IMG/VR virus record: IMGVR_UViG_3300036770_005357
Reading direction: 5' to 3' (one strand)
DNA: 64,000 nucleotides
Source of the DNA: a virus
Lineage: Duplodnaviria; Caudoviricetes
Shown here piece after piece: positions 1-64,000 of the stretch. The position numbers were made by a program, and so were the translations under genes. The notes under the pieces were generated by a model. The model was not told the DNA's origin. It made no database searches and saw only the letters and a list, made by a program, of their open reading frames with translations. The number at the start of each line of letters is the position of its first letter. Within the stretch, counting starts at the first letter, position 1.

Positions 1-1384
1 GAATTTGACGAGTTGCATTACTTTCTACATAAGCTTTTGCAATACTACCTAAATAATTTGGAAGAGAATATACGCGGAGTAAATAATCTTCCTCGGTCAA
101 CATTCGATTTTGTGCAGAAAAATTTAATATTGAATTTTGTCTTATTTGTTCATTTGTATCTGCGTCTCCACCACCCGTTGATGAATTTGGATTGGAAACT
201 CTTAATGAATTTTTTAAATTATTTAATAATATAATTTCACTATCTGTTAACGATGTAGAATCATTTAAATAACTAGTAAAAGCGATTTTAGTAATTTCTT
301 CGGAATTGACATTTGATTGAACACCACCGCCCACTACATAGGTTATCGTTAATGTTGTATTGGATGGACTTACACCGTATGAGTTGCTTTTTAAAACATT
401 AGTTCCATCTAAACTTATATTTAAATTATTTAAATTGGATAGAGCTACACCAACATTTGATGGATTCGGTATTACAATTGTATTTTGAAAATTTTCTGTA
501 TTCGCTCCAAATTGTAAATAAGTAAAATTATTCTGGTCAATTGTTGTAATAAATCTATTTTCCGTACGCAAATATTTTAAAATTTTAGGAGTATCACCTC
601 TGTACTTAGAAAGCGTTTGATTTGTTAATGGAACATTATCAATAACTATTGGTATTGTATCTTGTGCTAAATACTGTGCTTCGTAGTAATTATTATTATT
701 TGAGTCAACTACACTTATTATTTTAACAATATTAGTTTCATCCAATTTTAATTTCAAGAACGATTGTGGATCGCCAACTGAAATTTGTTTTACTACAACT
801 CGTCCGGAGTAAGCCTTTACTGTTTTTTTCAACAAGTAAAAAAGTGGAGCTCCGGTATTGTCTCTACTATAAACACTTATTTCACGTGGGGAAAACGATG
901 TGTCTTGGCTAAAATCAACACCGTCTTCAATCAGAAAGTATATACCACTTACACTGGATAATTGAGTATATGGTGCCAATATCAAACAGTATCTGTCATC
1001 TGGAACATATTCACCGTCTACAGATGAAGTTCTAGTAGATGGTATCAATTGATATAAATCTACATCTACGCTTGAAACGGAAGATACTTTGGGTTTATAA
1101 CCCAAAGTTTGTGCTAAATTTATTAAATTCTTTCTTTCACTCGCAAATTGTATGAAACTTTCTTTGAACTGATAATCGGTATAATAAGAAAGTACATCGC
1201 CTACGAATGAAGCTTGTTCAATGAATATCTGTCCAGGAGAACTTTCACTGAAATCTTTATAACTTTGTGGATAGTATTGTTTTGTGAAATCAATTAGTTG
1301 TTGCTTTAACGATGTAAAATCACGATTTAAATACAAAACATCTTTTGTATTTGCTTTAAAAGTTTTATTAACTAATTGATTCAT
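1..1384 (-). CDS. Baseplate wedge subunit (T4 gp6-like), 3' end outside window
   Basis: Not in the ORF track. Hand translation from ATG at 1384: MNQLVNKTFKANTKDVLYLNRDFTSLKQQLIDFTKQYYPQSYKDFSESSPGQIFIEQASFVGDVLSYYTDYQFKESF. The YLNRDF...DFS..S.G motif is typical of gp6-like wedge N-termini. Start overlaps the upstream stop (TAATG). Confidence 0.85.
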   Translation of the reverse strand, partial: MNQLVNKTFKANTKDVLYLNRDFTSLKQQLIDFTKQYYPQSYKDFSESSPGQIFIEQASFVGDVLSYYTDYQFKESFIQFASERKNLINLAQTLGYKPKVSSVSSVDVDLYQLIPSTRTSSVDGEYVPDDRYCLILAPYTQLSSVSGIYFLIEDGVDFSQDTSFSPREISVYSRDNTGAPLFYLLKKTVKAYSGRVVVKQISVGDPQSFLKLKLDETNIVKIISVVDSNNNNYYEAQYLAQDTIPIVIDNVPLTNQTLSKYRGDTPKILKYLRTENRFITTIDQNNFTYLQFGANTENFQNTIVIPNPSNVGVALSNLNNLNISLDGTNVLKSNSYGVSPSNTTLTITYVVGGGVQSNVNSEEITKIAFTSYLNDSTSLTDSEIILLNNLKNSLRVSNPNSSTGGGDADTNEQIRQNSILNFSAQNRMLTEEDYLLRVYSLPNYLGSIAKAYVESNATRQI

Positions 1385-1785
1385 TATAAGTTATTATTTG
1401 TGATTGTTACTTCAGTTTTACTTAATAGATCTCTATAAGTGAACTCTACACTTATAAATATTTTGGTTTGATCATTATTATTGATTTGATTATCTGTTAA
1501 TTTTACCTTTACATCCGTAACAATTACACCGTTCATGAATTTATCTAAATCGTTTTGAATTAAATTTATCAAAATATCTTTAGATTCGTCTAATTCATTC
1601 TGTTCAAATAAAAATTTATATAAAGATGACCCGAAACTATTATTAAACCTTCTTTCACCCGGCTTAGTCAACAATAAGTTACGAATATTACTTGATACTT
1701 GTGAAATTGTATCTGTATTCGTTTCAAAATAACCATCATTACCTAATCTGAATGGTATTTTAAGACCTATTGCTTTCTTAGCCAT
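1384..1785 (-). CDS. Baseplate wedge protein, gp25/GPW-like
   Basis: Motif NIRNLLLTKPGERRFNNSFGSSL, 133 aa, between spike and wedge genes. Confidence 0.9.
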   Translation of the reverse strand: MAKKAIGLKIPFRLGNDGYFETNTDTISQVSSNIRNLLLTKPGERRFNNSFGSSLYKFLFEQNELDESKDILINLIQNDLDKFMNGVIVTDVKVKLTDNQINNNDQTKIFISVEFTYRDLLSKTEVTITNNNL

Positions 1786-1787
1786 TT

Positions 1788-2246
1788 TTAACCTTTATTT
1801 CTCTTCTTATCTACAGCTTTCATTAAAGATCTATAATCTTTATTCATAGCTTGATATACGGTTTTAACTTCTTTTGGAGCGTTTTCCGGTGCCTTAATCT
1901 CATTTATTTGTTCTCGTCCAACTGTACCGCCAAATCCATCTCCTATTAGACCAACCATTTCACCTTCTCTCGGTATACCGCCTTGAGTTTCATTTAATAT
2001 TTCGTTCAAAACCGGATTGGAGGTGTATTTCACAGTTTTTTTAGGTACCGGTTGTTTAATAGGTTCGGGTTCGGCCTCTAAAAGTGAAGATAAACTCATG
2101 GATTCGTCTTTTTTAGATTCTACAACATTGGAATTGTTACCTAATAATATCTCGGTTAATTGATATTTTAATTCTTCTCTAAGAATTGAACGAATTTCTT
2201 GTTGTACAGTCTTTTTGATGTATTCTTTTAAAGCTTCAATTTTCAT
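1788..2246 (-). CDS. Hypothetical virion-associated protein with N-terminal K..LK..I..E leader
   Basis: ORF track; N-terminus MKIEALKEYIKKTVQQEIRSILREE. Confidence 0.6.
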   Translation of the reverse strand: MKIEALKEYIKKTVQQEIRSILREELKYQLTEILLGNNSNVVESKKDESMSLSSLLEAEPEPIKQPVPKKTVKYTSNPVLNEILNETQGGIPREGEMVGLIGDGFGGTVGREQINEIKAPENAPKEVKTVYQAMNKDYRSLMKAVDKKRNKG

Positions 2247-2260
2247 ATTATATATAATTA

Positions 2261-3778
2261 TTAAAAAGTAGGCGTTTTAGGTAAATTTAATAATGTTTCA
2301 GCACCTTTAGTACTATTCGGACGAGGTATTTTAACAGTTTTAATACGAGGTGTATTGGGTGGTTTTGGTATTTTAGGTTTAGGCATTGTTGATTTTATAC
2401 CGTTTAATTTGGCAGCTGCTGCTCCTAGTGTTGCACCACCAACTCCGGCACCTACAATAGTAGCAGTGTTTCCACCGGCAATTGACGCAATACCAGCACC
2501 TAAACCAGCTCCTGCTAAAGCACCGCCTGTGACTCCACCTATTGCCAATCCGGTACCGGCGACAGCACCACCTATTCCGCCTGCTAATGCACCTGTACCT
2601 CCACCGGTCAAAGATCCTATTCCAGCACCTAAAGCACCACCAGCCACTGCTCCCGTTAAACCTTTTGCGAGTGTAGAGGTTGAACCTATCACACCCGTTT
2701 TGGGATCTACATATTTTGTATTACCGGCTATAGATGATGGTTGAAATTTATCGGGAGTCCAATCATTCCCTAATCCGTCAACTTTTATAGCAGGACCAAC
2801 TTGCGGAGTTAAATTATTTATAGCACCTTGTGCTTGACCTGTAACTGATGAAACTGCACCTTGTGCTTGATTTGTTAAAGATGTAGCTTGTGTTTGAGCT
2901 TGTCCTACTGCATCTGTAGCAGATGTTGCTGTAAGACTTTTTACTTCTTGAGATGGCAATTTAATATTTGGATTATCAACAGTAGGAGCTTTATTAGTTA
3001 CTCCGGATATGGTTTGCGTAGGTGGTCCTGGCAATGCTGGATCCGGATCTGGTAAAAAACAACTCGGCACATCTTCTTTTTTCCAAATACCACTTTGAAC
3101 ATTTTTTTTCACCTCATCTATATGTTCATTTATGAAATCTTTTCCAAACTGTTCACCTTCTGTAAGAAGAGATTCCCAGTTTGATTTATTAACATTGTTT
3201 GGATAAAATGTTTGAATTTTAAAATACAAGGTGAAAAACTGATCACTTAAAGTTTCTAAAACTTTTTCTCCACTTCCATATTTTAATTTTCCGATTTGAT
3301 ATAAACAATCCAATTTATCTCGCACAGTTCTTTTAAAGATATCAGTTTCTTCTATATCTATGTAAAAATTTGAATATGTACCACCTGTAGAATCAATATA
3401 ATTATCTTGTATATATAAATTATTAAAAGTTATAACCCGTGAAACCGTTCCTATTTTTCTAATTATGTCTTTTGAATCGCCATAAACGAGTTTAAAAGAA
3501 TTATCATTTATTTTTGTTGCTATGCCTTTTGCTACAGATTCGTTTACTGAATTCTTTAAACTAGTTGAATAATCATTCCACGAAGATAAATTGGGTTTGT
3601 CAGAAAATGTAATTTTTTTAACTTTAGTAAAATATTGCCATAATCGTTGAGATGATTGGTATTTATATTTTTTATATAAAATAAAATAAGTATATACAAA
3701 CTTGTCAGAAAGAATTTCGGTCGTTTTACCTGTGTCAGGCTGTAAATTTCCAAATATGTCTACTAATTGTAATGCCAT
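2261..3778 (-). CDS. Hypothetical baseplate-region protein with glycine-zipper segment and Pro/Lys-rich tail
   Basis: GxxxG repeats (GAVAGGALGAGIG...GGALAGAGLGAGI) in the C-terminal third. Confidence 0.6.
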   Translation of the reverse strand: MALQLVDIFGNLQPDTGKTTEILSDKFVYTYFILYKKYKYQSSQRLWQYFTKVKKITFSDKPNLSSWNDYSTSLKNSVNESVAKGIATKINDNSFKLVYGDSKDIIRKIGTVSRVITFNNLYIQDNYIDSTGGTYSNFYIDIEETDIFKRTVRDKLDCLYQIGKLKYGSGEKVLETLSDQFFTLYFKIQTFYPNNVNKSNWESLLTEGEQFGKDFINEHIDEVKKNVQSGIWKKEDVPSCFLPDPDPALPGPPTQTISGVTNKAPTVDNPNIKLPSQEVKSLTATSATDAVGQAQTQATSLTNQAQGAVSSVTGQAQGAINNLTPQVGPAIKVDGLGNDWTPDKFQPSSIAGNTKYVDPKTGVIGSTSTLAKGLTGAVAGGALGAGIGSLTGGGTGALAGGIGGAVAGTGLAIGGVTGGALAGAGLGAGIASIAGGNTATIVGAGVGGATLGAAAAKLNGIKSTMPKPKIPKPPNTPRIKTVKIPRPNSTKGAETLLNLPKTPTF

Positions 3779-3781
3779 ATA

Positions 3782-5455
3782 TTAATCCTCAAATTCAAAT
3801 TCAATTTGTACAGGCCCTTCACGACGATTTCTACCCTTGAAATCGCCGACAACACCTGCGCCGGTAACCGTATTGATTTCAACTGGATCTTTACAATCAC
3901 CTTCACTTCCAATAGGTTTAATACCGTTACTACCTGGCGCGTAACCACCGCCCGTTAAATAAACTCGTCTGCTAAGTGTTTTATGAAGATTGTCTCTTAA
4001 CAATTTTAATGTGATTTGTTGTACAGGTATTTGTGTTTGATCTGGTACGGCATCTATTGTATTAGCTGGTCCTTCGCCACCTGCGTCTGGATGGCTATGT
4101 GGATATGGATGTACATGGTGATACCAATGTACATGATCTAATAACCAATTACATAAATCGTATAACCAATCAACCGTGGTTTGACCTAATAAAGCTGGTT
4201 CGTTAGTTTCACCATACTGACCTAAAAATATTTGTGGCGAATTTAAACAAGTTAGATTGTTAGTGGTTAATACGATTTGATCATTCGCGTCCACAGTATA
4301 TTCACTATCAGTCGTAACAGCATATCTTTTTTTACTGAAATGCATGGTTTCAGCGAGTCTGCTTTGCATTATTATTCTGTCTGTATTAACTACAATCTGG
4401 TCTCCGTTAAGCGTTGGAAAAGTAAAAATAGTAGAACCTTTCGGATTGAATTTTGTTTGTTCCTCCGTCGGTTCGCTTGTTTTATTAATACCGAATATAG
4501 ATTTATAAACCGAAGTAACCCATTTACTGGTTGTATTTCCACTTGTTATTGCTATAGTTGATCCGTCATTATTAATATCTTCTTCTATTTGTCCACCATA
4601 ATTTTTTTCTTTATCCGTTATTTTGGGTATTTTAGGTAACTTTCTGTGTATTCCAGGCGTTACATTATCCTTTGCTATATTTCTTTGACGATTACGAATT
4701 ATAATCATCGGATTACCATAACCACCGCCTTTTGAATCGGTCAAATTAGCATTCAGTGCATACGATAAATACCAATTATTTTTGTCGTTACCTCTGTTAT
4801 CATCGTAAGCACCCATTTTTATAGATTGACCAAATCTACTTTCAATTATAGTATCACCTTCGTATCTTACGATATTGCGTATATTATTATTTAATATAAA
4901 ATAATCTCCGGCGAAACCTACATTATTATATTTTGAATATATGGGAGCAGATGTATAAGTTTGTCTTGTACTATCGTAATAAAACGGTACCGCCGATTTA
5001 CCATCTTCACTATGTACAGTTTCTACACTATAATCAATGTTGTTTGGAAAATTAAATCTATTAAATGGTTTTGAATAATAGTAAGTATCTCCTATTTTTT
5101 GCACCACCACCAATTCATTAACTAATGGATATTGTGATATAGTTTGATCCAATGGTATTGCCCATGGCAATTTTTCTTTTGGAGTCTTTTTTTCTTGAGA
5201 TAAAATACGAACTTTTGCTCTTCCAACATAAGAATAATCTACATCCTTAACATTTGCAGGAACTCCATTATAATTCAATGGTAAATGTTGTGGGTTTACA
5301 AGGGGTTTTGATTGATCTTGTAATTTGATATGATTTTCGGTTGATATAACATCAACCACTACTGCTAAATTTAAAGGTATTAAATGAGTTTGACCAAGAT
5401 TACTATCCTTTAAATTAGCATTTTTAACTGTTTTTGATATATCGGTTGAAACCAT
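3782..5455 (-). CDS. Baseplate central spike/hub, T4 gp5-like (OB-fold N-terminus, beta-helix, His-rich apex)
   Basis: GRAKVRI...LPWAIPL...PLVNELVVV OB-fold pattern; YEGDTIIESRFGQSIKMG; HVHWYHHVHPYPHSH; next to the gp25-like gene. Confidence 0.75.
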   Translation of the reverse strand: MVSTDISKTVKNANLKDSNLGQTHLIPLNLAVVVDVISTENHIKLQDQSKPLVNPQHLPLNYNGVPANVKDVDYSYVGRAKVRILSQEKKTPKEKLPWAIPLDQTISQYPLVNELVVVQKIGDTYYYSKPFNRFNFPNNIDYSVETVHSEDGKSAVPFYYDSTRQTYTSAPIYSKYNNVGFAGDYFILNNNIRNIVRYEGDTIIESRFGQSIKMGAYDDNRGNDKNNWYLSYALNANLTDSKGGGYGNPMIIIRNRQRNIAKDNVTPGIHRKLPKIPKITDKEKNYGGQIEEDINNDGSTIAITSGNTTSKWVTSVYKSIFGINKTSEPTEEQTKFNPKGSTIFTFPTLNGDQIVVNTDRIIMQSRLAETMHFSKKRYAVTTDSEYTVDANDQIVLTTNNLTCLNSPQIFLGQYGETNEPALLGQTTVDWLYDLCNWLLDHVHWYHHVHPYPHSHPDAGGEGPANTIDAVPDQTQIPVQQITLKLLRDNLHKTLSRRVYLTGGGYAPGSNGIKPIGSEGDCKDPVEINTVTGAGVVGDFKGRNRREGPVQIEFEFED

Positions 5456-5458
5456 AGA

Positions 5459-5800
5459 TTATTGACCTTTACTAATAGTTATTACTTCATCCATAAGTTG
5501 TTTTCTATCTTCCTCACTTAGAATCATACTATTGCCTTCACCGGTTTCTTGTCCTTTAGCTACTAATCTTTGTACCACAGCTGCTAATTTAATCAACTGT
5601 TCATCATTTTTAACACCCACATCGTAATAATCTTTAATAAGCGGAACAATAATAACGGCGTCATTGACTGTTTTAATTAATGTTCTTAATTCCGATATTA
5701 AAACATCAATTTGATCCTTCTTATTTTCAGAATTTTTAACTATGTCTTTACAAAGACTTGAAAAGTTTTTACCTTTATAAATTTCAAAATTTAAATCCAT
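5459..5800 (-). CDS. Conserved hypothetical phage protein
   Basis: 113-aa helical ORF in operon. Confidence 0.6.
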   Translation of the reverse strand: MDLNFEIYKGKNFSSLCKDIVKNSENKKDQIDVLISELRTLIKTVNDAVIIVPLIKDYYDVGVKNDEQLIKLAAVVQRLVAKGQETGEGNSMILSEEDRKQLMDEVITISKGQ

Positions 5801-5843
5801 ATATCAATAAATAGAAAAACCACTCAAATTGAGTGGTTTATTG

Positions 5844-6848
5844 TTAAACTATTCCGTTTTTAATATAATTTTGAACTATAACATTTTGATAACTTTTCAT
5901 CTTGTTTATAACCTTAGTTATCTGTTGAGTTTTACAGTTACTTAGTTCTCTGATGTACAAATATAATGTCTTTTTATTAAAATTTTCAATTCTATCACAA
6001 TTTCTAAATAATTCAATTACTGCATATGCTATATTTAAATCTTTAACTTTTGTAAATACTTTCGTGACATTCTTTTCCCAGTAATTAACCACTAGTTTCA
6101 TAAATTCATTGGTTTGTACTTCTTTATGATGTGCATCTTCGGTTTGTAAACAAACAGAGTCTTCACTGGGAGTATCACTAATATCTACATGTTGATTAAA
6201 TCGTTTGTAATTATTATTGTTATGAAAAATAAGATAGTTCTTAGCAACTATACTAAAATAACTGAATGCTTTACCTTTACCAGCTTGAAATTTATGTATA
6301 TTTGATACCAAATGACTTACAGTTTCCTTTTGAATTTCCAGTGGACTATTATCAAAATATGTAAATTTAAATGTATTGAAGATATTTTCTACTAATTTTT
6401 CAAAACTGTGCTTTATTTTAGACTCATAAATTTCATTGCGTTTATCCATATCTTCTTGAGCATTGTACTCAACGATTGCTTCTTCCGTTTTTTTGCTAAA
6501 ATATATTTTTTCCTTTTTATTTCTACCACGCCTTTTTTTCTTAGTTGAGTCGCCATCCAGTATATCATCAAACGAATTTTTGGAATTAGATGTTTGTTCT
6601 TCCAATGAATATTCTATATTACGAGGAACTTCTACACTATGTATAGGATTTTTTTTAACTGTAACTTCTAATATAACCTTTTTCTTTTGTTTCTTCTTAA
6701 CATCAACGGATTTAACAGTCTTTAATGATTTTTTAGGATTTACTTTCTTCTTAATTATCTTGGTTATAATTTTAACTTTCTTTTGTGGTTTCTTTTTTGT
6801 TTTTTTCATCAAAATTTGTTGTGTTATCATTTGGTTGAATTCGTTCAT
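5844..6848 (-). CDS. Putative late-transcription sigma factor (T4 gp55-like) with basic N-terminal extension
   Basis: HKFQAGKGKAFSYFSIVAKNYLI resembles sigma region 2.3-2.4 and gp55 (FDPEKSKNPFAYFTQI). Confidence 0.65.
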   Translation of the reverse strand: MNEFNQMITQQILMKKTKKKPQKKVKIITKIIKKKVNPKKSLKTVKSVDVKKKQKKKVILEVTVKKNPIHSVEVPRNIEYSLEEQTSNSKNSFDDILDGDSTKKKRRGRNKKEKIYFSKKTEEAIVEYNAQEDMDKRNEIYESKIKHSFEKLVENIFNTFKFTYFDNSPLEIQKETVSHLVSNIHKFQAGKGKAFSYFSIVAKNYLIFHNNNNYKRFNQHVDISDTPSEDSVCLQTEDAHHKEVQTNEFMKLVVNYWEKNVTKVFTKVKDLNIAYAVIELFRNCDRIENFNKKTLYLYIRELSNCKTQQITKVINKMKSYQNVIVQNYIKNGIV

Positions 6849-7104
6849 TTGTAATTTTTATGATGTTTAATAAATCAGAAAATAAAACACCAACATCATC
6901 ATCTTTTTCAAATATACGCTTTTCATCTATTAATTTCAACTTATTATAAGTTTGATTAATTAATTTTTGAAATTCGACTATCCAATCTTCTAATAAATCG
7001 GTTTGTTGAAATGATTTCTTAAGAGAAATCAGTAAAAATAGATTTACAATTAAAGAAACAAATAGTAAAATTAAAACAATTGAAATCATTTTATTATATA
7101 TCAT
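6772..7104 (-). CDS. Small membrane-anchored coiled-coil protein
   Basis: N-terminal TM ISIVLILLFVSLIVNLFLLI. Confidence 0.55.
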   Translation of the reverse strand: MIYNKMISIVLILLFVSLIVNLFLLISLKKSFQQTDLLEDWIVEFQKLINQTYNKLKLIDEKRIFEKDDDVGVLFSDLLNIIKITNERIQPNDNTTNFDEKNKKETTKES

Positions 7105-7234
7105 CTACATTTTCTTCATCATCATCTAAATATTCAGAGATGTAATCTATTGCTTCTTGAATCATGTCCCAATCGGAGTTATTGTATCCTTTTTTGAGAA
7201 TTTTATACAAATTATTTATTTCTTGACTATCCAT
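7094..7234 (-). CDS. Small acidic hypothetical protein (46 aa)
   Basis: Hand translation MDSQEINNLYKILKKGYNNSDWDMIQEAIDYISEYLDDDEENVDDI; fills the gap between genes. Confidence 0.55.
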   Translation of the reverse strand: MDSQEINNLYKILKKGYNNSDWDMIQEAIDYISEYLDDDEENVDDI

Positions 7235-7280
7235 ATTATATCTAAATATATTAGTTTTAAAAATAAATAACTTTTTTTAT

Positions 7281-8273
7281 TTAAAAACTAAACATTCCTC
7301 TTACACTGGGAACTCTTTTACGAGGTGCTTCTACGATCTTTTCAACTATTTTTTCAACGGGTTTTTCAACTTCTATTATCTTTTCTTTTTCAACAATCTT
7401 CTCTACAGGTTTTTCTACTACAACTTCTTTAATCACTTCTTTTGGTTGTTCTTTTTTATTTTCTTCGTACAGTTCATAATCTTTATCACTTTGTAAATCT
7501 ACTCTTTTTAATGATGTATTATATGCTAAAAGTAATACAATTGCTAATGGATCGAATACTCCTATAAGTACAATAATAAACCATTTTACTACTGTTTGTA
7601 TAGTAGTATTAAACTCTTGTGCTACAAATTTAAATGTGGTTATATCCTTTTTAGAACTATTGTCCGTTTTTAATTTAAATATTTCTTCATCTATTTTACC
7701 AACTTTTTCGCTGGAAACTTTTAATTTATCATTCTCAGTTTCCATTTGTTTATTTAAACCTTCAATTTGTTCATTTATTTGATTTTGAAGATTTTGTAAT
7801 TGTATTGGATTTCTAGCTATTAAAGCATTCGTCATGCTTTCAGATAATCTACCTTCTTGACTACCTCTTAACTTGAATAAATTATCTATAGCTTGTTTTG
7901 TAGCTTCAATTTTCTTATTTTCTTGATTCTTTTGTTCTTCTAAAGTGGTAATTTTTGTAGTAGCTAATTCAGCTTCTAGTGAAGATTTTTGAAATGCTGC
8001 TGTCAAAAATCCAAATATACCGAGGGATGTTATACAAATTAATACCAATACAGCTATAGTCATATAGGTTTTAAGTAGAATGTTAGCTTTATGCCAATTT
8101 CTAAACAACCAGCTGGTTGATACTAATTTTCCAAGTTCTAAAGATCCTGCCATGATCATAGCAGCAATAGTAGCGCCTGAAAACAATAGTCCGATACCAT
8201 AAACACTGAAATAAGCTGCACATCCTGCTATTAACATGGAAGTTACTATTACGAGATGTTCTAATTTAATCAT
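7281..8273 (-). CDS. Multi-TM coiled-coil membrane protein
   Basis: Three N-terminal TMs, long coiled coil, C-terminal TM, VEK repeats; start reassigned to MIKLEH, 3 nt after TATTTATA. Confidence 0.7.
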   Translation of the reverse strand: MIKLEHLVIVTSMLIAGCAAYFSVYGIGLLFSGATIAAMIMAGSLELGKLVSTSWLFRNWHKANILLKTYMTIAVLVLICITSLGIFGFLTAAFQKSSLEAELATTKITTLEEQKNQENKKIEATKQAIDNLFKLRGSQEGRLSESMTNALIARNPIQLQNLQNQINEQIEGLNKQMETENDKLKVSSEKVGKIDEEIFKLKTDNSSKKDITTFKFVAQEFNTTIQTVVKWFIIVLIGVFDPLAIVLLLAYNTSLKRVDLQSDKDYELYEENKKEQPKEVIKEVVVEKPVEKIVEKEKIIEVEKPVEKIVEKIVEAPRKRVPSVRGMFSF

Positions 8274-8347
8274 ATCTATAAATATATAAATATTAAAAAA
8301 CCCGTCACGAATATGACGGGTTAACATAACACTTTATTCCTACAAAA

Positions 8348-8824
8348 TTACTTAATAGTAACTTTCTTTGATGGTGGCACTGTTGGTTTTACCTTTTTAA
8401 GAGTAACTGTTAACAGACCATTCTCAAATTTAGCACTTGGTTCATTTTTATCAATAACTTCACCAAGTATAAAGCTTCTCTTAAAGCTACTGTGTTTAAG
8501 TTCTCTACGAATGTATTTACCATCGTTGTTCTTATCATCAAGTTTCTTTACCTTTTGTCCGCTAATAGTAAGTACATCATCTTGTACTTCTACATCTACC
8601 TCATCCTTGGACAAACCGGGAATTTCTGCTTGAATTTCAACACGGTCGTTATAGTCAACAACATCTACACGGGGATAACTTTGCTTTTCAAAAAAGCCTA
8701 CACCAAATTCTTTGGTTAGTTCTGGAAAAGCTGTGTTAAAGACTTCATCAAAAACACGATCAAACGGAGTTAAGAATTGTTCGCGTGCTGCGAATGCATT
8801 TGGATTATATCTAACAATACTCAT
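8348..8824 (-). CDS. hsp20: Small heat-shock protein (Hsp20/alpha-crystallin)
   Basis: YPRVDV...AEIPGLSKDEVDVEVQDDVLTISG...FKRSF...AKFENGLLTVTLKK. Confidence 0.95.
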   Translation of the reverse strand: MSIVRYNPNAFAAREQFLTPFDRVFDEVFNTAFPELTKEFGVGFFEKQSYPRVDVVDYNDRVEIQAEIPGLSKDEVDVEVQDDVLTISGQKVKKLDDKNNDGKYIRRELKHSSFKRSFILGEVIDKNEPSAKFENGLLTVTLKKVKPTVPPSKKVTIK

Positions 8825-8954
8825 ATATTTACCTTTCTTTTAATAGTTAAGTTATTAACCTATTAACCTTGTAGCCCCACTCGGGCACTACAGTAGATGA
8901 CATAACTTACATCATCTGAAAATATATATTACTCAAAAAACAAAAAATGTCAAA

Positions 8955-10874
8955 TTAAAATGGATTTGAAGTACCACCTAATTGTGTTAAATTAATATAG
9001 GAACCCAAAGAATTATCATTTTTTCTCAGAAAGTAAATATAGAATGATGATAAACCGTATATAGAGTTCGAAACGGTGACATTATAAGTACCACTGAATT
9101 GATTATCATTGCATAAATTAGCTTGTATTGGTGATGTTGTAATTTGAGTCCATGTTAATGTCAAAACAACGCCATTTACAGTTATGGATGACGGTAATAT
9201 ACATCCGGTTAAAGGAAGTGCATCAACAATTGATGTACTATATAATTTATCGGAATATATGCCGTATGAATTTGATATAATAGTATTAAGCTTTGTCTTG
9301 GATGTTTGCCATGTATCCGTGTTTGTGGCTGTATAATAAACATTTCCTACATTACTTGCTTGTGAAATTATAAATGGAGATGGTACGCCTATTAAACATG
9401 AATTTTTATCGAAGATTGCACGTATTTCGGAAGTCTGGCTATTTGGTGTATAACCTACAGTTGAGGGTAAAGAAAAATTAACATTGGTTTTAAGTATAAA
9501 TTTTGACGGTTGATATTGACTAACATTTTCACTTCCGAATCTTATACTTAATTTTTTTGATGATTTCGCGGGAATTGTAAAAGAATATGAAGGTAGTATT
9601 GTAATCGGTCCTAATAAACCTGGTGGAGATTCGTCAATCGGATCTTTCCAATCATTTTCTATCTCGACAGTCATGATATCATCATTATCATTTGTAATAG
9701 TAAAACTTCCACTATGTCTAATTTGTGAATAGGATGTGGGATTACATACTGGTTGAGCTTTTCCAGTTCCACAATCTAAATTTCCACAAACCGGTCCATT
9801 AATATAAATTGATGTAGGAAAATAACCAATTTTAGACGGTGAATTTGCGCAATTAGTACCGGTTACAGTTTGATTGGCAATAACATACAAATTTATTGTC
9901 CCAGAGGTTTTAGTATCTTCAAAAGAATAGTAATAGTCTATTACACTTCCAGCAACACTATGTGCATAAACCGATCCATTAAAAATATAATTTTTATTGA
10001 CATCTTGATAAATAAGTCCGTCAAAATATAAATTTCTATTTTTTTCGTTTGAATCTTTATATGTTAAAACCAATGTTAATACATTATTAGAAATTTTATA
10101 AATTTTTGGATTTTTAATAATATTTTCTAAATTTTTTATTATAGTGATAAGATCTAATTTTTGATTTAAATTTAAATTCGTATCATCATTTATCTCTTTT
10201 AGAAGTATCGACGCAGCTGCAGAGAATGAAACACTGTTGGATTTATAATAATAAGAATTATTTGTTACAACTGTATCGGTACACGTTCCAACAAACATAC
10301 TTGATGTAAACGCATTGGAAAGACAATCTTTTACAACTATTTTATATGAATTTGCATTTACTAAATCATAAAATTTGTATAAATTGTTCCCAGATTTCGT
10401 AAAAGAATAAACTTTTGTCCAACCACTGTCTACGATCGGCGTTGTAGTACCTGTTTTTGTATACAAAGTATATTTGTATATTTGGTCTTGATTATTTTGA
10501 GTTAAGAAATTATTTGTTCTAATTACACTCGGAGAAAAAGCAGTTGCAATTACGGATCCATCGCTTCCATCTATTTTAATTGATGCACTTAAATATGTTG
10601 CATTGTAAAATGAACTAAATCGTATTGGTGAATTTATCTTATAGTTTGTTAAAGAAGTTCCTACTGCGTTATTTTCATTTGTAGTTTGTGTATTTGTATA
10701 AGTGTCACCTGTTCTTTTTAAAATATCTGTTAACGAGGATGATAACGAAAAATTATCAGATGATAAAGATTTAAAATTTTCAATTAAGGAATTTATCGAA
10801 GAGCCGGAACTAAAATTTAAAGTCTCACTTTTAAAACAAATTGGCCCCAATTTATTAATTGCGTTAATCGGCAT
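8955..10874 (-). CDS. Putative tail/baseplate-associated structural protein
   Basis: 639 aa, S/T/N-rich, beta-rich, downstream of the fibre genes. Confidence 0.5.
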   Translation of the reverse strand: MPINAINKLGPICFKSETLNFSSGSSINSLIENFKSLSSDNFSLSSSLTDILKRTGDTYTNTQTTNENNAVGTSLTNYKINSPIRFSSFYNATYLSASIKIDGSDGSVIATAFSPSVIRTNNFLTQNNQDQIYKYTLYTKTGTTTPIVDSGWTKVYSFTKSGNNLYKFYDLVNANSYKIVVKDCLSNAFTSSMFVGTCTDTVVTNNSYYYKSNSVSFSAAASILLKEINDDTNLNLNQKLDLITIIKNLENIIKNPKIYKISNNVLTLVLTYKDSNEKNRNLYFDGLIYQDVNKNYIFNGSVYAHSVAGSVIDYYYSFEDTKTSGTINLYVIANQTVTGTNCANSPSKIGYFPTSIYINGPVCGNLDCGTGKAQPVCNPTSYSQIRHSGSFTITNDNDDIMTVEIENDWKDPIDESPPGLLGPITILPSYSFTIPAKSSKKLSIRFGSENVSQYQPSKFILKTNVNFSLPSTVGYTPNSQTSEIRAIFDKNSCLIGVPSPFIISQASNVGNVYYTATNTDTWQTSKTKLNTIISNSYGIYSDKLYSTSIVDALPLTGCILPSSITVNGVVLTLTWTQITTSPIQANLCNDNQFSGTYNVTVSNSIYGLSSFYIYFLRKNDNSLGSYINLTQLGGTSNPF

Positions 10875-10875
10875 A

Positions 10876-12549
10876 TCATTTTATTTTTGATTTTAAATCA
10901 TCTAATTCGGCTTTTAAATCCTGTACAGATTTAATAAGAAGTGCAATCAACGAATTGTATTTTATAGTCTTGAATCCGGACATGTTTTCCTTAACAAACT
11001 CTGGATATATTTTCTCAACTTCTTGTGCGATTAAACCAAAATCGGATTGATTATTAGTAGACCACACAAATGAAACTGGATTTAGTGAAGAAACTTTGTC
11101 TATTGAATTTTCGATAGGCTTTATATTATACTTTAATCTTTCGTCTGAAGTTGCAAATGTAGAAAATGCTACTATGTCTCCTTTAACATCTAATTGGCCA
11201 CTACCACTTACTTTTAACAATTTAGTATAAGAACTTCCTGAAGTTATAAGAAATACATTTTCAAGAGGACGATATGTTTGAATAGTGCCGGCACCATCAA
11301 CATAATTAGATGGCCATCCTTTAGAACCACTTAGATGTACATGTAACTGTGCTTGAACACCGTAAGAGGCTCCAAAATGTCCAACGCTAACCAATCTTTG
11401 TCGAACTCCAAATGAAGTCCATCCACTAAATCCTGTTTTTTCTGCAGTATCAGGTCTCCAAAGTGCATCTTTTCCAAAAGCTAGAGACTCTCCTTGATTA
11501 ATTGATCCAGAATAGTAAATTGCAAAATTAGCGCCTGTTCTTATATAATTTGTAGAATATTGTAATCCAATATCATATGTGTATTGGTTTGATGTGGAAG
11601 CTGAAAATTGTATTAAATGAGTTCCTACATAGTTATTTGTCCATAATGGTCTATAAAGAACATTTCTACCTGTAGAACCTGGCCATCCTGCCGCGCCACC
11701 AGAATCGGGAACTGATGTAACACTATTTCTTCTAAAATAATCATTTCCAGCTAATATATCAGGAGTACTCCAATATGTAGAATAATTGGCTGTACCGGTA
11801 CCTGTTGGATTTCCTACAGATAAATTGGTAATAAGAGAAACATCTGCGTTTTTAGCCCAACTTGAAGTACCATAAAATGCAGCTTTTTGTGAAGAATTAA
11901 ATTTATTTGATGCACTTATATAACCTCTAAAACTACCAGTTAAACTTCCTGTTAAGTTCGAATTTTTACTTAAAATTTTACCAAAATAACTCCCACTGAA
12001 ACTACCTGTTAATTTCGCGTTTTTACTAATTAATGCACCAAATGTACTTCCACTAAAACTACCAGTTGATTTTCCGATAAAACTGCCCGTTAAACTGCCT
12101 TTAAAACTGCCTGTTAATTTTGCATTTTTGCTAATTAATGTACCGAATGTACTTCCACTGAAACTGCCTGTTAATTTTGCAGTTTTACTAATTAATGTAC
12201 CGAATGTACTTCCACTGAAACTGCCTGTTAATTTTGCAGTTTTACTAAGTAAAAACCCTTGCATACTTCCACTAAAACTACCGCTCGATTTTCCTCGAAA
12301 ACTGCCTGAAAAACTACCTGTGAATTTACCAATTAATTTTGCCGATCCACTGAACGAACCAGTGAACGAACTTGTGATATTTGATAGATATTTTGCAATA
12401 TCACCAAATGTACTTCTTCTAGAATAAAGATCGTTTGACGATCCTGACTCGATTGTCAAAATAAAATCTTTTGTTGTTAGTGTAGAATATCTTACTAAAT
12501 CACTAACTTTAATTTGATTTACATTTATTACATTACATGTACTTGACAT
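10876..12549 (-). CDS. Tail fibre/spike with GSFSGS repeats and C-terminal intramolecular chaperone (peptidase S74)
   Basis: C-terminal SDERLKYNIKPIE...LNPVSFVW...GLIAQEVEKIYPEFV...YNSLIALLIKSVQDL. Confidence 0.9.
   Translation of the reverse strand: MSSTCNVINVNQIKVSDLVRYSTLTTKDFILTIESGSSNDLYSRRSTFGDIAKYLSNITSSFTGSFSGSAKLIGKFTGSFSGSFRGKSSGSFSGSMQGFLLSKTAKLTGSFSGSTFGTLISKTAKLTGSFSGSTFGTLISKNAKLTGSFKGSLTGSFIGKSTGSFSGSTFGALISKNAKLTGSFSGSYFGKILSKNSNLTGSLTGSFRGYISASNKFNSSQKAAFYGTSSWAKNADVSLITNLSVGNPTGTGTANYSTYWSTPDILAGNDYFRRNSVTSVPDSGGAAGWPGSTGRNVLYRPLWTNNYVGTHLIQFSASTSNQYTYDIGLQYSTNYIRTGANFAIYYSGSINQGESLAFGKDALWRPDTAEKTGFSGWTSFGVRQRLVSVGHFGASYGVQAQLHVHLSGSKGWPSNYVDGAGTIQTYRPLENVFLITSGSSYTKLLKVSGSGQLDVKGDIVAFSTFATSDERLKYNIKPIENSIDKVSSLNPVSFVWSTNNQSDFGLIAQEVEKIYPEFVKENMSGFKTIKYNSLIALLIKSVQDLKAELDDLKSKIK
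11940..12310 (-). repeat. 57-bp (19-aa) tandem repeat LISKxAKLTGSFSGSTFGx, about 5 copies
   Basis: Near-identical units aaactgcctgttaattttgca...gtacttccactg visible at 12100-12240. Confidence 0.85.
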
Positions 12550-12554
12550 AAGAT

Positions 12555-13088
12555 TTATTTCCAGACATAGATTTTAATCTGCCAATTTAGTTTATTTAAA
12601 GAAAATTCCGAAAAAGGCGTAGATTTTGGATAAACTTTTACTGAGGAAAATGATGACATTGAAACTTTAATGTCAGTCGTGCTCACAGATACTGTTGCAA
12701 AAGGTTTACTATCATTATTAAAACAACTATTTATATCTATTTCATTTGAAGATGAATAAGTACCATCGTTTGCATTACAATAAAGCACGGCACGAAACAT
12801 ACTTGGTACTGAGCTAAAATTATGTGTATAACTAAATACCCCACCACTTGTATAACTATTTAAATTATTAGTATCTGTACTTGAGAGAAAAGATGTAGAT
12901 GGAAATCCAGACAATCCATTATCTAAAATATAACTTCTTACACTACTCAAGCTTGAATTTCTTGAATATTTCGTACCACTAGTATTTTCAACTATCATTA
13001 AAATATCAGCATCTTTTAATGAAGTATAATTAGCTAATTGGCTTACTTTAATTAATTGAACATTTAAACTATTACAAGGTGTTGACAT
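12555..13088 (-). CDS. Short tail-fibre-like protein sharing the N-terminal attachment motif with its neighbours
   Basis: CNSLNVQLIKVSQL..Y..L...DIL aligns with CNVINVNQIKVSDL..Y..L...DFI of 10876-12549. Confidence 0.6.
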   Translation of the reverse strand: MSTPCNSLNVQLIKVSQLANYTSLKDADILMIVENTSGTKYSRNSSLSSVRSYILDNGLSGFPSTSFLSSTDTNNLNSYTSGGVFSYTHNFSSVPSMFRAVLYCNANDGTYSSSNEIDINSCFNNDSKPFATVSVSTTDIKVSMSSFSSVKVYPKSTPFSEFSLNKLNWQIKIYVWK

Positions 13089-13102
13089 ATTTTATAAATA
13101 TA

Positions 13103-15868
13103 TTAATTATCATAGTAGACAATAACATATGCTGTTAAATTATTTTCAGGTATACCAGCTGGAATTATATTTAAATTCATGGTAAGAGTTGTTAGTGATC
13201 TACCACCGAGGGAACCTTCAATTGTAAATGGAAGAACACTATTCGCACTTAAATTATAAGATGTTCCCCATCCTAAACTAGAAAATGTAGTAGAAGCCGG
13301 TAAAGGTGATGATTCGGCATTTACTGTTACACCTGCAATTTGATAATTATTTGTAGTCGGAGCTTTAATAGTTCCTGAAATTTTAAACCACCTTAATTTT
13401 TTGCCGGCCGGTATTACTAAAGGTTGTACGCGAGTTGGGCCTGATGGATCACCAATCGGTACAGGATAATTAGCTGCTGTTGATGGATTTGAAGTTGATG
13501 AACCGTCTCTAGTACCATAATTTACACTATTAAATAATTGAAATGGTAGCAAAGATGTATAACTGGATGTCATACTTGCTAAAGAATCACTTGATCTTAA
13601 TGAATAACTACTACTAACTGTGTGACTTCCTGTACCCCAAAAACTAACATTTTTACCATTTAATGTCCAACCTGTTCTTCCTCTAAAGGACCCTGTTGTG
13701 TATCCGGCAAAATTAGCATTTCCGGCTGCATAAATGTTACCACTTGAAGAAACTACAAATGTTTTTCTAGAATAAGTTGCATCACTTCCGGTACCATAGG
13801 TAACTAATATAGCACCGTGTTGGTGATTTACGGTTGCTGGATCTGTCCAGTTACCCGTTGAAATATTAGCGACACTTGCACTATATACATTAATATGCAA
13901 TCTTGCTTTTAATGGTGAATTCGTTGCCGGTGAATCGTTTAGTAAAGGAACACCAATTCCAATCGAACCATCTCTGGAAGGTGTCGAAACATTGTATCGA
14001 TCTGCCCAGAAATATACATTATTTCTGATTATTTTAAAAGAATTAATTAAAGATGATGCGTCTGCTCTATTACCAACACAAGCCGATTTATATATTTCAT
14101 TTGTAAAATTAAGAGAATTAATATTAGATTGTAGGAAAAAACTACCACTCTTTTCTGTAAATAAATCCCAATTTTCCGGACCAAATGAGCTAAATGTTTG
14201 ATAAAAAGGACTTGAAAATGGATATCTATTTAATAAGTTATTATTTACAGATAAAACTAAATGTGATTGGCCAATTCCATTCGTAGCTTTTGTATCTATG
14301 TTTAAATAATTTCTTCTTTGAACGGGACTTCCAGACAATTTTAAAAATCCGAATCCAGTATTTCCTCCAGCACCTCCCGACCAAGCTGGATACGGATAAT
14401 TCGGAAAAAATGTTAACTGATTATATTCAGGTGTATTTTCGAGATTTATACCATTATAATATGGTAAAGCATAAGTTTTATTATTAAATTGATTTATGAA
14501 TGATGCGGTTTTTGCTAAAATAGCTTGATTAGCTTGAAGTGCTGAATCAACAACACCTGCCACGCTCAAAGATGAAAGTGCATAAGAACTAGACATTGCT
14601 CTGTTAGCAAATGACGAGGTAAATGCATAACTACTTGAAAAAGATGAAAATTGTTTACCGTTTCTGGCATAACTAGCTGTACCATAAAATGTTGCTGTAT
14701 TAGGAACTCCGGTACCATTATCTAAAACAATTTGATTTAAATTAGATCTAATATCACCCGTTACATCACCCAAAACATTTCCTGTTAAATCACCTACTAC
14801 ATTACCTTCGACATCACCTTTGACATTACCTAATACATTACCCACAACTCTTTTTGCACACGAAGCTGTTAATGCATAACTAGAAGAAAATGAAGAAAAA
14901 TTTAATCCGTTTCTAGAATAAGAAGCAGTACCATAAAAACTTGATTTGTTAGCAGCGCCTGGTCCATTGTCCAAAACTTTATTACCAGTAGAACTATAAA
15001 CATCTCCAGTTAAATCGCCGGATACATTTCCAGAAACGGTTCCATTAACATTTCCAGTAAGATTTCCGATTATATCATCCAATCCTATAATATTATTAGC
15101 TGTTACAGTTGTGCCTGTTAAATTTCCTGTAACATTGCCTGTTAAATTACCTTCAAAACCATTTTTAGCTAAGATTTTAGATCCTGTAATTCTACTTGGT
15201 AGTGAATTGCCTATTACTGAATTATCAATTGTACCACCATTTATGTCGGCGTTGTTTATAATTGTATAGGCAACTGTTAAATTATTACCAATATCTACAT
15301 TGAAAAAATTACTATTACCTGTAGAATTTATATTTCCATTTACATCCCCTGTTAAATTTCCTACAAATGAATTTGCAAAAATAGTTTCAACTGTCACAGG
15401 AGTATTTATAACATTGAGTCCACTAGGATATCCTTGTATAGTAATCGAACTATTACTACCATTCCCAATTAACTGTAAAGAAGTACTACTTTTTTGTGTT
15501 TGATTTACAACAAAATTATTTACATAAGCTGTTAAATTTGTTACTACAGATGAATTTTGCCCGATTTCAAGATAATCGGTTACCTTTATTCTTTTAACAA
15601 TGTTGGGAATTGCTTGAGTTATTACAGAATAGTTATCAACTAAATTATTGATTGATCCTGTAAAAGAATTATTTGCACCTGTAAATTTTAAATCTGAAAA
15701 AGCGGTTATTACATTTGCTGCTTTAGTACAAAAACTAAGAACTGAAGATCTTTTTGTAGAATTGCTAGCAATGTTCTGAATAATTAATAAGTCTGAATTA
15801 CCGATATTATCCGAAGATAATGAAGGCAATTCTGGAACTGTTCTTCCTTGATTTGACAAAATTGGCAT
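13103..15868 (-). CDS. Long tail fibre protein
   Basis: GNLTGNVTG repeats, FYGTASYA repeats, ELPSL...DLLIIQ N-terminal motif. Confidence 0.75.
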   Translation of the reverse strand: MPILSNQGRTVPELPSLSSDNIGNSDLLIIQNIASNSTKRSSVLSFCTKAANVITAFSDLKFTGANNSFTGSINNLVDNYSVITQAIPNIVKRIKVTDYLEIGQNSSVVTNLTAYVNNFVVNQTQKSSTSLQLIGNGSNSSITIQGYPSGLNVINTPVTVETIFANSFVGNLTGDVNGNINSTGNSNFFNVDIGNNLTVAYTIINNADINGGTIDNSVIGNSLPSRITGSKILAKNGFEGNLTGNVTGNLTGTTVTANNIIGLDDIIGNLTGNVNGTVSGNVSGDLTGDVYSSTGNKVLDNGPGAANKSSFYGTASYSRNGLNFSSFSSSYALTASCAKRVVGNVLGNVKGDVEGNVVGDLTGNVLGDVTGDIRSNLNQIVLDNGTGVPNTATFYGTASYARNGKQFSSFSSSYAFTSSFANRAMSSSYALSSLSVAGVVDSALQANQAILAKTASFINQFNNKTYALPYYNGINLENTPEYNQLTFFPNYPYPAWSGGAGGNTGFGFLKLSGSPVQRRNYLNIDTKATNGIGQSHLVLSVNNNLLNRYPFSSPFYQTFSSFGPENWDLFTEKSGSFFLQSNINSLNFTNEIYKSACVGNRADASSLINSFKIIRNNVYFWADRYNVSTPSRDGSIGIGVPLLNDSPATNSPLKARLHINVYSASVANISTGNWTDPATVNHQHGAILVTYGTGSDATYSRKTFVVSSSGNIYAAGNANFAGYTTGSFRGRTGWTLNGKNVSFWGTGSHTVSSSYSLRSSDSLASMTSSYTSLLPFQLFNSVNYGTRDGSSTSNPSTAANYPVPIGDPSGPTRVQPLVIPAGKKLRWFKISGTIKAPTTNNYQIAGVTVNAESSPLPASTTFSSLGWGTSYNLSANSVLPFTIEGSLGGRSLTTLTMNLNIIPAGIPENNLTAYVIVYYDN

Positions 15869-15890
15869 AGTTATTACTAATAATTATAGT

Positions 15891-16610
15891 TTACACCATC
15901 TTTTTTAGTTTTTTTAATATAAATTTTACGAGACCACTTCTTACAATGTCGTCTTCGTCAAACTTAAATATAAATATGCCGTTCTGTCTACTTTCTTCAT
16001 CATCAAACAAATTCATTATAGAAACAAATCCACTTTTACCGTTTATATCGCTTTGATCTGGATCTCCACAAATATATAACTTACTAAATTCACCTACTCT
16101 TGTTATAAGCGTAACAAGTTCTTTCTTAGTCATATTTTGTGCTTCGTCTGCTACAATTACCTTAGCATTCCAGTTTAAACCTCTTAAAAAGTTAATTGGA
16201 AAACCATGAATTCTTTCTTCCTTTTTAAGTTTTTCTATATCCGATCGTTGTAATAATTCTTCCAGTTTATCAATAAGTGGTTGTATGTATGGACTCAATT
16301 TATCATCCATTTCGCCTGGCAAAAATCCTAATTTACTATCACTACTTTCTACAGCACTTCTTACATAAATTATTTCACTAACTCTTTTTTCGTTTATTAA
16401 ATGTAATCCCGCTAAAATCGAAGTAAATGTTTTTGATGTACCTGCTGGTCCGGATATAAAAACCATTTTAGTATCTTTATCTCTTAATGTTTTTAATAAT
16501 TCTACTTGTTTTGGTGTTAGTTCTCTATCATTTATCTTTATACAATCTTTAAGTTTATCATTTTGATGAATTTTTGGACTTGTGTCTCTTTTTTTGTTTT
16601 TCTTGCTCAT
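15891..16610 (-). CDS. phoH: PhoH-like ATPase
   Basis: GPAGTSKT, LGFLPGEMDDKLSPY, FLRGLNW, DEAQN, GDPDQSD, DIVRSGLV. Confidence 0.95.
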   Translation of the reverse strand: MSKKNKKRDTSPKIHQNDKLKDCIKINDRELTPKQVELLKTLRDKDTKMVFISGPAGTSKTFTSILAGLHLINEKRVSEIIYVRSAVESSDSKLGFLPGEMDDKLSPYIQPLIDKLEELLQRSDIEKLKKEERIHGFPINFLRGLNWNAKVIVADEAQNMTKKELVTLITRVGEFSKLYICGDPDQSDINGKSGFVSIMNLFDDEESRQNGIFIFKFDEDDIVRSGLVKFILKKLKKMV

Positions 16611-16905
16611 GTTTTTCTAATATTTTTTTTAGTTTACTAACACGATCGCAGAACTCATATTGTTCCGTTTCAACATAAAACTTAAATATATTTTCTATGT
16701 TGTCTTTAAATGAGGGGTATTCCAAAATAACAATAAAATCTGAATCTTTAAAACTAAATAATTCTACAGATGGAATATCGTTACTAACCGCATGTTGTAC
16801 AGCCGATACAACATGTTCTGTTAATTTTACTTTATTGTTGATGATAAAACTCTCCATTTCGTCATAGTCAGACGGCAAAACCAATGGAGTCAATAACTTA
16901 CTCAT
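16558..16905 (-). CDS. Hypothetical protein
   Basis: ORF track; C-terminal EQYEFC helix. Confidence 0.6.
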   Translation of the reverse strand: MSKLLTPLVLPSDYDEMESFIINNKVKLTEHVVSAVQHAVSNDIPSVELFSFKDSDFIVILEYPSFKDNIENIFKFYVETEQYEFCDRVSKLKKILEKHEQEKQKKRHKSKNSSK

Positions 16906-16979
16906 TCGTAAATAAATAGTATTTAGAAAATAAAAAAGGCGTTACCGAAGTAACGCCTACAATAGTATTGTTTACTATC

Positions 16980-17201
16980 TTACTTTTTAGTCTTATTTTT
17001 CTTAACCTTTTTAGACTCAACAGGTTTGTCTGGAGTTTGTGATGGAATCGGATTAGTTAGTTCTGCCAATCTAAACCTAGCAGTTGAACGCCAAGAATTC
17101 TTGGTTATATTTGATGCAAACTCATAGGACTTGCCTCTTTCCAAGAGTGTCTTGATCTCACTATCACTATTTGCTTTTCTAATTTGTTCTCGTAATCCCA
17201 T
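16980..17201 (-). CDS. Small basic hypothetical protein
   Basis: ORF track; followed by terminator at 16936-16960. Confidence 0.55.
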   Translation of the reverse strand: MGLREQIRKANSDSEIKTLLERGKSYEFASNITKNSWRSTARFRLAELTNPIPSQTPDKPVESKKVKKNKTKK

Positions 17202-17203
17202 AA

Positions 17204-17374
17204 TTACTTACCTTTCACTTCAACAATTTCCAACTTACTACCATCTGGCCAACGAGTAATAATCTTGTGCCAATGATCATACTCGGTCTTAGCATCATCC
17301 CTTGAGATGTATTCTGAATCAGAAACCCTTGCACCATTCCTAATGACTACATACTTAACATTATTATTTGACAT
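17204..17374 (-). CDS. Hypothetical protein (56 aa)
   Basis: Hand translation MSNNNVKYVVIRNGARVSDSEYISRDDAKTEYDHWHKIITRWPDGSKLEIVEVKGK. Confidence 0.6.
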   Translation of the reverse strand: MSNNNVKYVVIRNGARVSDSEYISRDDAKTEYDHWHKIITRWPDGSKLEIVEVKGK

Positions 17375-17493
17375 ATTGTCTATTTTTACTATTTGTTTTT
17401 TTAATAATTGGTAAAATATTAGTTGTGTAAGATTACCAGTCTTACATAAGTTAATTATACATACGAATTTGCGTTCGTCAAAACTTTTTTTTA

Positions 17494-17853
17494 TTATTCT
17501 AAATTTCTGTTATAAAATTCTACATTTTTGTGCTTGACAACACATTCCGGATACAAAATTTTATATTCATCCAATGATCTATTGTAGACTCTTACACCAC
17601 CAAAAGGATAACTTGGTTCACCAACATTGTAAAATGTAACTAAATAGATATCATGTGTTTCTGGATAATAAGCAGTTAATACTCTTCTTCCTTTTTCCAC
17701 AGACTTATCTAATTTTAATTCTTCCGGTATATTTTTAAAAACAAAATGTTGTGATCCACCTATTGTATAAAGTTTTTTAATAATAGTTAAATCTTTACTT
17801 AGTTTTGAAATTTCTCCGTCTACTTCAATTATTTTCTTTTTTAATTTCGCCAT
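17494..17853 (-). CDS. Hypothetical protein
   Basis: ORF track. Confidence 0.55.
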   Translation of the reverse strand: MAKLKKKIIEVDGEISKLSKDLTIIKKLYTIGGSQHFVFKNIPEELKLDKSVEKGRRVLTAYYPETHDIYLVTFYNVGEPSYPFGGVRVYNRSLDEYKILYPECVVKHKNVEFYNRNLE

Positions 17854-17945
17854 AATATGATATTACTTTATAATAATTTATTAAACAATTAAAAATATTT
17901 TTTAAAATTTTTTTTAATATATATTAGAAAACTTACTAAAATACT

Positions 17946-18236
17946 ATGAGTGATGTTATTAAATTTACAGAAGAGGAAATGCAAGAAATTGCAGGTTTAC
18001 AAGCTAAATATCAACAAAAGATCTTTGAACTAGGTCAATTACAACTACAAGAAATTGATCTAGAACAAACAAAGAAAGCTTTTGCAGATAAGAAAACTGA
18101 ACTACTTGATTCTTGGAAAACTATTCAAAAGGAAGAAGAAACTGTTTTGAACAAGTTAGCTGCAAAATATGGTAATGGTAGCTTGAATCTACGAGATGGT
18201 ACTTTCAAAGCAGTTCCTCCAACCACAACCGCTTAA
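17946..18236 (+). CDS. Coiled-coil hypothetical protein
   Basis: ORF track; ends KYGNGSLNLRDGTF; followed by terminator. Confidence 0.7.
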   Translation: MSDVIKFTEEEMQEIAGLQAKYQQKIFELGQLQLQEIDLEQTKKAFADKKTELLDSWKTIQKEEETVLNKLAAKYGNGSLNLRDGTFKAVPPTTTA

Positions 18237-18254
18237 TTAAATAAGTGCAAAATT

Positions 18255-18283
18255 AAAGCCGGTCTTAATGACCGGCTTTTTTG
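18255..18283. terminator. Bidirectional rho-independent terminator
   Basis: aaagccggtc-ttaat-gaccggctttttt. Confidence 0.85.
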
Positions 18284-18284
18284 T

Positions 18285-18461
18285 TTATTGTGTTGAACTA
18301 GCTTCTTCAACAATTGCTTTAATCTCCGCTTCAATTTCCTTCATTTTTTCTTTATATCCAGCGGCTACATCCTTGAAATCTTTCTTTACATAAAGAAGCT
18401 TCTCGGTTAATTCATATACTTTTTGTTCTGCTTGTTGTTTTGTTAATTTGATATTACTCAT
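18285..18461 (-). CDS. Small coiled-coil protein (58 aa)
   Basis: Hand translation MSNIKLTKQQAEQKVYELTEKLLYVKKDFKDVAAGYKEKMKEIEAEIKAIVEEASSTQ. Confidence 0.6.
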   Translation of the reverse strand: MSNIKLTKQQAEQKVYELTEKLLYVKKDFKDVAAGYKEKMKEIEAEIKAIVEEASSTQ

Positions 18462-18488
18462 AGTTTTGTTTATAGATATTTATTATAT

Positions 18489-18707
18489 ATGTCACAAGTA
18501 AATTTTCACGATATCAAAGTTAATAATCATGAAATTACAATATGGGACGATAGATTCGTTGTATTAAGACATCCCGAAAAATGTGATATGTACGAAGATG
18601 AACACTGTAGAGAACACTTATTAAAGTATTTATCTGATGAAGGTTACATTATAAGTGATACAGGTGGTATAGTTGTTATAGATAGTTATATTGATTTTGA
18701 ACCGTAA
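18489..18707 (+). CDS. Hypothetical protein
   Basis: ORF track. Confidence 0.55.
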   Translation: MSQVNFHDIKVNNHEITIWDDRFVVLRHPEKCDMYEDEHCREHLLKYLSDEGYIISDTGGIVVIDSYIDFEP

Positions 18708-18709
18708 AT

Positions 18710-19093
18710 TGGTGGACGTGGCGAGAGTTGAACTCGCGTCTTTAAAAGGTAACCTATACCAGACTACATGCTTATATATTTTAATATTGTTAGGAATAAT
18801 AATTAAAAATATCTAAAAATATTATTCTTAAGATTTATAAAAATTTGACCGTCAACATAAATCAAATTAACAGTCTCAATCTGATGGTTTACACCCAATA
18901 TCACTATCAGATATCATAATATTGAATGCGCTGCAACTCAGGCAGCTAGTGCTACGACATCATCATAAGAGAAGTCATAGCTGATTACATTATCTTCAGC
19001 AGTTAATGTTTTAATAGATGATTAAAGAGGCCAACTATTATCCTCTACATGCCTAATATAAGTGTACTTTTAAATCGATACCAGTACACGCCC
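18710..19093 (-). ncRNA. ssrA: tmRNA
   Basis: 5' GGGCGTG pairs with 3' CACGTCC-ACCA including G3:U70; T-loop GTTCAAC; resume context TAACT-GCT; tag ORF 19000-18938 encodes AEDNVISYDFSYDDVVALAA*. Confidence 0.95.
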
Positions 19094-19102
19094 ATAAAAT
19101 TT

Positions 19103-19176
19103 TGGAGCGGGTAGCCGGAATCGAACCGGCACGTCGACCTTGGCAAGGTTGCAGGCTACCACTACATCATACCCGC
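19103..19176 (-). tRNA. tRNA-Gly(GCC)
   Basis: Cloverleaf, anticodon loop TTGCCAA, encoded CCA. Confidence 0.95.
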
Positions 19177-19188
19177 GCTCTCTAAACT

Positions 19189-19264
19189 TGGTGGACCCGA
19201 CAGGATTCAAACCTGCGACCTATAGCTTGCAAAGCTACCGCTCTATCAACTGAGCTACGAGCCC
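19189..19264 (-). tRNA. tRNA-Ala(TGC)
   Basis: Cloverleaf, loop TTTGCAA, G3:U70, CCA. Confidence 0.95.
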
Positions 19265-19337
19265 GTACAAAAAATATATAGTATTCTACACCCACTAATT
19301 GATATTTATATATACATAAATTAAACAAAGGATAATT

Positions 19338-19490
19338 ATGATATTAACAATCGTATTAGTAATAGCAACAGCAGTAGGAGTATTCCTATTCGTAAAGAAT
19401 AACCCACTCAGAGCTAAGAAAATTGATGACGCCGCTAAAGAAGTCATCAAGGAAGTAGAAGAAAAAGTAGAAGAAATTATCAAAAAGTAA
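19338..19490 (+). CDS. Small single-TM protein (50 aa)
   Basis: MILTIVLVIATAVGVFLFVKNNPLRAKKIDD...; AAGGA upstream; terminator downstream. Confidence 0.65.
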   Translation: MILTIVLVIATAVGVFLFVKNNPLRAKKIDDAAKEVIKEVEEKVEEIIKK

Positions 19491-19510
19491 TTATTCTCCT
19501 AACTTAAATC

Positions 19511-19543
19511 AAGCGCCGTACCTCATAAAGTACGGCGTTTTTT
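19511..19543. terminator. Rho-independent terminator
   Basis: gcgccgtac-ctcataaa-gtacggcgttttttt. Confidence 0.85.
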
Positions 19544-19734
19544 ATTGGATGACCGTGGGTTGCGAATATACGAGGATTTCACCTTTGTTCCAATGTCTAT
19601 CTAACGTCAACTTCACCCTTCTCCTCCTCCACGGGAGGTGTTTTACAATTCTATATCACTAACGATCAAATCTTATTATCCCATTTACATATCGTAGTGT
19701 CCGACACTACAATCGGTAAACGATATTTTAAAAT

Positions 19735-19808
19735 TGGCAGGGGATGGTGGAATCGAACCACCACTAGTTGATCCAAAGTCAACTGCACTACCATTATGCA
19801 AATCCCCA
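19735..19808 (-). tRNA. tRNA-Gln(TTG)
   Basis: Cloverleaf, loop CTTTGGA, CCA. Confidence 0.95.
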
Positions 19809-19815
19809 ATTGAAA

Positions 19816-19889
19816 GTGAGCGGGTAGCGGGAATTGCACCCGCACATAGGCTTTGGAAGAGCCTCAGGCTACTATTACATCATACCCGC
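19816..19889 (-). tRNA. tRNA-Gly(TCC)
   Basis: Loop CTTCCAA; T-loop TGCAATT; 3' end TCAC rather than TCCA. Confidence 0.85.
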
Positions 19890-19895
19890 AAAAAT

Positions 19896-20384
19896 TTAAA
19901 TTATTTTTAATTCACAATCACTAATTTTTTCAAATTTAATTAATCTAGCATGATACTCACCGTGATGATTCGGACATATTGCAAACATGTTTCCAACTTC
20001 ATACTTTCCACCGTCTTTTCCTTCAATAAAACGATGAACGTTATAAACTTTATTATAAGTACATCCATTTACCATGCAATGATTAAAGTTAAATTTATCT
20101 TTGAGTAATTTCAATCTATATTGAGTTTTTGATCTAAATTTATCTTTTGAATATGGTCCTCTTAGATTTGATGCTGCACAAACATTACTACAAAATTTTT
20201 GTGCAAATCGTTCCGGTAAAAATGATTTATTACAAAATTTACAATTTATAACAACTCGTTTAGTGATTGTATTGAAATAACATTTACGACAACAATATTT
20301 CTTTTTTTCAACCGGTCTTTTATATAAAATATTGTTACAATTTATATTGTCACACTTATGATTAGGAGTTCTATTTAATGTCAT
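19896..20384 (-). CDS. HNH endonuclease with Cys-rich zinc-binding repeats (free-standing homing type)
   Basis: CxxC repeats; VHRFIEGKDGG...GNMFAICPNHH. Confidence 0.8.
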   Translation of the reverse strand: MTLNRTPNHKCDNINCNNILYKRPVEKKKYCCRKCYFNTITKRVVINCKFCNKSFLPERFAQKFCSNVCAASNLRGPYSKDKFRSKTQYRLKLLKDKFNFNHCMVNGCTYNKVYNVHRFIEGKDGGKYEVGNMFAICPNHHGEYHARLIKFEKISDCELKII

Positions 20385-20435
20385 ATAGATAAATATGCTT
20401 ACGCTCATTAAACCACTCTATTATTTTAATAAAAA

Positions 20436-20528
20436 TGGCGGAAGCGAAGGGTGCTGCCCCCTCAGTGGCTTTTAAACCACGGCAGTTTAGCAAACTGCTG
20501 TAGAAACCTGACTATCTACGTCACTTCC
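20436..20528 (-). tRNA. tRNA-Ser(GCT), atypical T-loop
   Basis: Loop TTGCTAA, long variable arm, G73, CCA; T-loop GCAGCA. Confidence 0.85.
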
Positions 20529-20613
20529 ATAAAATTATTTAAAGCATCTCCGATTTCTTCAAGGGACGAACATTATCAGTCCTCGGTTCTAAGCTCGTAG
20601 AGTTGTATTGAAA

Positions 20614-20704
20614 TGGTGGTGAGAGAGGGATTCGAACCCCCGGAGGCTTTTAAACCTCGTCTGATTTCAAGTCAGGTGCCTTAAACCAACTCAGCCACCT
20701 CACC
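20614..20704 (-). tRNA. tRNA-Ser(TGA)
   Basis: Loop CTTGAAA, long variable arm, CCA. Confidence 0.9.
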
Positions 20705-20710
20705 TCAAAT

Positions 20711-20795
20711 TGGTGGGCATAGAGGGACTTGAACCCCCACAGAGTAATCCACAAGAACCTAAATCTTGCGCGTCTGCCAATTTCGCCATATGCCC
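20711..20795 (-). tRNA. tRNA-Leu(TAG)
   Basis: Loop TTTAGGT, class II, CCA. Confidence 0.95.
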
Positions 20796-20800
20796 GAAAA

Positions 20801-20879
20801 TGGTCGGAGTAGTTGGATTTGAACCAACGAAATTGTCCAGTTCCCAAAACTGGCCGGGTGACCGCTCCCGAATACTCCG
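20801..20879 (-). tRNA. tRNA-Pro(TGG)
   Basis: C1-G72, loop TTTGGGA, CCA. Confidence 0.9.
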
Positions 20880-20888
20880 ATTAAAATT

Positions 20889-21584
20889 TTAAAAATCTAT
20901 TGAATAATATTTACACCATTTTCTGATTGCGTTATCTGACACGCCATATTTTTTACCCAACGATAAAAATGTATTATTTTTTATTTCTTGTTCTAATATT
21001 TCTTTAGAAGGTCTCTCTACTTTTCTTAATTTTTTCATAGAACATATTCTACATACATTAGTATAACCACTAGTTTCTAACTTACATTCTATACAATTAT
21101 ATTTTTTAGTTTTTTTAGATTTTCCACAATACGTGTCTGTTTGTGAGTGACAATTTGGACATAACAATCTTAAATTAGATAAAGTGTTATTAACATGATC
21201 ACCGTCAATGTGATCTAATTGTAATTTTATTGGTTTATTATTCCATATATCTCTTATATTACATTCAGCACATTTATTTTCTACTAAATTAAATTTTATT
21301 AATTTATTTTTTAACCAAACTGTTTCTATGTCGGAATTTTCTTTCAATCTAAGTAATAACTCATCTTTAGAAATTGTATTAGCATTTTTAATTGAAAAAA
21401 TTTCGTTCTTAGAAAGAAAATGTGATGTATCAATTTTTTCAATTTGTATTCTTCGTTTTATTGTTCTATAATTTCCGCCTTCTTTTCTCATGTTCAATGT
21501 TTTACAAACATCGGACATACAACTATTACTTTTAATAATTTTTTCAAAATCTTCTTTTGAAATATTCCAAATTTTACTTTTCAT
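20889..21584 (-). CDS. HNH homing endonuclease
   Basis: CAEC...LQLDHIDGDHVNNTLSNLRLLCPNCHSQT; C-terminal HTH (LGKKYGVSDNAIRKW). Confidence 0.9.
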   Translation of the reverse strand: MKSKIWNISKEDFEKIIKSNSCMSDVCKTLNMRKEGGNYRTIKRRIQIEKIDTSHFLSKNEIFSIKNANTISKDELLLRLKENSDIETVWLKNKLIKFNLVENKCAECNIRDIWNNKPIKLQLDHIDGDHVNNTLSNLRLLCPNCHSQTDTYCGKSKKTKKYNCIECKLETSGYTNVCRICSMKKLRKVERPSKEILEQEIKNNTFLSLGKKYGVSDNAIRKWCKYYSIDF

Positions 21585-21652
21585 AGTACAATATCATATC
21601 TTTGGTAATAAATAGATAAGAGTTCAACTGAACGCTTATTTTTTATTAAAAA

Positions 21653-21728
21653 TGGTGGGCGAGGAGGGACTTGAACCCCCGATAGGCACAGTGTAAGTGT
21701 GCTACTTTAGCCACTAAGTTACTCGCCC
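21653..21728 (-). tRNA. tRNA-Val(TAC)
   Basis: Stem GCACA/TGTGC, loop CTTACAC, CCA. Confidence 0.95.
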
Positions 21729-21742
21729 GTAAAAATTACTAT

Positions 21743-21831
21743 TTCCGTCATCGCCATTTGGGTTCTGCACAAAGCATATCACCCAGTGACCGATCAAGTG
21801 TTTAAGGGCACACCAGATAGAGTTTCAAGCC
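21743..21831 (-). ncRNA. Unidentified structured RNA motif, copy 1 (tRNA-operon leader)
   Basis: Shares TTGAAACTC.ATCTG and GGTGATATG..CAGAACCCAAA.GGCGATGACGGAA with 30868-30988. Confidence 0.6.
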
Positions 21832-21849
21832 CGTCGTCATTATGTACTA

Positions 21850-21877
21850 ACTATACCACTAAATTTAATACTGTCAA
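21850..21877 (-). promoter_or_regulatory. Sigma70-type promoter of tRNA operon 1
   Basis: TTGACA-N16-TATAGT. Confidence 0.8.
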
Positions 21878-21889
21878 CTATCAAATCAA

Positions 21890-21927
21890 AAACCCACCAT
21901 CTTTTTCAGATTGGTGGGTTATTTTTT
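21890..21927. terminator. Rho-independent terminator
   Basis: aacccacca...tggtgggtt flanked by A and T runs. Confidence 0.8.
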
Positions 21928-22100
21928 AAGCAACAAACAACCATGCCAATCATGTACCTTGTGGTACTTGACTACTCGATGGTTGTGAAACTGTGTTTAA
22001 CATACAACAATATATATCATAAAGATTCTCAAATGTCAGATAAAAAAATAAACCCGCTGGATTTCTCCAACGGGCTTATTATAATTTAATCTAATTTAGA

Positions 22101-22814
22101 TTAGAATGTGAACTTAGCACCAGCGCTATAAACAACGGTGTTCTTGAATTGCTTAACGCCGAGGTTAGCACTCTTTACAACATCAAAGTTGTTATCATAC
22201 CAACCTACATCAACATATGGTGTAACGACACCAATTGGAGTGTTGATTGGACGAGTCAAGGTACCATGTACATTGACAGCATCATACGAGGTCATACGAC
22301 CCCATTCAACCGCTGGTGTAATGACAAATCCGAGGAACAATTTTTGTTCACGGGAAGCACCAACGAAATAACCACTTTGTTGAGTTTCTTGGAAGAAAGC
22401 GCCGCGGATATATGGAGTTACATATGGATTCTCAAGAGACAACTTAGCACCGAGTTCAGTTGAACTTTGAAGTGTTCCGGCTGTGATTTGATGACGAGTT
22501 GCGGTTACATCGCCACGAAGGGCGAAATCACCATAAACCTTAATGCTCTTACCGAGGCCGAGGGTCCAATGAGTTTGGTTTCTTCCTTCATCAGATAAAA
22601 ATACGCCTCCGATGTAAGCGTCTACATACTTGAATGATTTGCTAACACCAAGTGCTCCGTATGGAGTGGCAAGAGTGTAAGCAACGCCATCAACTACATA
22701 GTAGTTGTTATAACCACCATCTAGTGTAAGACTAATTGGTGAGCCAGCATCAGCAGCCGAAAGGCCAAATACTGATACCAACAATGCTGTTAATACTGAT
22801 AATAGTTTCTTCAT
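22101..22814 (-). CDS. Signal-peptide outer-membrane beta-barrel-like protein (host-derived, PVC-like)
   Basis: Signal MKKLLSVLTALLVSVFGLSAADA; alternating beta strands; C-terminal aromatic (AGAKFTF). Confidence 0.7.
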   Translation of the reverse strand: MKKLLSVLTALLVSVFGLSAADAGSPISLTLDGGYNNYYVVDGVAYTLATPYGALGVSKSFKYVDAYIGGVFLSDEGRNQTHWTLGLGKSIKVYGDFALRGDVTATRHQITAGTLQSSTELGAKLSLENPYVTPYIRGAFFQETQQSGYFVGASREQKLFLGFVITPAVEWGRMTSYDAVNVHGTLTRPINTPIGVVTPYVDVGWYDNNFDVVKSANLGVKQFKNTVVYSAGAKFTF

Positions 22815-22912
22815 AATATTAATATTTCCTTTTTGTTTTGTTTATAATGTGACACCGGCCACATTTTTAGGAGTAATCCTAAATCTTATTATATATATTT
22901 TTTATAAAACTG

Positions 22913-23233
22913 TTAAAATTTATTTAATTTCTTGAGTCTCTTACTAAGCGCTCTATCTTTCTCTGGTAGATAGACATATGAAGCTTTAAAATTTTCTTCA
23001 TTTTCTGTTAGAACGCTGATGGTATCTTCAGTTACATCTAAAACTTTACCAATGGCATTCTTAATAAATCTAAAACTATTGACGCCTTCAATGTCAATAC
23101 AGATACCATAAGACATATCTCTATATTGTACATCAGCGACTCCATAATGAGTTTTCAACATAGTTTTAATTTGGTTCTTTTTATCTTCGTTTAGAACCAT
23201 ATTAGCCATTTCTAACTTTGTTAATGTATTCAT
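22913..23233 (-). CDS. Hypothetical protein
   Basis: ORF track. Confidence 0.55.
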   Translation of the reverse strand: MNTLTKLEMANMVLNEDKKNQIKTMLKTHYGVADVQYRDMSYGICIDIEGVNSFRFIKNAIGKVLDVTEDTISVLTENEENFKASYVYLPEKDRALSKRLKKLNKF

Positions 23234-23334
23234 ATTTTATTATTATATTTGTAATTTAATTTATGTCAATAAAAAACGAAACGATTAACGGGTTAAATTA
23301 ATCGTTTCAATTTGCGTAAGTTGTTGTTAATTAA

Positions 23335-24534
23335 TTACTTATTTTTCTTTAATGCTTTTAATTTCTTCTTCAATTCGTCTGGTTTATTTACGGCTAACCA
23401 TCTAGCATAATCTTCTTTTTCTCTACGATCTAATTCATTATCTCTATAAATTTTTGCATTTTGTTTCACAATATCTCTGAATGGATCACCACTTTCTTTT
23501 TTTATTGGAATATTTTTACCGGTCAAATCTAATATCTCATTTGGAATATTAGTAGTAACAATCTTCCTTTCAATACTTAATATCTCCAACTCTTCAGGTG
23601 TCAAATTTCTTAAAATTGACTTTACATCTTCATCGTCACGATTGCTGCTTGGCTTATTTACTGTATTTAAAATATAATTGAATGGAGTACTTGTCTTGTA
23701 TACTACATCAGCAGTTCTTTCACTGCCTGATTTTGAAGCACCTTTATATAATAATAGTGTAGTACCTTCACGACCACCGCCAGTAAATACTTGAACAGTA
23801 GCCGCTGGATAATTACCTTCTAAATCGTAAGCATCCAATTCTTCTTTAATCAGTTGTTTAATTAATTGTTTAAGTTTTGTTTCGTTCATAGAAATTCTAT
23901 CTTTGAGTTTATTAAAATTCTTTTCAACTGATTGCCATCTTTGTTTATCTTTATCACTGTCATCGGGACTTGGCAACACATCTTGTAAAGTCAATGGACT
24001 ATTATGAAAATCACTTACTAACTTTTCCATATCATCCATCATTTTTCTATAATCACCCAATGTTGGATCAGCCGACATTACATCATCTTTTTCTTTAGTT
24101 GCTTTTTCAATTGCAGATTGATCGCCTGTCTTTTTAGCATTTAAATATGATTTGAATGTAAGCGATCTCTTTTGTTGCCAATCCTTATATTCAGGTTTGG
24201 AATAGTGTTCTTTGTCCCAAGCATCTCGTTGTCTATTTATTACATCAAGCTTACGAAAATTGATGAAACTAGTAACCGAATCCATCAAATTACTTAATAA
24301 CACTTGTAGATCTTGATCATCAACACTTCCACCGATTGGATACTTGTTCATCACATGTAACCTAGAAAAACTAGTAGCATTCAACAAATTTTTTAACTTC
24401 TTTCCAACCAACTTCTTCATAAAGTCTTCTACACTATTGGTAGATTGTGCAATTTGTTGGAACGGAACCAATGCCTGTTCATTGGATTCTTTAATGGTTT
24501 CTAATATCAGCTTTTTAAAATCTCTAAGTTTCAT
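23335..24534 (-). CDS. Leader-tagged putative internal virion protein (two leader-like motifs)
   Basis: MKLRDFKKLILETIKESNE; internal MNETKLKQLIKQLIKEE; TATTTATT upstream. Confidence 0.6.
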   Translation of the reverse strand: MKLRDFKKLILETIKESNEQALVPFQQIAQSTNSVEDFMKKLVGKKLKNLLNATSFSRLHVMNKYPIGGSVDDQDLQVLLSNLMDSVTSFINFRKLDVINRQRDAWDKEHYSKPEYKDWQQKRSLTFKSYLNAKKTGDQSAIEKATKEKDDVMSADPTLGDYRKMMDDMEKLVSDFHNSPLTLQDVLPSPDDSDKDKQRWQSVEKNFNKLKDRISMNETKLKQLIKQLIKEELDAYDLEGNYPAATVQVFTGGGREGTTLLLYKGASKSGSERTADVVYKTSTPFNYILNTVNKPSSNRDDEDVKSILRNLTPEELEILSIERKIVTTNIPNEILDLTGKNIPIKKESGDPFRDIVKQNAKIYRDNELDRREKEDYARWLAVNKPDELKKKLKALKKNK

Positions 24535-24553
24535 ACCCTAATAAATATAAAAA

Positions 24554-24775
24554 CTATAGGGTTATTTCAGCAGATATTACATCATCATCAGAAAATCCAC
24601 CTATCTTAATAGATTTACCGTTACTTAAGTGTATTACTAATATTTGTAAATCACCGGTACTATTCTTAAGTGACTCAACCCTAAGCACTTGATTATCATT
24701 TAATTCATTCTTAATATCATCGCCTATAGAATCGGATTCAGCAAGTGTTCTTCTCAATGGATTTAATCGTATCAT
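24554..24775 (-). CDS. Small leader-tagged protein
   Basis: MIRLNPLRRTLAES; TATTTATT upstream. Confidence 0.55.
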   Translation of the reverse strand: MIRLNPLRRTLAESDSIGDDIKNELNDNQVLRVESLKNSTGDLQILVIHLSNGKSIKIGGFSDDDVISAEITL

Positions 24776-24814
24776 ATTAATAAATATTCAAAGTTAGTTA
24801 TATTTATAGATTAA

Positions 24815-25555
24815 ATGGCATTGGTAAACTATACATATCTTTTAGATCAAAACAACTTAATTAGTTGGTTAACTTCTATTTCCGAGACCGATCCTAATCC
24901 AACAATAAGAACTGCTGCCAAAAAAATAGCATTTAATGTAAGTGGAAATAAAATAATAGAAAGTTGGTATTATTATAACGAACTTTATAAAAAATATCAA
25001 TTTAAATTAGTAACCATAAATACCATAAACGGATTTAATGTAGTACTTTATTCTTATACAAATCAAGGTGAAAAATTTATAGGCAGTGTTAAAAAATATG
25101 TTCCAGCGAAACCTATACAAGTAAAAAGTTTATCTGTTCCAATTGTTGATGAAATTGGTACAACATATGATAGAACTCCTTCTATATCAGGATTTTCAGA
25201 CGCCAATCTACAAATTTACATTTACGACGGTGGTCAATTACTTGGTCAAACTACATCTAACGAACTTGGTGAATGGGAATTTACCGTAACAACGAATCTA
25301 TCATTCGGAAATCATTCAATAACTGCCGTAGCTTCAAACGGAACGGAATTCAGCAATTCCAGTAAAGTTGTAAATTTTACAATACTTGAAATAACCGTTC
25401 CCACTGTAACATTCACATCACCTACAGATGACACGACACCTACAATTACAGGTACAGCGCCTGCTTTAAGCACAGTCACGGTTTATAATAATGAAAGTCC
25501 GATAGGTACAACAACCGCTGATAGCGAAGGTAATTGGTCATTTACATTAACTTAA
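24815..25555 (+). CDS. Bacterial Ig-like domain protein (one complete and one truncated Ig domain)
   Basis: TYDRTPSISG...IYDGGQLLGQTTSNELGEWEFT...HSITAVAS; second repeat TDDTTPTITG...GNWSFTLT*. Confidence 0.8.
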   Translation: MALVNYTYLLDQNNLISWLTSISETDPNPTIRTAAKKIAFNVSGNKIIESWYYYNELYKKYQFKLVTINTINGFNVVLYSYTNQGEKFIGSVKKYVPAKPIQVKSLSVPIVDEIGTTYDRTPSISGFSDANLQIYIYDGGQLLGQTTSNELGEWEFTVTTNLSFGNHSITAVASNGTEFSNSSKVVNFTILEITVPTVTFTSPTDDTTPTITGTAPALSTVTVYNNESPIGTTTADSEGNWSFTLT

Positions 25556-25560
25556 AAAAC

Positions 25561-27414
25561 ATGTCAACACCAAATCCATTATTAGCCCCTAGATATTTGA
25601 CGGGAACAAATTATTATGTTGAACCTAGCCCTGGTGTATATGAACCCGGCTTGCCAAAATGGGGTGTAACAATTAATCCAAGTGGATGGTCAGCACCTGC
25701 AAATACACCAAAAAATAAACCTGAATATTATGGATATAGAATCGGTCAAGAAAACATAATCCCATATGTTTATTCAATATTATGGAATTATACATCTTGT
25801 TCAATAAGTACAGGAACTCATTGGTGGGGAAGAAAAAGTACAGACCCTTTTTGGACAACTGCCGCTCCGGCAGCTGACATTTTATTAATATTAGGATATT
25901 CTCCATTAAATAATAAGATCACAATCAGTGGTTCTGGAATTGACAACACAATATTGAAACGAGTAGATGAATCTGATTTAATAGGAGGATATGCTACATT
26001 TCCTATAGTGCCAACGGGAATAACAAACACAAGTACAGGTGAAATTTCGGGTGGTACCACTACTTTAAAAATATGTTGGCGAGATCAACATACTACACCT
26101 TCAGCTTATTATTGGTACAAAAATAATGTTTTAATATCGGGTGCTAATAGTTCCGAATATACAATCACACTTGCAGCCGGAGGTGCTGCAGCGGGAGTTT
26201 ATAAATGTGGTGTGAACATGACACCTTCATATCAAGGTTCAAGTAATTTTGCTACAAGTAATGAAGTTACTATAACTTACAACAGTTCAAAATATTACGC
26301 AAGTTATTACACAATAACTTCTAACAGAATGATACAAGCTTACGGTGCAACATTTGGTGTAAATAGTACTGATAATGTTTTAATTGAAGGAATAACTTTT
26401 GATGGTAATCATACTAATAATTACACAACAAACAGTCCGACAAGTGATTGTCTTTCTCTAATAGGAACAAATCACAGAATAAATAAATGTAAATTTGTTG
26501 ATTTCGGCGTTGGAAATACTGTGTATGAATACGATTCAACAAATCCAAGTCCTGGTTTAGCGGAAACTTTCGTAATACTGTCACAACCACCTACTGCTAA
26601 TTGGAAAACAAATCTCGGACCTAAGATAGAAAATTGTATATTTACACAAAATGGAGTTAAAGACGGACCTGAACAGTATCCAACAGTTACAACATCTCAT
26701 ATTCCAGAATATACATGTATAGCTGTACACGGATCCGGTTCGGTTGTAAAAAACAATCAATTTATAGATCTATTGTTTGATGACGATCATAGAAGCCCAA
26801 TCCACGCTATTAGTTTCGGTGGAAATTATTCTGGATCATTTTACGAAAATACATTCAAAAATGTACAAGGTCCGTGTTTTTACATTGATAGTTACAAAGT
26901 AACCGGTTCAAAAATTCAAGACAATTATTGTAGCAGTTCTTGGAATTTTATAACTCTTACATCACAAACTTGGCCGTCAACAAATCAAATTGCAAATTTC
27001 AAAAATATAGATATGAGAGATAATACAGTGATATTATCGGATGGACCAACAACATATAATTACTTCGTAGGTATGGGTGGTGGATTTTGGCCAAGTCATC
27101 ATATTGCATATTTTGCCAGTTCTACTTTGGTACATCCGTATGATATGGTTACTAGTAGTTTAAATGTAATTAAAAAAGGATATTGGGATGGAACTCCGCC
27201 GGATTGGGCATCAGGTGCTGTTCCACAATCGGCTGTATATAGTTACATTATATTTCCAAGAGACTCCTCTATGGCAACAAGATGTGTGGGCCCAACATAT
27301 ATAACATCTTCAAATGAAATATTTGCTTCTAGATTGTTATCCATAACAGCAACTGCTGCTATAGGAGGACAAACAAGTGACGCTAGTACATCACAAACAT
27401 TGATAATAACCTAA
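25561..27414 (+). CDS. Parallel beta-helix (pectin-lyase-like) protein with Ig-like insert
   Basis: ITISGSGIDNTILKR, VLIEGITFDGN, IENCIF, VKNNQF repeats; SAYYWYKNNVLISGANSSEYTI...GVYKC Ig motif. Confidence 0.7.
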   Translation: MSTPNPLLAPRYLTGTNYYVEPSPGVYEPGLPKWGVTINPSGWSAPANTPKNKPEYYGYRIGQENIIPYVYSILWNYTSCSISTGTHWWGRKSTDPFWTTAAPAADILLILGYSPLNNKITISGSGIDNTILKRVDESDLIGGYATFPIVPTGITNTSTGEISGGTTTLKICWRDQHTTPSAYYWYKNNVLISGANSSEYTITLAAGGAAAGVYKCGVNMTPSYQGSSNFATSNEVTITYNSSKYYASYYTITSNRMIQAYGATFGVNSTDNVLIEGITFDGNHTNNYTTNSPTSDCLSLIGTNHRINKCKFVDFGVGNTVYEYDSTNPSPGLAETFVILSQPPTANWKTNLGPKIENCIFTQNGVKDGPEQYPTVTTSHIPEYTCIAVHGSGSVVKNNQFIDLLFDDDHRSPIHAISFGGNYSGSFYENTFKNVQGPCFYIDSYKVTGSKIQDNYCSSSWNFITLTSQTWPSTNQIANFKNIDMRDNTVILSDGPTTYNYFVGMGGGFWPSHHIAYFASSTLVHPYDMVTSSLNVIKKGYWDGTPPDWASGAVPQSAVYSYIIFPRDSSMATRCVGPTYITSSNEIFASRLLSITATAAIGGQTSDASTSQTLIIT

Positions 27415-27575
27415 TTAACAGATTTTCGCCAATCAACTCTATGTTTCTGTATCCAATCTACTAAAGCATTCTCAAATCCAATGTCTTTATTAGCCTTTTC
27501 ACTCTCTAACCACTTGTGTTTGTGTATTTCGTTCTTCATGTATATAAACTTTTTGTAGAGAGTCTCATTCTTCAT
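27411..27575 (-). CDS. Small DUF4032-like protein (PVC-type)
   Basis: Hand translation MKNETLYKKFIYMKNEIHKHKWLESEKANKDIGFENALVDWIQKHRVDWRKSVN. Confidence 0.65.
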   Translation of the reverse strand: MKNETLYKKFIYMKNEIHKHKWLESEKANKDIGFENALVDWIQKHRVDWRKSVN

Positions 27576-27592
27576 AATAATATATATAGTAT

Positions 27593-28048
27593 ATGCCCTA
27601 CGAATACAACGCTACAGTTATTGATATTGTTGATGGTGATACCATAACAGTTGATATTGATCTCGGATTTAATGTAAAATTAGCCAACCAAAAAGTTAGA
27701 TTGCTCGGTGTAGATACTCCCGAAAGTAGAACAAGTGATAAAATTGAAAAAATATTTGGCACCGCTAGTAAAGAATATACTAAAAAATTTATTGACGAAT
27801 GTAAAGACAAAACTGTTGTAATAAGAACATATCTAAGTAACAGCGAAGAAAAATTTGGTAGACTGCTCGGTGAAATTATAAATCCAACTACTAAAAAAAT
27901 TCTCAACGAAGAACTTATAAAAAATAACTACGCCGTAAAATATCTAGGCGAAAATAAAGATAATGTAAAATCTCAACATCTAGCAAATAGAAAAAAATTG
28001 ATTGATGCTAAAATTGTCAATCTTTCTTATAAAGAAGCTGGATTATAA
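27593..28048 (+). CDS. Thermonuclease (staphylococcal nuclease fold)
   Basis: IVDGDTITVDIDLGF...VRLLGVDTPES...EKFGRLLG. Confidence 0.95.
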   Translation: MPYEYNATVIDIVDGDTITVDIDLGFNVKLANQKVRLLGVDTPESRTSDKIEKIFGTASKEYTKKFIDECKDKTVVIRTYLSNSEEKFGRLLGEIINPTTKKILNEELIKNNYAVKYLGENKDNVKSQHLANRKKLIDAKIVNLSYKEAGL

Positions 28049-28426
28049 ATTTCGCAATTTATTAAAAAATTGTTTGTTAGCTTTATCGGTTGTATATACC
28101 AAAATCTCACCGTCTCTTAATTTAAAAAATTTCTTTGAACGATTATACATTTTAGTCCCAATACCCATTCGTCTATATTTTCGTTTTATATAAATCATAA
28201 ACTCGTACTTAGTAAGTTTATATTTAGCTCGTTCTTTTATAATAGACCAACCAATAACTTTGCCATTTTCTTTTGCTAAAAAAACTCTGTTCTTTATTTT
28301 TTTATCTGGACTGCAACAATCAGTATACAAATTAAAAATAGAGCCTGTAGAAATTAATTTGCTACAGGCTTTTTCTTCCTCAAATGTCAAATTTTTTGCT
28401 TCTTTAGAAGTTATTCTAATTACCAC
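28043..28426 (-). CDS. GNAT-family acetyltransferase
   Basis: IYIKRKYRRMGIGTKM acetyl-CoA motif A. Confidence 0.8.
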   Translation of the reverse strand: MVIRITSKEAKNLTFEEEKACSKLISTGSIFNLYTDCCSPDKKIKNRVFLAKENGKVIGWSIIKERAKYKLTKYEFMIYIKRKYRRMGIGTKMYNRSKKFFKLRDGEILVYTTDKANKQFFNKLRNL

Positions 28427-28578
28427 ATATTATAAATATTAATATCAATGTTACAAAAATATTAAATATGTTTGGTGCTAGTTGATCTGCCAATTCGTTC
28501 TCCTTCGTCAACTACTCACACACACGAAACGATAAAAAGTGCGGTTAACACCAAACACTTCTATAAGTAGAATCAAAA

Positions 28579-29238
28579 TTAGATATAAATCTTCGTTTTT
28601 TCATGTCCAACAACCACTTCTAAATCAACATTTACCTTATAACCTAACCGAGTAGCCTCTCTACACCATGCCACATCCTCCATTGTAAAGTCTTTACATC
28701 CTTTTATATCCACAAATTCAGGCCTAAACCACGGATACTGCATACTCTCAAATACCCCCTTTTTGACCAAAATAAACCCAAAACCTGTATAAACTACCGG
28801 TAAAAGTGTCTTTTCTCGCTTGATTCTGCCTACATCATCAGTCGTCATAAAGTGAAAAGCTTCATTCTTTTTAAACAAATCTTCATCCCATGTTTCAACA
28901 GTTGCATAAGCTTTGCCGCCGTCCATCAAATATAATCCACTTACAATATCTTGCTTATGATCCAATAACCTTTGAAACTGTTGCGCACTAAACAATATAT
29001 CGCTGTCAATCCACATCATATAGTCATAGTCCAATTTGCCATCAAATGGTTTTTGATTTTCTCCTCTTGCAATTGAACCACCCAAACACATGTTACGCAC
29101 ATAATATATGTTGCAACTATATTGCTGGTTAACCATCACTTGATAATTCTTACTATGACAATGTGCAATTAGTTCAGTCCAACATCTCAAAAAATTGCCA
29201 CTATATTCTCTGCCCGGTAAACAAAACAATATCTTCAT
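28579..29238 (-). CDS. Glycosyltransferase (GT-A fold)
   Basis: YDYMMWIDSDILF, DIVSGLY, TGFGFILVKKGVFE, MEDVAWC, VGHEK. Confidence 0.85.
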   Translation of the reverse strand: MKILFCLPGREYSGNFLRCWTELIAHCHSKNYQVMVNQQYSCNIYYVRNMCLGGSIARGENQKPFDGKLDYDYMMWIDSDILFSAQQFQRLLDHKQDIVSGLYLMDGGKAYATVETWDEDLFKKNEAFHFMTTDDVGRIKREKTLLPVVYTGFGFILVKKGVFESMQYPWFRPEFVDIKGCKDFTMEDVAWCREATRLGYKVNVDLEVVVGHEKTKIYI

Positions 29239-29262
29239 AATAATATATATTTTTTAATAAAA

Positions 29263-29335
29263 TGGTAGTCCCATCTGGATTTGAACCAGAACGCTGCGCT
29301 AATCAGGCACAGATGCTACATTACATCATAGGACC
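29263..29335 (-). tRNA. tRNA-Ile(GAT)
   Basis: Loop CTGATTA, short D-loop, CCA. Confidence 0.85.
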
Positions 29336-29344
29336 ATTAAAAAT

Positions 29345-29414
29345 TGGTGGATGTGACTTGAACTGACAACACGAAGTGCTTCAAACTTCTGCTCTACATT
29401 GGAGCTGCTGAGCC
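29345..29414 (-). pseudogene. Degenerate tRNA-Phe(GAA)
   Basis: Anticodon arm GAAGT-TTGAAGC-ACTTC intact; T-stem and acceptor 3' strand partly deleted; CCA retained. Confidence 0.65.
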
Positions 29415-29415
29415 A

Positions 29416-30081
29416 TTAAAAATTGTAATTGGTTCTATATGTTGAAATTATTGCCCATTGATTTTCTGGTTGAAAAGCTTTTGGGAACTTTAAATATGAT
29501 GCGTGACTATCAACAAAAATATATGTAGAGCCACCATTATGCTTTTTAAAATCTAATTCAGTTACATCATTTCCTTTACCTTCAAATATATCCATATAAA
29601 AATGTTTTGATTTACCCGTCTTTTCTCCAAATACAACAGTCTCACTCACAAATGGTATTGAACTAGCTTTCACTGGTTCCTCCAAAACATCCCAATCACC
29701 ATCAAATATATCAAAATAATAATCGTTAAATCCATTGATTATAAAACTTCTATTAGCTTTATTTATATTCGTTTCAACCAAATTATTTGTAAACTTATCT
29801 ACAGGACACATTAACACATTCTGACTTTCAAAGTATGGTTTCAACGCCATCGGCCATTGATTAGTCAAACTTCTTGGCGGTATACTATCACTATAATCAA
29901 TCTTGTATTGTTCTAATCCAATACCCAATTGCCTTGCATTATTTAGACACTTTATTTGTTGCGCTTTGCTTTTTGCACCACTTAAAGCCGGTAATAACAT
30001 ACCAGCCAATATTGCAATAATAGCAATCACCACCAACAATTCTATCAATGTAAATGCACGTCTATTAAAATCTTTATTCAT
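29416..30081 (-). CDS. Prepilin-type N-methylation (pseudopilin) protein, PVC H-X9-DG family
   Basis: [46 protein letters not shown]; [14 protein letters not shown]. Confidence 0.9.
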
Positions 30082-30103
30082 ATATCATATATATTAAAAA
30101 AAC

Positions 30104-30250
30104 TAGATTGTATGGTTGAATTTGAACCAACGGCTACCTTTACAACTTGTAAGATATCCTACAAGAAAATTTTACGACCTAACATAAGATTTTTACGGGC
30201 TTACCCCATAGTTAGGAATTCTGCTCTACCGCTGAGCTACACATAATCTA
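30104..30250 (-). ncRNA. tRNA-like RNA with extended acceptor stem and multi-helix insert replacing the anticodon arm
   Basis: D-arm TAGCTCAGCGGTAGAGC; T-arm GTTGG-TTCAAAT-TCAAC; 11-bp closing stem with one mismatch; about 90-nt structured centre. Confidence 0.65.
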
Positions 30251-30253
30251 AAA

Positions 30254-30339
30254 TGGTGGGATATGTAGGTAACGCTCCTACCCAGCCCGAAGACAACGCA
30301 TTTACAGTGCGTTCCATGTCTTTAGTGGTATAATATCCC
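30254..30339 (-). tRNA. tRNA-Tyr(GTA), atypical D- and T-loops
   Basis: ACGCA-CTGTAAA-TGCGT; long variable arm; T-loop AGCGTTA; CCA. Confidence 0.85.
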
Positions 30340-30346
30340 ATAAAAT

Positions 30347-30422
30347 TGGCTCCTACCCTCTGATTTGAACAGAGATATTACAAATTAACAGTTTGTCTCA
30401 TTACCAGTTATGATAGATAGGA
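30347..30422 (-). tRNA. tRNA-Asn(GTT)
   Basis: ACAAA-CTGTTAA-TTTGT; G73; CCA. Confidence 0.9.
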
Positions 30423-30438
30423 ATTAAAAACTTAAAAT

Positions 30439-30513
30439 TGGCATAGACGGTGGGTAACGCTCCCACATAAAGCAGTTTTGGAGACTGCTGCATTTCTTGT
30501 CTGCCACGTCTAT
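30439..30513 (-). tRNA. tRNA-Trp(CCA)
   Basis: GCAGT-CTCCAAA-ACTGC; T-loop AGCGTTA; CCA. Confidence 0.9.
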
Positions 30514-30520
30514 ATAAACT

Positions 30521-30601
30521 TGGAGTACCGTGTTGGTAACGCTCCAACCAAAATATTATCAGTTTTGCAGACTGACCCCTTCACTTGTCGGGCAACGGTA
30601 C
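30521..30601 (-). tRNA. tRNA-Cys(GCA)
   Basis: TCAGT-CTGCAAA-ACTGA; U73; T-loop AGCGTTA; CCA. Confidence 0.85.
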
Positions 30602-30608
30602 ATAAATT

Positions 30609-30683
30609 TGGGTTGCTCGATGGGTACTGCCCCCACTTGGGTAGCTTCACAAACTACGACATTACTTTTATGTTACGAGCAAC
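30609..30683 (-). tRNA. tRNA-His(GTG)
   Basis: G-1:C73; GTAGT-TTGTGAA-GCTAC; T-loop GGCAGTA; CCA. Confidence 0.9.
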
Positions 30684-30729
30684 ATTGAAATGGAGCCAGA
30701 GTAAAACTTGAAAAATATTTAATTTAAAT

Positions 30730-30821
30730 TGGAGCCTCCAGTCAGATTCGAACTGACAAAGGGTTATTAACCCATACTTGTTTACAAAACAAGGCCGATA
30801 ACCAATTCCGGTCATAGAGGC
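30730..30821 (-). tRNA. tRNA-Thr(TGT) with long variable arm
   Basis: CTTGT-TTTGTAA-ACAAG; G1-C72, C2-G71, U73; variable arm GGGT-TAAT-AACCC; CCA. Confidence 0.75.
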
Positions 30822-30867
30822 ATTAAAATTTTCCTTACTTCAACATTCACGGAAATCACCTCAACAA

Positions 30868-30988
30868 TTCCGTCATCGCCCTTTGGGTTCTGTACGATAC
30901 ATATCACCTACGGACCAATCAATTGATTTTTTGAGATCTTTACCCCTTTTATTATCTCAGGGAGGTTCAACAGATGGAGTTTCAAACC
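30868..30988 (-). ncRNA. Unidentified structured RNA motif, copy 2 (tRNA-operon leader)
   Basis: Homologous to 21743-21831, with a larger variable insert. Confidence 0.6.
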
Positions 30989-31001
30989 TTATTGTTTATT
31001 T

Positions 31002-31029
31002 ACTATATCATAGTTTTACAAATCGTCAA
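31002..31029 (-). promoter_or_regulatory. Sigma70-type promoter of tRNA operon 2
   Basis: TTGACG-N16-TATAGT. Confidence 0.8.
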
Positions 31030-31211
31030 TAACCAAAATAAAAAACCGCCACTTTTTAAGGTGACGGTTAATATTGTTTGACTTCCAACCCTATACAATA
31101 TCACCGACACCACACTTACAATTCGTAAATGTATGCCACTTAATATTATCTGTATAATAGTTGTTCATCGTTACATCAATATATATCACTTTATTTTAAA
31201 AAAGTCAAATA

Positions 31212-32852
31212 TTATTTTTCTAGAAAATACAATCGATCTTCAATTATTAAATAATCTACAATTCCATTTATTAAATGATTCACCGCATTTTCAGGCCAAC
31301 ATACGATTGGTTCTTCATGTACATTAAATGATGTATTCACTAATAAAGGAATGCCTGTCAGATTATAAAACGATATCAATATATCATATAATAATTTATT
31401 TTTTTCTTTATATACTAATTGTATTCTAGCGGTTTTGTCAACAGGATGAACTGCAGCGGGTATACGATCCTGCCATTCGACTTTTGTATCATATAACATC
31501 GTCATAAATTCCGCTGTATATCTACTTTTATTAATATCAAAAACTTGATCTGCATATTTTGCCAAAACAACAGGTGCAAATGGCATAAAATCGTTACGTT
31601 GCAATCGATCGTTTAATTTTTTATAAGTTTCTTTTTTAGATGCATCTGCCAATATAGTTCTATTTCCCAATGCACGTGGACCGTATTCCATTCGACCTTG
31701 AAATAGTCCGATTATATTTCCATTATATAATAAATTTGCAATTTTATTTGAATCTAAATTTTCAATTTTAAATTTATAATCTTTAAATGTTATATTAATT
31801 GTATCATCAATTTCTTCTTTGGAATAAGAACTACCAAGATAAACATCGTTCAATTTAAAAACTTTTTTATGTTCATTGGATTGACACATTAGAGCAGATC
31901 CCAATGTCAAACCTTCATCACCCATAGGCGGCGTAATATAAACTTCATCTACCCAATCTAATTCATTTATCTTTTTATTTAATTTTACATTTGCAAATAC
32001 TCCACCACTCAAACATAATTTTTTGTATTCAGGATATGTTTTATGTAAGTTATTTAATATCTGTAAAATTTTTTCTTCAAAAATATATTGTCCTGTATAT
32101 GCATAATTAGATAAATTTTTTTTATTTTTATAGTATACATCCCCCATAAATTCAAAATATCGTTTGTAAAACTCCGTGAAGATATATTCAAAATTTTTGC
32201 CATATGGCATTTTTTTTGTAGAAACATGTTTAATATCACCAATTATATCATTATATATTTTATAAATATATTCATCAAAACAACCATGAGAAGACATACC
32301 TACAATTTTACCTTCATCTTTTAATCGTTTAAATCCCAGAAATTCTGTCAGTAAACAATAAAACATTCCCAATGAAACACAATCATCAGTAATACCATCA
32401 ACATATTTTAATTCATTATTTTCACCCAAATAATACTTTGCAGAATAACCATCGCCACTACCATCCATAGATATAACTAAACATTTATCATTAATAAATC
32501 CACTTGTATAATACGCCAAAACACAGTGAGCATCGTGATGATCATAAAATTTAACCTTATCTTTAAGATCAGATATATCAATAAACTGTGATAAACATTT
32601 ATTTATAAATTCATCACATTTTTCGTTGTCATGTGGAAATAAAAAATAATCGATTGATTTAAAATCCAACTTATTCTTATAAAATAGTTCCAACAAACAC
32701 ATGTAAGGAAATCTAAATGTAGATTGATCAAAATCTATACACGATTTTATTCTAGTAAATCGTTCTTCCTCATAACAATATAAAATATTGCCGTTATCAA
32801 CTAATGTAATTCCAGCACAATGAGTTCCATATACAATAGATAAAATTTTCAT
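31212..32852 (-). CDS. Carbamoyltransferase (NodU/CmcH family)
   Basis: EEERFTRIK, DHHDAH, MDGSGDG, EGKIVG, SGGVFANVKLN, PPMGDEGLTLG, GRMEYGPRALGNRTILAD, LLVNTSFNVHEEPIV. Confidence 0.95.
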   Translation of the reverse strand: MKILSIVYGTHCAGITLVDNGNILYCYEEERFTRIKSCIDFDQSTFRFPYMCLLELFYKNKLDFKSIDYFLFPHDNEKCDEFINKCLSQFIDISDLKDKVKFYDHHDAHCVLAYYTSGFINDKCLVISMDGSGDGYSAKYYLGENNELKYVDGITDDCVSLGMFYCLLTEFLGFKRLKDEGKIVGMSSHGCFDEYIYKIYNDIIGDIKHVSTKKMPYGKNFEYIFTEFYKRYFEFMGDVYYKNKKNLSNYAYTGQYIFEEKILQILNNLHKTYPEYKKLCLSGGVFANVKLNKKINELDWVDEVYITPPMGDEGLTLGSALMCQSNEHKKVFKLNDVYLGSSYSKEEIDDTINITFKDYKFKIENLDSNKIANLLYNGNIIGLFQGRMEYGPRALGNRTILADASKKETYKKLNDRLQRNDFMPFAPVVLAKYADQVFDINKSRYTAEFMTMLYDTKVEWQDRIPAAVHPVDKTARIQLVYKEKNKLLYDILISFYNLTGIPLLVNTSFNVHEEPIVCWPENAVNHLINGIVDYLIIEDRLYFLEK

Positions 32853-32861
32853 ACATCAACT

Positions 32862-33005
32862 TTAATATTTTTTACTGAAATTCCGTATCACCCTATATAA
32901 CGCATAGATACTATACACCACCAAACTACTCAACGCAACCAATCCACAACTGCTGCCAACAGTAATTACCCACCCCAATACAATCCTCTGTTCTTCATTC
33001 AACAT
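32862..33005 (-). CDS. Small single-TM protein (47 aa)
   Basis: Hand translation MLNEEQRIVLGWVITVGSSCGLVALSSLVVYSIYALYRVIRNFSKKY. Confidence 0.5.
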   Translation of the reverse strand: MLNEEQRIVLGWVITVGSSCGLVALSSLVVYSIYALYRVIRNFSKKY

Positions 33006-33102
33006 AACTTGTATTCACATATATAATGCAAAATATATCCTAAGAAATATTTTAATTTAAAAAAAAATCATTAGCAAAAAATCAAATAGATATAATTAAC
33101 TT

Positions 33103-33771
33103 ATGCACAATTTTACAGTAGATTATAGCGACGGATTACTTATTAATAATAATTTTTTTGATACGGAATATGTAAAAGATAAACATATGCATTATATGGT
33201 TAAAACATACTTTCTACACAAAAAAATTAAACGAAGCCTACAAACTCACCCAGATCAATTAGGCATAACCGCAACAATCGAAGAATTAGAAACTTCAACA
33301 GATAAAACTCACCTGACAACAAATAATTGTAATTTAGGTTGTTGGCTCATACCAAGTTTCGTAAAACATTTTGTACCGTATTATATAGAAATTTATTACA
33401 ATAATGAGTTATACACAACAGATACTCTTGATTGTAAATTCAAATTGGTAAACTTTACTCTACACCCAAAAGACGATAGAGAATTATATGTGTGGATGAA
33501 TGTAATAGAAAAATTTAAACGAGATATGCAATGCGATATATCAATAAAAAATGATACAGTATACTCAACAACCGAATTCGATAATATCGTAGATGTAAAA
33601 TATAAAACAGATGATCCAAATAAACAATATTATCTGGGATTACATGTAGGTAGATATTATATTCCAAATACCCAAATACCAGATATAAATTATCACCCAA
33701 ATCAATTGCATAATAAAAATTCGCTGGATATAATTAACGATATACTACACTACTACACTTATATCATATGA
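33103..33771 (+). CDS. Hypothetical protein (glycan-modification cluster)
   Basis: ORF track; operon with the next two genes. Confidence 0.6.
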   Translation: MHNFTVDYSDGLLINNNFFDTEYVKDKHMHYMVKTYFLHKKIKRSLQTHPDQLGITATIEELETSTDKTHLTTNNCNLGCWLIPSFVKHFVPYYIEIYYNNELYTTDTLDCKFKLVNFTLHPKDDRELYVWMNVIEKFKRDMQCDISIKNDTVYSTTEFDNIVDVKYKTDDPNKQYYLGLHVGRYYIPNTQIPDINYHPNQLHNKNSLDIINDILHYYTYII

Positions 33772-34433
33772 ACGATACGGTATTAATGATAATGTCCATC
33801 CGTAACATTCAGTCCGTAATAGATTGTAATAATAAATTAAATTGTGAAAAAATTTGGTTCAAAGGATACAAAGAATATGAATTAGCACCAATTATTAATG
33901 ACTTCATAGAAAATTCAAATTTCAAATACTACTTCATCACAAGCGATGACGCCTTATTAAATCATAATCACTTCGAATCATTAAAACATAATCTACAGTT
34001 CTATGATATATTAAGCGCATGGTGCCTAATACGACAAAACGCACACTATACCACCATAGTAAAACCAGAAAAATTCGAAAACTATATTTTTAAACCAAGT
34101 TTTACAACAAGTAAATTCACAAATAATTTTCATACCCATTGCTACAAAACTCACGAAATTAACAGTCTTCCAGATATAATACATACCGCTTTCACCGGTT
34201 GGTGCTACACAGGTATGAAAAAACACATCTGGAAAGAATACCCATTTCAAACTCTAAGTTGGCCATACAGTAGTTCAGATCTGCTCTTCAGTAGACGAAT
34301 AGAATCAGATAAAAAATATAAACAACATATCCTAAAAAAAGCACACGCAATACACCTAAGCCACTTTTATAACAAAAGCTACTTCGACCCATCCACTTGC
34401 TTCAATAATAAAGAAATAGTCAAAACATTCTGA
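33768..34433 (+). CDS. Divergent glycosyltransferase-like protein
   Basis: YYFITSDD, SSSDLLF, KAHAIHL GT-A-like motifs. Confidence 0.55.
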   Translation: MNDTVLMIMSIRNIQSVIDCNNKLNCEKIWFKGYKEYELAPIINDFIENSNFKYYFITSDDALLNHNHFESLKHNLQFYDILSAWCLIRQNAHYTTIVKPEKFENYIFKPSFTTSKFTNNFHTHCYKTHEINSLPDIIHTAFTGWCYTGMKKHIWKEYPFQTLSWPYSSSDLLFSRRIESDKKYKQHILKKAHAIHLSHFYNKSYFDPSTCFNNKEIVKTF

Positions 34434-34435
34434 AT

Positions 34436-34903
34436 ATGATCTTCATTCATCCTACCGCAATAATCGATACACAACCCCAAAATATAGGAGAAAATACAAA
34501 AATATGGGCATTCTCCCATATATGCAAAAATACTACCATAGGTAAAAATTGTGTCATAGGTGAAGGCGTATACATCGGACCCAATGTAACCATAGGCGAT
34601 AATTGCAAAATACAAAACCATAGCCTAATATACGAAGGACTATACATAGAAGATAATGTATTCATCGGACCTAATGTTGTAACCACCAATGATATATTTC
34701 CACGCGCCCTAGGCGACTGGTCCTCAAAATTTAGAAAAACTCTAATAAAAAAAGGAGCAAGTATCTGCGCAAATACTACCATTATCTGCGGCACCACCAT
34801 AGGCGAAAACGCAATGATAGGAGCAGGATCCGTAGTTTCAAAAAATATTAAACCAAATTATATCGCATACGGTAACCCAGCAAGACATGTTAGACCCATA
34901 TAA
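34436..34903 (+). CDS. Hexapeptide-repeat sugar N-acetyltransferase (WbpD/WxcM-like)
   Basis: IHPTAIID...IGENTKIWAFSHI...GPNVVTTND...GAGSVVSK...YGNPAR. Confidence 0.95.
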   Translation: MIFIHPTAIIDTQPQNIGENTKIWAFSHICKNTTIGKNCVIGEGVYIGPNVTIGDNCKIQNHSLIYEGLYIEDNVFIGPNVVTTNDIFPRALGDWSSKFRKTLIKKGASICANTTIICGTTIGENAMIGAGSVVSKNIKPNYIAYGNPARHVRPI

Positions 34904-34909
34904 TATATG

Positions 34910-35210
34910 CAAATTTCCCATATAAAAAATTTTCCCCACTGCTAAATTACAACCCACTATAAAAAAGTCAAAAAGTACCCCACAAAAACCGCAACAAACA
35001 CATATGCAAAGTTCCCAACAAAAAAACTACCATGTGTGTTGTATGGCTCCCCGCGCGGGGGTGGCGCGGGGTCTTTCCATGTTCAGAACCACTTGACGGG
35101 GCTGCGGGGTGGGGAGGGCCGTCAACTTATATAAAAAGGGTGGAGATATATACCCCCACCCCCGTCAAGCACTTATTTAAGGTACCCCCGCTTGGGGTAC
35201 CCCTAAGCAC
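34910..35210. other. GC-rich non-coding junction with G-quadruplex motif and palindromes
   Basis: GGGG-ctgc-GGGG-t-GGGG-a-GGG at 35098-35118; ggtacccc...ggggtacc palindrome at about 35181-35200. Confidence 0.6.
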
Positions 35211-35729
35211 TTAGTGCCACTCACTGAAGAACTGAGGCTTGCCGTTCCAAGGAAACGCCGTGGAGTAGCTGCTAATCTTAAAGTGGACAGAGCCGTCATT
35301 GTAAACCTTGATACGAGCGGTCTTCACTTCGGTACCGATAGCAGTTTCATCAGGCATACACTCACCGGACATGGGTCCATTGTAGTTACGAGTCTCACCG
35401 ATACTGACATACTTCACGCTATTGGGAAGAACGGCCACGATCTTATAAAAATCCACATTGGTCTGTTCATAACCCCAAGAGCAACTAAAAATATCACCAA
35501 CCTTGACATTAGCCTTAGGCGACTCAGCCTTGGTGACATCGGACTGTCTGACGACGAGGTTGTAGTGAGCGTTCTCGGGAGTGGTGTAGAGCGTACCGTC
35601 ACGCTTGGCCTTCCAGACTCGGCACTTGGTACCGGCGGTGACGACGGTGTTGTAGCTGGTGACGTTGGAGTTGAGGGTGACATAATCACCACGACGAACG
35701 GAGGACTTGGTAGCAGAGGTAGTAGTCAT
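35211..35729 (-). CDS. Early hypothetical protein
   Basis: VGDIFSCSWGYEQTNVDFYKIV phage motif; own promoter TTGACA-N16-TACACT at 35742-35769. Confidence 0.75.
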   Translation of the reverse strand: MTTTSATKSSVRRGDYVTLNSNVTSYNTVVTAGTKCRVWKAKRDGTLYTTPENAHYNLVVRQSDVTKAESPKANVKVGDIFSCSWGYEQTNVDFYKIVAVLPNSVKYVSIGETRNYNGPMSGECMPDETAIGTEVKTARIKVYNDGSVHFKISSYSTAFPWNGKPQFFSEWH

Positions 35730-35777
35730 ATTACGGATAAGAGTGTATCAGGTTTTTTGGTAGTGTCAACAGCTTTT

Positions 35778-35933
35778 TTATTCGGTATAGTCGGTCATGC
35801 GACTGTTACGGAGGAGGAAGGCTTCAAAGGCGTCCATGTCGGTGGTTTCGTCTTCGGTGTAGATCTCTTCAACGGAGATCCGGACCATATCGTGGAGTTC
35901 GTTGTCGGTGTTGGTGTTGTTGATGTCGTTCAT
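35778..35933 (-). CDS. Early acidic protein (51 aa)
   Basis: Hand translation MNDINNTNTDNELHDMVRISVEEIYTEDETTDMDAFEAFLLRNSRMTDYTE; promoter directly upstream. Confidence 0.6.
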   Translation of the reverse strand: MNDINNTNTDNELHDMVRISVEEIYTEDETTDMDAFEAFLLRNSRMTDYTE

Positions 35934-35990
35934 TGTGGGAACAGTGTAGACGAACTGTATGGGAAGTCAAGCCCCTCTTGAACTATTTTT

Positions 35991-36179
35991 TTAGACACCG
36001 GCGACAAATCCAGCCCGCTTGTTACGCTCCCACATCACATCCTCAAGCGTGAACCAAGCTCCATCCCTGCGACGAGGATGATTAGCAACATCAGCTTCCA
36101 GCTTATTTACATAATCTTGATCCACCTCATTCCAACCAAAGCTAGCACATTGATAATAAGTGTCGTTGATACAAACAAT
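35991..36179 (-). pseudogene. Start-less 3' fragment paralogous to the C-terminus of 37024-37380
   Basis: IVCINDTYYQCASFGWNEV...NHPRRRDGAWF vs VVCINGRYHMCKSLGWKEI...NHPNRINGSWF. Confidence 0.7.
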
Positions 36180-36221
36180 GTTTTTGTAACTTTTTATCTA
36201 TCTTGGTAATACTTATATCAT

Positions 36222-37052
36222 ATGACTATTACAACACAAGGCGGCATCTATAAAATTGTCAACAAACTAAATGGAAAATATTATGTTGGTAGGACCAAAA
36301 ACTTTAAGAAGAGATGGTATGATCACAGGAAACGATTGCGGAAAAACTGTCACATAAACTCACATTTACAACGTGCGTGGAACAAAGATGGAGAACATTC
36401 ATTTGAATTTGTAATTACGGAAATTATTGATGTCACAATTTGTCATAAAGAAACCGAACAAAAGTATATAGATCAACTTATTGAAGATCGCAAAAATGGA
36501 ATCGACAATAGTTATAACATTAGTGAAAGTTCAGATGGACCAACATTATTCGGTAACAAAAATGGAATGTTTGGTAGAAAACACAGCAATGAGTCCAAAA
36601 ATTTAATGTCTAACAATAGACGAGGTAAAAAACATACCGAAGAAACTAAAAAAATGTGGAGTGAACGTCGAAAAGGAAAACCTTCGTGGAACAAGGGGAT
36701 GGAAATGTCAGAAGAATATCGTAAAAAATTATCTATTATCAGAAAAGGCAGAAGACATTCTGTAGAGACTAAAAGGAAAATTTCGTTATCTCAACTTAGA
36801 GAAAAAAATCACCGATTTGGCAAGCGACCAACAGAAAATCAAATAAACAAAATGGTTGATGTTATAGTTGATAAAACTATTTACACTTGGAAAAATGACA
36901 AGTTGTTACGTACAGAAAATATGACCCGAAGAGATTTTTATAAAAAATACAACATACCAGCATCCAACATATGTGATCTTATTAAAGGAAAAAGAAAATC
37001 TGTTTATGGATGGTATATTGAAACTAGTTCGCCCAACGGGGTTCTCGTATAA
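36222..37052 (+). CDS. GIY-YIG homing endonuclease with NUMOD3-like repeats
   Basis: GIYKIVNKLNGKYYVG...RWYDHR...HLQRAWNK; MFGRKHSNESK; HTEETKKMWS. Confidence 0.95.
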   Translation: MTITTQGGIYKIVNKLNGKYYVGRTKNFKKRWYDHRKRLRKNCHINSHLQRAWNKDGEHSFEFVITEIIDVTICHKETEQKYIDQLIEDRKNGIDNSYNISESSDGPTLFGNKNGMFGRKHSNESKNLMSNNRRGKKHTEETKKMWSERRKGKPSWNKGMEMSEEYRKKLSIIRKGRRHSVETKRKISLSQLREKNHRFGKRPTENQINKMVDVIVDKTIYTWKNDKLLRTENMTRRDFYKKYNIPASNICDLIKGKRKSVYGWYIETSSPNGVLV

Positions 37053-45653: not shown

Positions 45654-45845
45654 TCAATCCTCTGTATCAGCTTTTTCTACAGTGGGAGAGATGATGGGGA
45701 TACGGACAGTGAAGATGATGCGGCTAATTTCGTTGAAGACGATCTTGACAAAAGTGACCGTCAACAAATAAATCAACAATACAAAGGCAATTGCCATACA
45801 GTAATTGCTGATACTAGATGTAATATGTTTAAAAAACTCAGTCAT
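45654..45845 (-). CDS. Small TM protein
   Basis: ORF track. Confidence 0.5.
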   Translation of the reverse strand: MTEFFKHITSSISNYCMAIAFVLLIYLLTVTFVKIVFNEISRIIFTVRIPIISPTVEKADTED

Positions 45846-45872
45846 ATTAATTATGAATAGTGTTCTTGATTA

Positions 45873-46157
45873 TCAAAACCAGTAATACATTTCTATAGCT
45901 TCAGAACAGCGTGCTTTTGACCACAAAGCAGCAGACTTTTTCGCTATTGATTTGGTATTGTCACTTTCATCATATTCAAAATAATTCCGTTTACCACCGG
46001 GAGAAAATGCAACATATTGCATGTTATCAACATCGTGCCAATACTTTCCTTTAGCAAGTTGTTTTGCTTGTTTTACTTCAACCTTAGTAGCAAATTTACC
46101 ACTATATGGATTATATGGATTTATACAACCCGCTATAAACTTCTGTCGGCTAGTCAT
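45873..46157 (-). CDS. Hypothetical protein
   Basis: ORF track. Confidence 0.55.
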   Translation of the reverse strand: MTSRQKFIAGCINPYNPYSGKFATKVEVKQAKQLAKGKYWHDVDNMQYVAFSPGGKRNYFEYDESDNTKSIAKKSAALWSKARCSEAIEMYYWF

Positions 46158-46192
46158 ATCTTTTTATAGAATAAGGGGTATCCGCCTAAATG

Positions 46193-46519
46193 TCAAGCAA
46201 CCTTTGCTTCAATCTCAGCCAGTTTCTCAGCGGGAATCAAGCTAATAATTTGACGGGAATACTTAGGAAGCTTACGAAAAGCAATAACAAGTTGTTTAGG
46301 ACTAAGTGTGCGACCCTTGTTAATCTGTTCAGCAAACGAACTTAGTATAAAAGCATCAGTACCGTTGTATCCAACGCCATTGTCGTGTCCCGTGTTTTGA
46401 GCAATCTGCTCGTCAGTCGTCTGCCTCTCCCAGAGCTTCACGATAGCCCTCGTAGCCCAAGTCGGATTGGAGGAGAGCTGCTGCTTCACATATTCAACCA
46501 CTTTCGGATTCAGTTTCAT
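46193..46519 (-). CDS. Conserved early phage protein
   Basis: RAIVKLWERQTTDEQ...NGVGYNGTDAFILSSFAEQ...LSPKQ; promoter cassette. Confidence 0.75.
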   Translation of the reverse strand: MKLNPKVVEYVKQQLSSNPTWATRAIVKLWERQTTDEQIAQNTGHDNGVGYNGTDAFILSSFAEQINKGRTLSPKQLVIAFRKLPKYSRQIISLIPAEKLAEIEAKVA

Positions 46520-46548
46520 CGTGGAAACAGTCTACAGGCTTCTAGGGA

Positions 46549-47148
46549 GAAGTCAAGCGGTAAAAACAAAAAAACTAACAGAAAATTAATCCGTTAGCTT
46601 TTACAAAAATATGTTTATAACTTGTTATTTACCAAATATTCCAATTTTTCCCATTTGTGATTGAAGAACTGGATTTATTTTCTTCAAAACATCTTTGCCC
46701 GTTGGAATGACTCCACCCCACGACCCTGAATATTTCACTTTTACACGATCATTTCCATCCGGTTCAATTTTTATCATAAAATCTGGGGATTTTTTGGATG
46801 TTATTATGATAGTATTTATGGCAGTATCAATACGCACAAGTAAGTCTCTGTCTATGAGAAGAATGTTACCTTTAAGATCATAAAACAATCTGTCAATTAT
46901 AGATTCAATGTTTGATCCACCAGAAGTACTACGAGTGTCTGATGTATCATCTTCATTTAGGTTTAGAAGACATTCTTTGATTAACATTTTTAGTTGGGTT
47001 CTAGTCATAATTTATATATTGGTTATTTGTTATAAATATACGAAAAAAAAAAATAATAAAAAAATTTACTCGTACAGTTTACTAGCTTTTTTGGGGAAGT
47101 CAAGCGGTAAAAACAAAAAAGCTAACAGAAAATTAATCCGTTAGCTTT
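46549..47148. repeat. 53-bp direct repeat (46549-46601, 47096-47148) flanking gene 46625-47008
   Basis: gaagtcaagcggtaaaaacaaaaaa(a/g)ctaacagaaaattaatccgttagcttt. Confidence 0.9.
46625..47008 (-). CDS. Leader-tagged protein
   Basis: MTRTQLKMLIKECLLNLNE. Confidence 0.65.
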   Translation of the reverse strand: MTRTQLKMLIKECLLNLNEDDTSDTRSTSGGSNIESIIDRLFYDLKGNILLIDRDLLVRIDTAINTIIITSKKSPDFMIKIEPDGNDRVKVKYSGSWGGVIPTGKDVLKKINPVLQSQMGKIGIFGK

Positions 47149-47180
47149 GTAATTAATTATAATGATTTAAGTTTAATCCA

Positions 47181-47465
47181 CTACCCGAACAGATCGAAAT
47201 CATCAAAATTATCAACATACCAACTAAAATGACGGGCAAAAGAACGAAAAATGTCAGCCGCTTTGGTTTTTGCTTTTTGAGCTAGATCGGAAAATTGTTG
47301 TTTTTTGACAGGATCGTTTGTTTTCTTACTCAATTCACGATATTCATCTTCCTTTTTTTTCAAAGTAGAATAAGCTAATTTTGCTTTGTTAATCGTGGAT
47401 TTGTCATGATCACTATTTTCAATAATTACTTCTTTGATAAGTTCTTTAAGTTCTTTTTTAGTCAT
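47181..47465 (-). CDS. Leader-tagged protein
   Basis: MTKKELKELIKEVIIE; TATTTATA 4 nt upstream. Confidence 0.7.
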   Translation of the reverse strand: MTKKELKELIKEVIIENSDHDKSTINKAKLAYSTLKKKEDEYRELSKKTNDPVKKQQFSDLAQKAKTKAADIFRSFARHFSWYVDNFDDFDLFG

Positions 47466-47520
47466 ATACTATAAATATATGAGAAAAAAATAATTACAGA
47501 TTATAAAACTTTTATAGATA

Positions 47521-47745
47521 TTATTTTGCGTAATGTATTTTATTAGTGCAATTACCTTTATGTATTAATGTCCAGCCACCTATTTTACCGTTATAAGTCT
47601 GAATATACTCACAACCATCTATAACTTTATTTATATTGGTAGGTATCATCATAAATATAATAACAGAAATAATAATAATGCCCAAGTAAATCAAAGTTTC
47701 ATGCGTTATAAATGCTTTGTTTTTCATAGTTGCTTCTTTCATCAC
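47521..47745 (-). CDS. Small TM protein
   Basis: ORF track; promoter cassette. Confidence 0.6.
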   Translation of the reverse strand: MMKEATMKNKAFITHETLIYLGIIIISVIIFMMIPTNINKVIDGCEYIQTYNGKIGGWTLIHKGNCTNKIHYAK

Positions 47746-47800
47746 GAGAACAGTCTACAGTTTTCTAGGGAGAAGTCAAGCCCCCTTTTTTGGGGGAAAT

Positions 47801-47878
47801 TGGTGGGCCTTGAAGGATTTGAACCATCACTCTCAGCAATTATGAGTTGCGTGTTTTAACCAATTAAACTAAAGGCCC
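47801..47878 (-). tRNA. tRNA-Ile2(CAT) (lysidine type)
   Basis: GGGCCTT acceptor, loop CTCATAA, A73, CCA; resembles ileX-type rather than initiator or elongator Met; own promoter at 47893-47921. Confidence 0.8.
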
Positions 47879-47925
47879 GTTATCTAAAAACTATTGTATC
47901 AAACAACTATGCTTTTGTCAAATAC

Positions 47926-48066
47926 TCAAAGTTCGGTATAACAAACACTCACTGTACGACAATCGCCTTTGTAACGCTTGTACGCTTTTTGTTCTGCTTG
48001 ATTATGGTTGGCAGCCTTAATGTAGCCAACTTCTACGCCGTTGTAATAAACAATAAATGTCTTCAT
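47926..48066 (-). CDS. Small protein (46 aa)
   Basis: Hand translation MKTFIVYYNGVEVGYIKAANHNQAEQKAYKRYKGDCRTVSVCYTEL. Confidence 0.55.
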   Translation of the reverse strand: MKTFIVYYNGVEVGYIKAANHNQAEQKAYKRYKGDCRTVSVCYTEL

Positions 48067-48083
48067 ATCTTTATCAGTAGTTA

Positions 48084-48281
48084 TCAATAATCATATCCAC
48101 GCTCAATAGCATCAGCACAACTATTGCAAATAGCATACTGAGGCTGTATGTTCACCATACGATCACATCGCTTACACCGCTTAGCAACATTCGTACGCTG
48201 ACACTTATGATAGTAATCAACCATCTCAGGCTCATCCATGTTGCTCCAAGTGCCATAATTGTCGTCACAGTAGGTTCTCAT
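48084..48281 (-). CDS. Small zinc-finger protein
   Basis: CKRCDR...ICNSC; promoter cassette. Confidence 0.7.
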   Translation of the reverse strand: MRTYCDDNYGTWSNMDEPEMVDYYHKCQRTNVAKRCKRCDRMVNIQPQYAICNSCADAIERGYDY

Positions 48282-48336
48282 TGTTTTAATAGTCTATCAG
48301 CTTTTTTTAATTTGTCAACAGCTTTTTTTAGAGAAA

Positions 48337-48436
48337 GTATCAATTCGGTTGCATCACACCTAATTTATTCTGCAATGCTTTGAGGACAGGCTCTCCATCC
48401 TCATCCGCTAGGCTACGGATTCCACCGAATTGACAC
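48337..48436 (-). ncRNA. Stand-alone four-way-junction small RNA candidate
   Basis: 13-bp GTGTCAATTCGGT/ACCGAATTGATAC ends; three inner stems; promoter TTGACA-N16-TATTTT at 48441-48468. Confidence 0.55.
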
Positions 48437-48464
48437 CACCAAAATATCAGACTTTTTTAATCTG

Positions 48465-48695
48465 TCAAGCCTTCGGACACTGTTGAAACTCAAGACTCGG
48501 CGCAATCTTCTCCATCACCCTCATCGCTTCGTCCCGACTGTACACCTGAAAAAACAACTCTCCATCTCCACGATACAACCTCCACACCAAACGCTCACGG
48601 TTGTACATCACATACCCAACAATCACCCCTTGGTTGACCAGCGCATCCACCGGTTTTCCGTCAATCTCAGTCACCGTCCAGTTCATCGTTTTCAT
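48465..48695 (-). CDS. Early hypothetical protein
   Basis: ORF track; promoter cassette. Confidence 0.65.
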   Translation of the reverse strand: MKTMNWTVTEIDGKPVDALVNQGVIVGYVMYNRERLVWRLYRGDGELFFQVYSRDEAMRVMEKIAPSLEFQQCPKA

Positions 48696-48729
48696 TACGG
48701 GAAACAGTCTACCAGAAATCTTCAGTCTG

Positions 48730-49005
48730 TCAAGCCCTCACCGTCAACTCGTTCAGCTGTTGAATGGTAGCCCCGCTCATCTCAACCGCCCAATGAACAT
48801 GGTTCATTGCCTCCTTCTTCTTGATTGAATGACCCAGAAACTTAGCACCGTCACCAGTTCCATGATACATTCGCCACCAGTTCTTGCCGTGCTTAGTATC
48901 AACAGGCTTATCAATCATACCCACAGCCTCACCCGCTTGATTGAAAGCGACATGAAGGTTAGGAATCGTGCTCTTGATCTTCTTCCAAGTGATGTAAGTA
49001 ATCAT
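48730..49005 (-). CDS. Early hypothetical protein
   Basis: ORF track; promoter cassette. Confidence 0.65.
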   Translation of the reverse strand: MITYITWKKIKSTIPNLHVAFNQAGEAVGMIDKPVDTKHGKNWWRMYHGTGDGAKFLGHSIKKKEAMNHVHWAVEMSGATIQQLNELTVRA

Positions 49006-49033
49006 ATTACGGGATACAGTGTACCAGCTTTTT

Positions 49034-49171
49034 TTAAGCTGTCAAGCGCTTTTCGGGCTGATAAGTGACGATAGGCGCTGGTTGGATATTCATCGCCGTC
49101 ATCTTGTCAACATAATCACACCACAACAGATAGTTTCGCTGGCCAGACTTCTTGGTTTTGTTCTTCTTCAT
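49034..49171 (-). CDS. Early small protein (45 aa)
   Basis: Hand translation MKKNKTKKSGQRNYLLWCDYVDKMTAMNIQPAPIVTYQPEKRLTA; promoter cassette. Confidence 0.5.
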   Translation of the reverse strand: MKKNKTKKSGQRNYLLWCDYVDKMTAMNIQPAPIVTYQPEKRLTA

Positions 49172-49217
49172 ATTACGGGTAAGAGTGTATCAGGTTTTTT
49201 TCGGTTGTCAAGCCCCT

Positions 49218-49397
49218 TCAGTCCTCGTCAATCATGGAGTCGTCCACCTCAAAGCTGCCCTCAATGTAGCTGCCATCCTCAGGCAATGGAGCACCCTTAG
49301 CCTCATGTATTGCTTCAGCTACACTGTCAGCCTGCACTTCTACATAACCATACATCTGCCAAACAACAGGTACACGATAGGTTTTCATTGCGGTCAT
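49218..49397 (-). CDS. Acidic small protein (59 aa)
   Basis: Hand translation MTAMKTYRVPVVWQMYGYVEVQADSVAEAIHEAKGAPLPEDGSYIEGSFEVDDSMIDED. Confidence 0.65.
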   Translation of the reverse strand: MTAMKTYRVPVVWQMYGYVEVQADSVAEAIHEAKGAPLPEDGSYIEGSFEVDDSMIDED

Positions 49398-49415
49398 ATC
49401 TTTATTTATTTAATT

Positions 49416-49691
49416 TCAGAACCAAAACTCAATACCAATAGTGTCACCCTTGCTATCAAACTGTAATACACCATCCACAACATTACCCACAATATCAAGA
49501 GAAAAACTCAAATCACCCTCCAATACCAACTTGCTATCAGTAATCTCAAAATCCTCAATCTCATATCCATCAGTATCACCATTAAAGTAATACATAACAG
49601 ACGACGGCATATCATTGCCAAATGTATCAACACACTCATTCAAATACTCACGAATCGTCATAGTAACAGTCTCAGTTTTCATTGCATGCAT
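49416..49691 (-). CDS. Acidic hypothetical protein
   Basis: ORF track. Confidence 0.6.
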   Translation of the reverse strand: MHAMKTETVTMTIREYLNECVDTFGNDMPSSVMYYFNGDTDGYEIEDFEITDSKLVLEGDLSFSLDIVGNVVDGVLQFDSKGDTIGIEFWF

Positions 49692-49731
49692 ATCTTTATT
49701 TATTTAACGGTTAATAGTCTATCAGCTTTTT

Positions 49732-49965
49732 TTAATCTGTCAAGCCCCCAGTCATCACCTCAATGTCCATCTTCGTCTCACCCTGTAGTGTTTGCCAACG
49801 ATACCCCGACAAATACTCGTTCACCTGCTCCTGCGTCATATCCACAGCCTCCACCCGACGAGATTGATAGGTAGCACCCTCAAAGTAATGAGGACGAATG
49901 TCACGCCCATACCACTTGTCAGCCCTGCCCCGATCCCACGGTCCTCCATGTCGTTCGTTCATCAT
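49732..49965 (-). CDS. Conserved small phage protein (HGGPWDRG.AD motif)
   Basis: HGGPWDRGRADKWYGRDIRPHYF; promoter cassette. Confidence 0.7.
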   Translation of the reverse strand: MMNERHGGPWDRGRADKWYGRDIRPHYFEGATYQSRRVEAVDMTQEQVNEYLSGYRWQTLQGETKMDIEVMTGGLTD

Positions 49966-50137
49966 GTACACACTCTACACTGCCCACCGAAGAAGTCAAG
50001 CTCCTCCAACCACTTTTTTTAAACTTCTTCCTTTATCGTTAAATTTACCCCACCCCACCCAATACCCTACCGAGACACCATCCAACAAACCAAAGAGGGC
50101 CTGGCGCAATCCTGGCGCTGCCAGGCCCCCGTCAACC

Positions 50138-50443
50138 TCAGACACCAGCCAGACTTTCCAGCTGGGTGTACTCCACACCCTCCTTGGGCGTCCAGTAGAG
50201 ATCCCGCTCGATCTTGAGGCCAAACGGTCCACGAACCGCCTCCAGACCCTCTAGAGACTCAATGCCACCCCATTCCACGCAACCCATACCCAGATCGGCG
50301 TAACCGTAAAGGATGCCATCCTCCATACCAGTGATCAACCAGGTGGCACGACCCCAAGGGGTGAACAGCTTGCAGATCGGATTCGTGTTGTTGTAGCCAG
50401 CCTTGTTGAGCTTGGCAGTCAGTTGTTTCGTCAGTAGCTTCAT
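50138..50443 (-). CDS. DUF2958-like protein
   Basis: KLFTPWGRATWLIT...LYGYADLGMGCVEWG...FGLKIERDLYW; start reassigned to MKLLTK. Confidence 0.85.
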   Translation of the reverse strand: MKLLTKQLTAKLNKAGYNNTNPICKLFTPWGRATWLITGMEDGILYGYADLGMGCVEWGGIESLEGLEAVRGPFGLKIERDLYWTPKEGVEYTQLESLAGV

Positions 50444-50477
50444 CGTGAGACAGACTCTAACAGCTTTTTTTAAAGTG

Positions 50478-50696
50478 TCAAGCCTCCACCAGTTCAACGG
50501 CAGTCAGCTTACCCTGAGCGATTCGGTAGTTCACCGGATCCTCGCTCTCAGCAGCCCGCACATCCTCAACCATCCACCAACGCATCCGAGTCTGCATCGC
50601 ACTCTCAAACGCTTCAACCTCGGTAGCAAACCGAAGACCATTGGTGGCCCACTTACCCTCTACCTTCACTTCCGGCTTCCATGACTTGTTGTTCAT
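50478..50696 (-). CDS. Early conserved small protein
   Basis: SWKPEVKVEGKWATNGLRFATEVEA; promoter cassette. Confidence 0.7.
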   Translation of the reverse strand: MNNKSWKPEVKVEGKWATNGLRFATEVEAFESAMQTRMRWWMVEDVRAAESEDPVNYRIAQGKLTAVELVEA

Positions 50697-50769
50697 ACGG
50701 GACACACTCTACACTGCCGACCGAGGAAGTCAAGCCCCCCTTGAACTTAAAAAAAGTGCTAGGTAGCGC

Positions 50770-50860
50770 TTGACTTCGGCACTGGCCCTGGTAGAGTGTA
50801 TCCAGATCGGCTGACCAAGCCAGGGTAGGGGACCAAGGGCTACCCGAATAGCGTTAACCT
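50770..50860 (+). repeat. Promoter plus G-rich element, copy 2 of 3
   Basis: TTGACT-N16-TAGAGT then CCAGATCGGCTGACCAAGCCAGGGTAGGGGACCAA...CGTTAA. Confidence 0.7.
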
Positions 50861-50934
50861 TAACGCACTTTTTTAACTTTTCTTCGTCGTTTTATTCCAC
50901 GATGAACTATTTATTAATTGACAAAGATATACTT

Positions 50935-51783
50935 ATGATCAACAATGAAATATTAGAGGAGTACTTTATATGGGACGAAAGAAGCTTAACAGAACACCAG
51001 ATGAATTGCGAGAACAGCGTAAACTCAGAGATAAACGATACTACGAACAACACAAAGATAAACTCAACGCAAATAGATTGGAGAGATATTACCGATCCAA
51101 AGTTAAGAAAGAAACTACGAAAGAAAGCTTGGCGGAAAGCTAATGAAGAAAAATTAAAAAAACAAAATAAAGCTTACTACGAAGCTAATAAAGATAAGAA
51201 CCGAGAATATCGTAAAGATTATAATAAAGCTTATAAAAAGGCTAATAAAGAAAAACAAAAAGCTTATAGTAAAGCTTATCGTGATGCTAACAGAGATAAA
51301 AGAAAAACATATCTTGAAGCTAATAAAGATAAACGAAACAAACATCGTAGAAATCGTAAAAAAACCGATATACAATATAAACTATCTAACAACTTGCGAT
51401 CCAGATTAAGAGATGCTATTAGATGTAATTACAAATCAGGCAGTGCAGTAAAAGATTTGGGTTGTAGTATTGAAGAACTTAAAGTTTATTTAGAAAGTAA
51501 GTTTCTACCGGGAATGACTTGGGACAATTATGGATTGTACGGATGGCATATAGATCACATAAAACCATTAGCTAGTTTTGATTTAAGTGATCGTAACCAA
51601 CTATTAGAAGCTTGTCACTACACAAACCTCCAACCGCTTTGGGCCAACGACAACCTATCCAAAGGCGATAAATTTATAAAAAATCCGCTTCAACCGCTTG
51701 ACTTCGGCACTAGTTCTGGTAAAGTAGTCCCAACAGCTGACAAAGCGAGGGTAGGGTACCAGGGGCTGCGTTTATTCCGTTAA
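50935..51783 (+). CDS. HNH homing endonuclease with K/Y-rich helical repeats and overprinted N-terminus
   Basis: LGCSIEELKVYLESKF.PGMTWDNYG..GWHIDHIKPLASFDL...CHYTNLQPLWA.DNLSK; start could be 50902 or 50935. Confidence 0.9.
   Translation: MINNEILEEYFIWDERSLTEHQMNCENSVNSEINDTTNNTKINSTQIDWRDITDPKLRKKLRKKAWRKANEEKLKKQNKAYYEANKDKNREYRKDYNKAYKKANKEKQKAYSKAYRDANRDKRKTYLEANKDKRNKHRRNRKKTDIQYKLSNNLRSRLRDAIRCNYKSGSAVKDLGCSIEELKVYLESKFLPGMTWDNYGLYGWHIDHIKPLASFDLSDRNQLLEACHYTNLQPLWANDNLSKGDKFIKNPLQPLDFGTSSGKVVPTADKARVGYQGLRLFR
50970..51143 (+). CDS. Overlapping basic MGRK peptide, copy 2 (57 aa)
   Basis: MGRKKLNRTPDELREQRKLRDKRYYEQHKDKLNANRLERYYRSKVKKETTKESLAES. Confidence 0.7.
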   Translation: MGRKKLNRTPDELREQRKLRDKRYYEQHKDKLNANRLERYYRSKVKKETTKESLAES

Positions 51784-51790
51784 CGATAAA
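51698..51790 (+). repeat. Promoter plus G-rich element, copy 3 of 3
   Basis: TTGACT-N16-TAAAGT then CAGCTGACAAAGCGAGGGTAGGGTACCAGGGG...CGTTAA. Confidence 0.65.
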
Positions 51791-51847
51791 GTATAAAAAG
51801 CGCACATGCTCTGGGCTTTAACGATAAAGTCCCAGTTAACGATAAAG
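51778..51847 (+). repeat. Three TTAACGATAAAG direct repeats (iteron-like)
   Basis: At 51780, 51818 and 51836; partial fourth at 54130. Confidence 0.8.
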
Positions 51848-51866
51848 CTAAAATTGATAAGTGAAC

Positions 51867-51945
51867 CTAATGACCCCGCGTTCATTAGACAGTCTCATCA
51901 CTCAGTAGGTCGTCTACTGACCCGACCACATTAGGCGCTCTAATG
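51867..51945. other. Three consecutive hairpins
   Basis: CTAATGA/TCATTAG, TCAGTAG/CTACTGA, CATTAG/CTAATG. Confidence 0.7.
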
Positions 51946-52298
51946 GGTTTTTGCGCTGTCAGCACATAAGAACGACTTATCATAACTTACGAAAATTAGG
52001 ATACCTTATTGAAAAATAAATGTACTTGACAAAGAGAGTGAGATGTGTATACATTTGCGCGGGAAACACAAAAAAAGAAAATCAAGCACACATATGCACA
52101 TATATTATAACCGCCATAAAAAAAAGCGATTTGTGCTCGCCAAGCGTGGTTTATAATGCTCTATGCTTATACTTTATTTAATATTTGCATAACTACACTG
52201 TGATTTATTATAAAAGTATGTACATATACACATATGTTTATTGTTATCAAATGATAGTAGATATAATAAAATTGACATATTTATAATGGTGATATAGT

Positions 52299-52502
52299 AT
52301 GAGAACTATGATTAATTTTATAAAGGAAGTGGTTGTGAATGTGTTTATGATGTTTATGGTCATATACTTTGTGTTAGCGATGATAGTGTTTTTGAGTGTG
52401 ATGAGTATTGTATTTTTTGCAGCGATGATAGTAGAAACTACACTAGATACATTGAGTCACATGGTAAAGGGTAGTAATATTACAATAAGGAGGGGCTTAT
52501 AA
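52299..52502 (+). CDS. Small TM protein
   Basis: ORF track; hydrophobicity partly reflects G/T skew. Confidence 0.4.
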   Translation: MRTMINFIKEVVVNVFMMFMVIYFVLAMIVFLSVMSIVFFAAMIVETTLDTLSHMVKGSNITIRRGL

Positions 52503-52532
52503 GGCAAAAAGTGATGTACCTGTTTTTAAGCA

Positions 52533-52585
52533 AAAAAAGCGCTGGGGGGAGGTTAATGAACGAAAAAAGCGCGGGGGGGAGGTTA
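52533..52585 (+). repeat. 23-bp direct repeat with G-run
   Basis: aaaaaagcgc(t/g)ggggggaggtta at 52533 and 52563. Confidence 0.85.
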
Positions 52586-52648
52586 CAAATGGCCTATGTG
52601 GGTGGGGGGTGCTTAGTTATAGGGACTATGGTATGGGGGGTTTAAGAT

Positions 52649-53080
52649 ATGGTTATAAAAGATATATTGAAACAATATCCGATAATTAATCGTGAGTGGA
52701 TATATGTGGATCGTCGTGGTTTGGCGTATAGTATGGCTGAGCATTTTAATGATTATGTTATATTAAATGGTAACGATGTAGATTTGTCTATGACGCGGGA
52801 TATATATGTTAAGGAGTGTATCAGGGCGTATGGAAGTATATGGGGACATTTTGTAAGGAGGGTAGATGGTAACATAGGCAATTTGGCTATAAAGAATGTG
52901 GATATGTGGAATAGGGCGTTTCCTAGGTATAGAAGTAGCAGTGGAATTTATTTGGATCCATATAAGTCTAATATGGTTAGTAGTGATGCTGGTATATTAT
53001 GTGTACATCATACTACTGTAATGGGTAATAGTGTATATTGTTTAGATTTGTATGATTATAGGGGTAGTGTGTATGTATAG
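52649..53080 (+). CDS. Hypothetical protein, paralog of 56383-56838
   Basis: YP..N..W, HFVRR, VD.W.R.FP.Y shared. Confidence 0.65.
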   Translation: MVIKDILKQYPIINREWIYVDRRGLAYSMAEHFNDYVILNGNDVDLSMTRDIYVKECIRAYGSIWGHFVRRVDGNIGNLAIKNVDMWNRAFPRYRSSSGIYLDPYKSNMVSSDAGILCVHHTTVMGNSVYCLDLYDYRGSVYV

Positions 53081-53324
53081 TTGTTATTTATTAAGATGTG
53101 TTGACGGCAGTTATTATTGTGGTATAAGCAACGATGTTGAGGCACGTATTTTGGTACATAACAGTGGTAGGGGTAGTAAATATGTTAGAAGCAGGTTACC
53201 GGCGGTATTGGTGTATGTTGAGGAGTGTGGTAGCAAGAGTGAAGCGATGAAGCGGGAGAGACAGATAAAGAGTATGAGTAGGCAGCAGAAGATACAATTG
53301 ATAGATAGTTATAATAGTATATGA
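53073..53324 (+). CDS. Stand-alone small GIY-YIG nuclease (YhbQ/UPF0213-like)
   Basis: CYLLRCVDGSYYCGISNDVEARILVHNSGRGSKYVRSRLP...AMKRERQIK. Confidence 0.92.
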   Translation: MYSCYLLRCVDGSYYCGISNDVEARILVHNSGRGSKYVRSRLPAVLVYVEECGSKSEAMKRERQIKSMSRQQKIQLIDSYNSI

Positions 53325-53887
53325 TTAAATTAAGTGAATTATTGCAATCTCCGTATAGAGATGCTGTATCTATATTTGAATCTCCGTTTCAATTAAACAG
53401 GCCGTATAATCCGCAAAATTTAGAATCTATTGGAAGAAATAAAGTATTTACGGATAATATAATAGAAAAGGCGAAGAAGATTGGTAGATTTGAAGATTAT
53501 CAGTTATATGAATATGTTGTGGGTGATGATATATTCAATATATTGGAGCAGAGTGGATATACCTATGGATTTTTTCAATATAGAGTAATAAATAATATTG
53601 TTAATGAAGTGGGTATATGGCAATCGCCTATTAGTTTGGGGTTAATTAGAAGATTTATATTTGATTATATACTTAAAGTGTATGATGGATTATTATCTGA
53701 TGATGCACATACCGAGTTAGGACAAAAATATTGGGATAAAGTATTAAATCGAGCATTGAGTTTGGGTTATGGTGTATATGTTATTGAAAATGATAAAAAG
53801 ATATCTTTATCATCAAATATTGATATTAGTAAATTTTACAGCAAATCTTCGGTAGGTATGAATTATAAGTTTTTGATACAGAAATGA
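53321..53887 (+). CDS. Leader-tagged GNAT-like protein
   Basis: MIKLSELL; LLSDDAHTELGQKYW resembles the SD..QT..G...W motif of polyvalent-type GNATs. Confidence 0.5.
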   Translation: MIKLSELLQSPYRDAVSIFESPFQLNRPYNPQNLESIGRNKVFTDNIIEKAKKIGRFEDYQLYEYVVGDDIFNILEQSGYTYGFFQYRVINNIVNEVGIWQSPISLGLIRRFIFDYILKVYDGLLSDDAHTELGQKYWDKVLNRALSLGYGVYVIENDKKISLSSNIDISKFYSKSSVGMNYKFLIQK

Positions 53888-53912
53888 TGTAGAGAATATT
53901 TAATTAAGATAT

Positions 53913-54110
53913 ATGAATGATAAATTGGATAATATTGAACCGAAAGAATGTATGACATTTGATGAGGCTTGGGAGCATATGAACAAGTTGGGTATGACTG
54001 TGGTACATTTGAGTGATGATGAGTATAACAAGCTTATGGATGATATTGGCAACTGTGAGAGTATGCGAGAATTTGATGAAATAATGGATAAATTAAGATC
54101 TTCGGATTAA
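53913..54110 (+). CDS. Small acidic protein
   Basis: ORF track. Confidence 0.55.
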   Translation: MNDKLDNIEPKECMTFDEAWEHMNKLGMTVVHLSDDEYNKLMDDIGNCESMREFDEIMDKLRSSD

Positions 54111-54406
54111 CCGCTTCAAAAATGGTGTTTTAACGATAAATGTTCAATGTTTTGTAGCAAAAAGATCTTCAGCAACATCTTCGTTTTGTGTAAAAGACGC
54201 GGGGGGTGCTTGTTAATAAGCCTCCCTATAGTGAGGGTAGATGTGTAAAATATAATATTGATTAGGTGTAAAACATCTGATATATAGAGAGTAGATGAGT
54301 TCCGAAGGAACTATCGTATGTTACACATCAATGTTTGGTAGAGCTTCAGGTGAAGTTGACGCAAATGGTGATTAGTTGTACATAAAAATATATAAAAAGG
54401 AACAAA

Positions 54407-56287
54407 ATGAGCAATCTTGAAATGGTTGGAAATGCTAAGATATATAGTAATCAGATAGAAGCTGGTAAGAGTGTGTGTGAAAAGTTGTTAGATGGGCCTA
54501 CACATTTAACGGCTGGATGTCAGAGTGGAAAAACTGGGGTAGTCATATATGCAGTAAATCAGTTTTTAAATGGATTTGCTTTAGATAAAAGCAAAATACT
54601 TAAAGAAGTTGATAAAGACGAAGCATTTAATAATATGTTAGGTAGGACTCAAATAATTTGGATTAATGCTCGTAGTGATAATTATTTAAGGGATCAGACT
54701 GAGAAGAGGTTAATAGAGGCGTTTGGGGTAAACAAGATATTGACGAGAGACAGTATTAGTCGTAGGCGTACATTGAGTGTTAATAATAACGCTAAGAAAG
54801 GTAAGTTAATTGGTAAGATATATATTGGACATTTGTGTGATCTACAGATAGATAACAATGATAATTTGGTTCAATTAAAGAATGTGATTGATGAAAACGA
54901 GCCAATATTATTGATATTGGATGAGAGTCATGTAGGACAGGATAAATTTGACCGTAAGGTTTCTGTAGATGAGGATGGTAAGATAACTGAGTATAATGTT
55001 GGAGTATTGGATAATTTCTGTAAGAATTTGTTGGGAATACATTTGACGCAGCCAAAAGACAAATGGGATAACCGCAGGTATTTATTGAGTATGAGTGCTA
55101 CACGGCCGAGTTGGTCTGTATATATTGAAGCATTCAAGGAGAATTTTGGGGACGATTATGTACCTAACATTGTTCATTTGCATCCTGGCAAAGATTATTG
55201 TGGTATTGCCAAGGATTATGATAATGTTAGTGACAGCAGGTTTGTTCAAGCCGAACCGTTTTATGATAAAACGACACGACTCGTAAGCAAACAAATAATT
55301 GATGAAGTCAAAAATTTGACAGTTGGAAAATGTATATTGATACGGTGTAAATTACAGGACAGTAAAGGTATGATAGAATCCTTGGAGAACATGGGTTTTA
55401 AAAGTGGTGAATATTCATATAGACAGTGTGGTATCAATCATGTACATGGTGACGCGGATGCTTTAACATCATATTTAAAAGATTGTACGGAGATGTCTGA
55501 TGAAAAGACTATAATTTTCATTGAGAATTTTCTTGGTGCGGGTGCTACATTTCCCAATGTTAGGATAAGTGCTCAATTTGAGAGATATAATAAATCTAAT
55601 CCGACATCACATATTCAGAGTGTAGGTCGTAGTTTTGGATATAGCGATGAATATATTGATATAGATGGAAACATAAAAGTTTTCAACAAAAAGGATGCTA
55701 AGTACAAGATATATTGTGATTTAGAAGCGATGAAATTGTATCAAGATGGATTCAACACGGAAAAACCTATGTTTAGCGATTCAGCTTTGACTACAATTCG
55801 TAGTCGTAATGTTGATGGAAATGCAGTGTGGTGTTGTGATATAGTACCGAAACAACTTGGAATAAGTGTACATTCAACATTACAAAAATATTATTCTACT
55901 AAATTTCCTGATCATGGTAAGAATCTTAAATTAAAAAGAAAGGCACAGAATAATATTCGTATAAGTTACACATCTGGTTCCGGATGGTTGGACTTAAATA
56001 GGTTAATTTTAAATAAACAAACGAAAAGCGATGGAGAGAGTATTTTGAACAGAGTTATTTGTATTGACGGACCTAATTCAAAACATAATGTAGTTGATGA
56101 GTTTTTTGGTTATAAAAATAGTTATGATGAATTAATTGAAAATATTAAAAATGGCAATAATTGGTTATGTAAAGAATTTGGTTTAACCGATGAAATGTTT
56201 GAAAAACACCATATATGCGTTTATGCTTATAAAAATGATATGAAATCATTTACGATTAAAAGACATACAACTTTAAGCATAACTTAA
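54407..56287 (+). CDS. Divergent SF2 helicase/ATPase (restriction- or Z1-associated-like)
   Basis: AGCQSGKT, LILDESH, SMSATR, LGAGATFP, HIQSVGRSFGY. Confidence 0.75.
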   Translation: MSNLEMVGNAKIYSNQIEAGKSVCEKLLDGPTHLTAGCQSGKTGVVIYAVNQFLNGFALDKSKILKEVDKDEAFNNMLGRTQIIWINARSDNYLRDQTEKRLIEAFGVNKILTRDSISRRRTLSVNNNAKKGKLIGKIYIGHLCDLQIDNNDNLVQLKNVIDENEPILLILDESHVGQDKFDRKVSVDEDGKITEYNVGVLDNFCKNLLGIHLTQPKDKWDNRRYLLSMSATRPSWSVYIEAFKENFGDDYVPNIVHLHPGKDYCGIAKDYDNVSDSRFVQAEPFYDKTTRLVSKQIIDEVKNLTVGKCILIRCKLQDSKGMIESLENMGFKSGEYSYRQCGINHVHGDADALTSYLKDCTEMSDEKTIIFIENFLGAGATFPNVRISAQFERYNKSNPTSHIQSVGRSFGYSDEYIDIDGNIKVFNKKDAKYKIYCDLEAMKLYQDGFNTEKPMFSDSALTTIRSRNVDGNAVWCCDIVPKQLGISVHSTLQKYYSTKFPDHGKNLKLKRKAQNNIRISYTSGSGWLDLNRLILNKQTKSDGESILNRVICIDGPNSKHNVVDEFFGYKNSYDELIENIKNGNNWLCKEFGLTDEMFEKHHICVYAYKNDMKSFTIKRHTTLSIT

Positions 56288-56307
56288 AAAACATAAATAA
56301 AATAAAA

Positions 56308-56345
56308 CTTCCCGTTGACATTTTGTTTGTTGACGGGATTTTTTA
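56308..56345 (+). terminator. Rho-independent terminator
   Basis: tcccgt...acgggattttt. Confidence 0.7.
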
Positions 56346-56382
56346 TTGATACCGCTTAAAAAGTGTTGTATACTTGTTATCA

Positions 56383-56838
56383 ATGAAAAATGGTGATTTG
56401 GAAGCGTTAGTTAGAAAGTATCCCGTAACTAATATTGATTGGGAACTGAATAATGTTAATGTAATGAACATGAGCATAAGAAAAGCTGTATTCTACTATA
56501 GATCTGGAAAGTTATTAACTAAGTCATTGGATCATAGTTTTATGACTACACTAACTCAGCGAATGATTGATGCTGAAACGCTATATGTTAATGTATATGA
56601 TCATTTTGTTAGGCGGTTAAAACGAGATGATTATAATTTTGTAAACATATTGGTTGATGCTTGGGGCAGACAATTTCCGAAGTATGGTGATGTACGGTCT
56701 AGTTCATGTCCCAATCAGAATAATAGTATATATGATAATGGGTATGAGTTAAAGGATGGCAATGATATAATTGTGTGTAGGGTTACTGTAAGCAGCATAG
56801 AGGGTCGTGCTATTTATTTTCTGGATGTGTTTGAGTGA
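56383..56838 (+). CDS. Hypothetical protein, paralog of 52649-53080
   Basis: See paralog; start reassigned to MKNGDL. Confidence 0.65.
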   Translation: MKNGDLEALVRKYPVTNIDWELNNVNVMNMSIRKAVFYYRSGKLLTKSLDHSFMTTLTQRMIDAETLYVNVYDHFVRRLKRDDYNFVNILVDAWGRQFPKYGDVRSSSCPNQNNSIYDNGYELKDGNDIIVCRVTVSSIEGRAIYFLDVFE

Positions 56839-56854
56839 GTTATATTTATAAAAT

Positions 56855-57928
56855 ATGATTAAATTCAAAGACATATTGTGTGAAGTGTCTGAACAAGAAG
56901 TGAGTAAGATACAATCTTTTATTGACAGCAATCAATTTTTGAAGGGTAAGATTGTAAATATAAATGATTTGATTGACGGCGACAAATTTGTATTGTATGT
57001 AAGTGATGACGCTTTATCTCATATAAAAGAAAGACATAAGGATGAAACCAAACCGGGATCCATATTTGATGTTGGTATTAATTTAAGAGCTGTATTGAGT
57101 AAGTTAATAAATTTACCTCCATCTGAACAATCAGGTGGTAGAGTTAAGTGGTTAGGCGTAAATGTTGGCTCTCCAATTGGTAAGATGGGTGTAAAGTTAG
57201 GCAGCCCAGAACAAGTTGCTAGTATGACTGACTATCAAATGCCTGACGGTAAAAAGGAGATGGTAAAAGTAGCTGTAGGTGAAAGAAATCCAACAAGTGA
57301 AATTAGTTTAATTACCGGAGAACTCGGTGAATTAGAAAATGGCAAGAAGGTATTATCATTAATATCAGCATTTCCGGGTGGAATGAGTGTTGATGGTGTA
57401 GAGTTGCCGATGGATAGAGGACAATTTGCTAGTAAAGGACTATATTTTATGATTACTAAAACAAATACTTTAAACGAAACATTTAATAAACATTTAGGTT
57501 ATCTCAAAAAGAAATTAATAACCGAGAACATTACAGACGATTGGTTTAGTGAAGGTGCTTTTAGTACTTACAAGAAACCTGCTGTAGAACAATATGAGAT
57601 TGCTGCACAAGATGGTGTATTAAAGACATTGGAGGGTGAACAATCATATAAGAAAGGATATTATATATTGACCGGTCCAAAAGGTGAGAAGTATAGTATG
57701 CCTCCTGAAAAGTTTAATGAGTTGAAAGATGATTTGGGTGATGGCAAGTGTAGTCCCAAGAAGATAATGAAAGTTGCTAAGTTAGCCGATCATGATGGTA
57801 GTGTACAAACCAGTTGGGGAGCTAAGTTAGATTATACAGCTGGCAATGATTATATAGTTAAGCATGGACCGGGTGATTATGGAGTGGTAAAGAAGGATAT
57901 TTTTGATACCACTTATGTTAAATCATAA
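56855..57928 (+). CDS. Leader-tagged two-domain protein with C-terminal PGDYG-family domain
   Basis: MIKFKDILCE; TLEGEQSYKKG.YILTGPKGEKY ... YIVKHGPGDYGVVKKDIF. Confidence 0.75.
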   Translation: MIKFKDILCEVSEQEVSKIQSFIDSNQFLKGKIVNINDLIDGDKFVLYVSDDALSHIKERHKDETKPGSIFDVGINLRAVLSKLINLPPSEQSGGRVKWLGVNVGSPIGKMGVKLGSPEQVASMTDYQMPDGKKEMVKVAVGERNPTSEISLITGELGELENGKKVLSLISAFPGGMSVDGVELPMDRGQFASKGLYFMITKTNTLNETFNKHLGYLKKKLITENITDDWFSEGAFSTYKKPAVEQYEIAAQDGVLKTLEGEQSYKKGYYILTGPKGEKYSMPPEKFNELKDDLGDGKCSPKKIMKVAKLADHDGSVQTSWGAKLDYTAGNDYIVKHGPGDYGVVKKDIFDTTYVKS

Positions 57929-57964
57929 ATTATTTATATTTATTCATATTAACCACAACAAATT

Positions 57965-58237
57965 ATGACAAAGAGTGAACTTAAAGCATTGATTAGAGAA
58001 ACACTAAGTGAAACAACCAATGAAATGTTTGGAAGCAGACCCGATCTTGCTTCACTAACAAATGAACTTACAAAAAAGAGAGATGAACTTGACGGTTTGT
58101 TTGATAAGCTTATCTCTGAATTAGACACACAAGGTGATAGTGCGCACAGTTATAAAGTTAAACTTGCTCGTGATGTTGTTGATAAGGCACTTTTCTCTCT
58201 CAACAATTCGTTGGAAAACAAATATGGCAATAGATAA
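57965..58237 (+). CDS. Leader-tagged helical protein
   Basis: MTKSELKALIRETLSE. Confidence 0.75.
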   Translation: MTKSELKALIRETLSETTNEMFGSRPDLASLTNELTKKRDELDGLFDKLISELDTQGDSAHSYKVKLARDVVDKALFSLNNSLENKYGNR

Positions 58238-58273
58238 TTAATTTATATTTATTATTATTAACCACAACAAATT

Positions 58274-58627
58274 ATGACAAAAAGTGAACTCAAGAAATTA
58301 ATCAAAGAAGTATTATCTGAAGCTCAATCTCAAATAGATCCAAAAGCTATGGTTGGAAGCGAGATTGCTGCTTGGAAGACAGCTGCTGCTGCAATTGCAA
58401 AAAAATTGACTGTTGATTTGGTCGGCAAGCCAATGACAGGTGAATTGGTAAAGGGAGATCCATATAGTTATACTGCTAAGAGAAAGCCTATTGCGACTAC
58501 AATTAAATCCATAGATGTTGATTTGACATATAGAACAGGCGAAGGAACTACTAAATGTTATTTAAGCATTTATGCTAGAGGTGAACAAGGTCAAGCTGGT
58601 GAATTGATATTCGGTGAATATATCTAA
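58274..58627 (+). CDS. Leader-tagged protein, tandem paralog 1
   Basis: MTKSELKKLIKEVLSE. Confidence 0.8.
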   Translation: MTKSELKKLIKEVLSEAQSQIDPKAMVGSEIAAWKTAAAAIAKKLTVDLVGKPMTGELVKGDPYSYTAKRKPIATTIKSIDVDLTYRTGEGTTKCYLSIYARGEQGQAGELIFGEYI

Positions 58628-58643
58628 AAAAAGGAATAATATT

Positions 58644-59006
58644 ATGACAAAGAGTGAACTTAAGAAACTAATCAAGGAAGTATTATCTGAAGCTGAATCC
58701 CAAATAGATGCAAAAGCTATAGCTGGAAGCGAAATTAACGCTTGGAAAAAAATATGTGAAACACTCTCAAAAAAATTGACTGCTGCTTTGGTAGGTAAAC
58801 CGATGACAGGTGAATTGGTAAAGGGTGATCCATATAGTTATACTGCTAAGAGAAAGCCTATTGCGACTACAATTAAATCCATAGACGTTCAATTAACATA
58901 TAAAAACAACCCAGATGATACTGAAGGTTCACGATTTTATTTAAGCATTTATGCCAATGGCAGCTCGGGTCAAGCTGGTGAATATATATTCGGTAAATAT
59001 ATCTAA
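58644..59006 (+). CDS. Leader-tagged protein, tandem paralog 2
   Basis: MTKSELKKLIKEVLSE; AAGGAA SD; shares LVGKPMTGELVKGDPYSYTAKRKPIATTIKSIDV exactly with paralog 1. Confidence 0.8.
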   Translation: MTKSELKKLIKEVLSEAESQIDAKAIAGSEINAWKKICETLSKKLTAALVGKPMTGELVKGDPYSYTAKRKPIATTIKSIDVQLTYKNNPDDTEGSRFYLSIYANGSSGQAGEYIFGKYI

Positions 59007-59022
59007 AAAAAGGAATAACATT

Positions 59023-59205
59023 ATGACAAAACAAGAACTTAAGAAATTAATCAAAGAAACAATGAGTGAAATGGCAACTGAAGCAGCTGAACCAGCTGGT
59101 TTAAGAGGTGCTACTGTATTTCGTATAATGGAAAAAGGTGGTAAAGTATATATTCAACTGTATAGCGATACTACCCATCAAACATTTGATGCAGTACTTG
59201 TTTAA
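59023..59205 (+). CDS. Leader-tagged small protein
   Basis: MTKQELKKLIKETMSE; AAGGAA SD; start reassigned from 58951. Confidence 0.75.
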   Translation: MTKQELKKLIKETMSEMATEAAEPAGLRGATVFRIMEKGGKVYIQLYSDTTHQTFDAVLV

Positions 59206-59216
59206 ACAATTATTTT

Positions 59217-59525
59217 ATGATTAGATTCAAGAAATTAATTAATGAGATGATGCAACTTCGTGGAAAGTATCAAGATGGTACTGAATTTGAAGTTGATCCA
59301 AATGGTAAGCCATTGAAGTTTATTTTTAACGGCAAAGAAATTCCACCAAGTGAATGGACTGATTTGGGTTATTCCAATGGTTGGTCTGCTGAAGAAAAAG
59401 CAAAATACAATTCAATGTTTAGTGGCAAGAAAGTATATAGCACATCATTGAATTATAGAGGCACTTTGGATGCTAGATATTATCCTGAATTGAAATCATA
59501 TTATTTAGTAGACAGTAGTGGTTAG
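59217..59525 (+). CDS. Leader-tagged protein
   Basis: MIRFKKLINE; terminator at 59550-59582. Confidence 0.7.
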   Translation: MIRFKKLINEMMQLRGKYQDGTEFEVDPNGKPLKFIFNGKEIPPSEWTDLGYSNGWSAEEKAKYNSMFSGKKVYSTSLNYRGTLDARYYPELKSYYLVDSSG

Positions 59526-59603
59526 ACAATAAATTATATAATTTAGATATCCCCGCTTCAAATAATTGGAGTGGGGATTTTTATTTGGTTATATTTATAG
59601 TAT

Positions 59604-60167
59604 ATGATCAAGTTGAAAGATTTATTGAATGAAGTATTTAGTTTACCTGACATTGTATATCATGGCAGTGGATTAGATTTTGATAAGTTTGATAAAAACA
59701 AAAGTAATTTTAGAGGTACTATATATTTTACCACCAACAAAGATTTTGCTAAATCATTTGCTACAGACAGAGGCACAGGTAAAACAATAATATATCATTG
59801 TAAGTTGAATATTGATAAGATGTTTGATCCGGAAGATATTAATTCTTTAAATGCATTAAAACCTATCATACGAGATCTAATTGAGAAAAAGTATAAAGAT
59901 ACAGTAACAAATGCTTCTTTTATTATTCCAAGTGGACCGATTTATATTGACGGCAATGAAATTACAAATCCATCATTGGATGACGCTGTTAATTGGTATC
60001 TGTGGAGAATCAAGAATGGCGCTTGGCGAATACTTGAAGGAGAAAACATATTGAACTTCATAAAACAATCTGGTTACGATGCTGTTTTGACAAAAGAACG
60101 TGGATCTCAAAATATAGCGGTATTTGATCCTGATAAAGTTACGATAGTTAAGAAAGAATACATCTAG
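59604..60167 (+). CDS. Leader-tagged ADP-ribosyltransferase-like protein (ART-PolyVal-like)
   Basis: MIKLKDLLNE; VYHGS...GTIYFTTNKDFAKSFA...GYDAV..KE...NIAVFDP. Confidence 0.7.
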   Translation: MIKLKDLLNEVFSLPDIVYHGSGLDFDKFDKNKSNFRGTIYFTTNKDFAKSFATDRGTGKTIIYHCKLNIDKMFDPEDINSLNALKPIIRDLIEKKYKDTVTNASFIIPSGPIYIDGNEITNPSLDDAVNWYLWRIKNGAWRILEGENILNFIKQSGYDAVLTKERGSQNIAVFDPDKVTIVKKEYI

Positions 60168-60187
60168 TTTTTTATATTTATATTAAC

Positions 60188-61846
60188 ATGATTAGTTTAC
60201 ATACAATTTTAAGTGAAAATGTAGATCAAAATATTGATCGTATAAAAGCCGCTTACAAATTCTTTATACAACATTTAGGATTGCCAGCTGGTAGAATCAA
60301 ATTAAAGCTGGGTCCACTAAGTGTTGATCCAGATTCTGGATTACCAACACAAGCAAGTGTATTTGTAAGCAAAGATAAACCGGCTAAATACATTATAACA
60401 GTTAATAGCAAAAGCGCTGTAAGTGTATCTGATTTGATAAGACATTTAGCACATGAGATGCAACATATACTTCAAACTGAATCTGGTAGATTTGATGTAT
60501 ATACACACACTTGGGATGGAAAGACTTATGAAGTAACTAAAGGCACTGAAGAATATTATAATTTACCGTGGGAAAGAGATGCTCGTAAAGCAGCATTTGA
60601 ATTGGAATTGGCATTTACCAGATATATGCGTGATAAAGGTGCAAGTAAGAGTTATAAGAAATTAAATGAGAATCCGGATACAATTGTTTATAAAGGTCAA
60701 TATTATGTATATAGCACTCCACACAACAAGGCTAGTTTCTTAATTTATAAGGATGATAAAACTAAAAAAGAAACGCTATTTGGTTTTAGTGTTAATAAAA
60801 AAGATTTCTTTAGTTCCGATCCAGATGTTATAAAAGAAATAGAAGAACTTACAAAGGGTACAGATTATTCACAATATTATACACGACAAAAAATTGAAGA
60901 TTTCAAAAGTGCTTCAAATGGCAAGGGTCATTATGATTTAGAAAAATTATTGATGGAACTCAGAAGATATGATAATGGCGGTCTTTCAAGAGGTAGAATA
61001 TTTGAATTACCCGATGATATTACTGTATGTACATTTTGGGAACCAAAAAATGTTGTCTTGAAGTATTTGAAATTTTACGAAGAAGCCATTAAATCAAGTG
61101 GTTATGATCCTAAAAAGATATTATACGAACCATATGATGTTAAGAATTTCATAACATATGAAGAGTTTATTAGTAATACATCTCCTGATCCTACATATGT
61201 AACTTTAAACGACGGTAGCTTAGCTAAGGTTGGTGAAAAGGTTGTTATAATTTATCTTTCACACGATCCGAATGATTTAAATAATCCAGATGGTGAAATT
61301 GTAAAAATAATAAATGGCAATAGAGTTAAAGTAAAAATTCTCAACTCTAGAGCTCCACAATATTTCAAAGTTGGAGATGAAACGGAGGAAGCCGGTAATT
61401 ATCTTCTTCCATATGATCAAAAAACAAGATATCCAGATGCAGGTGGTGAAGATATAAGTTCGGTAATTGATACAAAGACAAAAGAATTTGTAGATAAACG
61501 AGCAAAATTACACACAACAGGTGCAGCACTTACAACCGCTGAAAAAGAAGCACTTGAAGTGGAAGTAGATAGTTTAGAAACAGAAATCAAATTGTTAAGA
61601 GACATAATGGCTTCCGGTGAAAAATATTATACGGATAATGTGAAAGATGTAGTGAGTAAATCTGTTGCGCGTAAATTACATGCTAAGAAAAAAGAAAAAC
61701 AAGATCAATACAGTTTGATTGCACAAGCTGAAAAACAATTTGGTATGCCTATTGCACAAATAAGACAAAAGTATAGAGGTGTACCGTTGGATCAATTGAT
61801 CAAGAAAGAATCGTTATATAGAAAGATAATGAACCAAATTCTATAA
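60188..61846 (+). CDS. Leader-tagged multidomain protein with N-terminal zincin metallopeptidase motif
   Basis: MISLHTILSE; LAHEMQHILQ (HExxH); YYNLPWERDAR. Confidence 0.75.
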   Translation: MISLHTILSENVDQNIDRIKAAYKFFIQHLGLPAGRIKLKLGPLSVDPDSGLPTQASVFVSKDKPAKYIITVNSKSAVSVSDLIRHLAHEMQHILQTESGRFDVYTHTWDGKTYEVTKGTEEYYNLPWERDARKAAFELELAFTRYMRDKGASKSYKKLNENPDTIVYKGQYYVYSTPHNKASFLIYKDDKTKKETLFGFSVNKKDFFSSDPDVIKEIEELTKGTDYSQYYTRQKIEDFKSASNGKGHYDLEKLLMELRRYDNGGLSRGRIFELPDDITVCTFWEPKNVVLKYLKFYEEAIKSSGYDPKKILYEPYDVKNFITYEEFISNTSPDPTYVTLNDGSLAKVGEKVVIIYLSHDPNDLNNPDGEIVKIINGNRVKVKILNSRAPQYFKVGDETEEAGNYLLPYDQKTRYPDAGGEDISSVIDTKTKEFVDKRAKLHTTGAALTTAEKEALEVEVDSLETEIKLLRDIMASGEKYYTDNVKDVVSKSVARKLHAKKKEKQDQYSLIAQAEKQFGMPIAQIRQKYRGVPLDQLIKKESLYRKIMNQIL

Positions 61847-62386
61847 ATGATATTATTAACTATTTTACTTTGCGTATTGTGGTGTAGTATTTGTGAATGG
61901 TTACTACACAAGTATATGATGCACAATGCTTTATTTGGATTTCAATATCCGTATGAAGCACATGCTAAGATACATCATACAACATTTAAGGCTGATGACA
62001 CTTATCAATTGCAGAACGAAGTGGATAAAAAGACTATTGCAATGGCGTGGTGGAATTCATTTGCAATTGCTTTGATGGCGAGTGTACCACTTATAATATT
62101 GGGGTGGAAATATTTCTTTATCAATTATGTTGTAGCGATGTGTTATTATGGTGTATATGAAACATTACATTGGTGTATGCATTTACCTAAAAGAAGAAAG
62201 GTAGAGTATAGTACTTGGTATAGAAAGTTGAACGGTCATCATATATTACATCATCGGTACTTAAAAAAGAACTATAATGTAGTATTACCGTTTGCAGATT
62301 TGATATTTGGAACATTATTGACAAAGAGTCCAATAAAGTTCAATCAAGTAAAACCAAGTTATTGTGTGCCTGATGTACAACCTTAA
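61847..62386 (+). CDS. Fatty-acid hydroxylase/sterol desaturase family protein
   Basis: His boxes HKYMMH, HAKIHH, HWCMH, HHILHH; TM segments. Confidence 0.85.
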   Translation: MILLTILLCVLWCSICEWLLHKYMMHNALFGFQYPYEAHAKIHHTTFKADDTYQLQNEVDKKTIAMAWWNSFAIALMASVPLIILGWKYFFINYVVAMCYYGVYETLHWCMHLPKRRKVEYSTWYRKLNGHHILHHRYLKKNYNVVLPFADLIFGTLLTKSPIKFNQVKPSYCVPDVQP

Positions 62387-62400
62387 TATATTTATAAGAT

Positions 62401-64000: not shown

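Follow-up and report, generated by a model that had tools for sequence, protein, structure and literature searches.

One pseudoknotted RNA motif heads both tRNA operons of an uncultured freshwater phage of ~300 kb, whose DNA was analysed here as a stretch of 64,000 nt (the window). Judged by its conservation and by searches for known relatives, this leader is a previously undescribed structured RNA, predicted to be transcribed first in each of the two operons. Its function is discussed below, with put-like antitermination as the favoured, tentative reading.

Position of the motif in the two tRNA operons

A sequence-only reading of this DNA had claimed that the two leaders share a motif, each copy lying between a TTGAC-N16-TATAGT promoter and a run of tRNA genes. 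All of this was confirmed for both operons, with the motif on the minus strand, and the order at each operon is terminator, promoter, leader motif and tRNA run. Scores are those of a covariance model built on the motif (CM R2).

21888-21919, minus strand: terminator hairpin ACCCACCA...UGGUGGGU followed by a U run, read directly from the sequence
21850-21877, minus strand: promoter A, sigma-70 type, TTGACA-N16-TATAGT with TG-n (11/12 matches, TG present)
21750-21832, minus strand: copy A of the motif, short form, 95.5 bits
18710-21728, minus strand: operon A past the leader, with tRNAs, two ORFs and tmRNA
31044-31069, minus strand: intrinsic terminator immediately upstream of promoter B, from the terminator scan
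31002-31029, minus strand: promoter B, sigma-70 type, TTGACG-N16-TATAGT with TG-n
30875-30989, minus strand: copy B of the motif, long form, 88.3 bits
29263-30821, minus strand: operon B past the leader, with long-arm tRNA-Thr(UGU), tRNA-Cys/Trp/Asn, a pseudopilin-like ORF and tRNA-Ile

The terminator at 21888-21919, which has a 12-nt loop that exceeds the loop limit of the scan and was identified by eye, closes the preceding small unit immediately upstream of promoter A. The predicted transcription start of operon A lies ~11 nt ahead of the first paired G of the motif. Copy A ends 21 nt before tRNA-Val, which is followed by an HNH endonuclease ORF, tRNA-Pro/Leu/Ser, a 170-aa ORF, tRNA-Gly/Gln, tRNA-Ala/Gly and tmRNA, and copy B ends 53 nt before tRNA-Thr(UGU), a tRNA of 92 nt. 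The window contains the 25-nt 3' box of the motif at exactly two places (expectation from 100 shuffles, 0.00), and the 15-nt 5' box is likewise present at both copies.

Fold and covariation

From the aligned copies, the motif is predicted to fold as an H-type pseudoknot followed by a bulged, three-part 3' hairpin, with the following elements in the window.

21832-21829, minus strand: copy A, pseudoknot 5' strand GGGC
21828-21819, minus strand: copy A, loop L1, UUGAAACUCU
21818-21810 and 21801-21793, minus strand: copy A, 5' and 3' strands of helix P2
21809-21806, minus strand: copy A, pseudoknot 3' strand GCCC
21805-21802, minus strand: copy A, loop L3, UUAA
21790-21787 with 21756-21753, minus strand: copy A, helix P3a
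21784-21781 with 21763-21760, minus strand: copy A, helix P3b
21780-21779, minus strand: copy A, bulge GA
21778-21764, minus strand: copy A, terminal hairpin
21752-21750, minus strand: copy A, tail GAU
30989-30986, minus strand: copy B, pseudoknot 5' strand AGGU
30985-30976, minus strand: copy B, loop L1, UUGAAACUCC
30975-30967 and 30926-30918, minus strand: copy B, 5' and 3' strands of helix P2
30966-30963, minus strand: copy B, pseudoknot 3' strand ACCU
30962-30927, minus strand: copy B, L3 insert, a 36-nt branched hairpin
30915-30912 with 30881-30878, minus strand: copy B, helix P3a
30909-30906 with 30888-30885, minus strand: copy B, helix P3b
30903-30889, minus strand: copy B, terminal hairpin
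30877-30875, minus strand: copy B, tail GAU

In the pseudoknot, a 5' GGN strand pairs across the 9-bp helix P2 with an NCC strand that directly follows the 5' strand of P2. Loop L1 is invariant (UUGAAACUC, 9 nt, or 10 nt with the next position, UUGAAACUCY), and the third loop, L3, is A-rich. The 3' hairpin begins 2 nt past P2 and comprises P3a, P3b and the terminal stem, ending in GGCGAU.

Standard pairs fill 88% of the pair cells, as against 31-44% when the partners are slid, and the observed covariation score was reached by 0 of 500 shuffles. Among the 93 copies gathered (see below), the pseudoknot pair is C-G in 48, G-C in 26, U-A in 18, U-G in 1 and unpaired in none, the P2 pair is U-A in 57, G-C in 29 and A-U in 7, and P3a (GUCN/NGGC) has A-U in 37 and C-G in 51; the first pair of P3b takes six pair types. 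Because all copies belong to one closely related phage clade, however, few independent compensatory events are represented. Single-sequence folding energies were no better than those of shuffled sequences (z = -0.66 to +1.1), so thermodynamic stability alone would have missed the motif. Several non-Watson-Crick pairs are invariant, namely U.U and G.U in P2, A.G in the terminal stem and U.G in P3a; together with the invariant L1, they point to recognition by a macromolecule, beyond mere folding.

These data refine the earlier structural proposals. The variable hairpin said to keep its pairing in the two copies does covary (UGC/GCA versus UGUA/UACA). The suggested AUYG/CGAU pseudoknot is sequence-compatible in all copies but shows zero compensatory change, the supported one being GGN/NCC, and the suggested GUC-GAC pairing has to be abandoned, GUC forming the 5' strand of P3a. 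The words GACGGAA, taken as the 3' part of the motif, are not conserved: the tail reads GAUAAU in 42/91 copies, so that the conserved element ends at GGCGAU. An exact pattern that included GAUGAC gave no matches in the scan because that tail is not conserved.

Distribution and search for known relatives

Pattern scans of IMG/VR and the JGI metagenomes gathered 93 distinct full copies, in all of which the 5' and 3' halves co-occur and all of which come from a single clade of uncultured jumbo phages (~300 kb). Each genome carries exactly two copies, one short (~85 nt) and one long (115-130 nt), a rule that also holds in a 296-kb genome rated 100% complete by CheckV. The short form precedes tRNA-Val (or tRNA-Pro), and the long form precedes an unusual long-arm tRNA-Thr. 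The proposed link with tRNA operons held in ~125 independent contexts of related phages, with a promoter 5-21 nt upstream of the motif in 117 contexts and a tRNA 18-57 nt downstream in nearly all (overall range, 14-57 nt). In six contexts, the promoter is ~330 nt away, with a tRNA and a 56-aa ORF between it and the motif, which is still found directly before tRNAs; of the two associations put forward by the sequence-only reading, the one with tRNA operons is thus constant, and the one with an adjacent promoter is absent from these six. Terminal loops are sometimes identical in the two copies of a genome but different between genomes (L288/L289, L250/L294 and L081/L097).

A scan of the window with Rfam 15 at gathering thresholds (4227 models, including riboswitches, T-box, small ribozymes, RNase P, EAR and GOLLD/ROOL) returned tRNA and tmRNA only, and at E<=10 the 400-450 nt around each copy gave no same-strand overlap with the motif at a plausible score, in agreement with the earlier statement that this structured RNA matches neither the T-box nor any known riboswitch. 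The region has no megablast match among GenBank phages, where the blastn matches of the motif are limited to chance ones of 30 nt in portal genes. No convincing match came from 54 other carbamoyltransferase-bearing phage loci and 25 whole contigs of these (top score, 17.9 bits, inside a coding region). Of the six pattern matches in bacterial and archaeal genomes, two stem from the phage itself, whose DNA was binned as 3-kb contigs with a Phycisphaerales MAG and with a Woesearchaeota MAG; two more (Pirellulaceae and Bryobacterales loci) are chance matches inside ORFs, and the last two have no CM match at E<=10. No RNA dataset is listed as carrying the 9.7-kb stretch. Contigs with motif relatives are present in RNA libraries from four studies, some of them crossing the promoter -35 box upstream; these may stem from carried-over DNA or from read-through, and neither promoter-initiated transcription nor RNA ends are evident in them.

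Several resemblances to known elements were examined and rejected. A hammerhead ribozyme (GAAAC...GUC...GAUGA) calls for conserved CUGANGA and GAAA boxes and, between three flanking helices, an unpaired cleavage-site UH; here, the box reads CGAUGA in some copies, which lacks U4, while 42/91 have CGAUAA, GUC is paired in P3a, and there is no Rfam hammerhead match. The boxA of rrn leaders is similarly promoter-proximal in an untranslated stable-RNA operon and is likewise a short, invariant, single-stranded word, but UUGAAACUC sits inside a pseudoknot and does not match a NusB/NusE site of the consensus type GCUCUUUAACAA or CUUUGACAA. The E. coli boxA consensus is UGCUCUUUAACAA; that of the planctomycete Pirellulaceae rrn leader reads GAUCUUUGACAAUC, which makes for a weak comparison. 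A CRISPR-repeat mimic or RNA anti-CRISPR with an 8-11 nt handle (e.g., GGAUUGAAAC) would share only the 7-nt UUGAAAC, a coincidence: the preceding base covaries with its pseudoknot partner and is never A, and no hairpin lies ahead. Three GC-rich metagenome matches with UUGAAAC are due to chance, one of them having a repeated CGCGGATTGAAAC that looks like a CRISPR repeat end. Finally, ACAGAACCC and AUCGGUCA resemble the 3' region of E. coli RNase P RNA, but their order is reversed, the first base is variable, and no RNase P model matches.

Possible functions of the leader

The favoured reading, given a probability of about 0.3, is that the leader is a cis-acting, put-like element that would keep RNA polymerase elongating through the tRNA operon. 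On emerging from the host polymerase, the leader would act in cis, binding the elongation complex as HK022 putL and putR do; the bound complex would resist pausing and Rho-dependent or intrinsic termination, so that the long and largely untranslated operon, with its tRNAs, homing-endonuclease and other ORFs and terminal tmRNA, would be transcribed fully, and an RNase P cut at the first tRNA would then detach the leader. Equally tentative is the proposal that such leaders form a new, self-sufficient class of nascent RNAs that bind the host elongation complex and are dedicated to the tRNA/tmRNA operons of jumbo phages. The same fold may also sense a metabolite or uncharged tRNA, tuning the phage tRNA output.

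In HK022, put acts in cis on the zinc-binding domain of the RNA polymerase beta' subunit, providing factor-free anti-pausing and antitermination, and occurs as two related copies per genome, one at the promoter and one ~270 nt downstream (PMC9378689). The phage leader likewise has two related copies per genome, each early behind a sigma-70 promoter, and both promoter-adjacent and downstream arrangements (~330 nt in the six contexts described above). Both RNAs measure ~70-130 nt and consist of two stem-loop domains with 1-2 nt between them, the first stem lying in a triple-stranded region in put and the first domain being pseudoknotted in the leader. The differences are that put heads protein-coding early operons, whereas the leader heads tRNA operons, and that the leader is predicted to be a true H-type pseudoknot with no sequence or structure homology to put (positions 27500-30100 of HK022, CM R2 with filters off: best 8.7 bits, E 0.21). 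Position and architecture fit the put-like reading. Against it, no convincing intrinsic terminator that the leader would have to overcome was found within either operon, where the scan shows only a weak hairpin at 19514-19537, and the same position and architecture are just as compatible with a stable RNA that is set free or with a signal for processing.

A stable leader RNA released to act in trans is possible, if doubtful. RNase P, cutting 14-57 nt past the motif, would define the 3' end of an RNA of ~100-170 nt with a 5' triphosphate, freed in step with the tRNAs, which could act as a decoy or sponge that captures a host protein or RNA, like the spacer-derived sponges of bacterial tRNA operons, or as a base-pairing small RNA seeded by UUGAAACUC. 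The compact pseudoknot and hairpin would be expected to resist nucleases, an invariant 9-nt single-stranded stretch lies close to the 5' end, and the agreement of some terminal loops within but not between genomes is in keeping with such a role; in contrast, the six ORF-preceded contexts offer no defined 5' end of its own, and the loop complement shows no enrichment in the window, where it has two additional matches, both away from gene starts. There is a precedent in the T4 tRNA cluster, which also has a homing endonuclease and is co-transcribed with rnaC (species 1) and rnaD (species 2), stable, structured non-tRNA RNAs of 119-139 nt with unassigned functions. However, these lie at the opposite (3') end of their cluster, rnaC includes a T-arm resembling that of a tRNA, and the T4 cluster gave 5.6 bits or less with CM R2 (filters off), i.e., no rnaC/rnaD homology. 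GOLLD and ROOL are phage and prophage non-coding RNAs often found beside tRNA islands (bioRxiv 10.1101/2024.12.08.627333); unlike the leader, they form multimeric cages of 500-800+ nt and are not promoter-proximal, and neither has an Rfam match here.

A processing or maturation element, which would guide or time RNase P or RNase E cuts in the polycistronic precursor or prevent misfolding of the first tRNA and leave the polymerase unaffected, is unlikely. It would explain why the motif always directly precedes a tRNA, with or without an adjacent promoter, and why the short and long forms each keep to their own tRNAs, but within each operon a motif precedes the first tRNA alone, the other 7-10 maturing without one, the 14-57 nt spacer is not conserved, and no complementarity to the following tRNA is seen.

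Still less probable is a riboswitch-like sensor, in which the pseudoknot would gate tRNA output on binding a metabolite, an alarmone or a tRNA, perhaps by alternating between the P2/P3a fold and AUYG/CGAU pairing. The many invariant unpaired and non-canonical positions are aptamer-like, and the alternative 4-bp pairing can form in all copies, albeit with no compensatory change. A transcriptional riboswitch consists of an aptamer and an expression platform, and this reading is weakened because the 14-57 nt between motif and tRNA, in both copies and their relatives, contain no hairpin-plus-U terminator, ribosome-binding site, start codon or ORF; nor does any riboswitch family match at E<=10.

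A new class of self-cleaving ribozyme, trimming the tRNA precursor 5' end or detaching an upstream mRNA, is very improbable: the motif is small, pseudoknotted and highly conserved, small ribozymes abound in phage genomes, and cleavage would be useful in the six contexts where it lies between an ORF and tRNAs, but the motif matches no model of the hammerhead, twister, pistol, hatchet or HDV-like kind, GAUGA is GAUAA in about half of the copies, GUC is base-paired, and in most genomes the motif is already at the transcript 5' end, where it is hard to see what cleavage would achieve.

In large phages, tRNA genes number in the tens, and to our knowledge the control of these operons is almost wholly unstudied. 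Here, a compact RNA fold is the obligatory first element of both tRNA operons across a whole clade of ~300-kb phages. It is a candidate new Rfam family, the registration of which would improve the annotation of freshwater viromes, and at 85 nt it suits transcription with standard sigma-70 polymerase, probing and structural work. Should the leader prove to be a released RNA, it would add, alongside T4 rnaC/rnaD, GOLLD and ROOL, to the structured RNAs whose association with phage tRNA islands is unexplained. If instead RNA polymerase is what it modifies, a mechanism described for essentially one lambdoid phage would be extended; as a put-like element, the leader would be just the second RNA system of this kind in nature, and the first with a link to tRNA supply.

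Leader RNAs and the neighborhoods of the two tRNA operons

Both tRNA operons in the window are headed by the same pseudoknotted leader RNA, which appears in a short form (copy A) in front of operon A, the one that starts with tRNA-Val, and in a long form (copy B) in front of operon B, which starts with an unusual tRNA-Thr. The two copies can be aligned end to end except for a 32-nt insertion in copy B, and the 25-nt 3′ box of the leader occurs exactly twice in the 64-kb window (0.00 occurrences expected from shuffles). Upstream of each copy lie a terminator hairpin and then a near-consensus sigma-70 promoter with an extended -10 element, whose predicted transcript start is ∼10 nt 5′ of the first paired base of the leader.

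Leader copies and their promoters in the window
21832-21750, minus strand: leader copy A
21877-21850, minus strand: promoter A, TTGACA-N16-TG-n-TATAGT
30989-30875, minus strand: leader copy B
31029-31002, minus strand: promoter B, TTGACG-N16-TG-n-TATAGT

A spacer of 21 nt separates copy A from tRNA-Val, behind which come an HNH ORF, 7 further tRNAs, and a tmRNA. The spacer behind copy B measures 53 nt and leads to a 92-nt tRNA-Thr(UGU), 4 further tRNAs, and 2 ORFs. The sequence-only reading, which had placed a common motif before both tRNA operons, was correct: its coordinates, promoters, and tRNA runs were all found, and the minus strand had been implicit in it.

Just 5′ of each tRNA promoter there is a separate small transcription unit (21888-22019 and 31044-31188, both on the minus strand) in which TTGACA-N17-TGATATATAT is combined with a long imperfect hairpin and an intrinsic terminator. 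This unit, which is retained upstream of the leader motif in at least one relative (locus L305), is probably another small RNA gene. The tmRNA at the distal end of operon A (18710-19093, minus strand; Rfam score of 120 bits) is encoded by the phage and has the tag AEDNVISYDFSYDDVVALAA. Operon A also contains a GC-rich bidirectional hairpin (19511-19540, both strands), beyond which tRNA-Ala, tRNA-Gly, and the tmRNA are located without an obvious promoter of their own, and a small antisense ORF on the plus strand (19338-19490). Directly upstream of operon B is a gene for a NodU/TobZ-type carbamoyltransferase with a Kae1-like subdomain (31212-32852, minus strand), a synteny that is preserved in the related locus L001 (2049-3704). 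Because operon B is rich in tRNAs that read ANN codons, and such tRNAs need t6A, this protein might conceivably take part in tRNA modification.

Fold and covariation of the leader RNA

In the 5′-to-3′ direction, the leader consists of GGN, loop L1, the 5′ strand of helix P2 (AUCUGNUGN), NCC, loop L3, the 3′ strand of P2 (NCANUUGAU), YG, a hairpin made up of P3a, P3b, and a terminal stem, and the GGCGAU end; the 9-bp P2 is crossed by the GGN/NCC pseudoknot. L1 (UUGAAACUCY) is invariant at 9 of its 10 positions, and L3 is A-rich toward its 3′ end and carries the variable insert. The short form comprises 85 to 95 nt and the long form 115 to 130 nt, the latter having a branched hairpin inserted in this third pseudoknot loop. 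In the alignment of 93 sequences, in which the pseudoknot was annotated by hand, 88% of the pair cells hold standard pairs, compared to 31 to 44% in the control with the partners slid by 1 to 3 columns, and a MAFFT alignment of 31 sequences gave results in agreement. None of the 500 shuffles matched the observed covariation score, but this control overstates the significance, since all the sequences belong to a single clade, with 70 to 95% similarity among them, so that independent substitutions are modest in number.

Pair types at individual positions of the leader RNA (93-sequence alignment)
Pseudoknot pair adjoining the invariant G-C pairs: C-G 48, G-C 26, U-A 18, U-G 1, unpaired 0
P2, sixth pair: U-A 57, G-C 29, A-U 7
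P2, ninth pair: A-U 56, U-A 37
P3a, closing pair: C-G 51, A-U 37
P3b, first pair: 6 pair types, 1 non-pair
Terminal stem pair: G-C 81, C-G 9

Invariant noncanonical oppositions include U.U and G.U in P2, U.G in P3a, A.G in the terminal stem, and a G-W bulge. The AUYG/CGAU pseudoknot proposed earlier is not the supported pairing and shows no compensatory change; the accompanying GUC/GAC pairing does not hold either, as GAC is missing in about half of the copies and GUC belongs to P3a. Within some genomes (L288/L289, L250/L294, L081/L097, and L100), both copies have the same terminal loop in the 3′ hairpin, and this loop differs between genomes. The pattern points either to gene conversion within the pair or to a match with a genome-specific partner; the two terminal loops in the window differ from each other.

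Relatives and the genomic context rule

The first covariance model (CM), built from the two copies in the window, retrieved a third copy from an IMG/VR contig, in the same place downstream of a carbamoyltransferase gene with 61% identity; a fourth copy lies 10 kb away on that contig, ahead of a tRNA run. Exact-pattern scans of IMG/VR and of JGI/ENA metagenomes yielded at least 93 distinct complete copies, and the 3′ half was present in every copy found via the 5′ half, except where a contig end cuts it. The leader-bearing contigs reach 296 to 304 kb. In a genome that CheckV rates as 100% complete there are exactly two copies, with 9 kb between them; another genome, 89% complete, has two copies at a distance of 18 kb. 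According to the run metadata, the source metagenomes are subsurface, freshwater, riverine, and marine. No close relative of the window was found among GenBank phages, and 25 other phage contigs with a carbamoyltransferase gene lack the leader. Among 185,579 species genomes, no genuine bacterial or archaeal leader was found: two pattern matches are misbinned phage contigs, two are chance matches inside ORFs, and the other two were not matched by the CM at E ≤ 10. Within the reach of these searches, the family is confined to a single clade of uncultured jumbo phages. Hints at the host are weak: an ORF inside the tRNA array (29416-30081, minus strand) combines a prepilin N-methylation motif with a weak match to DUF1559, which is typical of Planctomycetota, and one phage contig (L435) was binned into a Phycisphaerales MAG.

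We examined 130 distinct contexts, 3 of which are GC-rich chance matches. An upstream flank of 60 nt or more is present in 127 contexts, and in 117 of these the pattern TTGAC-N17-19-TAnnnT ends 5 to 21 nt ahead of the motif. The remaining 10 include the 3 chance matches; in 6 of the other 7, the order is terminator, promoter, extra tRNA-Val, 56-aa ORF, 8 nt, motif, and then tRNA-Pro or tRNA-Val. Because in these six contexts the motif lies away from the promoter, its invariant partner is the tRNA run downstream, and promoter adjacency is not required; the motif is always found in the early portion of the tRNA operon transcript. The extra tRNA-Val and the 56-aa ORF (starting with MENNVDKD) between promoter and motif, seen 400 nt upstream, mark a sub-lineage (L146, L292, L303, L122, and L304).

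The short form precedes tRNA-Val(UAC), -Pro, -Leu, and others, and the long form precedes the long-arm tRNA-Thr(UGU), -His, -Arg, and others. ARAGORN places a tRNA 18 to 57 nt downstream of most leader copies, and some of its misses behind the long form may be the unusual tRNA-Thr, such as in L001, where the tRNA-like sequence directly behind the leader (∼4340-4420) is skipped. This tRNA-Thr(UGU) of 82 to 92 nt (30730-30821, minus strand, in the window) has a class-II-like long variable arm, is found 42 to 57 nt 3′ of the long-form copies in L073, L081, L096, L100, L286, and other loci, and is conserved across the clade at the head of the tRNA run in the long-form operon. ARAGORN also reports a tRNA with the four-base anticodon ctct ∼228 to 304 nt after the long-form motif in several related phages (L073, L081, L096, L121, L131, L300, and L301); possible readings are a frameshift-suppressor-like tRNA and a tRNA whose anticodon loop has 8 nt.

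Possible functions and novelty of the family

No Rfam 15 family matches the leader, and relaxing the threshold to E ≤ 10 for short stretches did not change this; neither T4 rnaC/rnaD nor the HK022 put region matches it. Resemblances to the hammerhead, boxA, CRISPR handles, and RNase P failed on inspection.

Tentatively, and with a probability of only about 0.3, the leader may be a cis-acting element that works on the elongating polymerase in the manner of put, the antiterminator RNAs of phage HK022. The operon, 2 to 3 kb of RNA that is largely untranslated and has ORFs in between, would be a plausible target for Rho. What speaks for such a cis-acting role is the specific likeness in copies, promoters, arrangement, and domains. 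Put is present twice per genome, as related RNAs that lie behind early promoters, in one arrangement at the promoter and in the other a few hundred nt downstream; a short linker joins the two stem-loop domains of the RNA, the first of which is triple-stranded (PMC9378689). The leader shares each of these features, including the second arrangement a few hundred nt further down, but the lack of homology between the two, and the finding of no strong terminator inside the operons of the window, count against a put-like element.

Somewhat less probable is a stable RNA that would be freed by RNase P and act in trans, for which T4 rnaC/rnaD, GOLLD, and ROOL, all unexplained RNAs in phage tRNA islands, serve as precedents. 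It is more doubtful still that the leader aids the processing or folding of the precursor. A classical riboswitch is unlikely because the interval between the motif and the tRNA contains no terminator, ribosome-binding site, or ORF, and a ribozyme, which would have no evident use at the 5′ end of the transcript and matches no known class, is very improbable.

Promoter-proximal structured leaders are already known as a kind of element; the fold and its link to tRNA operons are new. The leader is well supported as a real, previously undescribed RNA family that follows a strict and unusual genomic rule.
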